Assembly: GCA_943846595.1 (NCBI GenBank)
Contig: OX044355.1
Span: 1,788,199 to 1,852,198 of the forward strand
Source of the DNA: an uncultured Polaribacter sp.
GTDB lineage: Bacteria; Bacteroidota; Bacteroidia; Flavobacteriales; Flavobacteriaceae
Direction: 5' to 3'
DNA: 64,000 bases
Position 1 is the first letter of the stretch; every line of letters starts with the position of its first letter. Positions 1-64,000 of the stretch are shown here, piece by piece. Below the pieces are notes generated by a model. That model was not told the origin of the DNA. It did no database searches and saw nothing but the letters and a program-made list of their open reading frames with translations. Both the position numbers and the translations under genes were made by a program.

Positions 1-175
1 AGACGGATCGCAACTTTCTTTTAAAGGATTGCCTTGTCCAAATATTTTTGCTGGAGGACATCATTTTCACGGGAAATACGAATATGTTCCTGTTGAATCA
101 ATGATGAAAGCAACCGAAGTAATTGTTCGAATAGCTGAAAAAGTCTCTGAAAAATTTGCAGAAAAAGCAAATTAA
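1..175 (+). CDS. pepT: Peptidase T, C-terminal end (partial)
   Basis: Frame from nt 2 reads [37 protein letters not shown]...*, the typical PepT C-terminus. Confidence 0.9.
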
Positions 176-195
176 ATTTTAAAGAAAATATAGTC

Positions 196-735
196 TTAAA
201 ATTGATTTGGTTTTTTCCCTTTAACTTGACTAAAAAAGGCATGAAAATAGGTGAAGTCAGCTTCTTTATTGTCTGTGATTGTATAGGCTTTAGAAATTTT
301 TATTTGTTTGTTTCCAAAATCTAAGCTAGCCATTACTACTGGCACATTGGCCCCTTTTGCAATGTAGTAAAAACCTGTTTTCCATTTGGCTACTTTTTTT
401 CGAGTTCCTTCTGGCGACAAGCCCAAACGAAAATCTTCCTTGGAATTAAATAGCGCTACAATCGAGTCTACTAAATTATTATTCTGACTTCGATCAACAG
501 GGATTCCTCCTAAAAGACGGAATATAAAACCAAAAGGCCCTTTAAATAAAGACCCTTTTCCAATGAATTTAATCATAGTGCCTGACGACATCCTTGCTAA
601 AATTGCAATCGGAAAATCCATCCAACTAGTGTGAGGTGCTGCTATCACTAAATACTTTTTAATATCTTGAGGAAAATCGTTGATTAGTTTCCAACCAAAA
701 AGTCTAAATAATATAAAACTTGAAAATGCTTTCAT
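196..735 (-). CDS. 1-acyl-sn-glycerol-3-phosphate acyltransferase family protein
   Basis: APHTSWMD (HxxxxD) and SPEGTR motifs; likely start MKAFSS at 735. Confidence 0.85.
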   Translation of the reverse strand: MKAFSSFILFRLFGWKLINDFPQDIKKYLVIAAPHTSWMDFPIAILARMSSGTMIKFIGKGSLFKGPFGFIFRLLGGIPVDRSQNNNLVDSIVALFNSKEDFRLGLSPEGTRKKVAKWKTGFYYIAKGANVPVVMASLDFGNKQIKISKAYTITDNKEADFTYFHAFFSQVKGKKPNQF

Positions 736-775
736 TGTATATTTTAAAGTCCTAAATTTAAGCACTTAATTTGAT

Positions 776-2101
776 ATGATGAATATTTTAGTTATTAACT
801 TTTTAATCGTTGTTTTTGGGATTTCAATTGGCTTATTTATAGGTAGATTGCTAGGGAAATTAAAATCAGAAAAGGAGAAATCAGTTTTAGAAGGAAAGAA
901 TGCTTTACTGCAATCTTCCCAAGAAATTGCAGAAAATGAAGCATTAAAAGTTCAAAAAGAACTGCGGTTTTTACAGCAAGAAAAAGAACAATTATTAACA
1001 ATCAATTCTGGTCAAGTTGCGGATTTAAGAAATTTGCAACAAAAATTAGATGATAACAAAGAGGAAGTAACGAAACTCCAAGAAAAATTCACCAAAGAAT
1101 TTGAAAACTTAGCCAATAAAATATTTGAAGATAAATCGACAAAATTTACGGCACAGAACAAAGAAAATATTCAAACGATTTTACATCCTTTGCAAGAAAA
1201 AATTAAAGGTTTTGAAGATAAAGTTGAAAAAACGCATAAAGAAAGTATCGATTATCATGCCGCTTTACGCCAGCAAATAGTGGGATTGAAAGAAATGAAC
1301 TTGCAAATGAGTAAGGAAACTATCAATTTGACAAAGGCTTTAAAAGGAGATAATAAAACTCAAGGAAATTGGGGAGAACTGGTCTTAGAGCGTGTTTTAG
1401 AAAAATCGGGATTGGAAAAAAATCGCGAATATGTTGTGCAACAAAGTTTCACCAATGAGGAAGGAAAAAGAGTCTTACCTGATGTGGTAATTCATTTGCC
1501 CGACAATAGAAAGATGATTGTCGATTCTAAAGTATCTTTAACTGCATATGAACAATTTGTAAATGCTGAAGAGGAACCTCAAAAAGCGCTGTTTCTGAAA
1601 GACCATATTAATTCTCTTAAGCGTCATATCGAACAGCTGAGTGAAAAGAAATATGAAGATATTTATAAAATTGAATCGCCAGATTTCGTCTTATTATTTA
1701 TACCAATAGAACCTGCTTTTGCTGTAGCAATAAACTCAGACAACTCCCTGTATAATAAAGCATTTGACAAAAATATTGTGATCGTAACGCCTTCTACACT
1801 ATTGGCTACACTCCGAACCATTGATACCATGTGGAACAATGAAAAGCAACAAAAAAATGCACTAGAGATTGCAAGACAAGCTGGGAGTTTGTATGACAAA
1901 TTTCATGGCTTATTAAACGATTTAATCGGAATTGGAAAGAAAATTGATGCTTCTAAAACAGATTACAATGCTGCCATGAACAAACTAGTTGAAGGAAATG
2001 GAAATCTGATTACAAGTGTAGAAAAATTAAAGAAAATGGGGGCAAAAGCAAAGAAGGCACTTCCAGAAAATATTATAGAACGTGCAAGTGACACTTTATA
2101 G
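776..2101 (+). CDS. rmuC: DNA recombination protein RmuC
   Basis: N-terminal TM helix, coiled coil, QGNWGELVLERVLE, PDVVIHLP, IVDSKVSL motifs. Confidence 0.93.
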   Translation: MMNILVINFLIVVFGISIGLFIGRLLGKLKSEKEKSVLEGKNALLQSSQEIAENEALKVQKELRFLQQEKEQLLTINSGQVADLRNLQQKLDDNKEEVTKLQEKFTKEFENLANKIFEDKSTKFTAQNKENIQTILHPLQEKIKGFEDKVEKTHKESIDYHAALRQQIVGLKEMNLQMSKETINLTKALKGDNKTQGNWGELVLERVLEKSGLEKNREYVVQQSFTNEEGKRVLPDVVIHLPDNRKMIVDSKVSLTAYEQFVNAEEEPQKALFLKDHINSLKRHIEQLSEKKYEDIYKIESPDFVLLFIPIEPAFAVAINSDNSLYNKAFDKNIVIVTPSTLLATLRTIDTMWNNEKQQKNALEIARQAGSLYDKFHGLLNDLIGIGKKIDASKTDYNAAMNKLVEGNGNLITSVEKLKKMGAKAKKALPENIIERASDTL

Positions 2102-2167
2102 ATACAGTAGCTTTTGTGTAATAATTTGATTGTTGGTGATGATCTTGATCAAGTAAATATCTTTTCC
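2096..2167 (-). pseudogene. Orphan remnant resembling a T9SS type-A C-terminal sorting tail
   Basis: Reads GKDIYLIKIITNNQIITQKLLYL*, similar to the GIYxxKxxxxxxxxTxKLI ending of T9SS CTDs; no intact upstream gene. Confidence 0.45.
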
Positions 2168-2262
2168 ATAGGAAGAAATAATCATCCCAAAGGAAGCGGC
2201 ACTTTCTAGAAAGGAAACTTGGCTAAGCAATGGAATTGCACAAAAAAGGAAGGTGAAAAGAA

Positions 2263-2325
2263 GGCAATTACATTTCTCCAACAACCGAGTTTTCGATTGA
2301 AAACGTTGGAAGAAATGTAATTGCC
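2263..2325 (-). terminator. Long hairpin just downstream of glyA, followed by a U-rich tract on the minus strand
   Basis: GGCAATTACATTTCT...AGAAATGTAATTGCC 15-bp perfect stem plus inner CCAAC/GTTGG and GTTTTC/GAAAAC stems. Confidence 0.65.
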
Positions 2326-2335
2326 GAATCATTTT

Positions 2336-3610
2336 TTACATCACAAATAATCTTCTGTGAGACATCATATCTGAAACACGGTCACCAATTTCATGCAACG
2401 CATCATCATTCTCTGCATGCTGTATTGCTTCATCAATAAAACCAACTACAGCAGCCATGTCAGAAGCTAAGAGTCCACGTGTTGTAATTGCAGGCGTTCC
2501 AACACGGATTCCTGAGGTTACAAAGGGACTTTTATCATCAAAAGGAACCATGTTTTTATTCACGGTAATATCTGCCTTTCCAAGTGCAATTTCAGCATCT
2601 TTACCAGAAATGTTTTTGTTTCGCAAATCTATCAACATCATGTGATTGTCTGTACCTCCTGAAATGAGATCATATCCTTTGGCTACAAATGCTTTTGCCA
2701 TAGCAGCCGCATTTTCTTTTACTTGAATTTGGTAGGCTAAAAACTCGTCGGTTAATGCTTCTCCAAAAGCAATGGCTTTGGCAGCAATTACATGCTCTAA
2801 AGGCCCTCCTTGATTTCCTGGGAAAACAGCCGATTGAAGTAGTGATGACATTTTCTTTAATTTTCCATTTTTTAATGTTTCTCCAAATGGATTGTCAAAA
2901 TCTGCACCCATCATAATCATTCCACCTCTTGGGCCTCGCAATGTTTTATGAGTTGTTGTTGTAACAATATGACAATGTGGTAAAGGATCGTTTAAAATTC
3001 CTTTCGCAATCATTCCAGAAGGATGCGAAATGTCTGCCAGTAAAATTGCACCAACACTATCCGCGATAGCTCTGAAACGTTTAAAATCGATATCTCTCGA
3101 ATAGGCAGAAGCTCCAGCTATAATTAAATTTGGTTGTTCCTTTGTTGCTGTTTCTTGAATTTTATCATAGTCCAAAACTCCAGTTTCTTTTTCAACTCCA
3201 TAAAAAGAGGTTTTGTATAATTTACCAGAAAAATTTACTGGCGAACCGTGTGTAAGGTGACCTCCATGTGATAAATCAAAACCTAAAATTTTGTCGCCTG
3301 GTTTTAAACACACTGAAAAAACAGCTGTGTTTGCTTGAGAACCAGAGTGTGGCTGAACATTTACATAGGCAGCACCAAATAACTCTTTGGCTCTATCAAT
3401 TGCAATTTGCTCAACAATATCAACAATTTCACACCCCCCATAATAACGTTTTCCGGGATATCCTTCTGCATATTTGTTGGTTAAAATAGAACCTTGGGCT
3501 CGCATTACTTGATCGCTTACAAAGTTTTCTGAAGCGATTAATTCTAATCCGTTTAATTGTCTTTCTTTCTCCTCTTCTATCAGGTCAAAAATTAAATTAT
3601 CTTGTTGCAT
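2336..3610 (-). CDS. glyA: Serine hydroxymethyltransferase
   Basis: [35 protein letters not shown] (PLP lysine). Confidence 0.98.
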
Positions 3611-3808
3611 TGTTGTGTGTTGTTTAATTTAACAAAAATACAGAAAATGATGCATCCATTGAATAGGTTTTATTGATATTTTAAACATTTATATTAACAA
3701 TTATTAAATTGAAAAAAAAGGAGTTGTTAAAATACGTTATTGATTATTTTTCAAGACAAAAATGAAAAAAAAATGCATAAATTTGATTTAAAATATAAAA
3801 ATCAAAAA

Positions 3809-5086
3809 ATGATTATAACCGCAAACAATCCAAATAGAAAATCTTGGTTGAATGTCAACAAGGATTCCGATTTTCCAATCCAAAATATTCCTTTCGGTGT
3901 TTTTATCACCAAAGAGGATATCATAACAATTGGGAGTAGAATTGGTGATTTTGCCATTGATTTAGGCGCATTGCATCAATTGGGTTATTTTAATGGGATT
4001 CCATTAACTGACGATATTTTTTTGCAAGACAATTTGAACGATTTTATTGCGGATGGGAGAAAAACATGGCGCTTGGTTCGCAACAGAATTGCTGATATTT
4101 TTGATGTTACAAATGGAAAACTCCGAGATAATGGAACCCATAAAGAACATATTATATTTAGAATGGACGAAGTAGAGATGCTATTGCCCGTTTCTGTTGG
4201 AGATTATACCGATTTTTATGCCAGTAAAGAACATGCTACGAATGTTGGATCCTTATTCAGAGATCCAGATAATGCCTTGTTGCCAAATTGGCTTCACATC
4301 CCTATTGGATATCACGGAAGAAGTTCTTCAATCATCCCATCTGGAACTCCTGTTAGAAGGCCGTATGGACAAACGAAACCAGCTGAAGGTATTGATACTC
4401 CTGGCTTTGGTCCTACAAAATTATTAGATTTCGAATTGGAAATGGCATTTATTACAACCGATGCTAATACATTGGGTGATCGCATTCCAATTCACGAAGC
4501 TGAAGAATATATTTTTGGATTGGTGCAATTTAATGATTGGTCGGCAAGAGACATTCAAGCCTGGGAATATGTACCTTTAGGTCCCTTTTTAGGAAAAAGT
4601 TTTGCCTCTACCATTTCTCCTTGGATTGTTACCTTAGATGCTTTAGCGCCTTTTAAAACAGATAATCCAAAGCAAGTACACCCTCCTTTAGCCTATTTAA
4701 AACAAGAAGGAAAAGGAAGTTATGACATCCATTTACAAGTTGGTATTCAGCCAGAAAACGGTGAAGAAACGATTCTTTCAAATTCAAATTTCAAATACAT
4801 GTATTGGACGATGGCACAACAATTGGCTCATCATACTGTGAATGGTTGTCCTGTAGAAGCTGGAGATATGATGGGTTCTGGAACAATTTCCGGACCCACA
4901 AAGGACAGTTATGGTTCGATGTTAGAATTGACTTGGCGGGGTCAAAATCCAATCAGATTAAAAGATGGAACGACGCGTACATTTATCAATGATCATGACA
5001 CCGTTATTATGCGCGCTCATTGTAAAAATGAGCATGTTCGAATTGGTTTTGGTGAATGTGTTGGTAAAGTATTACCAGCCAAATAA
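3809..5086 (+). CDS. fahA: Fumarylacetoacetase
   Basis: FPIQNIPFG, DYTDFYASKEHA, LDFELE, NDWSARDIQAWEY; start chosen at MIITANNP downstream of TAAATTTG promoter-like motif. Confidence 0.95.
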   Translation: MIITANNPNRKSWLNVNKDSDFPIQNIPFGVFITKEDIITIGSRIGDFAIDLGALHQLGYFNGIPLTDDIFLQDNLNDFIADGRKTWRLVRNRIADIFDVTNGKLRDNGTHKEHIIFRMDEVEMLLPVSVGDYTDFYASKEHATNVGSLFRDPDNALLPNWLHIPIGYHGRSSSIIPSGTPVRRPYGQTKPAEGIDTPGFGPTKLLDFELEMAFITTDANTLGDRIPIHEAEEYIFGLVQFNDWSARDIQAWEYVPLGPFLGKSFASTISPWIVTLDALAPFKTDNPKQVHPPLAYLKQEGKGSYDIHLQVGIQPENGEETILSNSNFKYMYWTMAQQLAHHTVNGCPVEAGDMMGSGTISGPTKDSYGSMLELTWRGQNPIRLKDGTTRTFINDHDTVIMRAHCKNEHVRIGFGECVGKVLPAK

Positions 5087-5109
5087 ATTCTTATAAAACA
5101 CCTAAAAAA

Positions 5110-5129
5110 AAGCGCTGTTATCAGCGCTT
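5110..5129. terminator. Bidirectional intrinsic terminator between convergent fahA and helicase
   Basis: AAGCGCTG-TTAT-CAGCGCTT flanked by A/T tracts. Confidence 0.7.
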
Positions 5130-5142
5130 CTATTATATCTTC

Positions 5143-6717
5143 TTATTCCTCAATGGGTGGATGCCCATGAATCTTTTCAAAATCTCTATCAAAATTTTCA
5201 CGTAGGTAGGCTTTTAACTTTTTACGATAATCCTCTTTTAGCCAAGTGACAAAATTATGTGTGCTTTTTGAAATACATTTAGCATATCTGTTAATGCGAT
5301 CGTCAATCTCCTCTCCTATTTTCTTTGCTAAAATTAAGGCATCAAAAACATCTTCACTGTTTTCGATACACATTTTTGCATGATGCACGATTGATTTTTC
5401 TAATACCCTTTTTGAGGATTCACCATTTCTAATAGTATCAATATACACGTGCTTAACATCAAAATAAGTATCGGTAGATTTTTCAAAATCTTTTTTTATG
5501 TTGGTGGGTAATTCGTATCTAAAATTACTTTCAATATCTTCATCAGAGAGAATAGCATCTAGATAATAATCAGGCGACTTGAACATTTTCTGCCAGTCTA
5601 AATCAGCTCCCCAAGCACCAAATCGATGGAAATTATTTCCTAAATCGACTACGTTAAACGTATTTTTATTCGCTAAAATTCTAGATCCACGACCAATCAT
5701 TTGATAATACAATGTCAATGATTTTGTGGCCCTGTTTAAGATAATAGACTCAATGGTAGGTTCATCAAAGCCCGTCGTTAAAATACTTACAGATGTAATA
5801 ATCGCATTGGGTGTTTTCTTAAACCAAGTAAGAATAAAATTACGTTCTTTTTTTGTATTCGTGTTGTCTAGATGTGCAATTGGATACCCTGCCTTTTTAA
5901 AAGCTTCAAATACTTGAATAGAAGTATTAATTCCGTTATTAAAGATCAGTGTTTTCTTTCCTTTAGAAGTTGCTTCATAGGCTTCAATAAGCTTACTCAA
6001 CATGTCTGAATTGGTATATAGATCTTCTGAAGATTTTACAGTATAATCTCCATTTACACCTACTTCTAGTGAGGTTAATCCTACATTAAAGGAATGCAAA
6101 TTTGCACTTGCCAAATAATGATTATCAATTAAATGTTGAATGGTTTCTCCAACAAATAATTCCTGATAATTCTCATACATTGGTAATTTAATATTAGAAC
6201 TCAATGGAGTTGCCGTCACTCCTAGTATGATGGAATTGTCAAAAAACTTAAAAATTTTTGTAAAAGAATTATAGTGCGCTTCATCTACAATAACCAAACC
6301 AATATCAGAAATATCAAGCTTTTCGTCATTCAATCTGTTTTTCAAAGTCTCCACCATAGCAACAAAACAATCGTATTTATCTTGATCGTCTAGTTGGGCG
6401 GTACTGTTAATGATTTTATTTTCAACTCCAAACTCGCTAAGCATGTTTGAGGTTTGCTTACTCAATTCTATTCGGTGCGTTAAGACTAAAACTTTTTTCT
6501 TATACTTGGAGATATAGCGTCTTACAATTTCAGAAAAAATGACCGTTTTACCACCTCCCGTTGGAAGTTGATACAATAAATGGTAATCGTCACCAGCATT
6601 ATCAAATCGTTGAAAGATTTCCGTGATGGCATCTTTTTGATAATTATATAATTCTTTTCCTGAAGTATTCTTTAAGGTGCTAATTTCTGCCAAGATTTTA
6701 AAAATTTTGAAATACAA
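5143..6717 (-). CDS. SF2 DEAD/DEAH-box helicase (RadD/YejH-like, DEAH)
   Basis: LPTGGGKT Walker A, IVDEAH, GVTATP, LTTGFDEP, QMIGRGSR. Confidence 0.9.
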   Translation of the reverse strand: MYFKIFKILAEISTLKNTSGKELYNYQKDAITEIFQRFDNAGDDYHLLYQLPTGGGKTVIFSEIVRRYISKYKKKVLVLTHRIELSKQTSNMLSEFGVENKIINSTAQLDDQDKYDCFVAMVETLKNRLNDEKLDISDIGLVIVDEAHYNSFTKIFKFFDNSIILGVTATPLSSNIKLPMYENYQELFVGETIQHLIDNHYLASANLHSFNVGLTSLEVGVNGDYTVKSSEDLYTNSDMLSKLIEAYEATSKGKKTLIFNNGINTSIQVFEAFKKAGYPIAHLDNTNTKKERNFILTWFKKTPNAIITSVSILTTGFDEPTIESIILNRATKSLTLYYQMIGRGSRILANKNTFNVVDLGNNFHRFGAWGADLDWQKMFKSPDYYLDAILSDEDIESNFRYELPTNIKKDFEKSTDTYFDVKHVYIDTIRNGESSKRVLEKSIVHHAKMCIENSEDVFDALILAKKIGEEIDDRINRYAKCISKSTHNFVTWLKEDYRKKLKAYLRENFDRDFEKIHGHPPIEE

Positions 6718-6753
6718 AAATAAGACTTAAAATAGGTTTTTCACTACTTTAGG

Positions 6754-7149
6754 CTATTGAAATTTTAATAAATTTGTTTCTGTGATATCATTATGTGAAA
6801 AATGAGCAAAAGTAACTCCATTTCGAACTACGATCAATTGAGGAGATTGATGGACAACTTGGAAAGAATATCCGACTTCATCCGATATATTTCGATAGTT
6901 TAAAAGATCTAGATAGTACACTTTAAGTTTCTTCGTTTCCACTGTAAAGAGGTTTTCAAATTGTTTGATGACCATTCTGCTAATTCCACAACGAGTCGAA
7001 TGCTTAAAAATAAGCACAAATTCAGTTTCAGATTCTACTTTAATAGTTGCTAATTGATCTAAGTTTGTGAGCGGAATCCAATTGATAAATGTTGCTACAT
7101 CTCCTTTTTCTTTTTTATTACTCTTAAAAACTCCGTCAAACAATCCCAT
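6754..7149 (-). CDS. ytxJ: Thioredoxin-fold YtxJ family (bacillithiol-system) protein
   Basis: IFKHSTRCGIS monothiol motif and VVHQSPQLIVV. Confidence 0.85.
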   Translation of the reverse strand: MGLFDGVFKSNKKEKGDVATFINWIPLTNLDQLATIKVESETEFVLIFKHSTRCGISRMVIKQFENLFTVETKKLKVYYLDLLNYRNISDEVGYSFQVVHQSPQLIVVRNGVTFAHFSHNDITETNLLKFQ

Positions 7150-7317
7150 ACCTTTCTTTTTATTTTCAAATTCACTGCAAATGTAGGAAACTTTTATTAA
7201 GTCAAAAAGTCAGTAATAACAAGGTGAAACACGACAAAATGACTTGATTCTAGTAAATTCATCAAATGGTATTAGAATTGCATTTAAGAGAAAAAAAAAA
7301 TAAAAAAGAATAAAAAA

Positions 7318-9927
7318 ATGAATTTCAATAATTATACCACCAAAGCACAGGAAACTATCCAATTGTCTCAAGAAATCGCACAAGCATTTGGGCACAATCA
7401 AATAGAAAATGAGCATATCTTTAAAGCATTGACGCAAGTTGATGAAAATGTCCTTCCGTTTATCCTCAAGAAATTGCATATAAATATCGCAATGGTAATT
7501 CAGACATTAGATAAACATTTAGAAAGTGTTCCTAAAGTCTCTGGAGTTGATTTAATTCTTTCAAGAATTGCAAGCAAAAGTTTAACGGAGGCAGCTGTAA
7601 TTGCTAAAAAAATGAAGGATGAATTTATTTCCATCGAACATTTGATTCTTAGTATTTTTAAATCAAAAAGTACAATTTCACAAATTTTAAAAGATTTAGG
7701 AGCTACTGAAAAAGAGTTGGAACATTGCATTAAAGAATTAAGAAAAGGCGAACGAGTGACTTCTCAAAATGCAGAAGAAAACTACAATTCGTTGCATAAA
7801 TACGCGAAAAATTTAAATCAATTAGCGAAAGACAATATGTTGGACCCTGTGATTGGTAGAGATGATGAAATAAGACGATTGCTTCAAATACTTTCTCGTA
7901 GAACCAAAAACAATCCAATTTTAGTTGGAGAACCGGGTACAGGAAAAACGGCAATTGCAGAAGGATTAGCACATAGAATTGTAGATGGAGATGTTCCTGA
8001 AAATCTAAAAGAAAAACTCATTTTTTCTTTGGACATGGGGGCTTTAATTGCGGGTGCAAAATACAAAGGAGAGTTTGAAGAGCGTCTAAAAGCGGTCATC
8101 AAAGAAGTCACCACATCCAATGGAGACATTGTTTTATTTATTGATGAAATTCACACATTGGTAGGTGCAGGTGGCGGAAATGGCGCTATGGATGCCGCTA
8201 ACATTTTAAAACCTGCATTGGCTCGTGGAGAATTACGTGCAATAGGCGCGACTACCCTAGACGAATATCAAAAACATTTTGAAAAAGACAAAGCACTCGA
8301 AAGACGTTTTCAAAAAATTCTAGTAAATGAGCCCGATACTGAGAGTGCAATTTCAATTTTGCGCGGGATTAAAGAAAAATACGAAACCCACCATAAAGTT
8401 CGCATTAAGGATGAAGCCATTATTGGTGCTGTAACATTATCACAAAGATATATTACCAATCGTTTTTTACCAGACAAAGCAATAGATCTCATGGATGAGG
8501 CTGCTTCTAAATTGCGAATGGAAATCAACTCGAAACCCGAAGAATTGGATGTTTTAGATCGTAAAATTATGCAATTAGAAATTGAAATTGAAGCTATTAA
8601 ACGTGAAAAAGACGAAACAAAGCTCAAAGGTTTGCGATCTGAATTGGGTAATTTTAAAGAAGAACGAAACGAGATTAATGCAAAATGGAAATCTGAAAAA
8701 GAAGTTGTTGATAATATTCAAAATGCAAAATTAGCGATTGAAAACTTTAAAATAGCGGCTGAGAAAGCAGCACGTGAAGGAAATTATGGAAAAGTTGCAG
8801 AAATTAGATATGGCAAAATTAAAGAAGCACAGGATCAATTAGAAGCCTTACAAGACCATTTGAGAGAAAATCAATCTGAAAACTCAATCATCAAAGAAGA
8901 AGTTACCCTAGATGATATTGCTGAAGTTGTTGGCAAATGGACGGGGATTCCAGTCAAAAAAATGGTGCAATCTGAACGCGAAAAATTATTGCAATTAGAA
9001 GATGAGTTGCGGAAAAGAATCGTGGGTCAAGAAGAAGCAATTGTTGCTGTTTCCGATGCTGTTAGAAGATCTAGAGCTGGTTTGCAGCATCCAAATAAGC
9101 CAATTGGAAGCTTCTTATTTTTAGGAACAACTGGTGTAGGAAAAACAGCATTGGCAAAAGCTTTGGCTGCTTACTTATTTGATGATGAAAATGCAATGAC
9201 AAGAATCGACATGAGCGAATACCAAGAACGGCATTCTGTGAGTAGATTGGTGGGTGCACCTCCAGGATATGTTGGCTATGATGAAGGAGGTCAATTGACA
9301 GAAGCTGTTCGAAGAAGACCCTATTCTGTAGTCCTATTGGATGAAATTGAAAAGGCGCACTCGGATACTTTCAATATATTATTGCAAGTGTTGGATGAAG
9401 GAAGATTAACGGATAATAAAGGCCGTGTTGCCGATTTTAAAAATACCATCATAATTATGACGTCAAATCTGGGAAGCGCTATGATTCAAGAGAAATTTGA
9501 AGCTTCAAAAGCAGATTCAACGTTGGCTTCCGAGGCTGCCAAAATTGAAGTACTCGGCCTCTTGAAACAGACGGTAAGACCTGAGTTTTTGAATAGAATT
9601 GATGATATCTTACTCTTTACTCCTCTAAACAAAGCTGCTATTCATCAAATTGTAAAATTACAATTTGATGAATTGAAAAAAAGGATTGACCAACAGAAAA
9701 TCACAATCGATGCTACAGACGAGGCTATCGAATACCTCTCCATGAAAGGATACCAACCAGAGTATGGAGCTAGGCCAGTAAAAAGAGTGCTTCAAAAAGA
9801 AGTACTTAATGCGCTTTCGAAAGATATTTTATCAGGAAAAATAACAACTGATAGTATCATTTTATTAGATTGTTTTGATGATCAGCTCGTGTTTAGAAAT
9901 CAATCTGATTTGGTGGAAAGTTTATAA
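7318..9927 (+). CDS. clpB: ATP-dependent chaperone ClpB
   Basis: Two AAA+ modules ([16 protein letters not shown]), [12 protein letters not shown], coiled-coil M domain, GYVGY pore loop. Confidence 0.97.
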
Positions 9928-9946
9928 TTTAAGTTTACGAGACCTC

Positions 9947-9980
9947 AAAAAAGTGATGTTATAAAAGACATCCCTTTTTT
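9947..9980 (+). terminator. Intrinsic terminator after clpB
   Basis: AAAAAAGTGATGT...ACATCCCTTTTTT hairpin with T tract. Confidence 0.65.
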
Positions 9981-10017
9981 TATTTTTACGTATATTGTTT
10001 GCCTAAAATATGCCCTA

Positions 10018-10515
10018 ATGAAAAAATACACACTCCTTCTTCTTTTTGTTTTTACCGCGCTACTTTCTTGTACTACTGAAGAAACAACGACCTATTATTT
10101 AATTCGTCATGCAGAAAAAGTAAGAACCGATGCAACAAATCGAAACCCAGATTTAAATGAAGCGGGAAAAAAAAGAGCTATAAATTGGGCACGGTATTTT
10201 AAAAATATAGCATTAGAGGCTGTTTATTCAACAAAGTACAATAGAACGATACAAACAGCTACACCAACTGCAAATCAAATGAATCTCTCAATTCAACACT
10301 ATGATCCCAAAAAGATGTATACGGAAGATTTTGCTGCAGCTACAAAAGGAAAAAAGATATTGATTGTTGGTCATAGCAATACAACACCTGTTTTTGCAAA
10401 CAAAATCTTAGGAGAAGCGAAATACAAAAACATGGACGACCACGACAATGCAAGCCTTTACATTGTTACCGTGGTAGGAGCAAAAAAGACGAGTCGTATT
10501 GAAATTCTAGAATAA
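10018..10515 (+). CDS. Histidine phosphatase (phosphoglycerate mutase/SixA-like) family lipoprotein
   Basis: Lipobox LLSC, LIRHAEK and VGHSNT motifs. Confidence 0.85.
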   Translation: MKKYTLLLLFVFTALLSCTTEETTTYYLIRHAEKVRTDATNRNPDLNEAGKKRAINWARYFKNIALEAVYSTKYNRTIQTATPTANQMNLSIQHYDPKKMYTEDFAAATKGKKILIVGHSNTTPVFANKILGEAKYKNMDDHDNASLYIVTVVGAKKTSRIEILE

Positions 10516-10517
10516 GT

Positions 10518-11339
10518 TTACTTTTTTGCAACCAACAGCATGTGCGGACTAAAAGCCAATACTGATTCGTCTTTTTCGGTGACTTCTAAAAGTGCCAATA
10601 ATGTTTTTTTCTTTTGAGGATCTAACATGTTTGCAAAGTATTCATTGTCCAACCAAATCATTCCTTCCACTGCAAACAAATTGATAATTTCTAAACCCTG
10701 AGAGGTGAATTCTTTCTTTAATTGTTTGGGCTTGTGACAAAAACCATCAGCCAACAACCAAGGGAATTCCTTTGGAGGATTGTGAATTCCTGAAGTTAAC
10801 ACTGTCTTACACATGTCAAAAAAAGTTTTTTTATGAATGAGTCCTTGCAGTAAGCCTGCTATTGTTGATGCAGCGGAATTGATAGCAAAACCTAAAACAA
10901 TGCCTCCTTTTTTCAACACTCTTTTTGCCTCCTGAATGGTTTGCAATCGATCTTCTTTTTTCTGAAGGTGGTACAAGGGTCCGTGTAAAATAACCAAATC
11001 AGCAAACTCGTTTTTGAGTTGGAGATTTCGTGATTCCCCCAAAGTCACCGAAAAGGGATTCTTTAATTGCTGAGCGCGTTTTTGTGCCAGTTTGAGGTGT
11101 TTTTCTACAGGTTCGATTAAATGCACATGATGCCCCATTTTTGCCAACCATTCACTGTACTTTCCGGTACCTCCACCCACATCAATAATAGTTGCATTGG
11201 TTTTGAAAAGATGCCTCTCAATAAGCGACTTAATGCGTTCAAACTCAAAAAAACCCATACCATTGTCCAAGCGTGTTTCTTCGGAGGCCTTGGTATAAAA
11301 ATCGTTTAATGCTTTACTAATGAGTTGTTTTTTGCTCAT
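10518..11339 (-). CDS. Class I SAM-dependent methyltransferase
   Basis: IDVGGGTGKY SAM motif, DLVILHGPLYHL. Confidence 0.88.
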   Translation of the reverse strand: MSKKQLISKALNDFYTKASEETRLDNGMGFFEFERIKSLIERHLFKTNATIIDVGGGTGKYSEWLAKMGHHVHLIEPVEKHLKLAQKRAQQLKNPFSVTLGESRNLQLKNEFADLVILHGPLYHLQKKEDRLQTIQEAKRVLKKGGIVLGFAINSAASTIAGLLQGLIHKKTFFDMCKTVLTSGIHNPPKEFPWLLADGFCHKPKQLKKEFTSQGLEIINLFAVEGMIWLDNEYFANMLDPQKKKTLLALLEVTEKDESVLAFSPHMLLVAKK

Positions 11340-11340
11340 T

Positions 11341-12087
11341 TTAATCTGTTAAAAGGGTTACCTCAATGTTTTCTAGGATAATTTCTGATACTTTTTTCAA
11401 TTGCTTTTTATCAAAGGCGAGGTCCAAATCGACCAATGGAGTTTCTGGATGTATTGGTTGATAGTTGTGGTAATCAACAAATCGTATTCCTTTTATATTG
11501 CATTGCTCCTTTAGCACTCGAAAGCGTTTTCCACCGCCATTTGTATGAAAGGTATAGGCCAAATAGTCAATTAGAAAATCTTCTTTTCCAATCCAATAGA
11601 CAAAAACATCCTCAAAATCTTCTCCTCCACCATCTTCCAAAAATGTAATCATCACCTTGAAGTAGTCCTTTCCAGCGACAACCGATGAAGGCAATAGTTT
11701 CTTTTGTACCGCTTTATCATTGAGTCCATAAGGCAGTACAGAAAAATAGTGCACAGAGTTAATCGAATTTCGATATTTTACAGCCATCGTATCTGCCACT
11801 GTAATAGGTGTATCATCTTCAAAACGCTGAAAACCTTCATTGGATATGACATCTCTTATTTTAGAAGTAGTATTGAGAGCAGTCCTTTCCAAATAAAAGG
11901 TTCCCTTTTTTCGAATTGCTGCATATTTTTTATCTCTAAATTGAAACCTAATTTGAGCACTCCCTACTTTGTCTGCCCCTGATCGAACGAAAGTTTTATC
12001 TACAATTTGTTGCGCGGTAAGTGGTGTTTCCTTCTTTGCACAAGAAATAAAAAGTGTGAATGTAACTAGAAAAAAAAAGCGTACCAT
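11341..12087 (-). CDS. Conserved flavobacterial lipoprotein (DUF6503-like)
   Basis: Lipobox FISC; SINSVHYF..LPYGLND, EDGGGED, DYLAY, FVDYHNY motifs. Confidence 0.7.
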   Translation of the reverse strand: MVRFFFLVTFTLFISCAKKETPLTAQQIVDKTFVRSGADKVGSAQIRFQFRDKKYAAIRKKGTFYLERTALNTTSKIRDVISNEGFQRFEDDTPITVADTMAVKYRNSINSVHYFSVLPYGLNDKAVQKKLLPSSVVAGKDYFKVMITFLEDGGGEDFEDVFVYWIGKEDFLIDYLAYTFHTNGGGKRFRVLKEQCNIKGIRFVDYHNYQPIHPETPLVDLDLAFDKKQLKKVSEIILENIEVTLLTD

Positions 12088-12231
12088 TATGATTGTATTT
12101 TAAGTATAAATTCACTGCTAAATTACACATCTTAATCTTAATCAAAAATGTATCTTTGTTAAAATTTGGCAATTTTTTAATCCAAAGAAAAAAATACATT
12201 TACAAGCAATAACGATTCTAAAATCCAGTCA

Positions 12232-12696
12232 ATGACTGTTCAGAAAAACATCAACATACAAAATAAAAAGGCGCGATTTGAATATGAAATTCTCGACAAA
12301 TTAGTTGCTGGAATTCAATTAACAGGTACTGAAATAAAATCAATTCGACTTAGCAAGGCCAGAATTACGGAAAGTTTTTGTGAGTTTAATGAGCGTGGTG
12401 AATTGTTTGTTGTTAACATGTATATTGAAGAATATATTTTTGGGCATCAATTCAATCACAAGCCAAAAAGTGAACGAAAATTACTCTTGAACAAACGTGA
12501 ACTTAAAAAGCTTAAAAGAGATGTGGAGGCAAAAGGAAATACTATCGTTCCTTTGCGTTTGTTTATCAATGAGCTTGGTTTTGCAAAATTGGAGATTGCA
12601 TTGGCAAAAGGAAAACAAACCCATGACAAGCGTGAAGTATTAAAAGATCGAGACAATAAACGAGATTTGGATAGAATTAAAAAGAACTTCAATTAG
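12232..12696 (+). CDS. smpB: SsrA-binding protein
   Basis: NKKARFEYEI, AGIQLTGTEIKS, RKLLLNKRE, KGKQTHDKRE. Confidence 0.97.
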   Translation: MTVQKNINIQNKKARFEYEILDKLVAGIQLTGTEIKSIRLSKARITESFCEFNERGELFVVNMYIEEYIFGHQFNHKPKSERKLLLNKRELKKLKRDVEAKGNTIVPLRLFINELGFAKLEIALAKGKQTHDKREVLKDRDNKRDLDRIKKNFN

Positions 12697-12721
12697 AGAT
12701 ACTGGATCTAAACCCAGAAAC

Positions 12722-13300
12722 ATGTTACGCGAAAAATTAAAAAATTACCATATTATTTTGGCTTCTGGATCTCCAAGAAGGCAGCAATTCTTTAAGGATT
12801 TGGACATTGCATTTACCATTGAATTCAAAGATGTAAAAGAAGTATATCCTTCCTCATTGAAAGGACTTGCAATCACTGATTATTTGGCCGATTTAAAATC
12901 AAAATCCTTTACCAACTTAAAAAAAAACGATGTATTGATTACCTCGGACACCATTGTTTGGTTGGACGGAAAAGCTTTGGGAAAACCCAAAGACAGGCAA
13001 GATGCTTTTAATATGCTCCGAGCGCTCTCTGGGAAGAAACACGAAGTAATGACTTCTATTTCAATAAGAGGTACTCATTTTCAGAATATTGTAAATGATA
13101 TTACCGTGGTTTATTTCAAAGAAATCTCTGACGAAGAAATCAATTATTACATCGACACTTACCAACCTTTCGACAAGGCGGGCGCCTATGGAATTCAGGA
13201 ATGGATTGGTTTTATTGCTATTGATAAAATAGAAGGTAGTTTTTTTAATGTAGTAGGATTGCCCGTTCATAAACTCTATGATGCATTGATGCACTTATAA
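12722..13300 (+). CDS. maf: Maf family nucleoside-triphosphate pyrophosphatase
   Basis: ILASGSPRRQ, SDTIV, GKPKD, DKAGAYGIQ, NVVGLP. Confidence 0.93.
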   Translation: MLREKLKNYHIILASGSPRRQQFFKDLDIAFTIEFKDVKEVYPSSLKGLAITDYLADLKSKSFTNLKKNDVLITSDTIVWLDGKALGKPKDRQDAFNMLRALSGKKHEVMTSISIRGTHFQNIVNDITVVYFKEISDEEINYYIDTYQPFDKAGAYGIQEWIGFIAIDKIEGSFFNVVGLPVHKLYDALMHL

Positions 13301-13448
13301 ATTGTATCGAACCTAATTGATCTTAAGAAAGCTTCTTGCAGACTTTTCAACAGAATGTGTGAAAGTCTTGGTTGTATTCTCTCTTTTCTTTTCATTAAAG
13401 AAAAATAAAAGTTTATTTTTACGCAAAATTTAACAACACACACTTAGA

Positions 13449-14405
13449 ATGAAAAAATACACCTACACAGAAAAAAAAGATACTAGATCTGGTTTTGGAG
13501 ACGGTTTAACAGAATTAGGGAGAACAAATCCTAATGTAGTTGCCCTTTGTGCCGATTTAATTGGTTCTTTAAAAATGGACCAGTTTATCAAAGAAAATCC
13601 AGAAAGATTTTTTCAAATTGGGATCGCGGAAGCAAATATGATTGGAATTGCAGCGGGACTTACCATTGGAGGTAAAATACCTTTTACAGGAACATTCGCA
13701 AATTTTACTACGGGTCGTGTGTATGATCAAATTCGTCAATCAGTTGCTTATTCTGACAAAAATGTAAAAATTTGTGCTTCTCATGCAGGTTTAACCTTAG
13801 GGGAAGACGGTGCGACGCATCAAATTTTAGAAGACATTGGTTTGATGAAAATGTTGCCAGGTATGACGGTAATCAACACCTGTGATTACAATCAAACCAA
13901 AGCAGCTACCATTGCTATTGCAGACCATGATGGGCCTGTTTATTTGCGTTTTGGAAGACCTAAGGTGCCTGTTTTTATGCCTGCAGATGAAAAGTTTGTT
14001 GTTGGAAAAGGAATTCAATTAACCGAAGGAACCGACGTAACCATCGTTGCTACTGGACACTTGGTTTGGGAATCCTTACAAGCGGCAGAAAAATTAGAAG
14101 CGGAAGGGATTTCTGTAGAAGTGATCAATATTCACACCATCAAACCATTAGATGAGGACATTATTTTAAAGTCTGTTGCCAAAACAGGATGTATTGTAAC
14201 TGCTGAAGAACATAATAAACTAGGTGGTTTAGGAGAAAGTGTTGCGCGAACATTAGCAGTGAACACCCCTACTCCACAAGAATTTATAGCTACCAATGAT
14301 ACTTTTGGTGAATCAGGGACTCCAGCGCAATTGATGAAAAAATATGGATTGGATTCGGATGCAGTTGTTGCTGCCGTTAAAAAAGTAATTTCAAGAAAAA
14401 AATAA
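13449..14405 (+). CDS. Transketolase, C-terminal (pyrimidine-binding) subunit
   Basis: GIAEANM, GEDGATHQ, PVYLRFGR, TAEEH motifs; no TPP-binding N-terminal domain. Confidence 0.92.
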   Translation: MKKYTYTEKKDTRSGFGDGLTELGRTNPNVVALCADLIGSLKMDQFIKENPERFFQIGIAEANMIGIAAGLTIGGKIPFTGTFANFTTGRVYDQIRQSVAYSDKNVKICASHAGLTLGEDGATHQILEDIGLMKMLPGMTVINTCDYNQTKAATIAIADHDGPVYLRFGRPKVPVFMPADEKFVVGKGIQLTEGTDVTIVATGHLVWESLQAAEKLEAEGISVEVINIHTIKPLDEDIILKSVAKTGCIVTAEEHNKLGGLGESVARTLAVNTPTPQEFIATNDTFGESGTPAQLMKKYGLDSDAVVAAVKKVISRKK

Positions 14406-14415
14406 AAAATACAGT

Positions 14416-15030
14416 ATGAAAAAAGGAATTTTACTCATTTGTTTGACATTTGCTTTTAGTCAAAGCACTAATGCACAACTCAATTTTGGAATTAAAGGGG
14501 GAGTAAATTATAATTCGGAAACTATTGTTGCAGTTACTGAAAATGTTTTTGAAGGCGCAGAAAGTAAAACAGGATACCACGCAGGGATCTGGTTACGCGC
14601 AAAAATCCCTGTATTGGGAATTTATATTAGACCCGAATTGATCTATACCAATTTAGAGAGTAGCATTACCTATCTTCCAGCAGGAATTGTTGCAGATGCA
14701 CTTCAAACAGATTTTAGTTTTCAAAAAATTGATATTCCTGTATTGTTTGGTAAAAAGTTCTTAGGTGTGGGAAATGTATTTATTGGACCTAGTTTTCAAT
14801 ATGTTTTAGCTCAAGATTTTGACTTGAATGATATTCCAGAGGTAACTGGAGATGGTTTTACCGTTGGACTGCAAATAGGTGCTGGAATTGAATTGGGGAA
14901 ATTAGGAATAGATGTACGTTTGGAAAGAGGTTTCAACGATATTGAATCTCGTTTTCTAGATGATACTACGAGTATTGAATTTGATACTCGAGTAAATCAA
15001 ATACTTATAGGATTGTCGTATCGATTCTAA
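14416..15030 (+). CDS. Outer-membrane beta-barrel (PorT/porin family) protein
   Basis: Signal peptide, FGIKGGVNY start, alternating beta strands, terminal LSYRF. Confidence 0.8.
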   Translation: MKKGILLICLTFAFSQSTNAQLNFGIKGGVNYNSETIVAVTENVFEGAESKTGYHAGIWLRAKIPVLGIYIRPELIYTNLESSITYLPAGIVADALQTDFSFQKIDIPVLFGKKFLGVGNVFIGPSFQYVLAQDFDLNDIPEVTGDGFTVGLQIGAGIELGKLGIDVRLERGFNDIESRFLDDTTSIEFDTRVNQILIGLSYRF

Positions 15031-15049
15031 AAAATATTTTTATGGCATA

Positions 15050-15083
15050 AAAAAAGCGCTTGAGAATTTCAAGCGCTTTTTTT
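15050..15083. terminator. Bidirectional intrinsic terminator
   Basis: AAAAAGCGCTTGA-GAATT-TCAAGCGCTTTTT between convergent genes. Confidence 0.8.
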
Positions 15084-15105
15084 GTAGGGTAAAACATCAA
15101 TTTCG

Positions 15106-15984
15106 TTAATTAATGTCTGGATTTAGATAATCTGCTAATGTTGGGTTATTAGGATCACTAAAGTCATTTGCGGGATTTCCATCCCCATTAGCATCTTCGT
15201 CTTTGGTTAGTACCCCATCCCCATCATCATCGCCGTCTAAATAATTGACAAAAAAGTCACCATTGGTATCATCATTTCTTGGGTCACCATCTCCGTCAGG
15301 ATCTTCTAACCAAGATGGAATCCCATCATTATCATGATCAGTGTCTTTTACAAAATCAAATAAATTAATGTAAAAGATTAAGTTTTCATTGGAACGAATG
15401 GAACCGCTGGTTCCCGAATTTCTGTAAGCCAAACCTGAAGGAATGAATAAAATACCCTTTCCACCATTTTCAAAAGTAATGGGGCCGTTATCGGTTACAT
15501 TGTCTCCGTTTTTAAAATTGGTAAATCCATAAGACCAACCTCTAATTACTGAGTTTAGAGTAAACCAAATTGGCGTTTCTCTGATTTCAAACCTAGGTGT
15601 AATACTATCAGAACCATTAATTCGAAACCCTTCGTATTTTACAAAAATAGAATCTAAAGGGGTTGGAAATCCTTTCTCATTGATAGGGTTTCCAACGCTT
15701 TCTACATAATAATACAATTCATAGTCAATTTCATTTTCTGTTACATTCATGGTCTTCAGATTCGCATCTTCAGAAAGAGGTGTTGCACCCGCCACTAAAG
15801 TTTTTACAGAATCAACCGCTGTGTCATAGTAGTGTTTGGTAAAGAATATCGATAGAGAGTCTCTGTCAATGAGTGCTTGTGCTTCATGGTCAAAAACCTC
15901 AACAGAAGTCCTATCAGAATCGCCACATGCATATGCTAGAACACTTAGGATACAAAGTGCAAAAATATTTTTTAAATTATTCAT
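15106..15984 (-). CDS. FKBP-type peptidyl-prolyl isomerase lipoprotein with acidic C-terminal repeats
   Basis: Lipobox AYAC; VIRGWSYGF, LFIPSGLAY, LIFYINL; repeated DxDxDG motifs at the C-terminus. Confidence 0.85.
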   Translation of the reverse strand: MNNLKNIFALCILSVLAYACGDSDRTSVEVFDHEAQALIDRDSLSIFFTKHYYDTAVDSVKTLVAGATPLSEDANLKTMNVTENEIDYELYYYVESVGNPINEKGFPTPLDSIFVKYEGFRINGSDSITPRFEIRETPIWFTLNSVIRGWSYGFTNFKNGDNVTDNGPITFENGGKGILFIPSGLAYRNSGTSGSIRSNENLIFYINLFDFVKDTDHDNDGIPSWLEDPDGDGDPRNDDTNGDFFVNYLDGDDDGDGVLTKDEDANGDGNPANDFSDPNNPTLADYLNPDIN

Positions 15985-16064
15985 TTATTCGTCTTAATTT
16001 GGTGTCGCAATTTAGCAATTTAATACCTTTGTAAAAAGGCAAAAGTACTTTTTTAACAATTTTT

Positions 16065-16454
16065 ATGAGAATTGACAAATATCTATGGTGCATTCGGGTT
16101 TACAAAACCCGAAATATCGCTACAATAGCCTGTAAAAAAGGCCATGTAAAGATAAACGACGCCAATATAAAACCGTCTAAAGAAGTCTTTGGAAACGAGC
16201 TTCTTTTGGTGCGAAAAAATCAAATCAATTATCAATTTAAAGTTTTAGATTTACCCGAAAGTCGTGTCGGTGCAAAAATTGTGGATTTGTATCGCAAAGA
16301 TGTGACTCCAAAAGAGGCCTTTGAGAAAAATGAAATGCTTAAATTTGCGAGAGATCACTACCGAAAACAAGGTTCTGGACGCCCTACCAAAAAAGACCGA
16401 CGCGATATTGAAGATTATAGAGATATAGAAGATATAGATAACCAAGATGACTGA
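16065..16454 (+). CDS. S4-domain RNA-binding protein (Hsp15/HslR-like)
   Basis: MRIDKYLWCIR.YKTR, GRPTKKDRR. Confidence 0.92.
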   Translation: MRIDKYLWCIRVYKTRNIATIACKKGHVKINDANIKPSKEVFGNELLLVRKNQINYQFKVLDLPESRVGAKIVDLYRKDVTPKEAFEKNEMLKFARDHYRKQGSGRPTKKDRRDIEDYRDIEDIDNQDD

Positions 16455-16950
16455 TACAAAAAACATTATTTTAAACACTCTAGCAGTGTCGCAAAAAATA
16501 CGAAGAATTGCTTATCAAATTTTAGAGAGTAATTCCAACGAGAAAGAAGTTGTTATTGTTGGAATTGTTGGCAATGGTTTGCTATTGGCTAAAAAGTTAG
16601 TAGTTGATCTTAACAAAATATCAGACATTAAAACAACACTCTGTGAGATTGTTGTCAATAAAAAAAATCCCTTAGATCCCATTCGAACTACTTTAAATGA
16701 AAAAGATTATAAGAACAAATCAATTGTTTTGGTAGATGATGTACTCAATTCTGGAGCTACTTTAATCTATGCCGTTAAACATTTTTTAAACGTTCCATTA
16801 AAAAGATTTAAAACTGCGGTTTTAGTGAATCGGAATCACAAAAAATATCCTGTAAAAGCAGATTTCAAAGGAATTTCATTGTCAACCTCTATCAACGAAC
16901 ATGTCGTGGTAGAATTTAACAAGAATGAGACCATTGCCTATTTAATGTAA
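16447..16950 (+). CDS. Phosphoribosyltransferase family protein (PyrR-like)
   Basis: VLVDDVLNSGATL PRPP loop, RNHKKYPVKADF. Confidence 0.85.
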   Translation: MTDTKNIILNTLAVSQKIRRIAYQILESNSNEKEVVIVGIVGNGLLLAKKLVVDLNKISDIKTTLCEIVVNKKNPLDPIRTTLNEKDYKNKSIVLVDDVLNSGATLIYAVKHFLNVPLKRFKTAVLVNRNHKKYPVKADFKGISLSTSINEHVVVEFNKNETIAYLM

Positions 16951-17460
16951 TTTTGTTTGTATTGCTGTAACAATTTCTTGGGCATCTTTTTGATCTATTC
17001 CAATTTTATGAAGTGCTTGTTCGTAGAAGAAACGTCTTTCAAACAGATGTTTTGCAACGTATTCTCCCAACTTCTCATCTCCTATTTCTTTGACCATAGG
17101 CCTGTTTTCTCTCCCTTTTATCAATCTTTCCACCAAGAGTGAAATACTTGCTTGTAAATAAAATGAAGTAGTTTGCTGCGCCTTTAAAATAGATTCCATA
17201 TTGTTTGCATAGCATGGGGTTCCGCCCCCTAGAGAAAGAACGAAATCCTTCTCAGAACTTAAGAGATCGCTAAGGTAGGCATGCTCTATTTTTCGAAAGT
17301 ATATTTCTCCCTTAGTTTTAAAAATAGCCTTGATCGTACTTTTCTCTTTGGATTCGATGTAGGCATCTAGATCAATAAAAGGCATCGAAAGCTCTTTGGA
17401 AAGAAGCATTCCAATAGTCGATTTTCCAGAAGCCATATATCCTAATAAAACGATTTTCAT
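16942..17460 (-). CDS. aroK: Shikimate kinase
   Basis: GYMASGKSTIG, IDLD, GEIYFRKIE, SLGGGTP. Confidence 0.93.
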   Translation of the reverse strand: MKIVLLGYMASGKSTIGMLLSKELSMPFIDLDAYIESKEKSTIKAIFKTKGEIYFRKIEHAYLSDLLSSEKDFVLSLGGGTPCYANNMESILKAQQTTSFYLQASISLLVERLIKGRENRPMVKEIGDEKLGEYVAKHLFERRFFYEQALHKIGIDQKDAQEIVTAIQTKLH

Positions 17461-17559
17461 TCTTTGGGAGTTTCTGCAAATATCGATAAAAAAAAGACAT
17501 TTTTATAGGGTTAATTTTTAAGAATGATATTATATTTGTACTCGATTTAATTGAGTCTC

Positions 17560-17635
17560 GACCTGGTAGCTCAGTTGGTAGAGCATCTCCCTTTTAAGGA
17601 GAGGGTCCTGGGTTCGAGCCCCAGCCCGGTCACCA
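17560..17635 (+). tRNA. tRNA-Lys(UUU), CCA encoded
   Basis: Cloverleaf: AGCTCAGTTGGTAGAGC D arm, TCTCC-CTTTTAA-GGAGA anticodon arm, GGTTCGAGCC T arm, ends ACCA; TATATTTG promoter motif upstream. Confidence 0.95.
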
Positions 17636-17637
17636 TG

Positions 17638-17667
17638 AAAAAGTTGGGCGTGGTGCTTGACTTTTTT
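17638..17667 (+). terminator. Terminator-like hairpin between the two tRNAs
   Basis: AAAAAGTTGGGC-GTGGT-GCTTGACTTTTTT, stem with several G-U pairs. Confidence 0.5.
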
Positions 17668-17679
17668 ACTTTAATAAAA

Positions 17680-17763
17680 GCGCACGTGGCGAAATTGGTA
17701 GACGCGCAGCCTTGAGGGGGCTGTGTTCGCAAGAACGTGGAAGTTCGAATCTTCTCGTGCGCA
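17680..17763 (+). tRNA. tRNA-Leu(GAG), CCA not encoded
   Basis: GCGCACG/CGTGCGC acceptor stem, CAGCC-TTGAGGG-GGCTG anticodon arm, long variable arm GTTCGCAAGAAC. Confidence 0.95.
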
Positions 17764-18370
17764 CTTTTACAACAGCTGCTCTACTTCGTGTTATCTTTGG
17801 CTTATAGCTCTTGCTGTTTTGAATACGACTTCTCTTTTTTCCTAGCGTCATTTTAGAACGCTACTTAGCAACAAACCCAGTAATAACAGTTTTTAAGAAA
17901 CTTTTAGTATTTCAATCAACGTGCATCCCCACAAGAAAGCAAAAATTTATTTTTTTAAACCCTAATTATCAGTTTTCATTTTTGAAATTTCTACAAGAGC
18001 CCCATTTTAGGACACTAACGTCACTTTTATTTAAAATTTATAAATTTATTTATGTTAATTTTTAACACTTTAAAAAAAGAGGCTTTTGTTCTATCGCTGT
18101 AAAAGAGATTTCATTTCCTTTTGCGCTTTCTTGATGTACTATTTATTCCATATCTTCAAATTTTCCTCTTTTAAAAGGAACTTCTCTTTTACGCACCGTT
18201 GTCGCAGGATTGCATCTTGTGGTTTTCAACCGTATTGCATGGTGAAAAATGATCTTCCAAACCAACTTCTCATTTTCCAAGCGCCAGTTTGGGATACTAA
18301 CAGCTTTCTTTTCGTTCATTTTTACAAATAATTCACCAATCTATACCCGAATATTCTTAAATTTGTCACT

Positions 18371-19180
18371 ATGCAAAAAATATTCTTCGGGTTCCTTTTC
18401 GTTTTTACAATCAGTAGTTTTTCTCAAACAGACTCACTAAAAGTAAGCCCTTTAAAAGGTCAAATTGTGCACGGGATCAGCAAACGTTCGTTAAGCGCAG
18501 CTCATATTCTCAACTTAAATACGGTTGTAGGAACCATTACCAATGATAAAGGTTTTTTTGATCTTCCAACCCGCGCAAATGATACCATTTTAGTTTCTTA
18601 TTTGGGCTTTGCTTCCATCAAATTAAAAATTACCAACGATTTATTAAAAGGTAATGAATTGGTAATTGCGCTCTATGAAAAACCGGAAGAGGTGCGTGAA
18701 GTGATCATCAAATCGACCAAACTCATTGGGGTTTTAGAAGTAGATATCAAACAAGTACCGAAAGATAAATTTACACGGATTCATATCAATGGGCTGCCAC
18801 AAACCTATGAGGTGGGGAAACCAAAAGAAAAAGACTTCTCTTCTCCTTTGGCTGCCCTATTTCAACCTGTAGATTTCTTATACTCTCTTTTTGGGAAAAA
18901 ACCCAAACAATTAAAGAAACTTCAAAAGTTAAAGAAACAGGATGATTTGCGGAAAATGTTGGCCGGGAAATTTGATCGTGAGGTAATGATGGAATATTTA
19001 GAAATGGACAGTCAAGAACTCTCAGAGTTGCTTTCTGATTGTAATTATTCGGAGTATTTTATCAAAAAAGCTTCTGACCTACAAATGATTGAAGCTGTCT
19101 TGGATTGTTATGAGAGCTATAAAGCGCTTAAAAAAGGAAAGATTGAACGCAATAACATTCCTGAAAGAAAACAAAATTAA
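18371..19180 (+). CDS. Carboxypeptidase-regulatory-like (CarboxypepD_reg) domain exported protein
   Basis: Signal peptide; GTITNDKGFFDL, DTILVSYLGF motifs. Confidence 0.8.
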   Translation: MQKIFFGFLFVFTISSFSQTDSLKVSPLKGQIVHGISKRSLSAAHILNLNTVVGTITNDKGFFDLPTRANDTILVSYLGFASIKLKITNDLLKGNELVIALYEKPEEVREVIIKSTKLIGVLEVDIKQVPKDKFTRIHINGLPQTYEVGKPKEKDFSSPLAALFQPVDFLYSLFGKKPKQLKKLQKLKKQDDLRKMLAGKFDREVMMEYLEMDSQELSELLSDCNYSEYFIKKASDLQMIEAVLDCYESYKALKKGKIERNNIPERKQN

Positions 19181-19191
19181 AGCAAAAAAAA

Positions 19192-19216
19192 CGGTCAGAA
19201 ACATTGTTTCTGACCG
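19192..19216. terminator. Intrinsic terminator; U tract on the minus strand
   Basis: CGGTCAGAAAC-ATT-GTTTCTGACCG preceded by A run at 19184-19191. Confidence 0.75.
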
Positions 19217-19228
19217 AACCCTACTTTT

Positions 19229-19256
19229 TAACTAACTAACTAACTAACTAACTAAC
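19229..19256. repeat. (TAAC)7 tetranucleotide tandem repeat
   Basis: Seven exact TAAC units counted. Confidence 0.95.
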
Positions 19257-19257
19257 C

Positions 19258-19335
19258 TTATATGATTTTCGACTGAATCGTTTCTAATGAATTGTTTTTC
19301 TTACCTTTTTGTAGCTCTTTTTCTTCAATTTTCAT
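19258..19335 (-). CDS. Putative small ORF, 25 aa
   Basis: MKIEEKELQKGKKNNSLETIQSKII*; A-rich sequence before ATG; lies between two terminators. Confidence 0.35.
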   Translation of the reverse strand: MKIEEKELQKGKKNNSLETIQSKII

Positions 19336-19453
19336 TTTTTATAGCATTTAATTACACCTGTAGGACGGGGCATTTTTCATTTCGTTACACTCTTTTTTTT
19401 ATTTAACATATATTTAAGAAATTACGTTTCGGTTATGTAGGTGAAATTAGCGC

Positions 19454-19482
19454 AAAAAAAATCCAGCTAAGGCTGGATTTTT
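19454..19482. terminator. Intrinsic terminator of the SPFH gene
   Basis: AAAATCCAGC-TAAG-GCTGGATTTT. Confidence 0.8.
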
Positions 19483-19503
19483 ATATAATGTGTGGAAAAT
19501 TTA

Positions 19504-20334
19504 TTATTGATTCCCAAGAATGATAGGCATTCCAGACTCCCCAGAACCAATGACAATTACTTTACTGTTTGAAGATTTCGCAAGCTCTAAAGTAGCGTCA
19601 ATTCCTTTTTCTTGTAAAATTTTATCTGTCAAAGAAGCACTTAAAATTTTATTTGCAATGGCTTTCCCTTCGGCATCAATTTTTTGCCTTTTTGCTTCTT
19701 TTTGTGCTTTCGAAATTCGAAACTCGTATTCTAAGGATTCTTGCTCTTGTTTTAATTTCGTTTCAATAGCTGTTCGAATCGTTGCAGGTAATTTTACGTC
19801 TTCAACCAAAACTCTTGTTACCAATAAAAATTGATTTTGTAGTACTTTTTGAACTTCGTCTAAAATTTCTTGTTCAATGACATCTCTTTTACTAGAGTAC
19901 AATTGTTCTGGAGTGTATCGACCAACAACGCTTCTTGCTGCGGCATTAATAGCTGGATCCAACAATTCACGCTCATAATCCTCTCCTTTGGTTTTAATTA
20001 GTTTTCCTAAATTACTAAATTCAGGTTCATACCAAATGGTTCCGTTAACTCTTACTTCCAATCCATTTACTGAAAGTACATTCATTTCATCGGAAATCGA
20101 TTGCTGACGAACTTTTCTTACAATCATTTTATTCCAAGGCAACATAACATGAAAGCCTTCTCCATAGGTTTTCTCTGTATCGATACCGCCTCCAAGGCTT
20201 TCAAAAATTACTCCACCTTCTCCAGGTCCGATAGTTATGGTTGATTTAGAAAATAAAAAAATTCCGATTACGGCAACTATTATTAAGAAAACTCCTCCTT
20301 TTGGGAAGTTAAGATCTACTTGATTCCTTGTCAT
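19504..20334 (-). CDS. SPFH/prohibitin (band 7) family protein
   Basis: N-terminal TM, EGFHVMLPWN, ARSVVGRY, EDVKLP, coiled-coil EAKRQKIDAEGKA. Confidence 0.92.
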   Translation of the reverse strand: MTRNQVDLNFPKGGVFLIIVAVIGIFLFSKSTITIGPGEGGVIFESLGGGIDTEKTYGEGFHVMLPWNKMIVRKVRQQSISDEMNVLSVNGLEVRVNGTIWYEPEFSNLGKLIKTKGEDYERELLDPAINAAARSVVGRYTPEQLYSSKRDVIEQEILDEVQKVLQNQFLLVTRVLVEDVKLPATIRTAIETKLKQEQESLEYEFRISKAQKEAKRQKIDAEGKAIANKILSASLTDKILQEKGIDATLELAKSSNSKVIVIGSGESGMPIILGNQ

Positions 20335-20451
20335 ATTTATTTGTTTTTAAGTTTATTCAAATTTACAAAATTAATATTCATTTATGAAAATAAAACAATC
20401 TATATCTCTTAACAAAAGTTTATAAAGTTATTGAGTTATTTTAAAATTTAA

Positions 20452-20808
20452 CTAATTTTTTCCATGAATTTCAGGATTCCCTTGAGCATCTAATGCAACC
20501 ATTACAATGCGATCTATGGTAAGAATTGTTTTGTGAGTATGGGTATCTCTAACACAACAGGAAAGGGTAATGGAGGTGTTGCCAAACTGCTGTACTTCCA
20601 TACCAATTTCTATAATAGCCCCCAATTGTACAGGATGTACAAAATTAATCGCCCCCATATGCCTAACTGCTGTTCTTGGAGTTTCTAGCTGAATACTCGT
20701 ATAAATCCCGATTTCCTCATCAATCCATGCTAATATTCTTCCTCCGAACAAAGTCCCAGATGGATTTAAATCTTGGGGTTTTACCCAGCGTCTTGTGTCA
20801 AATGTCAT
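20452..20808 (-). CDS. Acyl-CoA thioesterase (hotdog fold)
   Basis: DLNPSGTLFGGRILAWIDE motif. Confidence 0.88.
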   Translation of the reverse strand: MTFDTRRWVKPQDLNPSGTLFGGRILAWIDEEIGIYTSIQLETPRTAVRHMGAINFVHPVQLGAIIEIGMEVQQFGNTSITLSCCVRDTHTHKTILTIDRIVMVALDAQGNPEIHGKN

Positions 20809-20810
20809 TT

Positions 20811-20993
20811 TTATTGTTCTAAGTTGATTGCATTAAAGGTTGTTAATTCCCCATCTTCAAAACGCGTTTCTATTTCTATTGGATTGCAACATGTTTCGCA
20901 ATCTTCTACATAATTTTGATGCGATACACTGGTATCCAATAACATCGAAATTTCTTCCCAGCAATAAGGGCATTGAAAAAAGTATTCTAGCAT
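20811..20993 (-). CDS. CPXCG-motif cysteine-rich protein
   Basis: CPYCWE...YVEDCETCCNPI. Confidence 0.88.
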   Translation of the reverse strand: MLEYFFQCPYCWEEISMLLDTSVSHQNYVEDCETCCNPIEIETRFEDGELTTFNAINLEQ

Positions 20994-20996
20994 TGT

Positions 20997-23024
20997 TTAA
21001 ATTTTTCCATAATATTTTCTTACAAACCATTCAATCGTTAATAGGCTAAGGAGGAGGATTAATAGCCACTTCCAGTCTATTAAAGCCTGTTTTTTGAGCA
21101 CTGTCTTCTGAAGAGTAGCATAATCTTCATTCTCAACATAAGCATCAATCAAACCTATAATCTCTTTGGAATGGTACACCTTCCCTCCTGTGCTCTTGGC
21201 CAGTCGATTCAATTTCGTTGTATTTGCCTTGGTAAATTGTGCTTCTAAGCCTGCTTCTGAAATTGTAAAAACACCGCTACGCATACTTTTCTGGCCCGCG
21301 ACAGTAACGACATACTGGTAATTTCCAGGCACTAAATTTTCTACAACAACTTGAAACGAATTGTGCGCCAAAGAAAAGGGAAACTCTCGTTGTTCTTTTG
21401 TAACGGTATTGGTAACAGAAAACAGCAAAGAAGCTCTCGGATCGAATTGATAATTTTTGTCTGTATAATAAGCAGAAATGCGTATTGGAGCATTGGATAG
21501 ATACAGGCTTTCTAAAGACACTTCCAACCGCTTACGTTTGCTGCTTGAAGCTAAATACTGCACTAAATTGCCTGTAAATTCATCGAAATCTTCAAATGAA
21601 TTATTTTGTAAATAAGAAGCAGCACGCCATTTCCAAATTCCTTCTCCAAAAATAACCGCAGACTTTTGGCTGTTTTGCTCGAATGTTGCCAATAAAGGCT
21701 GTTCGAAGGCAACTCCAAAAACACGTTGTTGTAGTAAAACGTGATTTTCTGTGGATAGCAGTACTTCTCCAAATTGATCTTTTAAGGGTGGAAAATTATT
21801 GAATCCGATATTTTTTTGTAAAAAAGGTTGAAAAGAAAATTGATAATTGGCCGTATAATTTTCTGTTTGCGCGATTGCCTTTTTAGTAAATCCGAGTTGC
21901 TGTTTGTTGAGGAACTCCCAATCTGTACTGACGCCAGAAACTACTAAATAATTGGATTTTAATGTTTTCAATTCTTTGAATAAATAATTAAAGTCATAGT
22001 TTGGTTGATACAATATAAAAAATTGATAATCATTTAATTGAATATCATTATTTTTGATATTAAATACAGCAACACTACGTTGTTTGTTTTTTTCTATGGA
22101 CCGCTTTAAGGCTCCCAAATCGGGATGCAGAACGGCAGAAATCAGCGCTATTTTTGTTTGTGTATCAATCACCTCAATGGAGAAATCTTTAGTGTTGTTC
22201 TGCGTGTTTTTTTCTGTTTCGAAGGCTTCAATAGATGCTTTGTAAAAATTGATTCCTTCTCGGGTAGCCATGAGATTCGTCCGAATTGTTTTTGATTTTT
22301 CTGATGCTGAAAAACGAACTTGTTGTTTGAATAGGGTTTTTCCTTTCTTCTCTATCTGAAACATAGTACTTATTGGATCTATTCCTTCATAAAAAAGATG
22401 CACTTCTACTGGAAACTGATTTTTTAAGTAGCTGTACTTATTGACATTTATTTGACGAATGCGAAGATCAGTATAATTTGCTGTATCCCCCAGTATAATT
22501 GGAGTAATTGGCATATTAGAACTTATATATTCATAGTCATTCCCAGAAGTTTGATTGCCATCTGAAAGGAGTACAAGTTCTCCTATTCTATTCTTATACA
22601 GTTTATTGATTTCAATAATGCTCTCAGAAATTGCTGTTAGTGGCGCATCGAATAGTAAAGAATCTTTTACTTTTACAGAGGTTCCAAAAGAAAAGTAGGC
22701 CAATTCAAATTTAGCATTTAAAGGTCCACTTGTCTCAAGGGCTTCTAAGATGTTTTCTACCTTTTTTTCTTCGTTAAAGACGGCTATGGATGCTGAATTA
22801 TCAATTAGAACGGCTAAAATAGGTTTTGTATTTTCTATCACTTTTTTTTGAACTGCTGGATTGATCAGTAGTAATAGCAACAGAAATAGACTGAGTGCTC
22901 TGAATGAAAACAACAGTATTTTTCTAGAACGCGCGTCTTTTGATCCATAAATGTACTGGTAATAGGCGATCGCCAAACTCAATAGGAATGCAAGCAATAT
23001 AAAAAGCGCGGTAGTTGTTTGCAA
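20997..23024 (-). CDS. VWA-domain membrane protein
   Basis: N-terminal TM helices, LIDNSAS MIDAS, LLSDGNQTSG, C-terminal EWFVRK.YG TM anchor. Confidence 0.82.
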   Translation of the reverse strand: MQTTTALFILLAFLLSLAIAYYQYIYGSKDARSRKILLFSFRALSLFLLLLLLINPAVQKKVIENTKPILAVLIDNSASIAVFNEEKKVENILEALETSGPLNAKFELAYFSFGTSVKVKDSLLFDAPLTAISESIIEINKLYKNRIGELVLLSDGNQTSGNDYEYISSNMPITPIILGDTANYTDLRIRQINVNKYSYLKNQFPVEVHLFYEGIDPISTMFQIEKKGKTLFKQQVRFSASEKSKTIRTNLMATREGINFYKASIEAFETEKNTQNNTKDFSIEVIDTQTKIALISAVLHPDLGALKRSIEKNKQRSVAVFNIKNNDIQLNDYQFFILYQPNYDFNYLFKELKTLKSNYLVVSGVSTDWEFLNKQQLGFTKKAIAQTENYTANYQFSFQPFLQKNIGFNNFPPLKDQFGEVLLSTENHVLLQQRVFGVAFEQPLLATFEQNSQKSAVIFGEGIWKWRAASYLQNNSFEDFDEFTGNLVQYLASSSKRKRLEVSLESLYLSNAPIRISAYYTDKNYQFDPRASLLFSVTNTVTKEQREFPFSLAHNSFQVVVENLVPGNYQYVVTVAGQKSMRSGVFTISEAGLEAQFTKANTTKLNRLAKSTGGKVYHSKEIIGLIDAYVENEDYATLQKTVLKKQALIDWKWLLILLLSLLTIEWFVRKYYGKI

Positions 23025-23069
23025 TGTTTTTATTTTTACGGAAAGATATAAAGAACTATCTAAAAAAAG

Positions 23070-23102
23070 AAAACCTGTAACGTTAAATTGTTACAGGTTT
23101 TT
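23070..23102 (-). terminator. Intrinsic terminator after fabG
   Basis: AAAACCTGTAAC-GTTAAATT-GTTACAGGTTTT. Confidence 0.75.
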
Positions 23103-23123
23103 ATAAGATTAATTTCAAAGCTA

Positions 23124-23870
23124 CTAGGTCATCATACCGCCATCTACAGACAAGGTTTGTCCTGTAATATAAGCACTCATATCTGAAGCTAAGAAAACAC
23201 ATGCATTTGCAATGTCTTGTGGCTTTCCTCCTCTTTTTAATGGAATACCATCTCTCCAGCTTTGTACCACTGCAGCATCTAACTTGTCCGTCATTTCGGT
23301 TTCAATAAAACCAGGTGCAACTACATTGCTGCGTACGTTTCTTGAACCTAATTCTAAAGCTACAGATTTAGAAAAACCAATAATACCTGCCTTCGAGGCT
23401 GCATAATTGGCTTGTCCTGCATTTCCTTTTAAACCTACAATAGAACTCATATTAATAATAGATCCCGCACGTTGCTTCATCATTGGACGAATTACTGCTT
23501 TTGTAAGATTAAAAACAGATTTTAAGTTGACTTCAATTACGCTATCAAAATCATCTTCTGAGATCCGCATTAACAAATTGTCTTTGGTAATTCCTGCATT
23601 GTTTACCAAAATATCAATCGCACCAAATTCTTTTAAAACTTCTTTAGCCAATTCTTGCGCTGCATCAAAATCTGCTGCGTTGGATTGATAGCCTTTTGCA
23701 GCAACTCCAAAAGCTTTTAATTCTGTTTCTAATGCTTCTGCAGCTGCTACAGACGAACTATAGGTAAAAGCAATATTGGCACCTTGTTTTGCAAATTCAA
23801 TAGCAATACCACGTCCAATACCTCTTGTAGCGCCCGTGATAATTGCTGATTTGTTTTCTAATAATTTCAT
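23124..23870 (-). CDS. fabG: 3-oxoacyl-ACP reductase
   Basis: TGATRGIG, NNAGITKD, YAASK, VAPGFIETEMT. Confidence 0.95.
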   Translation of the reverse strand: MKLLENKSAIITGATRGIGRGIAIEFAKQGANIAFTYSSSVAAAEALETELKAFGVAAKGYQSNAADFDAAQELAKEVLKEFGAIDILVNNAGITKDNLLMRISEDDFDSVIEVNLKSVFNLTKAVIRPMMKQRAGSIINMSSIVGLKGNAGQANYAASKAGIIGFSKSVALELGSRNVRSNVVAPGFIETEMTDKLDAAVVQSWRDGIPLKRGGKPQDIANACVFLASDMSAYITGQTLSVDGGMMT

Positions 23871-23948
23871 ATCAATAGGATTTAAGTAGTTGATAATTAA
23901 ATGAAAATTCCCACTAACTAAGCGGGAATCTACTATTTATTTTGAGTA

Positions 23949-23969
23949 GTTCTCGATGCTGCTCGAACT
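23949..23969. repeat. Short REP-like palindromic element
   Basis: GTTCTCGA-TGCTGC-TCGAACT; reverse complement AGTTCGAGCAGCATCGAGAAC resembles, from memory, flavobacterial GTTCGAG...TCGAGAAC intergenic repeats; single copy here. Confidence 0.4.
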
Positions 23970-23981
23970 TATATTGAATCT

Positions 23982-24854
23982 TTATTTTAAAACTTTAGCA
24001 ACCATTTCTCCAATTTTTGCAGGAGAACTCACAACATGTACACCGTTTTCTGCCAAAATTTTCATTTTCGCTTGTGCCGTATCATCTGCACCTCCTACAA
24101 TGGCTCCAGCATGTCCCATTGTTCTACCAGCAGGAGCGGTTTGCCCAGCGATAAAACCTACAACTGGCTTTCTATTCCCATCTGCTTTGATCCATTGTGC
24201 TGCTTCAGCTTCTAAATTTCCACCAATTTCACCAATCATTACAATCGCTTCTGTTTCGGGGTCGTTCATTAACATTTCTACAGCTTCTTTGGTGGTCGTT
24301 CCTATAATTGGATCACCTCCAATACCAATGGCAGTGGTAATACCAAAACCTTGTTTTACAACTTGATCGGCAGCTTCATAGGTTAGTGTTCCAGATTTAG
24401 AAACAATCCCTACTTTTCCTTTCTTGAAGATAAAACCTGGCATAATACCCACTTTAGCCTCTTCTGGAGTAATAACTCCTGGACAGTTAGGACCAATTAA
24501 TGTACAGTCTTTTGCATCGATATAGGCTTTTACTTTTACCATATCTGCAGTAGGAATTCCTTCCGTTATACATATAATCACCTTGATTCCTGCATCGGCA
24601 GATTCCATAATGGCATCCGCAGCAAATGCTGGTGGTACAAATATAATTGATGTATCTGCTCCAACGTTCTTTACAGCTTCTACAACCGTATTGAAAACGG
24701 GTTTGTCTAAATGCTTTTGACCTCCTTTACCTGGAGTTACACCACCAACAACGTTGGTTCCGTAGTCAATCATTTGACCGGCATGAAAGGTACCTTCACT
24801 ACCTGTAAAACCTTGAACAATAATTTTTGAATTCTTATTTACTAAAACACTCAT
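23982..24854 (-). CDS. sucD: Succinyl-CoA synthetase alpha subunit
   Basis: [39 protein letters not shown]. Confidence 0.97.
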
Positions 24855-24918
24855 TGGTTTATTTTTTGTTTTTTTACTGCCGCAAAAATAGTTTATTGTA
24901 GGTTTTAAAAAAAGAATT

Positions 24919-25845
24919 TTAAGAATTCTTTCGCCCTTTTAAAAAACGTTTCATTGCTGCCATTTCTTTTAGTTTTTCTCTTGATTCTGCCACAGGGGTC
25001 CCAAAGTAAGATTTCCCTCCATCTACAGATTTTGTAACGCCTGTTTGTCCCAGTATTACTGCTCCTTTACCAATTGTAATTCCACTATTTGTACCTACTT
25101 GCCCCCAAAGAGTTACTTCATCTTCAATAATTACACAGCCTGCTATTCCTGTTTGTGATGCTATCAGACACTTTTTTCCAATCACAGTATCATGTCCAAT
25201 ATGTACTTGATTGTCTATTTTTGTTCCTCGGCCAATAGTGGTTGCTCCAGTAACTCCTCGATCTATCGTACAAGACGCGCCTAAATCTACATGATCTTCC
25301 AAAACAACATTTCCTCCAGAAAGCAACTTATCAAATCCTTCGGGTCTGTTTTTGTAATAAAAGGCATCGGCACCTAAAACAGTATTTGCATGAATGGTTA
25401 CATGATTTCCAATGATCGTATTGTCGTAAATAGCTACATTTGGGTGAATTACACAATGACTTCCTATGGATACATTGTTTCCAATAAAAACATTGGGTTG
25501 AATACGAGTTCCCTCTCCTATGCTTGCACTTGCGGCTATACTTGCGGTTGCGGCTATGAATGGGTTGAAATGATGGGTCAGCTTGTTGAAGTCTCGAAAA
25601 GGATCTTCAGAGATCAGCAAAGCTTTGCCTGCTGGGCATTCCACCTTTTTATTGATTAATATCGTTGTTGCTGCTGAATTTAGCGCTTTGGCATAATATT
25701 TTGGATGATCTACAAAAACAAGATCTCCTTTTTTGACAACGTGAATTTCGTTGATACCAGCTATCGGGAAATTTGCGGCTCCTACATATTCACATTGAAT
25801 AATTTGAGCAATTTCTTTTAAAGAATGTGTGTGTTTAAAGTCCAA
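24919..25845 (-). CDS. lpxD: LpxD-like acyltransferase, second paralog
   Basis: LpxD N-terminal domain, hexapeptide repeats, [12 protein letters not shown]. Confidence 0.88.
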
Positions 25846-26436
25846 TTAGTTGATGAGTGTAAATGATTTCTGAATTGTTTTCATCGTGTTTTCGTATTTT
25901 TGATATCGCTCTTTCAAAGTCCAAGTCATCACCATATACATCTTTTGATTGCTTTCTATAAATCCTAACAAATACCCAATTTCGATACCATCGGGTACCA
26001 AAATCCCGTGCAATTCATAATGTTTGGTTGAAAGATTTTTGATTTTAATAGGGACAATATTATTCCTCGAATTCACTAAGCTTTCTTTGATACTTTTCAT
26101 TTGAAAATCGGCATAATTTTCTAAGGGTGTTTTGCTCTCATCATACATTTCTAATTCTTGAAAAAGAGAGATAAACTTTTGCTTACTCTCATCAAGAACA
26201 ACAACATAAACTTCTTTATAAATATTTGCATATTCAAAAGATGCTTCATCATGTAAGGCTTTCATCTCCTTCAAATATTTCGGAATGTCTAAACGATAAT
26301 CGTCGTTAGTAGCAACGGCCTTATAATCTTCGCTCGATAATTTTTCGATGCCTAACGAACCTACTGAACTTATGATTTTTCTACAGGAAGTGAGTGACAA
26401 ACTAAGAAACAATACTATAAATAGCGTTTTCTTCAT
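25846..26436 (-). CDS. Hypothetical lipoprotein
   Basis: Lipobox LTSC; 196 aa ORF filling the gap between efp and lpxD2. Confidence 0.7.
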   Translation of the reverse strand: MKKTLFIVLFLSLSLTSCRKIISSVGSLGIEKLSSEDYKAVATNDDYRLDIPKYLKEMKALHDEASFEYANIYKEVYVVVLDESKQKFISLFQELEMYDESKTPLENYADFQMKSIKESLVNSRNNIVPIKIKNLSTKHYELHGILVPDGIEIGYLLGFIESNQKMYMVMTWTLKERYQKYENTMKTIQKSFTLIN

Positions 26437-26456
26437 AATTTAGATTTTAAAAAACA

Positions 26457-27023
26457 CTATTCTTTGATTCTTTCTTGATAGGTCCCTTTGGTTGTTTCAA
26501 CTTTAATTTTATCTCCTTCATTGATAAACAAAGGCACATTTACAATTGCACCCGTTTCTACCGTTGCAGGTTTGGTAGCATTGGTTGCAGTATTTCCTTT
26601 GACACCGGGCTCGGTATGTGTTACTTCCAACTCTACACTTGCTGGTAGATCAACAGATAAGGGCATGTCGTCTTCTGCATTAATAATGATGGTTACAATT
26701 TGTCCTTCTTTCATTAAATCAGGAGAATCCAAGGCCGATTTTTCCAATTGTATTTGGGAATAATCTTGTTCATTCATAAAATGATAGGTTTCCCCTTCAT
26801 TATATAAATATTGAAACTTATGCGTTTCTACTCGTATGTCTTCAATTTTTCTTCCTGCTGGAAATGTATTATCTATGACTTTTCCATTGGTAACACTTTT
26901 TAATTTTGTTCTAACAAACGCAGGTCCTTTTCCAGGTTTTACGTGTAGAAATTCAATTATTTTATAAATATCGTTGTTGTATCGAATACACAATCCGTTT
27001 CTAATATCTGATGTTGATGCCAT
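26457..27023 (-). CDS. efp: Elongation factor P
   Basis: HVKPGKGPAFVRTKLK, PGVKGNTAT, VPLFINEGD. Confidence 0.97.
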   Translation of the reverse strand: MASTSDIRNGLCIRYNNDIYKIIEFLHVKPGKGPAFVRTKLKSVTNGKVIDNTFPAGRKIEDIRVETHKFQYLYNEGETYHFMNEQDYSQIQLEKSALDSPDLMKEGQIVTIIINAEDDMPLSVDLPASVELEVTHTEPGVKGNTATNATKPATVETGAIVNVPLFINEGDKIKVETTKGTYQERIKE

Positions 27024-27095
27024 ATTGTTGTTTGTTTTTTTAAATCCACGAGGGGTTTTTTCGATTAAATATTCTCTAAAGACTTTTTTGATTCT

Positions 27096-27878
27096 TTAGC
27101 TTCCTAAATATCCTTTCATAATTCCTCGTTGGGAATTTCGAATAAATAAGATGATTTCATCTCTTTCTGGAGTTGCCTCCATTTCTGCTTCAATTTTCTC
27201 TAAAGCTTGTGTGTTGTTGTATTTACTTTGATACAAAATCCTATAAATGTTCTGAATTTCTCTAATTTTCCCAGTACTAAACCCTCTTCGTCTTAATCCA
27301 ATGGAATTGATTCCAACATAAGAAAGTGGTTCTTTTCCTGCTTTGGTAAATGGGGGAACATCTTTTCGAACTAGAGAACCTCCGGAAACCATTGCGTGGT
27401 CTCCAATATGTATAAATTGATGTACTGCTGCCAATCCTCCAATAATTGCGTGTTCACCAATAATGACATGGCCTCCTAAAGCAACTCCATTTACAACAAT
27501 CGAATTATCTCCCAATACACAATCGTGGGCAATGTGGGCAGTTGCCATAATCAAACAGTTTTCACCAATGGATGTTTTACCAGATGCATTGGTTCCTCTG
27601 TTAATGGTTACACATTCTCTAATAGTCGTATTGTCACCAATAACCGTTAAAGAATCTTCTCCCTCAAATTTTAAATCTTGTGGAATTGCAGAAATAACTG
27701 CTCCTGGAAATATTCTACAATCTTTTCCAATTCGTGCACCTTCCATGATGGTTACATTGGATCCGATCCAAGTTCCAGAACCAATTATTACATTGTTATG
27801 AATTGTGGTAAAAGGCTCTATTACTACATTTCGAGCTATTTTTGCTTGCGGATGTACGTAGGCTAATGGTTGATTCAT
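27096..27878 (-). CDS. lpxA: UDP-N-acetylglucosamine O-acyltransferase
   Basis: Hexapeptide repeats, PQDLKF, IRECVTINRGT, HIAHDC, VHQF, INSIGLRRRGF. Confidence 0.96.
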   Translation of the reverse strand: MNQPLAYVHPQAKIARNVVIEPFTTIHNNVIIGSGTWIGSNVTIMEGARIGKDCRIFPGAVISAIPQDLKFEGEDSLTVIGDNTTIRECVTINRGTNASGKTSIGENCLIMATAHIAHDCVLGDNSIVVNGVALGGHVIIGEHAIIGGLAAVHQFIHIGDHAMVSGGSLVRKDVPPFTKAGKEPLSYVGINSIGLRRRGFSTGKIREIQNIYRILYQSKYNNTQALEKIEAEMEATPERDEIILFIRNSQRGIMKGYLGS

Positions 27879-27881
27879 GTA

Positions 27882-29273
27882 TTATTTAATTTTAGAAATT
27901 TGTGCCATTAATTCTGCTTCTGCAACCACTTTTCCGTTTGCATAGGCATAGGCTTGCATATGACAGATACCTCTTCTAATCGGTGTTATTAAGTCGCATT
28001 TAAAAATGAGCGTATCTCCTGGCAACACTTTTTGTTTGAACTTCACATTGTTCATTTTCATGAAAAAAGTTAAATAATTTTCTGGATCGGAAACGGTACT
28101 GAGCACCAAAATACCTCCACATTGCGCCATTGCTTCTACTTGCAGTACACCTGGCATTACTGGTGATCCCGGAAAATGGCCAACAAAGAAATCTTCATTC
28201 ATTGTTACATTTTTCATTCCAACGACGTGTGTTGGTGAAAGTTCTAAAACACGATCTACCAATAAAAAGGGAGGTCTGTGTGGCAAAATTTCCATGATTT
28301 GGTGAATGTCTAACAATGGTGGCTGATTTAAATCATATTGTGGCACCTTGTTTCTTTTCTCTACTTTAATAATCTGAGCTAATTTTTTTGCAAACTGAGT
28401 GTTTACTTGGTGTCCTGGTTTGTTTGCGATGATTTTCCCTCTAATTCTTGTACCTACAAGAGCTAAATCTCCAATTACATCCAAAAGCTTGTGTCTAGCC
28501 GCTTCGTTTGCCCAATGCAATTTTAAGTTGTCTAAAATACCATTTGATTGCACCGAAATTTCTTCTTTATTAAATGCTTTTTTTAATTTTTGCATTGTAC
28601 TATCAGACAGTTCTTTATCGACGTAAACAATGGCATTATTTAAATCACCACCTTTTATTAAATCATTTTCTAGGAGCATTTCTATTTCGTGCAAAAAACT
28701 AAATGTTCTTGCTGCTGCTATTTCTTCTTTAAAATCTGAAATTTTCTCTAATGTCGCATTTTGAGTTCCTAATATTTTAGTGCCAAAATCTACCATCGCG
28801 GTTACTTGATACTCTTCTGATGGCATTAACATAATCTCACTCCCAGTTACTTCATCTTTGTAAGAAATGACTTCTTTTACAATGTATTCTTCAATTTCTT
28901 CTTCCAATTCTATGATTCCTGCTTCTTCTAATGCAGCTACAAAAAATTGTGAAGAACCATCCATAATTGGGGGTTCTGAAGCATCCATTTCAATCAAAAG
29001 ATTTTCAATATCTAAACCAACAGCTGCTGCTAAGACATGTTCTGATGTTTGTATTTCAACACCATTCTTTTTTAAATTAGTACCTCGTTGTGTATTGACA
29101 ACATATTCTGCTTTTGCTTCTACAGTTGGGGTTCCTTCTAAATCCATACGAACAAACGCAAATCCATGATTTGCAGGCGCTGGTTTAAATGTCATATTCA
29201 CAGTAACTCCTGTGTGCAAGCCTACTCCTGAAAGTGATATTTCTTTTTGAATAGTTTTTTGTTTTTTACCCAT
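27882..29273 (-). CDS. lpxC: Bifunctional LpxC deacetylase / FabZ dehydratase
   Basis: [23 protein letters not shown] followed by [31 protein letters not shown]. Confidence 0.96.
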
Positions 29274-30309
29274 TTTTTTTTGTTTTTTGAGCTTTCAACT
29301 CTTTTTCGATTGTATCCATTTTTATTGCCAATTGGGGTAAATTTTTAAAATAAACATAGCTTTTATTATAGTCTTTCGCATTAAAAGCAGGAATCCCATT
29401 CACAATGCTATTGTCTTTTATATTTTTGGTAATACCAGCCTTTGCTAATACTTTTACATGATCGCCTATGGACAAATGACCTGAAATACCTACTTGTCCA
29501 CCAATCATACAATTGGCGCCAATTTTAGTAGATCCAGCTATGCCTGTTTGAGATGCTATAACGGTGTTTTTTCCAATTACTACATTATGAGCAACTTGAA
29601 CCTGATTGTCTATCTTCACACCTTTTCTAATAATTGTTGATCCAAGAGTTGCTCTGTCTATGGTTGCACCTGCACCAATATCTACTTGATCTTCTATAAT
29701 TACATTTCCAATTTGTGGGACTGCCTGATATGCTCCATTTTCATCAGGTGCAAAACCAAAACCATCTGCACCAATAATAGCTCCTGCATGAATTTTGCAG
29801 TTTTTTCCAATAAGGGTATCGGAGTATATTCTTACACCAGCAAAAAGGGTGCAATTATTGTCAATAATTGAATTGTCACCTATATAAACATTGGGATAAA
29901 TCTTTACATTATTACCAATTTTTACATCATTTCCAATATAGGAAAATGCACCGATATATTCATCAGATCCAATGGTTGCAGATTCAGAAATATAATGTGG
30001 AGACTCTCTTCCAGTCTTATTATTTTTTACAGTATTATAAAACGCCAATAATTTTGAAAACGATTCATAGGCATTTTCTACTTTAATCAAAGTAGCACTT
30101 ACTTCTCTCTCTGGAATGAAACTCTTATTAACAATAACAATGGAGGCATTGGTCTCATATAGATAGGAGTTGTATTTTGGATTTGACAAAAAAGTCAAAG
30201 AGCCTATTTCTCCTTCTTCTATTTTAGATAATTTTGAAACTTCTTTTGCCGGATTTCCAACAACTTCTCCTTCTAATATCTCCGCTATTTGCTCGGCTGT
30301 AAATTTCAT
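29266..30309 (-). CDS. lpxD: UDP-3-O-acylglucosamine N-acyltransferase
   Basis: Start MKFTAEQIA; [27 protein letters not shown]. Confidence 0.95.
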
Positions 30310-30332
30310 AAGGTGCAAAAATATAAAATTTC

Positions 30333-31568
30333 TTAGGATTGCGCTAATTTCATTTGCTTTGGATAGCAAACAAAGTGTTTAATTACGGGTTTGCTTAATG
30401 CTTGTAAATTTAATTGGTCGGATGCTTTTGCAATATCTTTTAATTCTCCATTTTTATTTAAAATTTTAATGGGCATTGACGGATTGTAAGCCTGATTTTG
30501 GATTTGCTTTTGAAATACGAAATAACGGGCTTCACTATCTGATAAATTCATCGTCGATTTTAGTTCAGAAATTTTAACATTAATATCCGCCTCAGAAAAA
30601 TGCGCTTGTTGGATTTCAACTTTTAATAAATTTCGATCAACTATCATTTTCGACAATAAAGAAAGTACTTTGTCTGAACTGTCTGTCCATTCTTTAATGG
30701 CAGATAGAATATCATAATCATCTAACTTTGAAAATATTTCTAATGTTTCATTTGTAAAGTTTTCTTTTGTAATCTTCGTCGTCAAAAAATAGGTCAATGC
30801 GTTGCTTGCAAACAAGTGCTCGCCTTTTTGAGTCAATTCTTTTGCTCTTCTTAAAACATTTACCAGCATGTTCTCTGCAGACAGCCCCGTTTTATGTAAA
30901 TACACTTGCCAATACATTAGCCTACGTGCAATTAGAAATTTCTCAACAGAATAAATTCCTTTTTGTTCGATGACCAACTCGTCATTTACCACATGAATCA
31001 TTGCAATTAATCTTTCCGAGGAAATATTCCCTTCGGCAACCCCTGTATAAAAGCTATCTCTTTTTAAATAATCCAACCGATCAATATCTAATTGACTGGA
31101 AATTAACTGATTTAGGAATTTACGAGGATACTTTCCTTCGAAAACACGGATTGCCATTGTAAGTTGACCGTTAAATTCTGTATCCAATTTTTTCATGAAT
31201 TTTAGCGATATTTCTTCATGAGAAATACCCTCAACAATACTATGTTCCAATGCATGAGAAAAAGCACCATGGCCAATATCATGTAACAATATGGCAATAT
31301 ATAGAGCATTTGCTTCCTCATTAGAAATTTCAATTTCTTTGAAACGCAATACTTGTACTGCTTTTTGCATTAGATGCAAACAACCAATTGCATGATGAAA
31401 ACGGGTGTGATTTGCCCCAGGGTACACCATGTTGGAAAAGCCCATTTGAGAAACTCTTCGCAATCTTTGAAAATAGGGATGCTCTATAATGTCGAATATT
31501 AATGAATTCGGAATGTTCGTAAATCCGTAAATAGGATCGTTTAAAATTTTTAATTTATTTGATTTCAA
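30333..31568 (-). CDS. HD-domain phosphohydrolase (dNTP triphosphohydrolase-like)
   Basis: [45 protein letters not shown]; probable TTG start at 31568. Confidence 0.9.
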
Positions 31569-31709
31569 TATTTTAATTCGATTGATTCTACGGCAAAATA
31601 CAAACAATTGTTTAGAACTTAATTTTATTGGCAATATTTTATCATTTTAAAGCCGAGAAACCTGTAACAATTGAATACTTTTATCGTTAGAGTTTTAAAT
31701 TGATAGCTT

Positions 31710-33257
31710 ATGACAACAATACAGATTTTATGGGTAGATGATGAAATAGATTTATTAAAGCCACATATTTTATTTTTAGAACGAAAAAACTATGAGGTGA
31801 CCCGTTGCACAAACGGTGCAGATGCAATAAATTTAGTAGATCATAAAAATTTTGATATTGTTTTTTTAGATGAAAACATGCCTGGACTTTCTGGATTAGC
31901 AACCCTTTCTGAAATCAAACAGAAACAGCCAAATTTGCCGATTGTAATGATTACAAAAAGCGAAGAAGAATATATTATGGAGGAGGCGATTGGCTCTAAA
32001 ATTACGGACTACTTAATTAAACCCGTCAATCCCAATCAAATCTTACTTACTTTAAAGAAAAATTTAGACCATTCGCGGCTTGTTTCTGAAAAAACAACTT
32101 CCAACTATCAGCAAGAATTTAGGAAAATTGCAATGGATTTGGCAATGGTCAATTCCTATGAAGATTGGATTGAACTGTATAAAAAACTCATTCACTGGGA
32201 ATTAGAATTGGAAAACATTAGTGACTCTGGAATGTTGGGTATTTTAGAAAGTCAAAAACAAGAAGCCAATACACAGTTCTTTAAATTTATTAAAAAAAAT
32301 TATGAAGATTTTCTTACTGCGCATGACAAACCTACTTTTTCACACACATTATTTAAAGATTATATAGCACCCGAATTAAGTAGAGAGCAAGGTGTTTTAT
32401 GGGTTATTGTTGATAACCTTCGCTATGATCAATTTCGAACCTTAGAACCAATAATTAACAATCATTACAAAAAAGAGGAAGAACATTCTTATTTTTCAAT
32501 CCTACCAACAGCAACTCAATATGCAAGGAATGCCATTTTTTCTGGATTAATGCCTTCGGAAATGGAAAAAAAACATCCCAATTTATGGAAAAACGATACT
32601 GATGATGGAGGTATGAACCTCTTTGAAAATGAGTTTCTAACAGCACAAATAAAACGCTTAGGATTAGATATTAAACATGAATACTACAAAATTACTTCCT
32701 TAAAAAACGGAAAAGAATTGGCAGACAATTATAATGGTACGAAGCAAAACAATCTGACTGCCGTGGTCTATAATTTTGTGGACATGCTTTCCCACTCGAA
32801 AACAGAAATGGAAGTAATCAAAGAATTGGCTGGTGATGACAAAGCATACCGATCTTTAACACTGAGTTGGTTTAAAAACTCTCCCTTATTTGAAATCATA
32901 CAAAAAGCCCAACTATTAGGTCAGAAATTAATTATCACTACAGATCACGGAACCATAAACTGTAAGAATCCTAGCAAAGTAATTGGTGATAAAAACATCA
33001 GTGCGAATCTCCGTTATAAAACAGGAAGGAGCCTTTCTTATGAAGAGAAAGACGTATATGCTGTAAGGAATCCGAAAGATATATTCTTACCCACTATTGC
33101 GATCAATAGTCCCTTTATCTTTGCAAAAGAGGATTTGTTTTTTGCGTATCCAAACAACTTCAATCATTTCGTAAAATATTACAAAAACTCCTATCAGCAT
33201 GGAGGAATTTCTTTGGAAGAAGTAATTATTCCATGTGTTATTTACAGCCCAAAATAA
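31710..33257 (+). CDS. porX: PorX-type response regulator with PglZ (alkaline phosphatase-like) domain
   Basis: Receiver (WVDDE, FLDENMPG, KPV) plus VDNLRYDQ, LPTATQYARNAIFSG, TTDHG, YQHGGIS. Confidence 0.92.
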   Translation: MTTIQILWVDDEIDLLKPHILFLERKNYEVTRCTNGADAINLVDHKNFDIVFLDENMPGLSGLATLSEIKQKQPNLPIVMITKSEEEYIMEEAIGSKITDYLIKPVNPNQILLTLKKNLDHSRLVSEKTTSNYQQEFRKIAMDLAMVNSYEDWIELYKKLIHWELELENISDSGMLGILESQKQEANTQFFKFIKKNYEDFLTAHDKPTFSHTLFKDYIAPELSREQGVLWVIVDNLRYDQFRTLEPIINNHYKKEEEHSYFSILPTATQYARNAIFSGLMPSEMEKKHPNLWKNDTDDGGMNLFENEFLTAQIKRLGLDIKHEYYKITSLKNGKELADNYNGTKQNNLTAVVYNFVDMLSHSKTEMEVIKELAGDDKAYRSLTLSWFKNSPLFEIIQKAQLLGQKLIITTDHGTINCKNPSKVIGDKNISANLRYKTGRSLSYEEKDVYAVRNPKDIFLPTIAINSPFIFAKEDLFFAYPNNFNHFVKYYKNSYQHGGISLEEVIIPCVIYSPK

Positions 33258-33552
33258 CTTCTTATTTTCTTAATTTTATGTCGATTGAGGTGATCAAGAT
33301 TAAAACAGTTTAAAAAACCAAAGGCTTTTTCCAGAAAAAGGATACGAATGCATTTGATAGCATCACTATTTTAACAACAAACAGATTATAATAATAGTCA
33401 ACAACAAAAAATAAACGTTGAATAAGAGTGCTATCAATAAAAATAGAAATTGGCGGAGTTTGTAGAATGTAAAAAAATGAGTAACTTTATCAGGAAGCAT
33501 TCATTTAATGAAAGCATGATTTCTATGAACTCATTTTTTTAAATAATCTGAC

Positions 33553-34125
33553 ATGAAAAAAATCCTACCTTTTTTACTTCTTCTTTTTTTTATAAATAGT
33601 AATTTTTCACAAACGAGACAAGAAAAGCTCTCAAATGCTGCATTAACGCTCACCAATGACCTGGTAGTTTACGATCCGAGTTATTTTATTATTGATTACC
33701 CCAACGGAGATGTGCCAAAAGGAATCGGGGTATGTACCGACGTTGTCATAAGGACTTTTAGAAAAATTGGGGTTGATTTACAACAAGAGGTACATGAAGA
33801 CATGAAACAACATTTTGAACGCTACCCTAAATTATGGGGCTTAAAAAAACCCGATTCAAATATTGACCATCGTAGAGTTCCAAATCTGATGACTTTTTTC
33901 TCAAGAAAAGGAACCGTAAAGACCATTAGTAAAAATCCAAAGGATTATGTACCAGGAGATATTATTTGCTGGAGCTTAGGAAAAGGCATCACACATACAG
34001 GTATGGTTGTCAATAAAAAATCGGAAGATGGCAAACGTTTTTTAATCGTACATAATATTGGTTCTGGCCAAATTATAGAAGACTGTTTGTTTGATTATAG
34101 GATCATCGGACACTACCAGTTTTAA
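33553..34125 (+). CDS. DUF1287 (YijF-like) exported protein
   Basis: Signal peptide; YPNGDVP..GVCTDVVIR, NIDHRRVPNL, PGDI..W, THTGMV, VHNIG. Confidence 0.85.
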   Translation: MKKILPFLLLLFFINSNFSQTRQEKLSNAALTLTNDLVVYDPSYFIIDYPNGDVPKGIGVCTDVVIRTFRKIGVDLQQEVHEDMKQHFERYPKLWGLKKPDSNIDHRRVPNLMTFFSRKGTVKTISKNPKDYVPGDIICWSLGKGITHTGMVVNKKSEDGKRFLIVHNIGSGQIIEDCLFDYRIIGHYQF

Positions 34126-34188
34126 AAATAGTTATAAAAAATCAACACTCAGGTTTTAAAAGCCTAATAGGTTTCTTATTTTTGTAAG

Positions 34189-34596
34189 ATGAACAAGATG
34201 TATTCTTTAAACGATTTAACCACCATTGCAAAAGAAGTGATTGCTAAAGCTGAACATAAAACACTCTTATTTCGTGGAGAAATGGGGGTTGGTAAAACTA
34301 CTTTAATTAAAGAAATTTGCAATACCTTAGGAATAAAAGATAGGGTTTCCTCTCCTACTTTCTCATTAGTAAATGAATACCATACAACAAGAAATGAGGT
34401 TGTTTTTCATTTTGATTTTTATAGAATTACAAATGAAGAGGAAGCTTTGGACATGGGTATTGAAGAATATTTATATCAAAATAATTGGTGTTTAATTGAA
34501 TGGCCAGAAAACATTGAAAATTTACTACCTTTAGATGCAGTTCAAATTCATCTATCTGTTTTAAAAAACGGACAGCGTAACATTCAATTAACCTAA
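34189..34596 (+). CDS. tsaE: tRNA threonylcarbamoyladenosine biosynthesis ATPase
   Basis: GEMGVGKTT, SSPTFSLVNEY, HFDFYRI, LIEWPE. Confidence 0.96.
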   Translation: MNKMYSLNDLTTIAKEVIAKAEHKTLLFRGEMGVGKTTLIKEICNTLGIKDRVSSPTFSLVNEYHTTRNEVVFHFDFYRITNEEEALDMGIEEYLYQNNWCLIEWPENIENLLPLDAVQIHLSVLKNGQRNIQLT

Positions 34597-34601
34597 ATTT
34601 T

Positions 34602-35798
34602 ATGAGTTCATTTTCTCCATTCAGTAAAGAAGAATTATTGCCACAGGCAGAAATGTTAGAAATAAAAAAAAGAAAAGGATCTTTATTTATTGGATTGCCA
34701 AAAGAAACTCACTTAGGTGAAAAAAGGGTTTGCCTAACGCCTGATGCTGTAGCTGCTTTTACAGTTCATGGGCATCGAATTGTGGTTGAAACTGGCGCTG
34801 GAGATGGCGCTAATTATAGTGACAAAGAATATTCAGATGCGGGAGCAAAAATTTCCTACAATACTGAAGAAGCATTTAAATGTTCGATTATTTTAAAAGT
34901 AGCACCACCCACCGAAGACGAAATAGGGTATATTAATCCACAAGCAATTATAATTTCTTCACTACAATTAAAGACACAAACCAAACAGTATTTCGAAAGC
35001 TTAGCAAAAAAAAGAATTACTGCAATTGCTTTTGATTATATTAAAGATGAAGAAGGAACCTTTCCAATTGTAAAATCACTGAGTGAGATCGCAGGAACTG
35101 CTTCTGTTTTAATTGCTGGCGAATTGATGAGTGGTCTAAACAAAGGAAATGGATTGCTTTTTGGAAATATTGGAGGTGTTCCCCCAACAAGTGTCGTCAT
35201 CCTAGGTGCTGGTACTGTTGGAGAGTTTGCTGCAAGAACCTCCATTGGACTCGGTGCAAGAGTGAAGGTTTTTGACAATTCGATTAGTAAATTACGAAGA
35301 TTACAACAATGCTTGAGTGCACCAATATATACATCTACGATACAACCAAAATCACTTGCCAAAGCATTAATGCGATGTGACGTAGCCATTGGCGCAATCA
35401 GAGGGAATAATAGATCTCCGATCATTGCTACAGAATCAATGATTGAAAATATGAAAGAAGGAGCTGTCATTGTGGATGTAAGTATTGACAGAGGTGGCTG
35501 TTTCGAAACATCTAACATTACAACACACAAAACACCAACCTTTATCAAACATGGCGTTGTGCATTATTGTGTACCAAATATTCCTGCACGTTATGCTAGA
35601 ACCGCGTCGGTTTCTATAAGCAACATCTTTACCCCATATTTACTAAACATTGCTGAGGAAGGCGGATTTGAAAATACCGCTCGTTACGACAAAAGCTTAA
35701 GAAATGGTCTGTATTTTTATCATGGAGTGCTTACCAATAGAACCGTGGCAGAATGGTTTGACCTTCCTTTTAGAGATATTAACTTGTTGATATCTTAA
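34602..35798 (+). CDS. ald: Alanine dehydrogenase-like protein (AlaDH/PNT family)
   Basis: EKRVCLTP, ETGAG, GAGTVG, VDVSIDRGGCFETS, HYCVPNIP. Confidence 0.8.
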   Translation: MSSFSPFSKEELLPQAEMLEIKKRKGSLFIGLPKETHLGEKRVCLTPDAVAAFTVHGHRIVVETGAGDGANYSDKEYSDAGAKISYNTEEAFKCSIILKVAPPTEDEIGYINPQAIIISSLQLKTQTKQYFESLAKKRITAIAFDYIKDEEGTFPIVKSLSEIAGTASVLIAGELMSGLNKGNGLLFGNIGGVPPTSVVILGAGTVGEFAARTSIGLGARVKVFDNSISKLRRLQQCLSAPIYTSTIQPKSLAKALMRCDVAIGAIRGNNRSPIIATESMIENMKEGAVIVDVSIDRGGCFETSNITTHKTPTFIKHGVVHYCVPNIPARYARTASVSISNIFTPYLLNIAEEGGFENTARYDKSLRNGLYFYHGVLTNRTVAEWFDLPFRDINLLIS

Positions 35799-36068
35799 TT
35801 AAAATTTAAACTTTTTATTATATTTCTAATTCGTTTTAGTGGGACGATTTTACTACAACGATTGTAAGTGAACAGACTTTTTTATATAAACGGTTTTCAC
35901 CAATTCACCAATTTTAATTACTCTTCCAAATAAACATAAAAATTTACAGAAATTTTCTTTTTGTCCTATTTAGAACATAATATTTTTTTTTAGCAAACTA
36001 TTATCATACTTTAATAAATATTTCATAAATTTAAGTCCCCTATTTATTGATTTTTAAAATAGTAAAAA

Positions 36069-37042
36069 ATGTTTTGTAAAAAAAATAGGCGGAACCCAAA
36101 AATACTCCTAGGTATTTTATTTTTAATATTTCATATTCAATTGTTTAGTCAAACAATAACAGTAAATGACACAGAGAATACCCCAGAAGAACTTGTTGAT
36201 TTATTAATTGGAAATAATTGTATAACAAGATCAAAGGAAATGCTGATTGTTTTGTAGAAGATCAGTTTCAAATAACTGTAAATCCATTAGTTCATTTAGA
36301 AATAAAAGGCGGTGTTATTTGTGTAGATGCTGCAACAGGATTGACAACAGACTCCTTTTTATTAGAATCTAAATTAGATGAAGATGAATTTACAGTGAAT
36401 TGGTATTTCAATGATGAACTTGTAGGAACAGGACCTAACTACCTTGCAACTAAAGCAGGAGAATATAGAGTAGAAACTGTAAAGTTAACAGAAGATAATG
36501 GTGAAGATTGTAATTACGCACCCACAATAGTAGTCGTAGAAGCTTCCACACCAAAATTTGAAATTCGTTTTCTAACAAAAGATTTTGTTGATAAATACGC
36601 AATAAAAGTACATACAATAGAACAAGGGCTCGGAGAATATCTATACGCAATAGATAATAGCCCTTTTCAAACTTCCAATCTATTCGAAAACGTGATTCCA
36701 GGCGAATACACCATCACAATAAAAGATCTTTCAGGAATATGTTCTGATTTCACATTGAATTTTATTGCGATAAAGTACCCTAAATTTTTCACTCCAAATA
36801 ATGATGGAAAAAATGATACTTGGAATATTACAGACCTAAAGAATGATCCAAATGCAATTATAAAAATATTTACTCGGTTTGGAAATTTGATTACAACTAT
36901 AAAACCAAACGGAATTGGATGGGATGGCAAAAACAAGAAGGGTCTTCCAGTTCACTCAAATGATTATTGGTTTTTGATATCCTACACGAAAAATGGAGAA
37001 ATTAAAACCTATAGAAATCATTTTTCATTACTAAGAAAATAA
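36069..37042 (+). pseudogene. Internally deleted T9SS type-B (CHU_C tail) surface protein; 5' end fused out of frame to 3' end
   Basis: ORF1 = signal peptide + QTITVNDTENTPEELVDLLIGNNC; ORF2 in another frame from 36218 ends with KYPKFFTPNNDGKNDTWNI...NDYWF...HFSLLRK. Confidence 0.8.
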
Positions 37043-37102
37043 TTTTTTTTTATGCATTCATAGTTTATCAATTTCCATAAATTTGCATTTCAATATTCAA
37101 CA

Positions 37103-37471
37103 ATGCTCGTAAAAAGAATTTTTTATTATTTAGTGGGATTATCTCTAGGATCTGTTGCCGTTTATTTTTTTTGGCAAAAGAAAAATGCTTCTTTTGACTA
37201 CGGAATGGATGCCAGAACACTTAAAACACTTCGTATTAGAGAGCGTTTGTTTTCCGAACAAGCAAAACTTTCTATGCAACAACATCGCATTGATACCGCA
37301 ATGATTTCTACCATTTTGTATTTAGGGGATGTTGACTTTGGGAAAAGTGATCAACGAAAAGAACCCTGTGGAGAATACTACATTACTGGAACCGAAGCAT
37401 TAGAAAACATTCACCTATTGGTAAAACGTTGCGATTCTACTGCTACCATTGAAAAAGTAATGATCCACTAA
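37103..37471 (+). CDS. DUF4258-like flavobacterial protein
   Basis: N-terminal TM YYLVGLSLG..VYFFW, RTLKTLR, GDVDFGKS, PCGEYYI. Confidence 0.7.
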   Translation: MLVKRIFYYLVGLSLGSVAVYFFWQKKNASFDYGMDARTLKTLRIRERLFSEQAKLSMQQHRIDTAMISTILYLGDVDFGKSDQRKEPCGEYYITGTEALENIHLLVKRCDSTATIEKVMIH

Positions 37472-38058
37472 GATTTCTTGTACCGATCGTTTAAGCCTTC
37501 CCCAGAAAGAATTAACGGAATAATTTTCTCGAGTCTTTTCACTTTTGTTTCCACTCTTTTTGCCGCTGCTATATACGCAGCAAATTCATGCTGTTTGCTT
37601 TTAGAGAAACGATTAAAACCAGCCTCTAGTTGTTTGTCTGATGACAACCGCTGCATCAATTCTAAAGGAATTATCAAGGGTTTCGTATTTCTAGTAAACT
37701 TTACCTCATTCCCATTTTCTATGTGAGCCATTGTCTCTAAAACATATTCTTTAATCAAAAGAAGATCAATTTCATCCATGGAATAAAATCGCCATTGCCT
37801 CATGGCTTTGGTTTTGCCTTCTTGCGCGTTGATAAATTTTTTTTGTCTATCTTTTAAGAGTACTCCTTGAAAAAACCACAAACCGCAATACTTTTTGAAA
37901 GCAGCCAAACCTACAATATTCTTTCCTTTAAAAACATAGGTGGGTGCCCCCCATTTTATCGTTTCTTCTAAAGGTAAACCCTTAAAAACAGAACGCAGAA
38001 GGGCTAACTCTTCTTTCCAAACTACTTTCTTATTGATATAAATTTCAACGGGTGTCAT
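37468..38058 (-). CDS. YdeI/OmpD-associated (DUF1801) family protein
   Basis: EETIKWGAPTY, GLWFFQGVLLKD, AMRQWRF, AKRVETKVKRLEK. Confidence 0.88.
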   Translation of the reverse strand: MTPVEIYINKKVVWKEELALLRSVFKGLPLEETIKWGAPTYVFKGKNIVGLAAFKKYCGLWFFQGVLLKDRQKKFINAQEGKTKAMRQWRFYSMDEIDLLLIKEYVLETMAHIENGNEVKFTRNTKPLIIPLELMQRLSSDKQLEAGFNRFSKSKQHEFAAYIAAAKRVETKVKRLEKIIPLILSGEGLNDRYKKS

Positions 38059-38735
38059 TCATTATTTTTTAAATTTTGATGATAATAGGCCTCAATCTTA
38101 TCCACATTTTTAATGGTTGTTTTCACCCAGTTAAAATATAACATTTGTTTTTCTTCGTTGGACAACTTCCAATCAACCTCCGAATTTCTCAATTTTGAAG
38201 TCACTTCTTGTAAAATAATCGCAGCAGCCACAGAGATGTTTAAACTCTCTGTAAAACCTACCATTGGAATTTTCAAAAAGCCATCTGCATTTTCAGTTAC
38301 CGTTTCCGAAACCCCTTCTGCCTCTACTCCAAATACAAAGGCGGACTTTTTGGTAACATCAAAATCTTGCAATAAACAGGAATCATTGTGCGGTGTGGTG
38401 GCGATAATCTGATAGCCCTTTTCTTTTAAAGAAGCCAAGCAGCTTTTTGTATTATCCCTATCATCGCGATAGCGATTGTAGATAAGCCATTTTTGAGAAC
38501 CTTTCGCGACGTGTCTCGAAATCTTATTGTTGTATTTGTTCTCAATTGCATGCACATCTTGAATCCCAAAAATATCGCAGGTTCTTACCACAGCACTCGC
38601 ATTGTGAGGCTGGAAAATGTCTTCCAAAACAACCGTAAAATGTCGGGTTCTGTCCTCTAAAACCTTCTTAAATAACGCTTTTCTCTTCTCCGTTAAATAG
38701 CCTTCCAAATAAGCAAGTAGTTTTTGATCCATCAT
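38055..38735 (-). CDS. TrmH/SpoU family RNA methyltransferase
   Basis: PHNASAVVRTCD, FVFGVEAEG, IPMVGFTESLNISVAA. Confidence 0.92.
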   Translation of the reverse strand: MMDQKLLAYLEGYLTEKRKALFKKVLEDRTRHFTVVLEDIFQPHNASAVVRTCDIFGIQDVHAIENKYNNKISRHVAKGSQKWLIYNRYRDDRDNTKSCLASLKEKGYQIIATTPHNDSCLLQDFDVTKKSAFVFGVEAEGVSETVTENADGFLKIPMVGFTESLNISVAAAIILQEVTSKLRNSEVDWKLSNEEKQMLYFNWVKTTIKNVDKIEAYYHQNLKNNE

Positions 38736-38984
38736 AAAAACAAACTTAAATATAAATATGCTTACTCTTATATAAAAACTAAATTTCTTATTTCGAACCT
38801 TATATTAAAAAATACTATTTTTATAATAGTTTTGTACGCTCCCCTATAAAAACCAATTGTTTAGAAGTATAAGAATTAAAGAAAGTTATTTGTTAGAGGA
38901 AAATGTTTATGATTTGTTTACTATTAAAAAAAAAATAATTTTGTAAATGTATGTTAACTATTTTGTAAACTTAAAAAAAATGAA

Positions 38985-39680
38985 ATGAAAAATTTATCAA
39001 AAATAGTCTTAGTTATATTTATGAACTTAACATTCTTTACTTGTACTAATAGTGAAAATTTAAGCAGTAATGAAACTCAAGAAATTCAACCGGAGCAATT
39101 TGGAAAATTACACAATGAAGCTATTTTGGAATTATTAAATCATCCTGATTATGAATCAGATAATAGTCCTCAAGATAACATGGTTTTGATGCATAAAATA
39201 ATGTCAGAAAAATATCCTGAGTACTTCAGCAAAAAATTAGAGATAAAAAATATGCCAAAAATATTTTTGGCGATTCTAAAAAAAATGATATAAGTTTTAA
39301 AAAATTAATTGTGATTTTAAAAAAAATCAGATGTTATAGATAAAAATTTAAAAGAATTTATTTCAAATCAAAGACATGAAGAATTCAATAAATATGATTA
39401 TAGTTTAATTGATAAAGATCAGTTGATCGCGTTTAATTCTGTCAAAGAGCATTCTAAGCTTTTATGGACAGAACAGGTTTCAAACGATTTAATTATTAAA
39501 CGAAATAAAAGGCAAACAAGAGATTGTGATGCTACTCAGCAAGTTATATTTGCTGATGCTACCGCATCTTTATTGTTTTGGTGGAACCCACCCGCTTCAA
39601 TTATAGCAGGTGCAGCTGCTTCTCTTCTAGTCAGAGAAGATCAAATACAAAATTATGACGGTGGTTGCGCTACAAATTAA
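38985..39680 (+). pseudogene. Frameshifted lipoprotein with hydrophobic C-terminal peptide (putative toxin precursor)
   Basis: Lipobox FFTC; ORFs 38985-39293 and 39321-39680 share a frame and are bridged by an open alternative frame between poly-A runs at 39245-39250 and 39319-39326. Confidence 0.7.
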
Positions 39681-39686
39681 AAATTT

Positions 39687-40106
39687 ATGGATAGGATATT
39701 AAAAATAAAAAGACAAAATAGATTTTATGACTCTTTAATAAAATATGACATTTACCTCAATAATAATAATAAAATTAAAATCTCTAATAATGAAGTTTTA
39801 GAATTAAAGTTAGAAAAAGGTGAAAATATATTATTCGTTAAATTTTGGCATTTAAAATCGAATACACTACTCTTAGAAGGTAATAAAAATCGTTTGGTGG
39901 ATATAAAAAATTATGTAACTAATAACCAGTTTTATGTTTATTTGTTTTTAATCGTAGTGGGAATTTATTTTTCATTTTTTAATGTCTCAGAGTATTTTTT
40001 TATCAATTTCATAATCAAATTTGTTGGTTTTTATATTTTTTCAATACCTATAGTTTCTTTAACTTTCAATTCAAAAAGAAACATATTAATTGAAGAATTA
40101 AATTGA
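39687..40106 (+). CDS. Small membrane protein (putative immunity/partner protein)
   Basis: Soluble beta-rich N-terminus then two TM helices; starts 6 nt after the upstream stop. Confidence 0.7.
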   Translation: MDRILKIKRQNRFYDSLIKYDIYLNNNNKIKISNNEVLELKLEKGENILFVKFWHLKSNTLLLEGNKNRLVDIKNYVTNNQFYVYLFLIVVGIYFSFFNVSEYFFINFIIKFVGFYIFSIPIVSLTFNSKRNILIEELN

Positions 40107-40226
40107 AAGTAGGTAAACCTTCTCTATACTTTGTAAACAAAAATTATATATTTTAGTCTACCACAGCACAAACTTTAATACAAATCAGATTTATTTGTAA
40201 TAAAAAATTTATACGTATTAAAAATA

Positions 40227-40258
40227 AAATGACCGCATCAAAACTTGAGCGGTCATTT
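40227..40258. terminator. Intrinsic terminator after DEAD-box genes
   Basis: AAATGACCGC...GCGGTCATTT. Confidence 0.7.
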
Positions 40259-40282
40259 ATATGCAATCGATGGTAAAAGAGG

Positions 40283-41596
40283 TTAGCTCAATGTTACGCG
40301 TACTTTCTTCTTTTTCAAGCGTGTATTATTTAATTTTTCAATCAAATCATTAGCAATTGTTAAAGGAACTGCAACAAATGCACAATCCTGTTTTAATTCG
40401 ATATTTCCCAATTGATCTTTTGTAATATTTCCCTGCTTAAAAAAGAGTCCAGCAATATCTCCTTTCGATATTTTATCTTTTCTACCTCCAGAAATAAACA
40501 AGGTTTCCCAATACTGAGATTTGCGAGGAGCTCTTTTAGAAATATCTTCAATTTTCGATTTCTTAATAAAAACAGGCAAGTTTTCTTTTTCCCATTTCAA
40601 TACATAAGCGGTCCCTTTTGCGTCAACCCTAGCAGTTCTCCCATTTCTGTGCGTAAATTCTTCTGAAGCCTTGGGAAGTTCGTAATGAATGATAAATTTC
40701 AATTCAGGAATATCAATCCCTCTGGCCGCTAAATCTGTTGCAATTAAAATTTGACTGGTGCCATTTCTGAATTTAATCAAAGAACGTTCTCGATCTCTTT
40801 GTTCCATTCCACCTGAAAAACAACTGTGTGATATTTTATTTTTAGCTAAAAACGCACTTACTTTGTTGACGCTGTCTTTTAAATTACAAAAAACAATACC
40901 GGGCTGATTTCCGATATGTAAGATTAAATCCACCAAGGTTTCGGATTTGTTTTTAGCAGCAGCAATCACTGTTTTAACCTCCAATTTAGAAGCCACTTTT
41001 TTCTTCAAATAGTTGATGGTTTTCGCCTGATCTAATTTTATAAATTCTGGAACCTCAACTCCCTGTGTTGCAGAGGTTAGTATTCGCTTATTTAAAGTAG
41101 TTAATTGATTGATAATTCCCCTCATTTCATATTCAAAACCAACCTCTAATGACTTGTCAAATTCATCTAAAATTAAGGTTTTAATATGGGTTTTAGCAAA
41201 ACGTTCGTTAGCAAAATGATCTGCTATTCTACCCGGAGTTCCAATTAAAATAGCGGGTATATGCTTCAATTCAATTTTATCTTTTGACATGGGTCTCCCC
41301 CCATACACTGCATTTACCTTAAAACCTGATCCCATATTACGAACCACCTGCTCAATTTGTATTGCCAACTCTCGAGAAGGCACTAATATCAATGCCTGCA
41401 CCTCACTTGAATTCGGATCAAGTGTTTCAATAACTGGCAGTAAAAAAGCCAATGTCTTTCCAGTTCCTGTTGGAGAAAGTAATATCGTATTGGTATTTGA
41501 TGCGATTGCAGAAATTGCTTCCTCTTGCATCGAATTCAATGCATGAATGTTTAATTTTGCTAAAATATCTTGTTGCTCTTTTATTGTATTTGCCAT
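40283..41596 (-). CDS. DEAD-box RNA helicase with C-terminal DbpA-type RNA-binding domain
   Basis: SPTGTGKT, PSRELA, DEFD, ATDLAARGIDI, HRNGRTAR, GGRKDKISKGDIAG. Confidence 0.92.
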   Translation of the reverse strand: MANTIKEQQDILAKLNIHALNSMQEEAISAIASNTNTILLSPTGTGKTLAFLLPVIETLDPNSSEVQALILVPSRELAIQIEQVVRNMGSGFKVNAVYGGRPMSKDKIELKHIPAILIGTPGRIADHFANERFAKTHIKTLILDEFDKSLEVGFEYEMRGIINQLTTLNKRILTSATQGVEVPEFIKLDQAKTINYLKKKVASKLEVKTVIAAAKNKSETLVDLILHIGNQPGIVFCNLKDSVNKVSAFLAKNKISHSCFSGGMEQRDRERSLIKFRNGTSQILIATDLAARGIDIPELKFIIHYELPKASEEFTHRNGRTARVDAKGTAYVLKWEKENLPVFIKKSKIEDISKRAPRKSQYWETLFISGGRKDKISKGDIAGLFFKQGNITKDQLGNIELKQDCAFVAVPLTIANDLIEKLNNTRLKKKKVRVTLS

Positions 41597-41612
41597 ATCT
41601 ATATCGATTGTC

Positions 41613-42953
41613 CTACTGCTTCTTTTTCTTTTTAATAGTGTCTTTTGTCTGCGTACTTATAGTAGTTTGTGTCAGATAATTTGCCAACACTTTCTCTATC
41701 AACTCTTCCTTAGTTAAATGATGAAAGACCGTTCTCACTTTTTTTCTAAATTCTTCTGAAATGGTTTTGTTGGGTTTGGTCTTAAATATTTTCTTAGCCC
41801 ATAACAATCCATTATTTTCTTCAATACTTTTCGTATCTGCTTTTTGAAATGGATGAAAGATAATGCCTAATTCTTTTTCAAAATCGGTAATATCTGGCGT
41901 TTCTTCTTGCTGTATGATTGTTAGAGAAAGTCCCTTTGCTCCTGCTCTGGCGGTACGTCCACTTCGATGCACATAAGCACCATAGGTGTCTGGTAAATGA
42001 TAATTGACTACATAGGCGATTTCTTTTACATCGATTCCACGGGCCGCCAAATCGGTTGCTACTAAAATATCTATATGCCCCTCTCGAAATTGCCCCATGA
42101 TACGATCACGAATTCCCTGTGTCAAACTCCCATGAATCGCTCCTGAGGAAAACTTATTGATTGCTAAATTTTTTGCCAACTTGTTGACAGCAGCTTTTGT
42201 TTTACAAAAAATAATTCCTCTTTGACCTTCTTTCGAACTTAAGAAATGTAATAAAACGGCTAATTTCTCAATCGGTGCTACAACAACATACTGGTGATCG
42301 ATGCCTTGATGCCCAATGGAATTCATATCTGCGGCGATCTCAACAATGTGATCAGACATATAATTGTTGATCAACTGCTTAATAGCACCTGGCATTGTTG
42401 CTGTAAATAAAAGCGTTCTTCTTTTTTTTGGAATTTCCTTGATAATATGATCCAGTCCTTCTTTCAATGCGCTGACCATTTCATCTGCTTCATCTAAAAT
42501 AAAATGAGAGATGTCTTTAATATATATGGCGTCACGCTGCACTAAATCGGCCAAACGACCTGGGGTTGCAACCACAATATGAGTGGTTTTTTTTAAACGC
42601 TCTATTTGAGGTTTAATCGGGATTCCACCACAAATGACAGCGATGGAGATCTCAGGGTTATTTGCAGCAAAAGAAGCTAAATTTCGATGTATTTGCTGAC
42701 TTAATTCTCTTGTTGGAGCCAAGACAATGGCTTGAATGGCATCATTAGTTGTATCTATTAATTGTAGTAATGGCAAACCAAAAGCCGCTGTTTTCCCAGT
42801 TCCTGTTTTTGCCAATGCAACAACATCTTCTGTTTGAGATAGGATTACTGGAATTACTTTTTCTTGAATATCTGTAGGGACGGATATCTGAAGCGCAGAT
42901 AGGCTTTCTTGAATTTCTATGTTAATTCCTAAATCGGCAAAACGGTTTGACAT
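41613..42953 (-). CDS. DEAD-box RNA helicase
   Basis: AKTGTGKT, PTRELS, LDEADEM, ATDLAARGIDV, HRSGRTARAG. Confidence 0.94.
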   Translation of the reverse strand: MSNRFADLGINIEIQESLSALQISVPTDIQEKVIPVILSQTEDVVALAKTGTGKTAAFGLPLLQLIDTTNDAIQAIVLAPTRELSQQIHRNLASFAANNPEISIAVICGGIPIKPQIERLKKTTHIVVATPGRLADLVQRDAIYIKDISHFILDEADEMVSALKEGLDHIIKEIPKKRRTLLFTATMPGAIKQLINNYMSDHIVEIAADMNSIGHQGIDHQYVVVAPIEKLAVLLHFLSSKEGQRGIIFCKTKAAVNKLAKNLAINKFSSGAIHGSLTQGIRDRIMGQFREGHIDILVATDLAARGIDVKEIAYVVNYHLPDTYGAYVHRSGRTARAGAKGLSLTIIQQEETPDITDFEKELGIIFHPFQKADTKSIEENNGLLWAKKIFKTKPNKTISEEFRKKVRTVFHHLTKEELIEKVLANYLTQTTISTQTKDTIKKKKKQ

Positions 42954-43037
42954 ATAAAGTGTTTTTAAGCAAAGATAGTCACACTTTTAAAGAGAAGAGT
43001 GTGTGGAATGATATATTATTCTAAAATAGCGGGAATA

Positions 43038-43069
43038 AAAAAGACCCATCATTAATGATGGGTCTTTTT
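43038..43069. terminator. Perfect palindromic terminator after the cold-shock gene
   Basis: AAAAAGACCCATCAT-TA-ATGATGGGTCTTTTT. Confidence 0.8.
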
Positions 43070-43088
43070 AAAAACTTTAAGTATATAT

Positions 43089-43280
43089 TTAGATAACTTT
43101 TACGTTAACTGCATTTAATCCTTTGTTTCCTTCTTGTAAATCAAATTCTACTTGGTCTCCTTCATTAATCTCATCGATTAATCCAGAAATGTGTACGAAA
43201 TGATCTTTTTCAACTCCTTCTTCAGTGATAAATCCAAATCCTTTAGATTCATTGAAAAACTTTACGGTTCCTTTGTTCAT
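43089..43280 (-). CDS. Cold-shock protein (CspA family)
   Basis: GTVKFFNESKGFGFI (RNP1), FVHISG (RNP2), KGLNAVNV. Confidence 0.96.
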   Translation of the reverse strand: MNKGTVKFFNESKGFGFITEEGVEKDHFVHISGLIDEINEGDQVEFDLQEGNKGLNAVNVKVI

Positions 43281-43457
43281 TATATTATAATTAAATTATT
43301 AAGTAGCAAATGTATAACATATTTTAATACGAAGTACTTTTTTAACTTTTTATTTTTAGTTTTTCCTTTCTTTCAATACTAATTTAGCTGTTTGACCTGG
43401 CTATTTATAGGGCTACCTACTCTATCTTCTTTTATCACTCTTAAAAAGAATCGGAAC

Positions 43458-44381
43458 CTATAAACGTTTGCGAGAAGTTATAAAATAAACCCCTGTCAAT
43501 AATACAACAGATGCAATAATTGACTGGATTGATAACTGCTCGTCCAAAACATACCAACCTAAAATCATTGCTACGATTGGGTTTACATAGGCAGAAGTGG
43601 CGACTTTTTCCGGGGAAACATTTTTTAAAAGGAAATTAAAAGCAGTAAATGCGACAATTCCTCCAAATAAAATCAATCCAATAACAGACAATTGCGCCTC
43701 AAAGCTCCAATCTGATGGCAATAACCAAGTCTCTTGCAATCCAAGACTTATTATTAAAAGTAATACTCCTGCGATTATCATTTGATATCCAGTACTCACA
43801 AAAAAGTTTTTAGGCAAATCGGCTTTAGACACAAAAATACTCCCGTAACTCCAGCTAAGTACACAAGTAAACATCACAAAAATGGCCAAAAGACTCCCTT
43901 CTTTTGCTGATATTCCTTGTTGACTGACCAACAAATACATTCCTATCATTCCTAAAACAACTCCAATAATGGACTTTACTTGCATTTTTTTACCGTCAAT
44001 CAAGCGCATAAATAGCAATACAAACAAAGGTTGTGTAGATGCCAACAGTGCTGCAAAACTACTATCAATATAATTTAACGCCCATACGAAAACACCGTTT
44101 CCATAGACTAGAAAAAGACATCCGGCAATGGTGACATTTAAAAATTGTTTTTTCGATATCTGTAAAGGCTTTTTTAAAATTTTTGCCAACAGCAGAATTA
44201 AAACTCCAGCGGTTAAAAAACGTAAAGCTGCTAGGGAAAAAGCCGGTATTTCAGTGACTGCTATTTTATTCAACAAATAAGTAGAACCCCAGATTCCATA
44301 AATAGAGAAAAAAGCGAGGATTAATAAGATTTTATTTTTATTCCGTTTCAAAGCTTTGATTTTGGCGGGGAAATTAACCAT
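43458..44381 (-). CDS. EamA/DMT family transporter
   Basis: About ten TM helices, IWGSTY, LASTQP, AYVNPIVA. Confidence 0.92.
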   Translation of the reverse strand: MVNFPAKIKALKRNKNKILLILAFFSIYGIWGSTYLLNKIAVTEIPAFSLAALRFLTAGVLILLLAKILKKPLQISKKQFLNVTIAGCLFLVYGNGVFVWALNYIDSSFAALLASTQPLFVLLFMRLIDGKKMQVKSIIGVVLGMIGMYLLVSQQGISAKEGSLLAIFVMFTCVLSWSYGSIFVSKADLPKNFFVSTGYQMIIAGVLLLIISLGLQETWLLPSDWSFEAQLSVIGLILFGGIVAFTAFNFLLKNVSPEKVATSAYVNPIVAMILGWYVLDEQLSIQSIIASVVLLTGVYFITSRKRL

Positions 44382-44432
44382 TTAATTTGAATAAACATTT
44401 GGGATTCCTATTTCAATTGGAGAAAAAAAAGC

Positions 44433-44461
44433 AAAAAAAAACTCTACCAATGGTAGAGTTT
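44433..44461 (-). terminator. Intrinsic terminator after the CSD gene
   Basis: AAACTCTACCA-A-TGGTAGAGTTT with A run on the left. Confidence 0.75.
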
Positions 44462-44481
44462 ATCTGTTGGTATGCTGAAAA

Positions 44482-44934
44482 TTATATTTTAGTAACTTTT
44501 ACCGCATTCATTCCGCGCATTCCTCTTTCCAATTCGAAAGATACTTTGTCGTTTTCTACAATGGTGTCTATTAAACCACTTACATGTGTAAAATATTTTT
44601 CATTGTTCATGGAATCGATGATAAAACCAAAACCTTTAGAAGAATCAAAGAAAGAAACTTTTCCTTTTCTAACAGGATCTTCTTCAGGTAAGTCTTCTTT
44701 TTTAGGAACTGAAACCGCTATATCTTCTAATTCTATTTCTACTTTTAAATCTGGATCCGGTGGCGTATCTGTTAAATTACCATTGTGATCAACGTAAGCA
44801 AACTGTATCCCTGCAGATCCATTTTCTTCCCTTTCCGCTTTTCTAGCCTCCATTTTCTTTTGCTTGTCCTGACGTTTTTTTAAACGTTTCTTTTCCTTTT
44901 CACTCTTACTAAATGTCTGTTGCGATTTTGCCAT
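44482..44934 (-). CDS. Cold-shock-domain protein with basic N-terminal extension
   Basis: MAKSQQTFSKSEKEKKRLKK..., AYVDHNGNLTDTPPD, C-terminal GKVSFFDSSKGFGFI / FTHVSG. Confidence 0.92.
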   Translation of the reverse strand: MAKSQQTFSKSEKEKKRLKKRQDKQKKMEARKAEREENGSAGIQFAYVDHNGNLTDTPPDPDLKVEIELEDIAVSVPKKEDLPEEDPVRKGKVSFFDSSKGFGFIIDSMNNEKYFTHVSGLIDTIVENDKVSFELERGMRGMNAVKVTKI

Positions 44935-45238
44935 TGACGAAATAAATATTTATAAAATTTGATATTTGAAAGATAAAAACACGTCTCTTCTAATTAAAAT
45001 ATCAAAGAATTTAATGATACGGTGTATTTTTTCTTGCGTAACAAAGATACTATTTTTTACTGATTTACCGAAGCACATACAAAAAAACAATTGAGAACAA
45101 TTTTTATAATTTATAAAACTATATGAACTAGTGAAACTTATTTTAACTACACGTATTGCAGCCCAAAAAATTGAAAGTATTGATTCATCTTCTTTGATTG
45201 TCCAGTTTATTTGATAATTTTACAACATATTTTAAATA

Positions 45239-47428
45239 ATGATCAAAAAACTTCTTTTTCTAATTTTATTTATAGTCTTTATAATTATTCCACCCAAACT
45301 AAATGCCCAGCATTCGGTAGCTAGAGAATGGAATGAACAACTTTTAGAGGCTATAAGAAAAGATTTTGCCCGCCCTACCGTTCATGCTAGAAACCTTTTT
45401 CACGCTTCGGTACTGATGTATGATGCATGGGCCATTTTTAACAATGCTGCGAAGCCTGTTTTTTTAGGGACTACTTTTGGAGGTTATTACACAGACTTCA
45501 CTCCTATTGCAATGCCAATTGATAAAAATGAGGCCAGCAAAGAAATAATGAGTTACGCTGTTTTTAGACTGTTAATGCATCGTTTTGGAAATTCTCCAAA
45601 CGCAATGGAAACATTGGCATCCTTGGAAACTTTTTTTTCTTCTTTAGGCTACGACAAGAGTAACACCTCATTAGATTATAGCGACGGATCCTATGCCGCG
45701 CTTGGAAATTATATGGCCAGCAAAATGATTGATTTTGGTTTCCAAGATGGAGCGAATGAAGAAAATGCATATGAAAATCAGTTTTATGAGACTGTCAATG
45801 ACCCATTAGCGCTAGAATTGTATGAAAACAATGGTACTATTGATCCAAACAGATGGCAACCGCTCGCTTTCGATGTGTTCATCGATCAATCTGGAAATCC
45901 ATTCCCTTTAAATACACCCGAATTTTTAAGTCCAGAATGGGGAGAAGTCACCCCTTTTGCATTACAAAGTACAGATTTAGAAATTCTAAACAATGATTTT
46001 GATTCGTTTGTCTATAACAACCCAGGAGCCCCTGCTTATATTGAAGAGTCGAGTGAAAACGGTATTGAAGATCCCTATAAATGGCATTTTTCATTGGTAA
46101 TTTCTTGGTCTGCTCACTTAGATCCTTCTGATGATGAAATCATTAATATTTCTCCAAATTCGATTGGAAATGTGACCATGAGTGATTTTCCAACAAGCTT
46201 TGAGGAGTACAAGAACTTTTATAATTTTAACAATGGAGGAGACATTGGTCAAGGGCATCAAAAAAACCCTACGACCAATGAACCGTATCTAGACAACTTT
46301 GTAAAAAGAGCAGATTATGCGAGAGTTTTAGCCGAATTTTGGGCCGATGGTCCCGACTCTGAAACACCACCAGGGCATTGGTTTACAATTTTAAACTATG
46401 TGAGTGACCACCCGCTTTCCAAAAAAACTTTTGGGAACTCAACTAGAGAACTTCAAGCATTAGAATGGGATGTAAAAAGCTATTTAACGCTAAGTGGTGC
46501 CATGCATGATGTTGCAATTAACATTTGGGGAATTAAAGGGTATTATGATTATATACGTCCCATTTCTGCGATACGATACATGGCTTCTAAAGGACAAAGT
46601 ACAGACATGGCATTGCCAAATTACCATCCACACGGTTTGCCACTGATTGAAAATTTAATAGCAGTAATTTCTGAGGGAGATGCCTTGGCAGGAAGCAACA
46701 ACCAGCATCTTGGCAAAATAAAAGTAAAGTCGTGGAAGGGACCCGATTTTATAAACGACCCAGCCATGGACTTTGCAGGGGTCGATTGGATTTTAGGAAC
46801 GCGGTGGTGGCCCTATCAACGCCCCTCTTTCGTCACGCCACCTTTTGCGGGATATCTTTCTGGCCATTCTGCCTTTTCAAGAGCAGCTTCCGAGGTGTTA
46901 ACTTTAATTACAAATGATGCTTTTTTCCCTGGCGGAATGGGTGTTTTTGATGTTGCCCAAAATGAGTTTCTGGTATTTGAACAAGGACCTTCGGAAAGTT
47001 TCTCTTTGCAATGGGCTACTTATAGGGATGCCTCAGATCAAACGAGTTTGTCAAGAATATGGGGCGGAATTCACCCTCCAATAGATGATATAAAAGGACG
47101 AATTATTGGAGATAAGATTGGGAAAGAAGCCTTTGATTTTGCCAGCACTTATTTTACTACCAGCCTAAATATAGACAGTGAAAATGATACGCAGAACCTT
47201 ATAATTTCTCCTAATCCAGTTATAGAAAATCTTTTTATAAATACTACAATTACAAATTTAACACGCATCGATATCTACGATGTACTAGGAAATAAAGTGT
47301 TCTCCAAAGAAATTGATACGAGCAATGCTGTAAATCTTTCCAACTTAAATACAGGTATCTATTTTGTAAAAATATACACGCGCAACGAGAAGCTGCATTT
47401 TGTGAAAAAAATTATAAAATCAAACTAA
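45239..47428 (+). CDS. T9SS-secreted vanadium-dependent haloperoxidase / PAP2-superfamily protein
   Basis: Signal peptide; KGYYDYIRP (KX6RP), GYLSGHS, SRIWGGIHPPID (SRX5HX3D); C-terminal SPNP...GIYFVKI type-A tail. Confidence 0.85.
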   Translation: MIKKLLFLILFIVFIIIPPKLNAQHSVAREWNEQLLEAIRKDFARPTVHARNLFHASVLMYDAWAIFNNAAKPVFLGTTFGGYYTDFTPIAMPIDKNEASKEIMSYAVFRLLMHRFGNSPNAMETLASLETFFSSLGYDKSNTSLDYSDGSYAALGNYMASKMIDFGFQDGANEENAYENQFYETVNDPLALELYENNGTIDPNRWQPLAFDVFIDQSGNPFPLNTPEFLSPEWGEVTPFALQSTDLEILNNDFDSFVYNNPGAPAYIEESSENGIEDPYKWHFSLVISWSAHLDPSDDEIINISPNSIGNVTMSDFPTSFEEYKNFYNFNNGGDIGQGHQKNPTTNEPYLDNFVKRADYARVLAEFWADGPDSETPPGHWFTILNYVSDHPLSKKTFGNSTRELQALEWDVKSYLTLSGAMHDVAINIWGIKGYYDYIRPISAIRYMASKGQSTDMALPNYHPHGLPLIENLIAVISEGDALAGSNNQHLGKIKVKSWKGPDFINDPAMDFAGVDWILGTRWWPYQRPSFVTPPFAGYLSGHSAFSRAASEVLTLITNDAFFPGGMGVFDVAQNEFLVFEQGPSESFSLQWATYRDASDQTSLSRIWGGIHPPIDDIKGRIIGDKIGKEAFDFASTYFTTSLNIDSENDTQNLIISPNPVIENLFINTTITNLTRIDIYDVLGNKVFSKEIDTSNAVNLSNLNTGIYFVKIYTRNEKLHFVKKIIKSN

Positions 47429-47454
47429 ACAAAAGCCTTCTTTAAACAACTATT

Positions 47455-47655
47455 TTAGTCACTCTCCTCAAGAAAGAAAAAAGTATTTACTGGAATTTTA
47501 AACAGTGCAGATAGTTTTAATGCTAAAACTGTAGACGGTACGTACCGTCTCTTCTCAATTGAGTTGATTGTTTGACGTGAAACTCCAATTTTCTTCGCCA
47601 AATCTTCCTGAGTCAAATCTAAAATTGCACGTTGTACTTTTAAAGTGTTCTTCAT
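47455..47655 (-). CDS. XRE-family helix-turn-helix regulator
   Basis: LTQEDLAKKIGVSRQTINSIEK..YVPS..LALKLS. Confidence 0.93.
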   Translation of the reverse strand: MKNTLKVQRAILDLTQEDLAKKIGVSRQTINSIEKRRYVPSTVLALKLSALFKIPVNTFFFLEESD

Positions 47656-47659
47656 TTTT

Positions 47660-47940
47660 CTAATGCTGTTTTTTTAATTTCCAAAAGAATAATAATTGTA
47701 CAATTAGCATAAAAAATAGGACTTGAAAATAATTAAAACTTTCATATTCATTGTCTTGTTGAAGTACATAAGAAACAACAACGTTTACAATCGGTTGCAG
47801 CAACGCATATACAATTGCCAAAATAAATGCCAATCGATAGGATTGTGATCTTAGACTGTCAATATATTCATCTTCAATTTTTTCTTTTGATACAGAGATC
47901 AATAACAAACCAATTAATAGGATTCCATGTAAAAAAGGTT
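47660..47940 (-). pseudogene. 5'-truncated membrane protein normally paired with XRE regulators
   Basis: Retains LLISVSKEKIEDE...LRSQSY.LAF; no room for an N-terminus or promoter because it abuts a divergent remnant. Confidence 0.6.
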
Positions 47941-48350
47941 TCAACCAAACAGGATTGTCTATGTATTTAATTGCAATTATCTGGAACCTTATGGGGGTTG
48001 ATGGTTATCTTAATCAAACCTATAAAACGGAACGTTTTAAATCAATGTATTCCGAGGAACAATTAGAAATTATATTTAATAGCCCTTCTTGGGTAACAGC
48101 AGCTTTTGCAATGGCTGTTTTTTAATCCGTTCTAGCAGTGATATTATTATTGTTAAGAAAAAAAGCTGCAAAATTATTTTTCGTTATCGGCTTATTGGCC
48201 GTTCTCGTTCAAACCGTGTATAATGTTTTTATGAACCCTGGGATAGAACTGTATGGATCTATGGAATATTCAATGCTAACTATCATCCCATTATTTTCTA
48301 TCTTTTTAGTTTGGTATTCTCGATTTGTTGATGCCAAGGGATGGGCTTTC
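47941..48350 (+). pseudogene. Decayed membrane protein (IWNLMG...W.TAAFA.AVF family)
   Basis: IAIIWNLMGVDGY...PSWVTAAFAMAVF*SVLAVILLLLRKK...KGW; in-frame TAA at 48123-48125; no start codon. Confidence 0.75.
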
Positions 48351-48371
48351 ATAAAAGGAATACTTTTGAAT

Positions 48372-48402
48372 AAAAAAAAGCTGCCAATGGCAGCTTTTTT
48401 TT
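48372..48402. terminator. Bidirectional terminator
   Basis: AAAAAAAGCTGCCA-A-TGGCAGCTTTTTTT. Confidence 0.8.
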
Positions 48403-48865
48403 ATTCAAAGAGTGCAGCTACAAACTCTGCCACACATGCCGGTTTTTCTTGTCCTTTAATTTCAATGGTACAATTGAAAGTAACTTTTATACCGTTATCG
48501 CCGAGGTTGTCAATTTCTTTTACAGAAGTTAACATTCTAAGTTCACTATTTACCGGGACTGGATTTGGAAAACGTACTTTGTTCATTCCGTAATTTAACC
48601 CCATGGTTACACTCTCAATTTTAAATGCATTTTCGAGCATTTTAGAAATCATGGCCACCGACATAAAGCCGTGTGCTACGGTACTTTTAAAAGGACTTTC
48701 TTTTGCCGCTCTTTCTACATCAATATGAATCCATTGCTTGTCTAAAGTCGCATTTGCAAAATCATTGATCATTTGCTGGGTAATCCTGTACCATTCGCCA
48801 TCTGGCAATGGTCTTCCTAAAGATGTTTTAAAGGCATTAATATTTTTAAAAATTTGAGTTTTCAT
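48401..48865 (-). CDS. MaoC family dehydratase
   Basis: FANATLDKQWIHID, TVAHGF, LNYGMNKVRFPNPV. Confidence 0.92.
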   Translation of the reverse strand: MKTQIFKNINAFKTSLGRPLPDGEWYRITQQMINDFANATLDKQWIHIDVERAAKESPFKSTVAHGFMSVAMISKMLENAFKIESVTMGLNYGMNKVRFPNPVPVNSELRMLTSVKEIDNLGDNGIKVTFNCTIEIKGQEKPACVAEFVAALFE

Positions 48866-48869
48866 CGTA

Positions 48870-49493
48870 TTATTTTTTTGAGAACAAATCGTCTTTTACT
48901 TTCGGCAATTCTAAATGAAACTTTACCGCTAAAAGTCTTCCTAAAATTACTGAAAATAATGTGCATAAAAATTGAGTGGTTTCAGTAACCTCAAAATAAT
49001 TGGTAGCCCAAAAGACCAACCCCCCAATTAAACAAGCAGAAGCATAAATTTCTTTTTGAAAAATAAGTGGTACCCTACTGGTTAAAACATCTCTCAAAAC
49101 ACCACCAAAGACCGCTGAAACCATTCCCATGATAATTGCCACTGAGGGATGCAAATTATAGCTAAATCCTTTTTGAACCCCTAATAAGGTGAAAACACCA
49201 ATTCCAATAGTATCAAATAAAAAGAGTGTTTTGCTTAAGGGTGCAATTTTACTTTTAAATAAAATGGTAAAAACCACTGCAATTAAAATCGCCCAGAGAT
49301 AATTTAAATCGCCAATCCAATTAATTGGGTGTGCGTTTATCAAAACATCTCGCAACATACCACCACCAACAGCAGTTACAAAAGCTATAATGAGGACACC
49401 AAATAAATCAAACTTTTTATCTGAAGCAAACAATGCACCGCTAATGGCAAATGCAAAAGTTCCAATAATGTCTAAACTATAAATTAAACTCAT
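48870..49493 (-). CDS. Trimeric intracellular cation channel (TRIC/UPF0126) family protein
   Basis: AFAISGA, AVGGGMLRDVL, FDTIG, AVFGGVLRDVL, KEIYA. Confidence 0.92.
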   Translation of the reverse strand: MSLIYSLDIIGTFAFAISGALFASDKKFDLFGVLIIAFVTAVGGGMLRDVLINAHPINWIGDLNYLWAILIAVVFTILFKSKIAPLSKTLFLFDTIGIGVFTLLGVQKGFSYNLHPSVAIIMGMVSAVFGGVLRDVLTSRVPLIFQKEIYASACLIGGLVFWATNYFEVTETTQFLCTLFSVILGRLLAVKFHLELPKVKDDLFSKK

Positions 49494-49495
49494 TG

Positions 49496-50614
49496 CTATA
49501 TTTCTACTTCCTTAAATTTTATATGTAGTTCTTTTTGAATTTCGTGAATTCGTTCCAATTCACTCGGTAAAATAAAAGCAATAGAATTCCCAGTTTTCCC
49601 TGCTCTGGCCGTCCTTCCACTTCGGTGCGTATAATATTCTAATTGTTCTGGTAATTGATGATGTATAATAAATTCCAAACCTTTTACATCAATACCTCTA
49701 GCAGAAACATCCGTAGATACTAAATATTGAAGGCGCTCATTTTTGAAGGCTCGCATTGCTTTTTCACGATCTCTCTGTTGCATATCCCCTTCCAAAGCAC
49801 CTACAGAAAAGCCTTCTTCTTTTAGTTGATGACATAAACTTTGAACACCTAATTTGGTTCTACAAAAAATGATCCCTCTTTCGGTTCCTCGCTTTTCGAT
49901 ATATGAAATGATATCGTTGGTTTTCTGTTTGATCGTAGTTTTTACAAACTGATGCTTGATATTTTCATTGATCAAAGCATTTTTATTCACGGCTATTCTT
50001 GGAGCATTCGCATCCATATAGGTTTTAATAATTCGCTGAATTTCCTCTGGCATGGTTGCAGAAAACAACCAGGTATTTCTTGCTCCAGTTGTGAACTTTA
50101 AAATTCGGTTTAAATCTTGTTTAAAACCCATAGACAACATTTCATCAGCTTCATCTAATACCAAAGTATGAATGTTGCTCACATCAATATCTCCACGCTC
50201 GATTAAATCTACCAATCGCCCAGGAGTTGCCACGACAATATGGGTGGTTCTTTTTAATTTTTTTATCTGAATATCTATTTTTTCTCCTCCATAAACCGCT
50301 TCTAAAAAGATTTTATCATTCGCATACTTTGTATATTTAAAAAGTTGTTTTTTTATTTGCTGCACCAACTCTCTCGTTGGTGACAAGATCAATGCTTGAA
50401 TTTCATCTTTCGTCACATCAATCTTTTGTAAAATAGGCAAACCAAATGCTGCTGTTTTCCCAGTACCTGTCTGAGCCAATCCAACCAAATCTGTTTTCGA
50501 TTTCAATAAAATTGGAATTGCGTTTTCTTGAATTTCTGACGGAACTTTAATCCCAAGTTCATGCAATCCTTGAATATAATCTTTGCGAATTCCTAATGCG
50601 GTAAATGTTGACAT
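49496..50614 (-). CDS. DEAD-box RNA helicase
   Basis: AQTGTGKT, PTRELV, LDEADEML, STDVSARGIDV, HRSGRTARAG; start MSTFTALG. Confidence 0.93.
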   Translation of the reverse strand: MSTFTALGIRKDYIQGLHELGIKVPSEIQENAIPILLKSKTDLVGLAQTGTGKTAAFGLPILQKIDVTKDEIQALILSPTRELVQQIKKQLFKYTKYANDKIFLEAVYGGEKIDIQIKKLKRTTHIVVATPGRLVDLIERGDIDVSNIHTLVLDEADEMLSMGFKQDLNRILKFTTGARNTWLFSATMPEEIQRIIKTYMDANAPRIAVNKNALINENIKHQFVKTTIKQKTNDIISYIEKRGTERGIIFCRTKLGVQSLCHQLKEEGFSVGALEGDMQQRDREKAMRAFKNERLQYLVSTDVSARGIDVKGLEFIIHHQLPEQLEYYTHRSGRTARAGKTGNSIAFILPSELERIHEIQKELHIKFKEVEI

Positions 50615-50649
50615 AATTGCGATTTCTAATATAGATTGCAAAGATACTT

Positions 50650-51045
50650 TTATTTAAAAGGTTCTAATACTTTTAATACGTTTTCTCTTATTCTAGTTGG
50701 CTTATAGGTTTTGGCGTCTAGCATTCCATAAATGGTTTTTGCTTTTACAAGTATCTTTTCATTGGTAGAGAATTCAAAATGCCGTTCCGACTTAAAACCC
50801 TTCGTGTCTCCTATCCATGTTTTAGAAACCACCAAATCGTTTAAAACAGCTTGTCCAATATAATCAATTTCATGTCTTAACACCACCCAAATATAGTCTG
50901 GCAAGGGGTAATTCAATGTCAAAGCGACCCAATGTTGATGGGCAATCTCATCCATCCATTTCACGTAAACAGCATTGTTTACATGGTTTAAATCGTCAAT
51001 ATCAGCTACTTCTATAATACGTTTCAATTGAAAGACTGCGCTCAT
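50650..51045 (-). CDS. Acyl-CoA thioesterase (4HBT/YbgC-like)
   Basis: DIDDLNHVNNAVYVKW, RHEIDY. Confidence 0.88.
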   Translation of the reverse strand: MSAVFQLKRIIEVADIDDLNHVNNAVYVKWMDEIAHQHWVALTLNYPLPDYIWVVLRHEIDYIGQAVLNDLVVSKTWIGDTKGFKSERHFEFSTNEKILVKAKTIYGMLDAKTYKPTRIRENVLKVLEPFK

Positions 51046-51154
51046 GTATGTTTTTTTAACAAACTTATAAAATTTTAATGCGTCCATAACAATTATTGAT
51101 GTATGTATTGCACAATTTAGTTATTAAAGTAGCATCTTTGTACTCAAGAAAATT

Positions 51155-52492
51155 ATGACAAAACTAACCGGAGAATTAGGAACAGAAAAGATCAGTAAAT
51201 TACTGATAAAACAAGCGGTTCCTGCATCTATAGGAATACTTGTAATGTCTTTAAACATGATTGTTGATACCATTTTCGTGGGACAATGGATTGGTGTTTT
51301 GGCCATCGCAGCAATTACAGTCGTTTTACCAATTGCTTTTATGATTTCTTCGATTGGAATGGGAATTGGTATTGGAGGAAGCTCTATCATATCTCGGGCT
51401 TTGGGAAATGAAAATTCCGAAAAAGCATTGCTTACATTTGGGAATCAAATTAGTCTAACTACCATTTTGGCACTTCTTTTTGTGGTATTGGGCAATATCT
51501 ACAGTACAGAAATTTTAACCCTTTTTGGTGGAAAAGGAGCGATTTTAGATCCAGCACAAGCCTATTTTGATGTCATTATTTACGGAGTTCCTTTTTTAAC
51601 CTTTGCCATGATGGGGAACCCCGTCATCAGGGCAGTTGGGAAACCAAAGTTTGCCATGTATGCCATGCTGATTCCTGCAGTTGTGAATATTGCATTGGAC
51701 ATTCTCTTTATAAAATACATGCACCTTGGGATGTACGGAGCTGGATTAGCTACCGCAATTGCTTACGCAAGTTGTGGATTGTTTATTCTCTATTTTTTTA
51801 TTTCGAAAAAAAGTGAATTGAAAATTATCCCTAAGAACTTTGGATTGGATTTTTCTATTGTAAATGAAATTATAAGATTAGGAGGCGTTTCCATTGCAAG
51901 GCAAGGGACGATCAGTATTTTAATGATTGTGCTAAACTATTCTTTATATAAGTATGGTGGTGAAATTTCGATTTCTATTTTTGGAATCATCAATCGCGTG
52001 ATGATGTTTGCACTGTTTCCAATCATGGGTATAACACAAGGTTTTTTACCAATTGCTGGCTATAATTATGGTGCTAGAAAATACGATCGTGTCAAAGAAA
52101 CCATCCAAAAAGCCATTGTCTATGGCTGCGTCGTTGCTGGATTTGTTTATATCATGATTCTAGTCTTTGCAAAAGAAATTATTAGTGTATTTTCAACCGA
52201 TACCACCCTATTGGAAGCAACACCGAGAGCCATGCTTTTGGTCTTCTTAGCCTCCCCAATAATTGCCATACAACTCATTGGTTCTGCCTATTTTCAAGCG
52301 GCAGGAAAAGCCTTACCTGCATTGTTTTTAACTCTATTAAAACAAGGTTTTTTCTTAATACCGTTGGCCTATATTTTACCCATGTATTATGGAGTCGATG
52401 GTGTTTGGTATTCCTTTGCCATTGGTGACATTTTAGCAACCATGATCACCTATATTGTTGTTAGAAGAGAAATAAAAAAAAACTTACAGTAG
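51155..52492 (+). CDS. MATE family efflux transporter
   Basis: Twelve TM pattern; NMIVDTIFVG, NIALDILFI, GYNYGAR. Confidence 0.93.
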   Translation: MTKLTGELGTEKISKLLIKQAVPASIGILVMSLNMIVDTIFVGQWIGVLAIAAITVVLPIAFMISSIGMGIGIGGSSIISRALGNENSEKALLTFGNQISLTTILALLFVVLGNIYSTEILTLFGGKGAILDPAQAYFDVIIYGVPFLTFAMMGNPVIRAVGKPKFAMYAMLIPAVVNIALDILFIKYMHLGMYGAGLATAIAYASCGLFILYFFISKKSELKIIPKNFGLDFSIVNEIIRLGGVSIARQGTISILMIVLNYSLYKYGGEISISIFGIINRVMMFALFPIMGITQGFLPIAGYNYGARKYDRVKETIQKAIVYGCVVAGFVYIMILVFAKEIISVFSTDTTLLEATPRAMLLVFLASPIIAIQLIGSAYFQAAGKALPALFLTLLKQGFFLIPLAYILPMYYGVDGVWYSFAIGDILATMITYIVVRREIKKNLQ

Positions 52493-52496
52493 GAGT

Positions 52497-53171
52497 CTAA
52501 AGAATACTTTCTCCGTTTAAATTGGTCGTTAGAAGATCACTAAAAAGATTGAAAAAAGGACGCAATGCTTTGTAACTCTTGGTAACTTCTTCAATAAAGT
52601 TTTCAGATAAAACTTCTGCATCCGTAAAATTTCGAGAAGCAATAAAGCCTTTTTTACGCAATAAATCGATGTCTTTATGCGCTTTATCAAAGCCTCTAGG
52701 GGCCGTTTTAAGTTCACTAAAACTTTCAAATTTCCCACCAAAATATTGTTGATAGTCTTTCGCTGCTAGAATGGCTCTAATTTCAGAGGCATCCAATTCA
52801 ATCTCTTTCCGAATTCTTAATAAATCTTCCTTACTGGGTTCCCAAAAACCACCTGCTAAAAAAGATTCTCCTGGACGTATTCGTAAAAAATAGCCACCAC
52901 GTAGTTCCTTCCCCAACCTTGAATAGGAATTCGCAAAATGTGCTTTGTAAGGTGTCTTATCGTTGGAAAAACGAACATCTCTATAAATACGCATCATTTT
53001 AGATTTCTCAATTTCGTCATGCATTTGTAATTGCTCATGAATGGCTGCAAAAACTTCTTTTGCATTTTTTTGCGCTTGTACATACCTCGGTTTGGTCTCT
53101 GAAAACCAATCTCGGTTGTTGTTTTTTTGAAGGTCTTTTAAATATTGAAGAGTGGCATTTTCGATTTTCAT
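52497..53171 (-). CDS. DUF2461 family protein
   Basis: NNNRDWF, RIYRDVRFS.DKTPYK, GGFWEP, LKTAPRGF. Confidence 0.9.
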   Translation of the reverse strand: MKIENATLQYLKDLQKNNNRDWFSETKPRYVQAQKNAKEVFAAIHEQLQMHDEIEKSKMMRIYRDVRFSNDKTPYKAHFANSYSRLGKELRGGYFLRIRPGESFLAGGFWEPSKEDLLRIRKEIELDASEIRAILAAKDYQQYFGGKFESFSELKTAPRGFDKAHKDIDLLRKKGFIASRNFTDAEVLSENFIEEVTKSYKALRPFFNLFSDLLTTNLNGESIL

Positions 53172-53237
53172 GATCTAATTTTTAAAAGTGAAATTTACGA
53201 AAAGAAAATGAAAATCGTTTTGTAATTTCGAAGCACA

Positions 53238-54050
53238 ATGCATCAAAAGACAAAAGACATCCAAAATCATTTTGAAGGTTTTCTTAAAACCCCTTCTCTA
53301 TGGACCGGAAACACGGTTTATAATTTAAAACAATTTCAAATAGATCAAAAATCGATCTCTCTAAACAAAGAAATTGACGGAAAATTAAGACTTGGAAAGT
53401 ATATCGAACGTTTTGTCTCCTATCAACTTGATCAAAACGAACAGATTAAAATTATTTCAGAAAACATTCAAATTCAGAAAGACAAAATCACATTAGGAGA
53501 ATTAGACTGTATCCTTTTAAAAGCGCAACACCCCATTCATTTAGAAATTATTTATAAATTCTACCTTTATGACCCTTCAGTTGGCACTGATGAAATAGCA
53601 CATTTTATTGGTCCAAATAGGAAAGATTCCTTGGTGTCTAAATTAGAAAAGCTTAAAGAAAAACAGTTGCCCCTTCTCTACTCCAAAGAATGCCAAAACT
53701 ATTTAAAAACAATCGGTATAAATACTAATGACATCAAACAAGAAGTCTATTTTAAAGCCCAGTTATTTGTACCTTTCACAAACAAAAACATTCAGTTAAA
53801 GCAATTAAATTCAGCCTGTATTGTTGGTTTTTACATCAATATGGAGGCATTGCAACAATTTAAAGAGAGTAGCTTTTACATTCCCAATAAAAAAGATTGG
53901 TTGACCCTACCACATCCACAGGTAGCTTGGCAGTCCATTACATCCTTTACCAAAGACTGCAGTATAATTCGTCAACGGAATTTCTCCCCCATGTGTTGGA
54001 TAAAACATAAAAACGGTTGTATCGAAAAATTTTTCTTGGTATGGTGGTAA
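53238..54050 (+). CDS. DUF1853 family protein (PD-(D/E)XK-like)
   Basis: RLGKYIE, TLGELDCIL, HLEIIYKFYL, GPNRKDSL..KL. Confidence 0.82.
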   Translation: MHQKTKDIQNHFEGFLKTPSLWTGNTVYNLKQFQIDQKSISLNKEIDGKLRLGKYIERFVSYQLDQNEQIKIISENIQIQKDKITLGELDCILLKAQHPIHLEIIYKFYLYDPSVGTDEIAHFIGPNRKDSLVSKLEKLKEKQLPLLYSKECQNYLKTIGINTNDIKQEVYFKAQLFVPFTNKNIQLKQLNSACIVGFYINMEALQQFKESSFYIPNKKDWLTLPHPQVAWQSITSFTKDCSIIRQRNFSPMCWIKHKNGCIEKFFLVWW

Positions 54051-54058
54051 AATTCTTT

Positions 54059-54658
54059 TTATTGCTGCCTCTTTTTCAACTCAGTTGCAATATCCTTAAG
54101 GGTAAATCCTTTTGCTTGTAAGAGCATTAAATAGTGAAACAACAAATCTGCCGATTCGTATAAAAACAATTCATCATTACTGTCCATGGCTTCAATCACC
54201 ACTTCCACAGCTTCTTCGCCTACTTTCTGTGCAACTTTATTAATCCCTTTTGCAAACAAACTTGCCACATAGGATTTTTCAATATCCTGATTCGCAACTC
54301 TTTCAGCAATGGTGGTTTCTAAGGTAGAAAAGAATCCATAATTGGGTGTGTTTTCTTCGTTCCAGCAGGTGGCGGATCCTTTGTGACAAGTAGGCCCATT
54401 GGGAGTTACTTGAATCAATAAGCTGTCATTATCACAATCTAACTTAAGATCGACTAAATGCAATACATTACCACTTTCTTCTCCTTTGGTCCACAAGCGT
54501 TTTTTGGATCTACTAAAGAAAGTAACCAGCTTGGTTTCTTGTGTTTTAACAAATGCTTCCTCGTTCATATAGCCCAACATGAGCACGTTTTTTGTGGTTG
54601 CATCTTGAATGATTGCAGGGACCAAACCGTCGCTATTCTTATTAAAATCGATATTCAT
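54059..54658 (-). CDS. hisIE: Bifunctional phosphoribosyl-AMP cyclohydrolase / phosphoribosyl-ATP pyrophosphatase
   Basis: WTKGEESG, DCDNDSL, TCHKG, QKVGEEAVE, ESADLLFH. Confidence 0.96.
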   Translation of the reverse strand: MNIDFNKNSDGLVPAIIQDATTKNVLMLGYMNEEAFVKTQETKLVTFFSRSKKRLWTKGEESGNVLHLVDLKLDCDNDSLLIQVTPNGPTCHKGSATCWNEENTPNYGFFSTLETTIAERVANQDIEKSYVASLFAKGINKVAQKVGEEAVEVVIEAMDSNDELFLYESADLLFHYLMLLQAKGFTLKDIATELKKRQQ

Positions 54659-54688
54659 AATTTTATTTTATTGAATTTGTAACTCCTA

Positions 54689-55444
54689 TTATATCCGAAT
54701 AGGAATTTTATTTTCTCTTAATTGAGTCTTTAAATCCATAATTGCAATTTCTCCAAAATGAAAAACACTGGCTGCCAAAGCGGCATCTGACTTTCCAATA
54801 GTAAAGCTGTCTATAAAATGCTGCACGGTTCCAGCACCTCCTGAAGCTATAATTGGGATGTTTAGCCTAGAGGATAGTTTTGCCAAGGCTTCATTTGCGA
54901 AACCTGCTTTTGTACCATCGTTGTTCATCGAGGTAAAGAGAATCTCTCCAGCACCGCGTTTTTCTACTTCTTTTGCCCAATCAAATAAATTGAGTGCTGT
55001 TGGTACAGTTCCTCCTGCCAAATGCACCTTCCAGTGGCCATCTATTCGTTTTGCATCGATTGCAACAACCACACACTGACTCCCAAACTTGTCTGACAAT
55101 TCGTTGATCAATTCAGGTCTTTTAATTGCGGATGAGTTGATAGAAACCTTATCGGCACCACAGTTTAACAGAGCGGTTACATCTGCTACCGAAGAAATTC
55201 CTCCTCCTACGGTAAAGGGTATATTTACTTGTTCTGCTACTTTCAAAACCATTTCTAACATGGTTTTTCGGCCTTCTAAAGTTGCCGAAATGTCTAAAAA
55301 AACCAATTCATCTGCACCTAATTCTGCATATTGTTTTGCCAAAATTACAGGATCGCCAGCATCGATGAGATTCACGAAATTGACTCCTTTTACCGTTCTT
55401 CCATTTTTTATATCCAAACAAGGAATGATTCTTTTGGTTAGCAT
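54689..55444 (-). CDS. hisF: Imidazole glycerol phosphate synthase cyclase subunit
   Basis: [34 protein letters not shown]. Confidence 0.97.
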
Positions 55445-55445
55445 T

Positions 55446-56183
55446 TTATGAATTGATTATAAAATTTTCTAATTGTTTTAAACTGATCTTGTGCTCATAA
55501 ATCGCTTTTCCGATAATCACTCCTTCACAGCCTAAATTGGCCAATCTCGGCAACTCATCAAAAGTTGAAATTCCACCCGAAGCAATCAATTTGAGTTTTT
55601 TTGATGTAGAAACAATTTCTTGATAGATGTCAAAACTAGGGCCTTGCAACATACCATCTTTAGAAATATCGGTACAAATAACATAGGCAATTCCTTTTTC
55701 TTGATAGTCTTTTATAAAAGGGATCAATTCCAAACTGCTTTCTTCTTGCCAGCCGTTTGTGGCAATTTTTCCTCCAGAGGCATCTGGATAAAAATCGGCG
55801 CCTAAAATGATTTTCTGTGGTCCATATTTCGAAATCCAGCGTTCAAAAGTCGCAGTGTTTTTTACAGCGATACTCCCTCCTGTTATTTGATTGGCTCCTG
55901 AATTAAAAGCAATTTCTAAATCTTTATCAGATTTTAAGCCTCCACCAAAATCAATTTTCAATTGGGTCTTAGAAGCAATTTGTTCCAATACTTTGTAATT
56001 GACAATCTGACTTGCTTTTGCGCCGTCTAAATCAACAACATGCAAGTATTCGATGCCTGTTGCTTCAAATTCTTTTGCAACTTCTAAAGGCTGCTCGTTG
56101 TATATTTTCTTCGTAGCATAGTCTCCTTTGGTTAAACGAACACACTTTCCGTCTATGATATCGATGGCGGGTATGATTCTCAT
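55446..56183 (-). CDS. hisA: ProFAR isomerase
   Basis: [34 protein letters not shown]. Confidence 0.97.
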
Positions 56184-56186
56184 TAC

Positions 56187-56768
56187 TTATAAATTTAAAA
56201 AGTTTTGTAAAATTTTAGCCCCTGCTGTTCCGCTTTTCTCTGGGTGAAACTGCACTCCATAAAAATTATTTTTTTGCAAAGCAGCAGCATATTCAATTCC
56301 ATAATCTGTAGTGGCAATACTTTCCGAACATTTTTCTGCATAGAAACTATGCACCAAGTACATAAATTCGTTTTCTTTGACTCCTAAAAACAAATCGGAT
56401 TTTAAACTAGCAATGGTATTCCATCCCATTTGTGGTACTTTTAGCGCATTCGAAAAACGTTTTACTGCTACCTTAAAAATACCCATTCCTTTGGTATTTC
56501 CTTCTTCAGAAGAATTGCACATCAATTGCATACCCAAACAAATTCCTAATACAGGTTGTTTTAATGTAGGGATGATTTTGTCCAAACCACTTTCTTCTAG
56601 CATTTTCATAGCAGCACTTGCCGCACCAACTCCTGGAAAAATAATTTTATCTGCGGCGCTGATTTCATTAGGATCATTTGACAATATTGCATCCACTCCC
56701 AAACGCTTAAAAGCAAATTGAATGCTTTTAATATTTCCTGCTCCATAATCAATGATAATGACTTTCAT
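56187..56768 (-). CDS. hisH: Imidazole glycerol phosphate synthase glutaminase subunit
   Basis: IDYGAGN, PGVG, GICLGMQ, QFHPEKSG. Confidence 0.97.
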   Translation of the reverse strand: MKVIIIDYGAGNIKSIQFAFKRLGVDAILSNDPNEISAADKIIFPGVGAASAAMKMLEESGLDKIIPTLKQPVLGICLGMQLMCNSSEEGNTKGMGIFKVAVKRFSNALKVPQMGWNTIASLKSDLFLGVKENEFMYLVHSFYAEKCSESIATTDYGIEYAAALQKNNFYGVQFHPEKSGTAGAKILQNFLNL

Positions 56769-56793
56769 AATTGGTTGTATCTATAGAGGTTGA

Positions 56794-57930
56794 TTAAAGC
56801 ATTCCTTTGGTAGAAGGTAAAAACATCTTGTTTGCATCTCTTTTTACTGCCATTTTCATTGCTTTGGCAAAGGCCTTGAAGATTGCTTCAATCTTATGAT
56901 GCTCATTTTTTCCTTCTGCTTTGATATTCAGATTGCATTTTGCACCATCTGTAAATGATTTAAATAAGTGAAAAAACATTTCTGTAGGCATATCTCCAAT
57001 TTTTTCGCGCTTAAAATCTGCCTCCCATTCCAGCCAATTTCTTCCTCCAAAATCAACAGCAACTTGTGCCAAACAATCATCCATTGGCAAACAAAAACCA
57101 TATCTTTCCACACCCAATTTACTCCCCAAGGCTTTGTTAAATACTTCCCCAAGTGCAATCATCGTATCTTCAATGGTATGATGTTCATCAACTTCCAAAT
57201 CACCATTTACCTGAATCGTTAAATCCATTGCACCATGACGCCCAATTTGATCTAACATATGATCGAAAAATGACAGGCCCGTGTGAATCTTATTTTTACC
57301 AGAACCGTCTAAATTCAGTTTGATATAAATCTGCGTTTCATTGGTATTTCTTGTAATTTCTGAAACCCGGTCTTCCAGTTTTAAAAATTCATAAATTTGA
57401 GCCCAATCAGTAGTTGTAGTGGCAATACAATCTAAAATTTCTTGTTGGGATGTTTCAATCTCTTCGATTCCTAATACTGGTTTTTCCGATAAAAAAATAC
57501 CTTTTGCTCCTAGGTTTTTAGCCAACTCCATATCTGTTATTCGATCTCCCAGTACGAATGAATTTTCTAAATCATAGTCCTCCGAAAAGTATTTTGTCAA
57601 CAATCCCGTTCTCGGTTTTCTTGTGACTGCATTTTCATGAGGAAATGTTTTATCAATCAATACCTCAGAAAAAACAACGCCTTCTTTCTCAAAAGCAGTA
57701 ATAATTTTGTTTTGAGCTGGCCAAAAGGTGTTTTCAGGAAATGAAGCTGTACCTAAACCATCTTGATTGGTAATCATCACCAATTCGTAATCCAATTCTA
57801 AGGCAATTTTTGCCATGTATTGAAACACTTTTGGATAGTATTCTAACTTTTCTAAACTATCTAATTGATAATCTACTGGTGGCTCTAAAACCAGGGTTCC
57901 ATCTCTATCTATAAATAATACTTTCTTCAT
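56794..57930 (-). CDS. hisB: Bifunctional histidinol-phosphatase / IGP dehydratase
   Basis: [11 protein letters not shown] domain; [21 protein letters not shown]. Confidence 0.97.
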
Positions 57931-58980
57931 TTAAATTTCTTTTAAAACATGAATTAAACGGCTATTTTCTAAACGGGTACCAACTGTTAAACGCAAACAA
58001 TTTTTACACAAAGGCTGGGTCGTTCTATTGCGTATTACAATTCCTTTTGCAATTAATTGATCATAGCGTTTGGTGGCATTGTCTACCTTGACCAGCACAA
58101 AATTACATGCGGAAGGATAAATTTCTTGGACATAATTTATTGTTTTTAAATTTGACACTAAGTTGGCTCTCTCCTCCTTTATTTTCAGAATTTCTTGTGT
58201 CACTTCATCGGGCTGTAGCAATCGCTCAATGGCTTTTTGCTGCGACAATTCGTTGACATTGTACGGTGGCTTTATGGTGTTTAAAATTGCAATTATTTCT
58301 TTGGATGCGTAGCAAATACCTAAACGAATTCCTGCCAATCCATAAGCTTTGGAGAGTGTTTGTATTATCACTAAATTTGGATAATTCTTTAATTTTTCCA
58401 ACCAACTTTTTGCATCAGAAAAGTCAATATAGGCTTCATCGATGACCACCAAGCCATTAAACCTTTGCAACAATTCCTCTACCCGTTCCATAGAAAAACT
58501 ATTTCCTGTAGGGTTATTGGGCGAGCATAAAAACAACATTTTACTCCGAATATCTACTGCTTCCAAAATTGAATCTACGCGAGGTTGAAAGTTGTCGGAT
58601 AATAAAACAGCTCTATTTTCTATGGCATTGATATTTGCCAATACAGCATACATTCCATAGGTTGGCGGCAATGTAATAACGTTGTCTACATTGGGCTCAC
58701 AAAATGCTCTGAAAAGTAAATCGAGTACTTCATCTGAGCCATTTCCTAAAAGAATATTTCCGGTCTCTACATTTTTCATTGCTGACAACAGCGCTTTTAC
58801 TGCATGTTGCTGTGGATCTGGATACCGGTTTACACCATTCTCAAAGGGATTTTCATTCGCATCTAGGAAAATCATCTCCTTTGAGCTCGCATCTTTGTAT
58901 TCATCCCTTGCTGAAGAATACGGTTGTAAATCCTTGATATTCGCTCTCACGAGAGTATTTATGTTGAAATCTGTAATCAT
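57931..58980 (-). CDS. hisC: Histidinol-phosphate aminotransferase
   Basis: LDANENP, NRYPD, GNGSDE, CSPNNPTG, DEAYIDF, TLSKAYGLAGIRLG. Confidence 0.97.
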   Translation of the reverse strand: MITDFNINTLVRANIKDLQPYSSARDEYKDASSKEMIFLDANENPFENGVNRYPDPQQHAVKALLSAMKNVETGNILLGNGSDEVLDLLFRAFCEPNVDNVITLPPTYGMYAVLANINAIENRAVLLSDNFQPRVDSILEAVDIRSKMLFLCSPNNPTGNSFSMERVEELLQRFNGLVVIDEAYIDFSDAKSWLEKLKNYPNLVIIQTLSKAYGLAGIRLGICYASKEIIAILNTIKPPYNVNELSQQKAIERLLQPDEVTQEILKIKEERANLVSNLKTINYVQEIYPSACNFVLVKVDNATKRYDQLIAKGIVIRNRTTQPLCKNCLRLTVGTRLENSRLIHVLKEI

Positions 58981-60260
58981 TGTAAATCATTTAATCGAAC
59001 GGTAACCGCGTTTTTGTGTGCTTGCAGCCCTTCTGCTGCTGCCATAACTTCAATGGTGTTCCCAATATTTAAAATTCCTTCTTGGGTGATTTCCTGAAAG
59101 GTAATGCTTTTTAAAAAGCTGTCTAGATTGACACCAGAATAGGCTTTTGAAAAACCATTTGTGGGCAGTGTATGGTTGGTTCCCGAAGCATAATCTCCTG
59201 CACTTTCTGGGGTATAATTACCAATAAAAACGGATCCTGCATTTTCAATATTCTCGAGATAATACTCATTATTATGCTTACAAACAATGAAATGTTCTGG
59301 GCCATATTCATTAATAAGTGCCAAGGCAGTCTCGTCTGTTGCAACAAAAATAGCTTTCGAATTGTCCATTGCTTTTTGAGCCAGCTCTTTTCTCGGCAAT
59401 AACAACAGTTGTTGGGCGACCTCTTTTGAGACTTGATCGATAAATTCTTGAGAAGTAGCTACCAAAATCACTTGACTATCAGCTCCGTGCTCTGCTTGAC
59501 TTAATAAATCTGCAGCTACATAAGAGGCATTTGCCGAAGCATCTGCCATTACTAACAATTCACTCGGACCAGCTGGCATGTCTATGGCTACACCAAATTT
59601 TGTAGCCAACTGTTTTGCTACAGTAACAAACTGGTTTCCTGGACCAAATATTTTAGATACTTGTGGAATGGTTTCAGTCCCAAAAGTCATCCCAGCAATG
59701 GCTTGAATGCCACCAACTTTTATTATTTTGGTAATGCCACAAAGTTGTGCTGCATACAAAATTGCTGCATGAATCTTACCTTCTTTATTGGGTGGTGAAC
59801 ACAACACAATTTCTTTACAACCTGCTATTTGTGCTGGAACTGCCAACATTAAGACTGTTGAAAAAAGCGGTGCAGTACCCCCTGGAATGTACAAGCCCAC
59901 TTTTTGAATGGGTCTTTTTTCTTGCCAACAGGTAACTCCTGGACTGGTTTCTATGACTACCTTATCTGTTTTCTGTGCAGCGTGAAAAACCTCAATGTTT
60001 GATTTTGCTTGTTGAATCGCAACTTTTAATGCGTCTGAAACTTCTGCAATCGCCATATTTATTTCTTCTACAGAAACAATTATATTTTCTAAGGATACCC
60101 CATCAAATAATTGGGTATACTTTGAAATTGCAATGTCCTTGTTTCTTTGTACGTCTTCAAAAATTTGGGTTACTGTACTTTCGATATCGTCTACCGTTTG
60201 AGTCGGTCTTTGTAAAAGCGCATTCCACTCTTTTTTTGGAGGGTTGTTGATGATTTTCAT
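58977..60260 (-). CDS. hisD: Histidinol dehydrogenase
   Basis: GLYIPGG, FGPGNQFV, DMPAGPSE, DLLSQAEHG, PEH, GDYASGTNH. Confidence 0.97.
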   Translation of the reverse strand: MKIINNPPKKEWNALLQRPTQTVDDIESTVTQIFEDVQRNKDIAISKYTQLFDGVSLENIIVSVEEINMAIAEVSDALKVAIQQAKSNIEVFHAAQKTDKVVIETSPGVTCWQEKRPIQKVGLYIPGGTAPLFSTVLMLAVPAQIAGCKEIVLCSPPNKEGKIHAAILYAAQLCGITKIIKVGGIQAIAGMTFGTETIPQVSKIFGPGNQFVTVAKQLATKFGVAIDMPAGPSELLVMADASANASYVAADLLSQAEHGADSQVILVATSQEFIDQVSKEVAQQLLLLPRKELAQKAMDNSKAIFVATDETALALINEYGPEHFIVCKHNNEYYLENIENAGSVFIGNYTPESAGDYASGTNHTLPTNGFSKAYSGVNLDSFLKSITFQEITQEGILNIGNTIEVMAAAEGLQAHKNAVTVRLNDLQ

Positions 60261-61117
60261 TATAATACCATATTTTCAATTGGACATACCAGAATTCCTT
60301 CTGCTCCTTTGGCCTTTAATAGGTCTATAATTTCCCAAAACTGGCCTTTATCAATTACAGAATGCACAGAACTCCAACCTTCTTTTGCTAAAGGCAATAC
60401 GGTAGGACTTTTCATCCCTGGTAAAATAGCGATGATTTCTGCAAGTTTATCATTGGGAGCATTCAACAATACATATTTCGAATTCCTTCCTTTTAAAACG
60501 GCTTTCATTCTAAATTGAATCTTTTCTAAAATTACTTTTTTATCCTCAGATATTGCAGGGGATACCGCCAATACTGCTTCCGACTCAAATAAAACCTCAA
60601 TCTCTTTCAAACCATTTTTATACAAAGTACTACCACTAGAAACGATATCACAAATTCCATCTGCCAAACCAATATTCGGAGCAATTTCTACGGAACCATT
60701 AATGGTGTGTAACTGCGCATTGATGTTGTTTGCTGCTACATATTTGTTTAGGGTATTTGGGTAAGATGTTGCTATGCGTTTTCCATCCAAATCTTTCAAT
60801 GCATTTGCTGTAGCATTTTTTGGAACAGCAATCGAAACCTTGCATTTTGAAAAACCTAAGCGCTCAACAAATTCGATGTCATTTCCATTTTCGATCAAAA
60901 CATTTTCTCCGATAATAGCGGCATCTACAACCCCATCTCTTAGGTATTGAGGAATGTCTCCATTTCTTAGATAAAAAACTTCTAATGGAAAATTTCTTGC
61001 TGCTGCTTTCAATTGGTCTTTACCGTTGTCTATGGCAATGCCTATTTCTTTTAAAATACGCATGGAATCTTGGTTTAATCTTCCTGATTTCTGAACTGCT
61101 ATTCTAATTTTATTCAT
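60260..61117 (-). CDS. hisG: ATP phosphoribosyltransferase (long form)
   Basis: Start MNKIRIAVQKSGRL; GSVEIAP.IGLADGICDIVSSGSTL; C-terminal regulatory domain PGMKSPTV. Confidence 0.96.
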   Translation of the reverse strand: MNKIRIAVQKSGRLNQDSMRILKEIGIAIDNGKDQLKAAARNFPLEVFYLRNGDIPQYLRDGVVDAAIIGENVLIENGNDIEFVERLGFSKCKVSIAVPKNATANALKDLDGKRIATSYPNTLNKYVAANNINAQLHTINGSVEIAPNIGLADGICDIVSSGSTLYKNGLKEIEVLFESEAVLAVSPAISEDKKVILEKIQFRMKAVLKGRNSKYVLLNAPNDKLAEIIAILPGMKSPTVLPLAKEGWSSVHSVIDKGQFWEIIDLLKAKGAEGILVCPIENMVL

Positions 61118-61162
61118 TTCTTCTTGGTTTGGTGCCTGAGCAACCTTTTGATTTTTAAATAG

Positions 61163-61193
61163 AAAAACCCGTTTGATTGTCTCAAACGGGTTT
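61163..61193 (-). terminator. his operon attenuator terminator
   Basis: Minus strand AAACCCGTTTGA-GACAA-TCAAACGGGTTTTT between leader ORF and hisG. Confidence 0.88.
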
Positions 61194-61223
61194 ATAAATA
61201 TTTTGAATTTATTCAATACATTT

Positions 61224-61280
61224 TCAGTTCGCTTGATTGCAAATTTGAAAATGATGATGATGGTTTTGAATAAAGTACAT
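61224..61280 (-). promoter_or_regulatory. hisL: His operon leader peptide MYFIQNHHHHFQICNQAN (18 aa)
   Basis: Four consecutive CAT codons; TCAAGCG in the leader can pair with CGTTTGA of the terminator 5' arm (antiterminator). Confidence 0.9.
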
Positions 61281-61540
61281 TGTTTTCTAAATTAGTCGCA
61301 AATATATTGCCTTTATTTTTCTTAAAGCGTATCTGATACTTTTTTTTTAGTTTTTTTGGCAACTATTATCAATATCAAAGTTTACTCCTACATTTTTTTA
61401 GTTTTTATTAAAATAGTACCCCATATTTTTAGGTTTACAATAATAATAAGTTATGCTATTGACTTTAAAAATATAGCTATAATTTTTTGAATAACTCAAA
61501 AATTAAACCTATTTTGCAAGTGAAAGAGAAAAAATAAAAC

Positions 61541-62714
61541 ATGGATTACAAAAAAAATACGAAGGGCAACTTGAAAAGAATACCATACTTCAAAAAAATA
61601 CAATGAGAAAGTTAAAGAAAAAGATTATAAACTACCCGCACTATTTAATTCAATAGATAGCACGTTTCAATTGATATCCCCCATTTATGATGAAAATGAT
61701 TTCGTGGTTGACTACTATTACAAAAATGTAAATAATAAATTTATCAGTAAAATCGGGAAAACTAGAGAAGAAGTAATCGATAAAAGGGGAACCGATATTA
61801 TTGGTTTCATCGAAGATTACTGGTTCAAAACCGTTGAAAAAGTTATAAAAACAGGAAATCCAATCATTTATAGAAACTACAGTGACACACGAAAAATATA
61901 TTTTGAAGTGTATGCTTGGAAAGTTAATGAAAAGGATGTGGCCGTTTTATTAAATGATCTAACTGCACAAAAAGAAAACGAGCGATTTCTTCTTGATTCT
62001 AAAGAAGAAATAGATAAGCTTACGATTTCAAAGGAACGACTTATTGCTGTTATTGCTCACGATTTGAGAAGTCCTTTCAATGCCATTTTAGGGTTTTCCA
62101 ATTTACTAATTGATAGTGTAACGCATCAACAAGATTTAGAAGAAACGTTAGATTACAGTAAAATAATATATGGAAAAGCGAAAGAAACACTTGTACTACT
62201 CGATAACTTATTGGATTATGGAAATTTAAATAGCAAATACGTACATTTTGATCCGAAAAGAATACTACTTTCCTCAATCATAGACCAAACAATCAAATCT
62301 CATCTTCAAGAGGCAACACTTAAAAACATTTCTTTGACATGTAATGTAGAAGAGCAACTTTATGTGTATGTAGATAAAATAATGCTCGAAGCTATTATAA
62401 GAAATTTAATTTCAAATGCCTTGAAATTTAGTTATTTAGATGGTACTGTTACCGTTTCTATGAAACAGATTGGTGGTGATTGTAAAGTAACCGTTACAGA
62501 CAATGGTGTTGGAATTCCCTTTGACAAACAAGCAGATTTATTCAGTTTTAAAACCAACAGAACCACAAGAGGAACTCTCGATGAAAAGTGATCTGGATTG
62601 GGTTTATTAATTTGTAGAGAATATCTTGAAAAGAACAAGGGTGCTATCAGTGTGAAAAGTGAAATTGGTCATGGAAGTGAATTTTCATTTACACTGCCTT
62701 TGGTTGCTTCCTAA
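61541..62714 (+). pseudogene. PAS-domain sensor histidine kinase, disrupted
   Basis: IAHDLRSP (H box), NLISNALKF (N box), DNGVG (G1); TGA at 62589-62591 inside G2 box (EK*SGLGL) with the frame continuing to 62714; probable poly-A frameshifts near the 5' end. Confidence 0.82.
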
Positions 62715-62776
62715 TCCTACAGGACTCAAAGTGCTTTTAGGGGTTCTCTTTTTCATTCAACCATAAAAAAACGAAT

Positions 62777-63154
62777 CTACGATTGCAAAGCGATCTCGGG
62801 CAAAAGGTTTCTAAAACTCGGTGCATTGTCTCGATAAGAAACCATTTTCTTTTTAGAAACTAGAATTAGCAAATCTTCACGTAACGTAAATAAGGTTCCT
62901 GCTCTAAAGGTTTGCATGAGTAATTTCTCGATTTCTACAAAGGCTTCTGCTAAAGTAAATTGCTTGTAAAGCTCTTCTGTTTCATGTCGATATTTAAATT
63001 GAAAAATTTGTTTTCCATTCACTAAAAAAAAACGCATGTATACGTTTTTCAAGCCTTCACTTTTTCGAAGTGGCTTGCTGAGTGTTAATTTGACAAACTC
63101 ATTGTTAATCAGACTATTTTCTAGGGTTTCAAAAAGGATATTAAATTCACTCAT
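62777..63154 (-). CDS. Hypothetical protein resembling the N-terminal region of Bacteroidota SAM-methyltransferases
   Basis: FVKLTLSKP...LKNVY.R...F.YRHET motif recalled from that family; no SAM-binding motif present. Confidence 0.55.
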   Translation of the reverse strand: MSEFNILFETLENSLINNEFVKLTLSKPLRKSEGLKNVYMRFFLVNGKQIFQFKYRHETEELYKQFTLAEAFVEIEKLLMQTFRAGTLFTLREDLLILVSKKKMVSYRDNAPSFRNLLPEIALQS

Positions 63155-63200
63155 ACTGCAAAGGTAGATAATGAAACGAAAAAAAAGAGGCTTAAATCAT

Positions 63201-63231
63201 AAAAAAAGCCCAAGTTAAAACTTGAGCTTTT
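63201..63231 (-). terminator. Intrinsic terminator after typA
   Basis: AAAAGCCCAAGT-TAAA-ACTTGAGCTTTT. Confidence 0.7.
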
Positions 63232-63258
63232 GTAGTTGTCATCAATACTTATTGGTAT

Positions 63259-64000
63259 TTATCCTTTAAAAACAATCTTACGCATACGCAAGTTCTCTGG
63301 AGTGACCTCTAAATATTCATCCGATTTGATGTATTCCATATTTTCCTCAAGAGAAAAATTTACTTTGGGTGCAATTTTCATTGCATCATCGGTACCTGAT
63401 TTTCGCATATTTGTCAATTGCTTTCCTTTGATCAAGTTTACAGCCATTTCATCAGATTTAGAGTTTTCTCCAATTACCTGGCCTACATAGATTTCTTGAT
63501 TAACATCAATAAAGAAACGTCCTCTGTCTTGTAAACGGTTCAATGCATAAGCAGTTGCTTTACCAGCTGCAGAAGAGACAATGGCTCCTTTTACTTCTTC
63601 TGTAAAGTCACCTTTATATGGACCGTATTCAGAAAAACGGTGGTTTATGATAGCTTGACCTGCTGTTGCTGTTAAAATTCTATTTCTTAAACCTATCAAT
63701 CCACGAGATGGAATTGAAAATTCTAAGTGTTGTAAATCTCCTTTAGGCTCCATAATCAATAAGTCACCTTTACGTAAAGAAACCAAGTTTACTGCTTTAG
63801 AAGCGACATCTTCTGGTACATCAATCGACAATGTTTCCATGGGTTCATGTTTTACACCATCTATCATTTTAATAATTACTTGTGGTCTTCCCACTTGCAA
63901 TTCATATCCTTCTCTACGCATTGTTTCAATCAATACAGACAAGTGTAAAACACCTCGTCCGTATACATTAAACTTGTCTTCAGAATCTGTTGTTTCAACT
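63259..64000 (-). CDS. typA: Translational GTPase TypA/BipA, C-terminal part (runs off window)
   Basis: GRGVLHLSVLIETMRREGYE, PSRGLIG, NLIKGKQLTNMRKSGTD, EYLEVTPENLRMRK. Confidence 0.96.
   Translation of the reverse strand, partial: VETTDSEDKFNVYGRGVLHLSVLIETMRREGYELQVGRPQVIIKMIDGVKHEPMETLSIDVPEDVASKAVNLVSLRKGDLLIMEPKGDLQHLEFSIPSRGLIGLRNRILTATAGQAIINHRFSEYGPYKGDFTEEVKGAIVSSAAGKATAYALNRLQDRGRFFIDVNQEIYVGQVIGENSKSDEMAVNLIKGKQLTNMRKSGTDDAMKIAPKVNFSLEENMEYIKSDEYLEVTPENLRMRKIVFKG

Follow-up and report, generated by a model that had tools for sequence, protein, structure and literature searches.

The 64,000-nucleotide stretch of DNA analysed here (the window), part of a 2.31-Mb one-contig Polaribacter genome, carries a mobile two-gene cassette from an undescribed family, here as a pseudogenised copy. 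The first gene encodes a predicted lipoprotein and the second a small membrane protein; the lipoprotein family, its partner and a plasmid that carries such a pair are a real, previously unannotated finding. As to function, which was read from gene context alone, the cassette is tentatively viewed, with a confidence somewhat short of even, as the decaying remains of a membrane-active lipoprotein toxin and its immunity protein.

The cassette lies between two housekeeping genes encoded on the minus strand, a SpoU methylase (38055-38735) and a DEAD/DbpA helicase (40283-41596), and the region from 38740 to 40280 has a GC content of 23.8% compared to 34.3% for the whole window, bearing out an earlier description of it as AT-rich and set among housekeeping genes. 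The features of the locus are collected in Table 1. On three-frame translation, the lipoprotein frame moves to +2 for ~25 codons and then back to frame 0, and the mended frame takes in KRNKRQTR and the Cys-flanked tail before it reaches its stop at 39678-39680. An earlier note on this DNA had described a reconstructed protein of about 231 aa, and all of the features it listed are present in the translation: the FFTC lipobox, an acidic/polar linker, GKLHNEAIL, KRNKRQTR and a 52-aa tail with an NPP turn and Cys codons at 39525-39527 and 39666-39668. The reconstruction itself is correct, as intact 231-aa orthologues exist (P0005, 94% identity). These features are more than a chance reading, because a profile search recovers a family and the fold is predicted with confidence.

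Table 1. Coordinates of the cassette and of the features in and around it
Feature	Position	Strand	Basis
Low-GC accessory islet with the two-gene cassette inside	38780-40218	.	GC content; homology to empty sites G027/G030; 129-nt metagenome contig
Direct repeat, 39 nt, imperfect (72% identity), left copy	38740-38778	+	Repeat search
Lipoprotein gene, 231 aa, frameshift-inactivated, of an unannotated Bacteroidia family	38985-39680	+	Translation; intact orthologues P0005 (94% identity) and P0001 (53% identity)
Predicted signal peptide with lipobox FFTC; Cys20 codon at 39042-39044	38985-39044	+	Direct reading
A6 run, 1-nt deletion compared to A7 of intact orthologues (first frameshift)	39245-39250	+	Alignment to L015-L019
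Premature TAA after the first frameshift; product of 102 aa	39291-39293	+	ORF reading
A8 run, 1-nt insertion compared to A7 (second, compensating frameshift, 3' of the stop)	39319-39326	+	Alignment; public contigs
Basic stretch KRNKRQTR, variable linker before the tail	39498-39521	+	Alignment: highest column entropy, most gaps
Cys-bracketed Ala/Gly/Ser-rich predicted helical hairpin, most conserved block	39525-39668	+	Family alignment; AlphaFold2 model
Partner gene, intact, 139 aa: predicted PEGA/DUF2846-like beta-sandwich and two TM helices	39687-40106	+	ORF; AlphaFold2; AFDB clusters
Direct repeat, 39 nt, right copy, inside the right end of the islet	40168-40206		Repeat search
GC-rich hairpin (ATGACCGC...GCGGTCAT), just outside the islet	40229-40256	.	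Direct reading; kept in empty sites L025 and L026

Outside the coding regions, matches to a sigma-70 promoter were in no excess over shuffled expectation; two motifs of the Bacteroidetes type, TAnnTTTG, are found upstream of the lipoprotein gene at 38827 and 38936. The GC-rich hairpin next to the right end of the islet is probably the terminator of the helicase gene and possibly acts in both directions. The imperfect 39-nt repeat coincides with the islet ends, and to judge by its position it may be a scar of integration, or a chance resemblance in AT-rich DNA.

Five intact orthologue contigs (L015-L019), which share 95.6% DNA identity with the window, have A7 at both of the runs in question, whereas in the window the first run is one A short (A6) and the second one A too long (A8). 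Both indels are in A-runs and thus at typical sites of sequencing error, as would be expected if the assembly had introduced homopolymer errors here and the organism had an intact gene. However, all sampled 31-mers of the stretch (100%) were found in 13 public runs, and independent short-read assemblies from four independent marine studies, three of them DNA runs (X1, 2014; X2, 2017; X7, 2020) and one a metatranscriptome (X11, 2022), yielded contigs that agree with the window letter for letter (0 differences, 0 gaps) over 1.5-1.8 kb, a span that includes both indels. As four independent studies hold the identical broken sequence, the frameshifts are not an assembly error, and that explanation retains next to no probability. 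The double-frameshift (OFF/OFF) allele is a stable natural haplotype, and the lipoprotein gene is inactivated in this genome, leaving only a 102-aa truncated product, while the partner gene is still intact.

A gene broken in homopolymer runs, each one base off the ON state, might also be phase-variable and not dead, its expression being toggled by slippage in the two poly-A runs, and the presence of the locus in metatranscriptome contigs suits this proposal. It is nevertheless considered highly improbable, as two independent slips (A6 and A8) would both need reverting, the OFF/OFF state with no indel variant recurs in four studies over eight years (contigs hide rare variants), and strains of the same lineage have deleted the cassette, consistent with decay. 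Transcriptional slippage is a negligible route to rescue of the lipoprotein, since it would have to occur at two separate places, including the A6 run. In the RNA library X11 the contig starts at 38805 and the spacer at 38722-38782, on the promoter side, has zero depth in that run, which suggests that the broken lipoprotein gene is still transcribed.

In wild Polaribacter populations four natural states of the cassette are seen: intact, carrying the frameshifts, deleted and absent. The intact state is represented by the P0005 orthologue (34 member sequences on 27 contigs), which in marine metagenomes is found in a sister lineage, in the order SpoU-[231 aa]-[138 aa]-helicase and at the same site as in the window. 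The two reference species nearest to the window, G027 and G030, have an empty site, in which the gap between SpoU and the helicase is only ~195 nt and the flanking genes are 92% (SpoU) and 94% (helicase) identical to those of the window. Homology to these empty sites ends near 38776 and restarts near 40216, and a 129-nt contig in X7 links 38779 to 40219 with 41 other letters between. In the deleted state, seen in contigs from three metagenomes with flanks 99.6-100% identical to the window, 1,159 nt (39104-40262) are gone, such that the first 40 codons are fused to an out-of-frame tail and the partner is removed too.

Compared to the intact contig L015, six flanking genes of the window have a dS of 0.33-0.77, while in the cassette dS is just 0.065 (lipoprotein gene) and 0.013 (partner gene); lineages that otherwise stand well apart have therefore had a recent exchange of the cassette. 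The partner gene differs between the window and L015 at 1 synonymous and 9 non-synonymous positions, and purifying selection is not evident. The cassette was found in at least three chromosomal contexts, namely the SpoU/helicase site, a place beside a GH31 gene in a second genome (G022), and a third one in a Flavobacteriaceae MAG (L022), with a GC content that is always below that of its flanks, by 4-12 points. A complete Polaribacter genome (G003) holds a homologue of the partner (E 1e-12), and a profile search of the same genome detected no lipoprotein of the family; this homologue, as a single case, looks like an orphan immunity gene.

The lipoprotein belongs to a family that is unannotated and patchily distributed. 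A word-indexed search returned eight close clusters, none of which carries a name, and a profile search of 1.84 billion representatives gave 111 proteins at E <= 1e-3, with 42 at E <= 1e-10; almost all of the 111 have a length of 210-260 aa and align from end to end. Members turned up in 14 of 400 Bacteroidia genomes and in 14 of 202 genera. When the lipoprotein, its partner and 91 family members were compared to Pfam, NCBIfam, PADLOC and PHROG, nothing meaningful was obtained (PADLOC gave 0 matches and the PHROG matches were noise). A profile search of PDB sequences gave only noise, such as weak matches to beta-lactamase signal peptides, a feature search of the ESM Atlas gave only 'hypothetical protein' clusters of Bacteroidota, and literature searches found no description of the lipoprotein family. 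Translated searches of plasmids in PLSDB with P0005 and P0012 (tblastn) gave no match, as did a search of INPHARED phages (50,697 records) with P0005 and a scan of viral contigs. The suspicion that the family is undescribed thus stands with regard to all four databases and to solved structures, among which there is no relative. Spanins and holins were rejected as candidates, the context not being that of a phage and the architecture being wrong.

In the window protein the hydrophobic region of the signal peptide ends in a lipobox with its Cys at +1 (MKNLSKIVLVIFMNLTFFT-C), as in bacterial SPII lipoproteins, and lipidation is accordingly predicted for it. Among the 91 members, 63 have a lipobox-like Cys that is preceded by a hydrophobic stretch plus a small residue, and 25 carry a signal peptide of the ordinary kind, devoid of Cys. 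In Bacteroidota, the signal for surface export of lipoproteins consists of acidic residues no more than a few positions downstream of the +1 Cys; at least two D/E are present at +2 to +8 in 51 of the 63 lipobox members, and the window protein (C-TNSENLS) has only one. The blocks conserved in the family are YGxxHNE near the mature N-terminus, FxSVxxSSxxxW, and the hairpin IxADAxG...GP...GAxxS, which in the tail of the window protein takes the form of Q-x-I-x-ADA, an NPP/GP turn and AGAAAS. The hairpin is merely moderately hydrophobic in the subfamily of the window, and the conserved N-terminal body comprises ~160 aa. Of the two Cys residues that bracket the hairpin, both are present in 58 of the 91 members, the C-terminal one only in 15, the N-terminal one only in 0 and neither in 18, a co-occurrence that fits a putative disulfide which is common but dispensable.

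According to the earlier note, the lipoprotein is a precursor that is cut by a protease at the basic site, freeing a disulfide-stapled, membrane-attacking peptide of 52 aa. The window protein and its closest orthologues do have a K/R-rich sequence just before the first Cys of the tail (residue about 182), the composition of the tail is akin to that of small-residue-rich class II peptides, and the tails of some distant members are rich in GxxxG. However, orthologues at 50-74% identity lack the basic site, and TRNEIQAR, TPNAAKA, EKDYLNKS or DQNSFAK is read in its place, and this linker is the least conserved, most variable and most gapped segment of the alignment; by this alignment the proposed cleavage site is firmly not a family feature. 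The tail, which had been expected to be polymorphic, is the opposite, as it is the best-conserved part in both the ortholog and the superfamily alignments, and it is firmly taken to be a conserved structural core and not a polymorphic payload. Invariant motifs in the N-terminal portion (YGxxHNE and SSxxxW) suggest more than a carrier role for the body, and no gene for a protease or a dedicated exporter is linked to the cassette.

The AlphaFold2 model of the lipoprotein, calculated with only eight sequences, is all-helical with a mean pLDDT of 81 and a pTM of 0.78, and the tail helices, residues 183-196 and 202-224, have a pLDDT of ~90, equal to the best-modelled parts of the body. Body and tail are thus placed together in one confident helical model, which is more in keeping with a tail integral to the fold than with one that can be detached, and the confidence of this single domain suggests that the hairpin is buried within it. 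As the tail is both the most conserved part and modelled within one domain, a released peptide is unlikely, and this reading as a whole is given very little weight. The predicted fold is apparently new: in Foldseek searches of the PDB with the model all matches had E > 1, the best Z from VIA-align against 48,161 chains was 4.2, far under the noise level quoted for helical proteins, the AFDB clusters gave only one unnamed relative from the family (TM 0.64), and shapes in the ESM Atlas reached TM <= 0.35.

The partner gene begins 6 nt 3' of the lipoprotein stop. The expectation that a small membrane gene always follows the lipoprotein gene held in 9 of 9 core-family loci checked (P0005, P0001, P0009, P0010, P0012, P0014, P0017, P0038 and the L022 copy), in which a partner of 127-141 aa is encoded directly 3', at a gap of 6-12 nt or with overlapping ORFs. 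The two proteins also diverge in step, with lipoprotein identities of 93/74/51/31% corresponding to partner identities of 99/74/63/32%, so that both the linkage and the co-divergence by which a toxin/immunity pair is judged were found. More distant members of the family are often followed by one to three small ORFs with 2-4 TM helices, or are themselves present as tandem paralogues, and some (L064, L067, L070, L075 and L059) have no membrane ORF 3' of the gene.

Homologues of the partner have the motif pattern of its N-terminal domain in common and end in a GYKKY-like C-terminus. The AlphaFold2 model (pLDDT 73) consists of a seven-stranded beta-sandwich, two TM helices and a final strand. In a comparison of this one predicted model to other predicted models, residues 1-79 or the whole length match AFDB clusters named PEGA or DUF2846 (E 3e-6 to 3e-3), with residues 4-74 as the part that resembles the models of these names; matches over the full length come from uncharacterised clusters of the architecture 'beta-sandwich + 2 TM' (E 1e-6 to 1e-3, TM 0.55-0.63). 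The partner has no hit in Pfam at the sequence level, and its matches to solved structures are weak (E >= 0.04). It has neither a signal peptide nor a lipobox, and basic residues flank the cytoplasmic ends of its helices; by the positive-inside rule, the beta-sandwich is therefore probably cytoplasmic. The complex predicted for the mature lipoprotein with its partner scored 0.02, under the mark at which a verdict is given.

The pair is also carried by a plasmid. A circular element was assembled independently twice, in one case from a Tara Oceans sample, the two assemblies being 100% identical circular permutations; with terminal repeats of 119 nt in one and 55 nt in the other, each closes to a circle of 3,487 bp. 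It has four genes, encoding a weak RepL/Rep3-like winged-helix protein, the lipoprotein P0012, its partner and a Mob_Pre relaxase (E 8e-41). The lipoprotein/partner pair is the sole cargo of the element, which is the strongest contextual hint that it confers a competitive or addictive trait.

The reading as toxin and immunity protein is favoured because the exported protein has a conserved small-residue hydrophobic hairpin; because an obligatory adjacent small membrane protein diverges with it in step; because carriage on a minimal plasmid and on islets, low GC and recent lateral exchange are seen together; and because the distribution is patchy, decay is rapid and a possible orphan partner occurs. 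Under this reading, the product of the first gene would be exported by the Sec/SPII route as a lipoprotein of ~210 mature residues that forms one all-helical domain, and the whole folded lipoprotein, not a released peptide, would insert its hydrophobic hairpin into the target membrane. The product of the second gene would be an inner-membrane protein with a cytoplasmic PEGA-like sandwich and two TM helices that acts inside the inner membrane as the cognate immunity protein. What is observed directly is how the genes are built, where the first is broken, the family, the conserved pairing, carriage on a plasmid and the variation in presence among strains; we infer export to the surface or in OMVs, a disulfide, insertion into membranes, and the toxic and immune roles.

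Several results count against a toxin. Neither sequence nor fold searches found similarity to a known toxin or immunity protein, and no secretion or processing genes are near the cassette. Further observations on this side are the moderate hydrophobicity of the hairpin, the distant members that have no downstream membrane ORF, the loss of the partner along with the lipoprotein gene in the deletion strains, and a partner that bears no sign of purifying selection.

The main rival to the toxin reading is a non-toxic envelope module, in which the Gly/Ala-zipper hairpin would be a second membrane anchor or an oligomerisation element and the lipoprotein would work with its inner-membrane partner in protection, exclusion or plasmid maintenance. 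Outer-membrane lipoproteins such as SlyB/Pcp and TraT, the latter a surface-exclusion protein of plasmids, combine a lipid anchor with a Gly/Ala-rich helical hairpin, and the architecture of a lipobox with a small-residue hairpin recalls this combination. Carriage on a mobilisable plasmid also suits exclusion or maintenance, the searches found no toxin homology, and a cytoplasmic beta-sandwich, as the predicted topology of the partner has it, would be unusual for an immunity protein. In contrast to these lipoproteins, the hairpin here is C-terminal and is modelled inside a helical domain, so that AlphaFold2 gives one confident helical model and not a separate anchor, and the gene is a rare accessory gene and not a core gene of the envelope. 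Of the 91 members, 0 have a listed match to glycine-zipper (SlyB/Pcp/17-kDa antigen) or TraT families of Pfam, which at E <= 0.1 are not among the 25 commonest of the 58 families matched weakly. The very patchy distribution, repeated loss and recent transfer between lineages also fit a housekeeping role poorly. An envelope module is on balance judged rather unlikely.

Returning to the toxin reading, one related concept is that of the pore-forming colicins, in which a soluble helical domain contains a hydrophobic helical hairpin, the gene for a small polytopic inner-membrane immunity protein is adjacent, and the vehicle is a small mobilisable plasmid. By analogy the cassette shares this concept in its helical model, its adjacent TM partner and its mobilisable plasmid. 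It differs in that export is predicted to occur by a Sec/lipoprotein signal and not by release through a lysis protein, and in that receptor and translocation domains are absent. Pfam gave no match to the ten-helix channel domain of colicins, Foldseek against the PDB gave E > 1, and no colicin was among the top VIA-align matches listed.

The earlier note had likened the protein to BcpT and to class II bacteriocins, and no similarity to either was found, BcpT being compared by its published description. In Phocaeicola, BcpT is an antibacterial SPII lipoprotein toxin that has no homology to characterised toxins and is encoded in one operon with its immunity gene on a small mobile plasmid; it is 499 aa in length and is activated when C11 proteases cleave it at two LTR motifs, and BcpI is a small lipoprotein (PMC9308784). 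The likeness to this system lies in a Bacteroidota lipoprotein of the SPII type (predicted here), an adjacent partner gene and a small mobile plasmid (PMC9308784). Unlike BcpT, the protein described here is 231 aa and has neither an LTR motif nor a conserved cleavage site, and unlike BcpI its partner is a 2-TM protein that has no lipobox or signal peptide. The glycine-zipper bacteriocin of Caulobacter, CdzC/CdzD/CdzI, has proteins of 84-86 aa that leave the cell through a type I system and aggregate (PMC5380434). With Cdz and with the class IIb GxxxG peptides, the family shares small-residue zipper helices as the presumed membrane-active element, and with Cdz the idea of a cell-associated toxin suited to aquatic life together with a small inner-membrane immunity protein (PMC5380434). 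In this case, however, the protein is a folded lipoprotein of 231 aa that bears a Sec signal and lacks a linked transporter gene. Class II bacteriocins are short peptides, under ~100 aa, that carry a double-glycine or Sec leader and have an ABC/C39 exporter gene nearby. No bacteriocin Pfam family was listed for the 91 members, no transporter gene was present in any locus examined, and the conserved N-terminal body is itself longer than such a peptide. The cassette may thus be called analogous to BcpT/BcpI, to the pore-forming colicins and to Cdz, and homologous to none of them.

A broader proposal, which is put forward with more reserve than the toxin reading itself, is that the family represents a new structural class of Sec/lipoprotein-exported, membrane-inserting bacteriocins, compact helical bundles with a disulfide-stapled Gly/Ala-zipper hairpin, each paired with a PEGA-plus-2-TM immunity protein of a likewise new class, and that such pairs would be spread on mobilisable 3.5-kb plasmids and small islets of the chromosome in marine Flavobacteriia. 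Marine Flavobacteriia dominate the degradation of algal blooms. Protein toxins that act between strains have been well studied in gut Bacteroidales and are, to our knowledge, almost unknown in marine Flavobacteriia. The copy in the window is itself a pseudogene that has no present function; the family to which it leads is an unannotated one with a confident predicted fold that matches no solved structure, a conserved gene partner and a minimal plasmid as vehicle. If not a toxin, it would still be a clean mobile two-gene module that is worth naming. If it is a toxin/immunity pair, it would be a tractable system in which to study how strains compete in the ocean, perhaps with a new fold for membrane insertion, and, were the class of membrane-inserting bacteriocins to prove true, the gain, decay and loss of the cassette would mark strain-level warfare in bloom-associated Polaribacter.

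The islet that holds the lipoprotein gene and its partner is seen in reduced form in strains 99.6-100% identical to the window, in which a deletion of 1,159 nt has taken out the entire partner gene, the terminator hairpin and the greater part of the lipoprotein gene. The remnant is a fusion ORF of 69 aa (P0063) overlapping the end of the helicase gene. A 129-nt contig from the metagenome run X7 joins the islet boundaries (38779 and 40219) with 41 unrelated nucleotides between them, and suggests that cassette-free relatives share this sample with the cassette-bearing strain. An imperfect direct repeat of 39 nt (72% identity) is placed with one copy exactly at the left islet flank (38740-38778) and the other within the right islet end (40168-40206); a scar left by integration or recombination is one possible origin, chance in AT-rich DNA the other.

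Loci with the islet deletion and genes of the small circular element
Feature	Location	Description or length
Loci with the deletion	L060:2208-2417; L061:260-469; L062:175-384	Window 39104-40262 missing
Weak RepL/Rep3-like protein	3,487-bp element	188 aa
Family lipoprotein P0012	3,487-bp element	247 aa
Partner of P0012	3,487-bp element	138 aa
Mob_Pre relaxase	3,487-bp element	331 aa

A second lineage-specific indel is found in the spacer that separates the alanine dehydrogenase gene from the DUF4258 gene, which measures about 1.3 kb in the window (35799-37102) and only 133 nt in the sister-lineage contigs (L015-L018). The window's longer spacer contains a 274-aa ORF that starts with TTG and includes a type IX secretion domain (CHU_C); the indel is perhaps what is left of a larger cargo gene of the T9SS. 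The neighbouring gene at 37468-38058 on the minus strand encodes DUF1801 together with the Pfam domain OmdA, which is called 'bacteriocin-protection'; as this gene sits outside the islet, within the conserved flank of the sister-lineage loci, the proximity of that name to the cassette is probably a coincidence. In one metagenome contig (L016:5295-6597), two ORFs of 249 and 177 aa take the place of the single DEAD/DbpA helicase gene beside the cassette, a frameshift or assembly error in that record.

Relative to its sister-lineage allele, the partner gene has an AAT inserted in frame at 39759-39761, adding one Asn to a run of Asn residues; the two alleles differ by 9 non-synonymous changes and 1 synonymous change, numbers too small to tell relaxed from diversifying selection. 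A homologue of the partner (L086, 136 aa, E 1e-12) is found in the complete Polaribacter genome G003 (G003:C1:288691-289086), adjoining signal-peptidase-like and WbqC-like genes. A profile search of this whole genome detected no family lipoprotein, and L086 is a possible orphan immunity gene.

Tandem paralogues occur among the distant family members, as a pair of 245 and 260 aa in L068:1501-3158 and as copies of 234 and 253 aa separated by a 208-aa ORF in L059:853-3762; at the latter locus, family members alternate with a further two lipoprotein-like ORFs, paralogous and 208-209 aa long. Two much longer proteins, P0094 (968 aa) and P0114 (1,800 aa), each have six separate matches to the family profile that cover the hairpin region, which may represent repeated small-residue helices or low-complexity matches.

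The pair is also carried by a small circular element of 3,487 bp and 27% GC, recovered as circular permutations (L055:1-3606 and L056:1-3542) in two independent metagenome assemblies. Four genes make up the element, which looks like a minimal plasmid of marine Flavobacteriia that can be mobilised.
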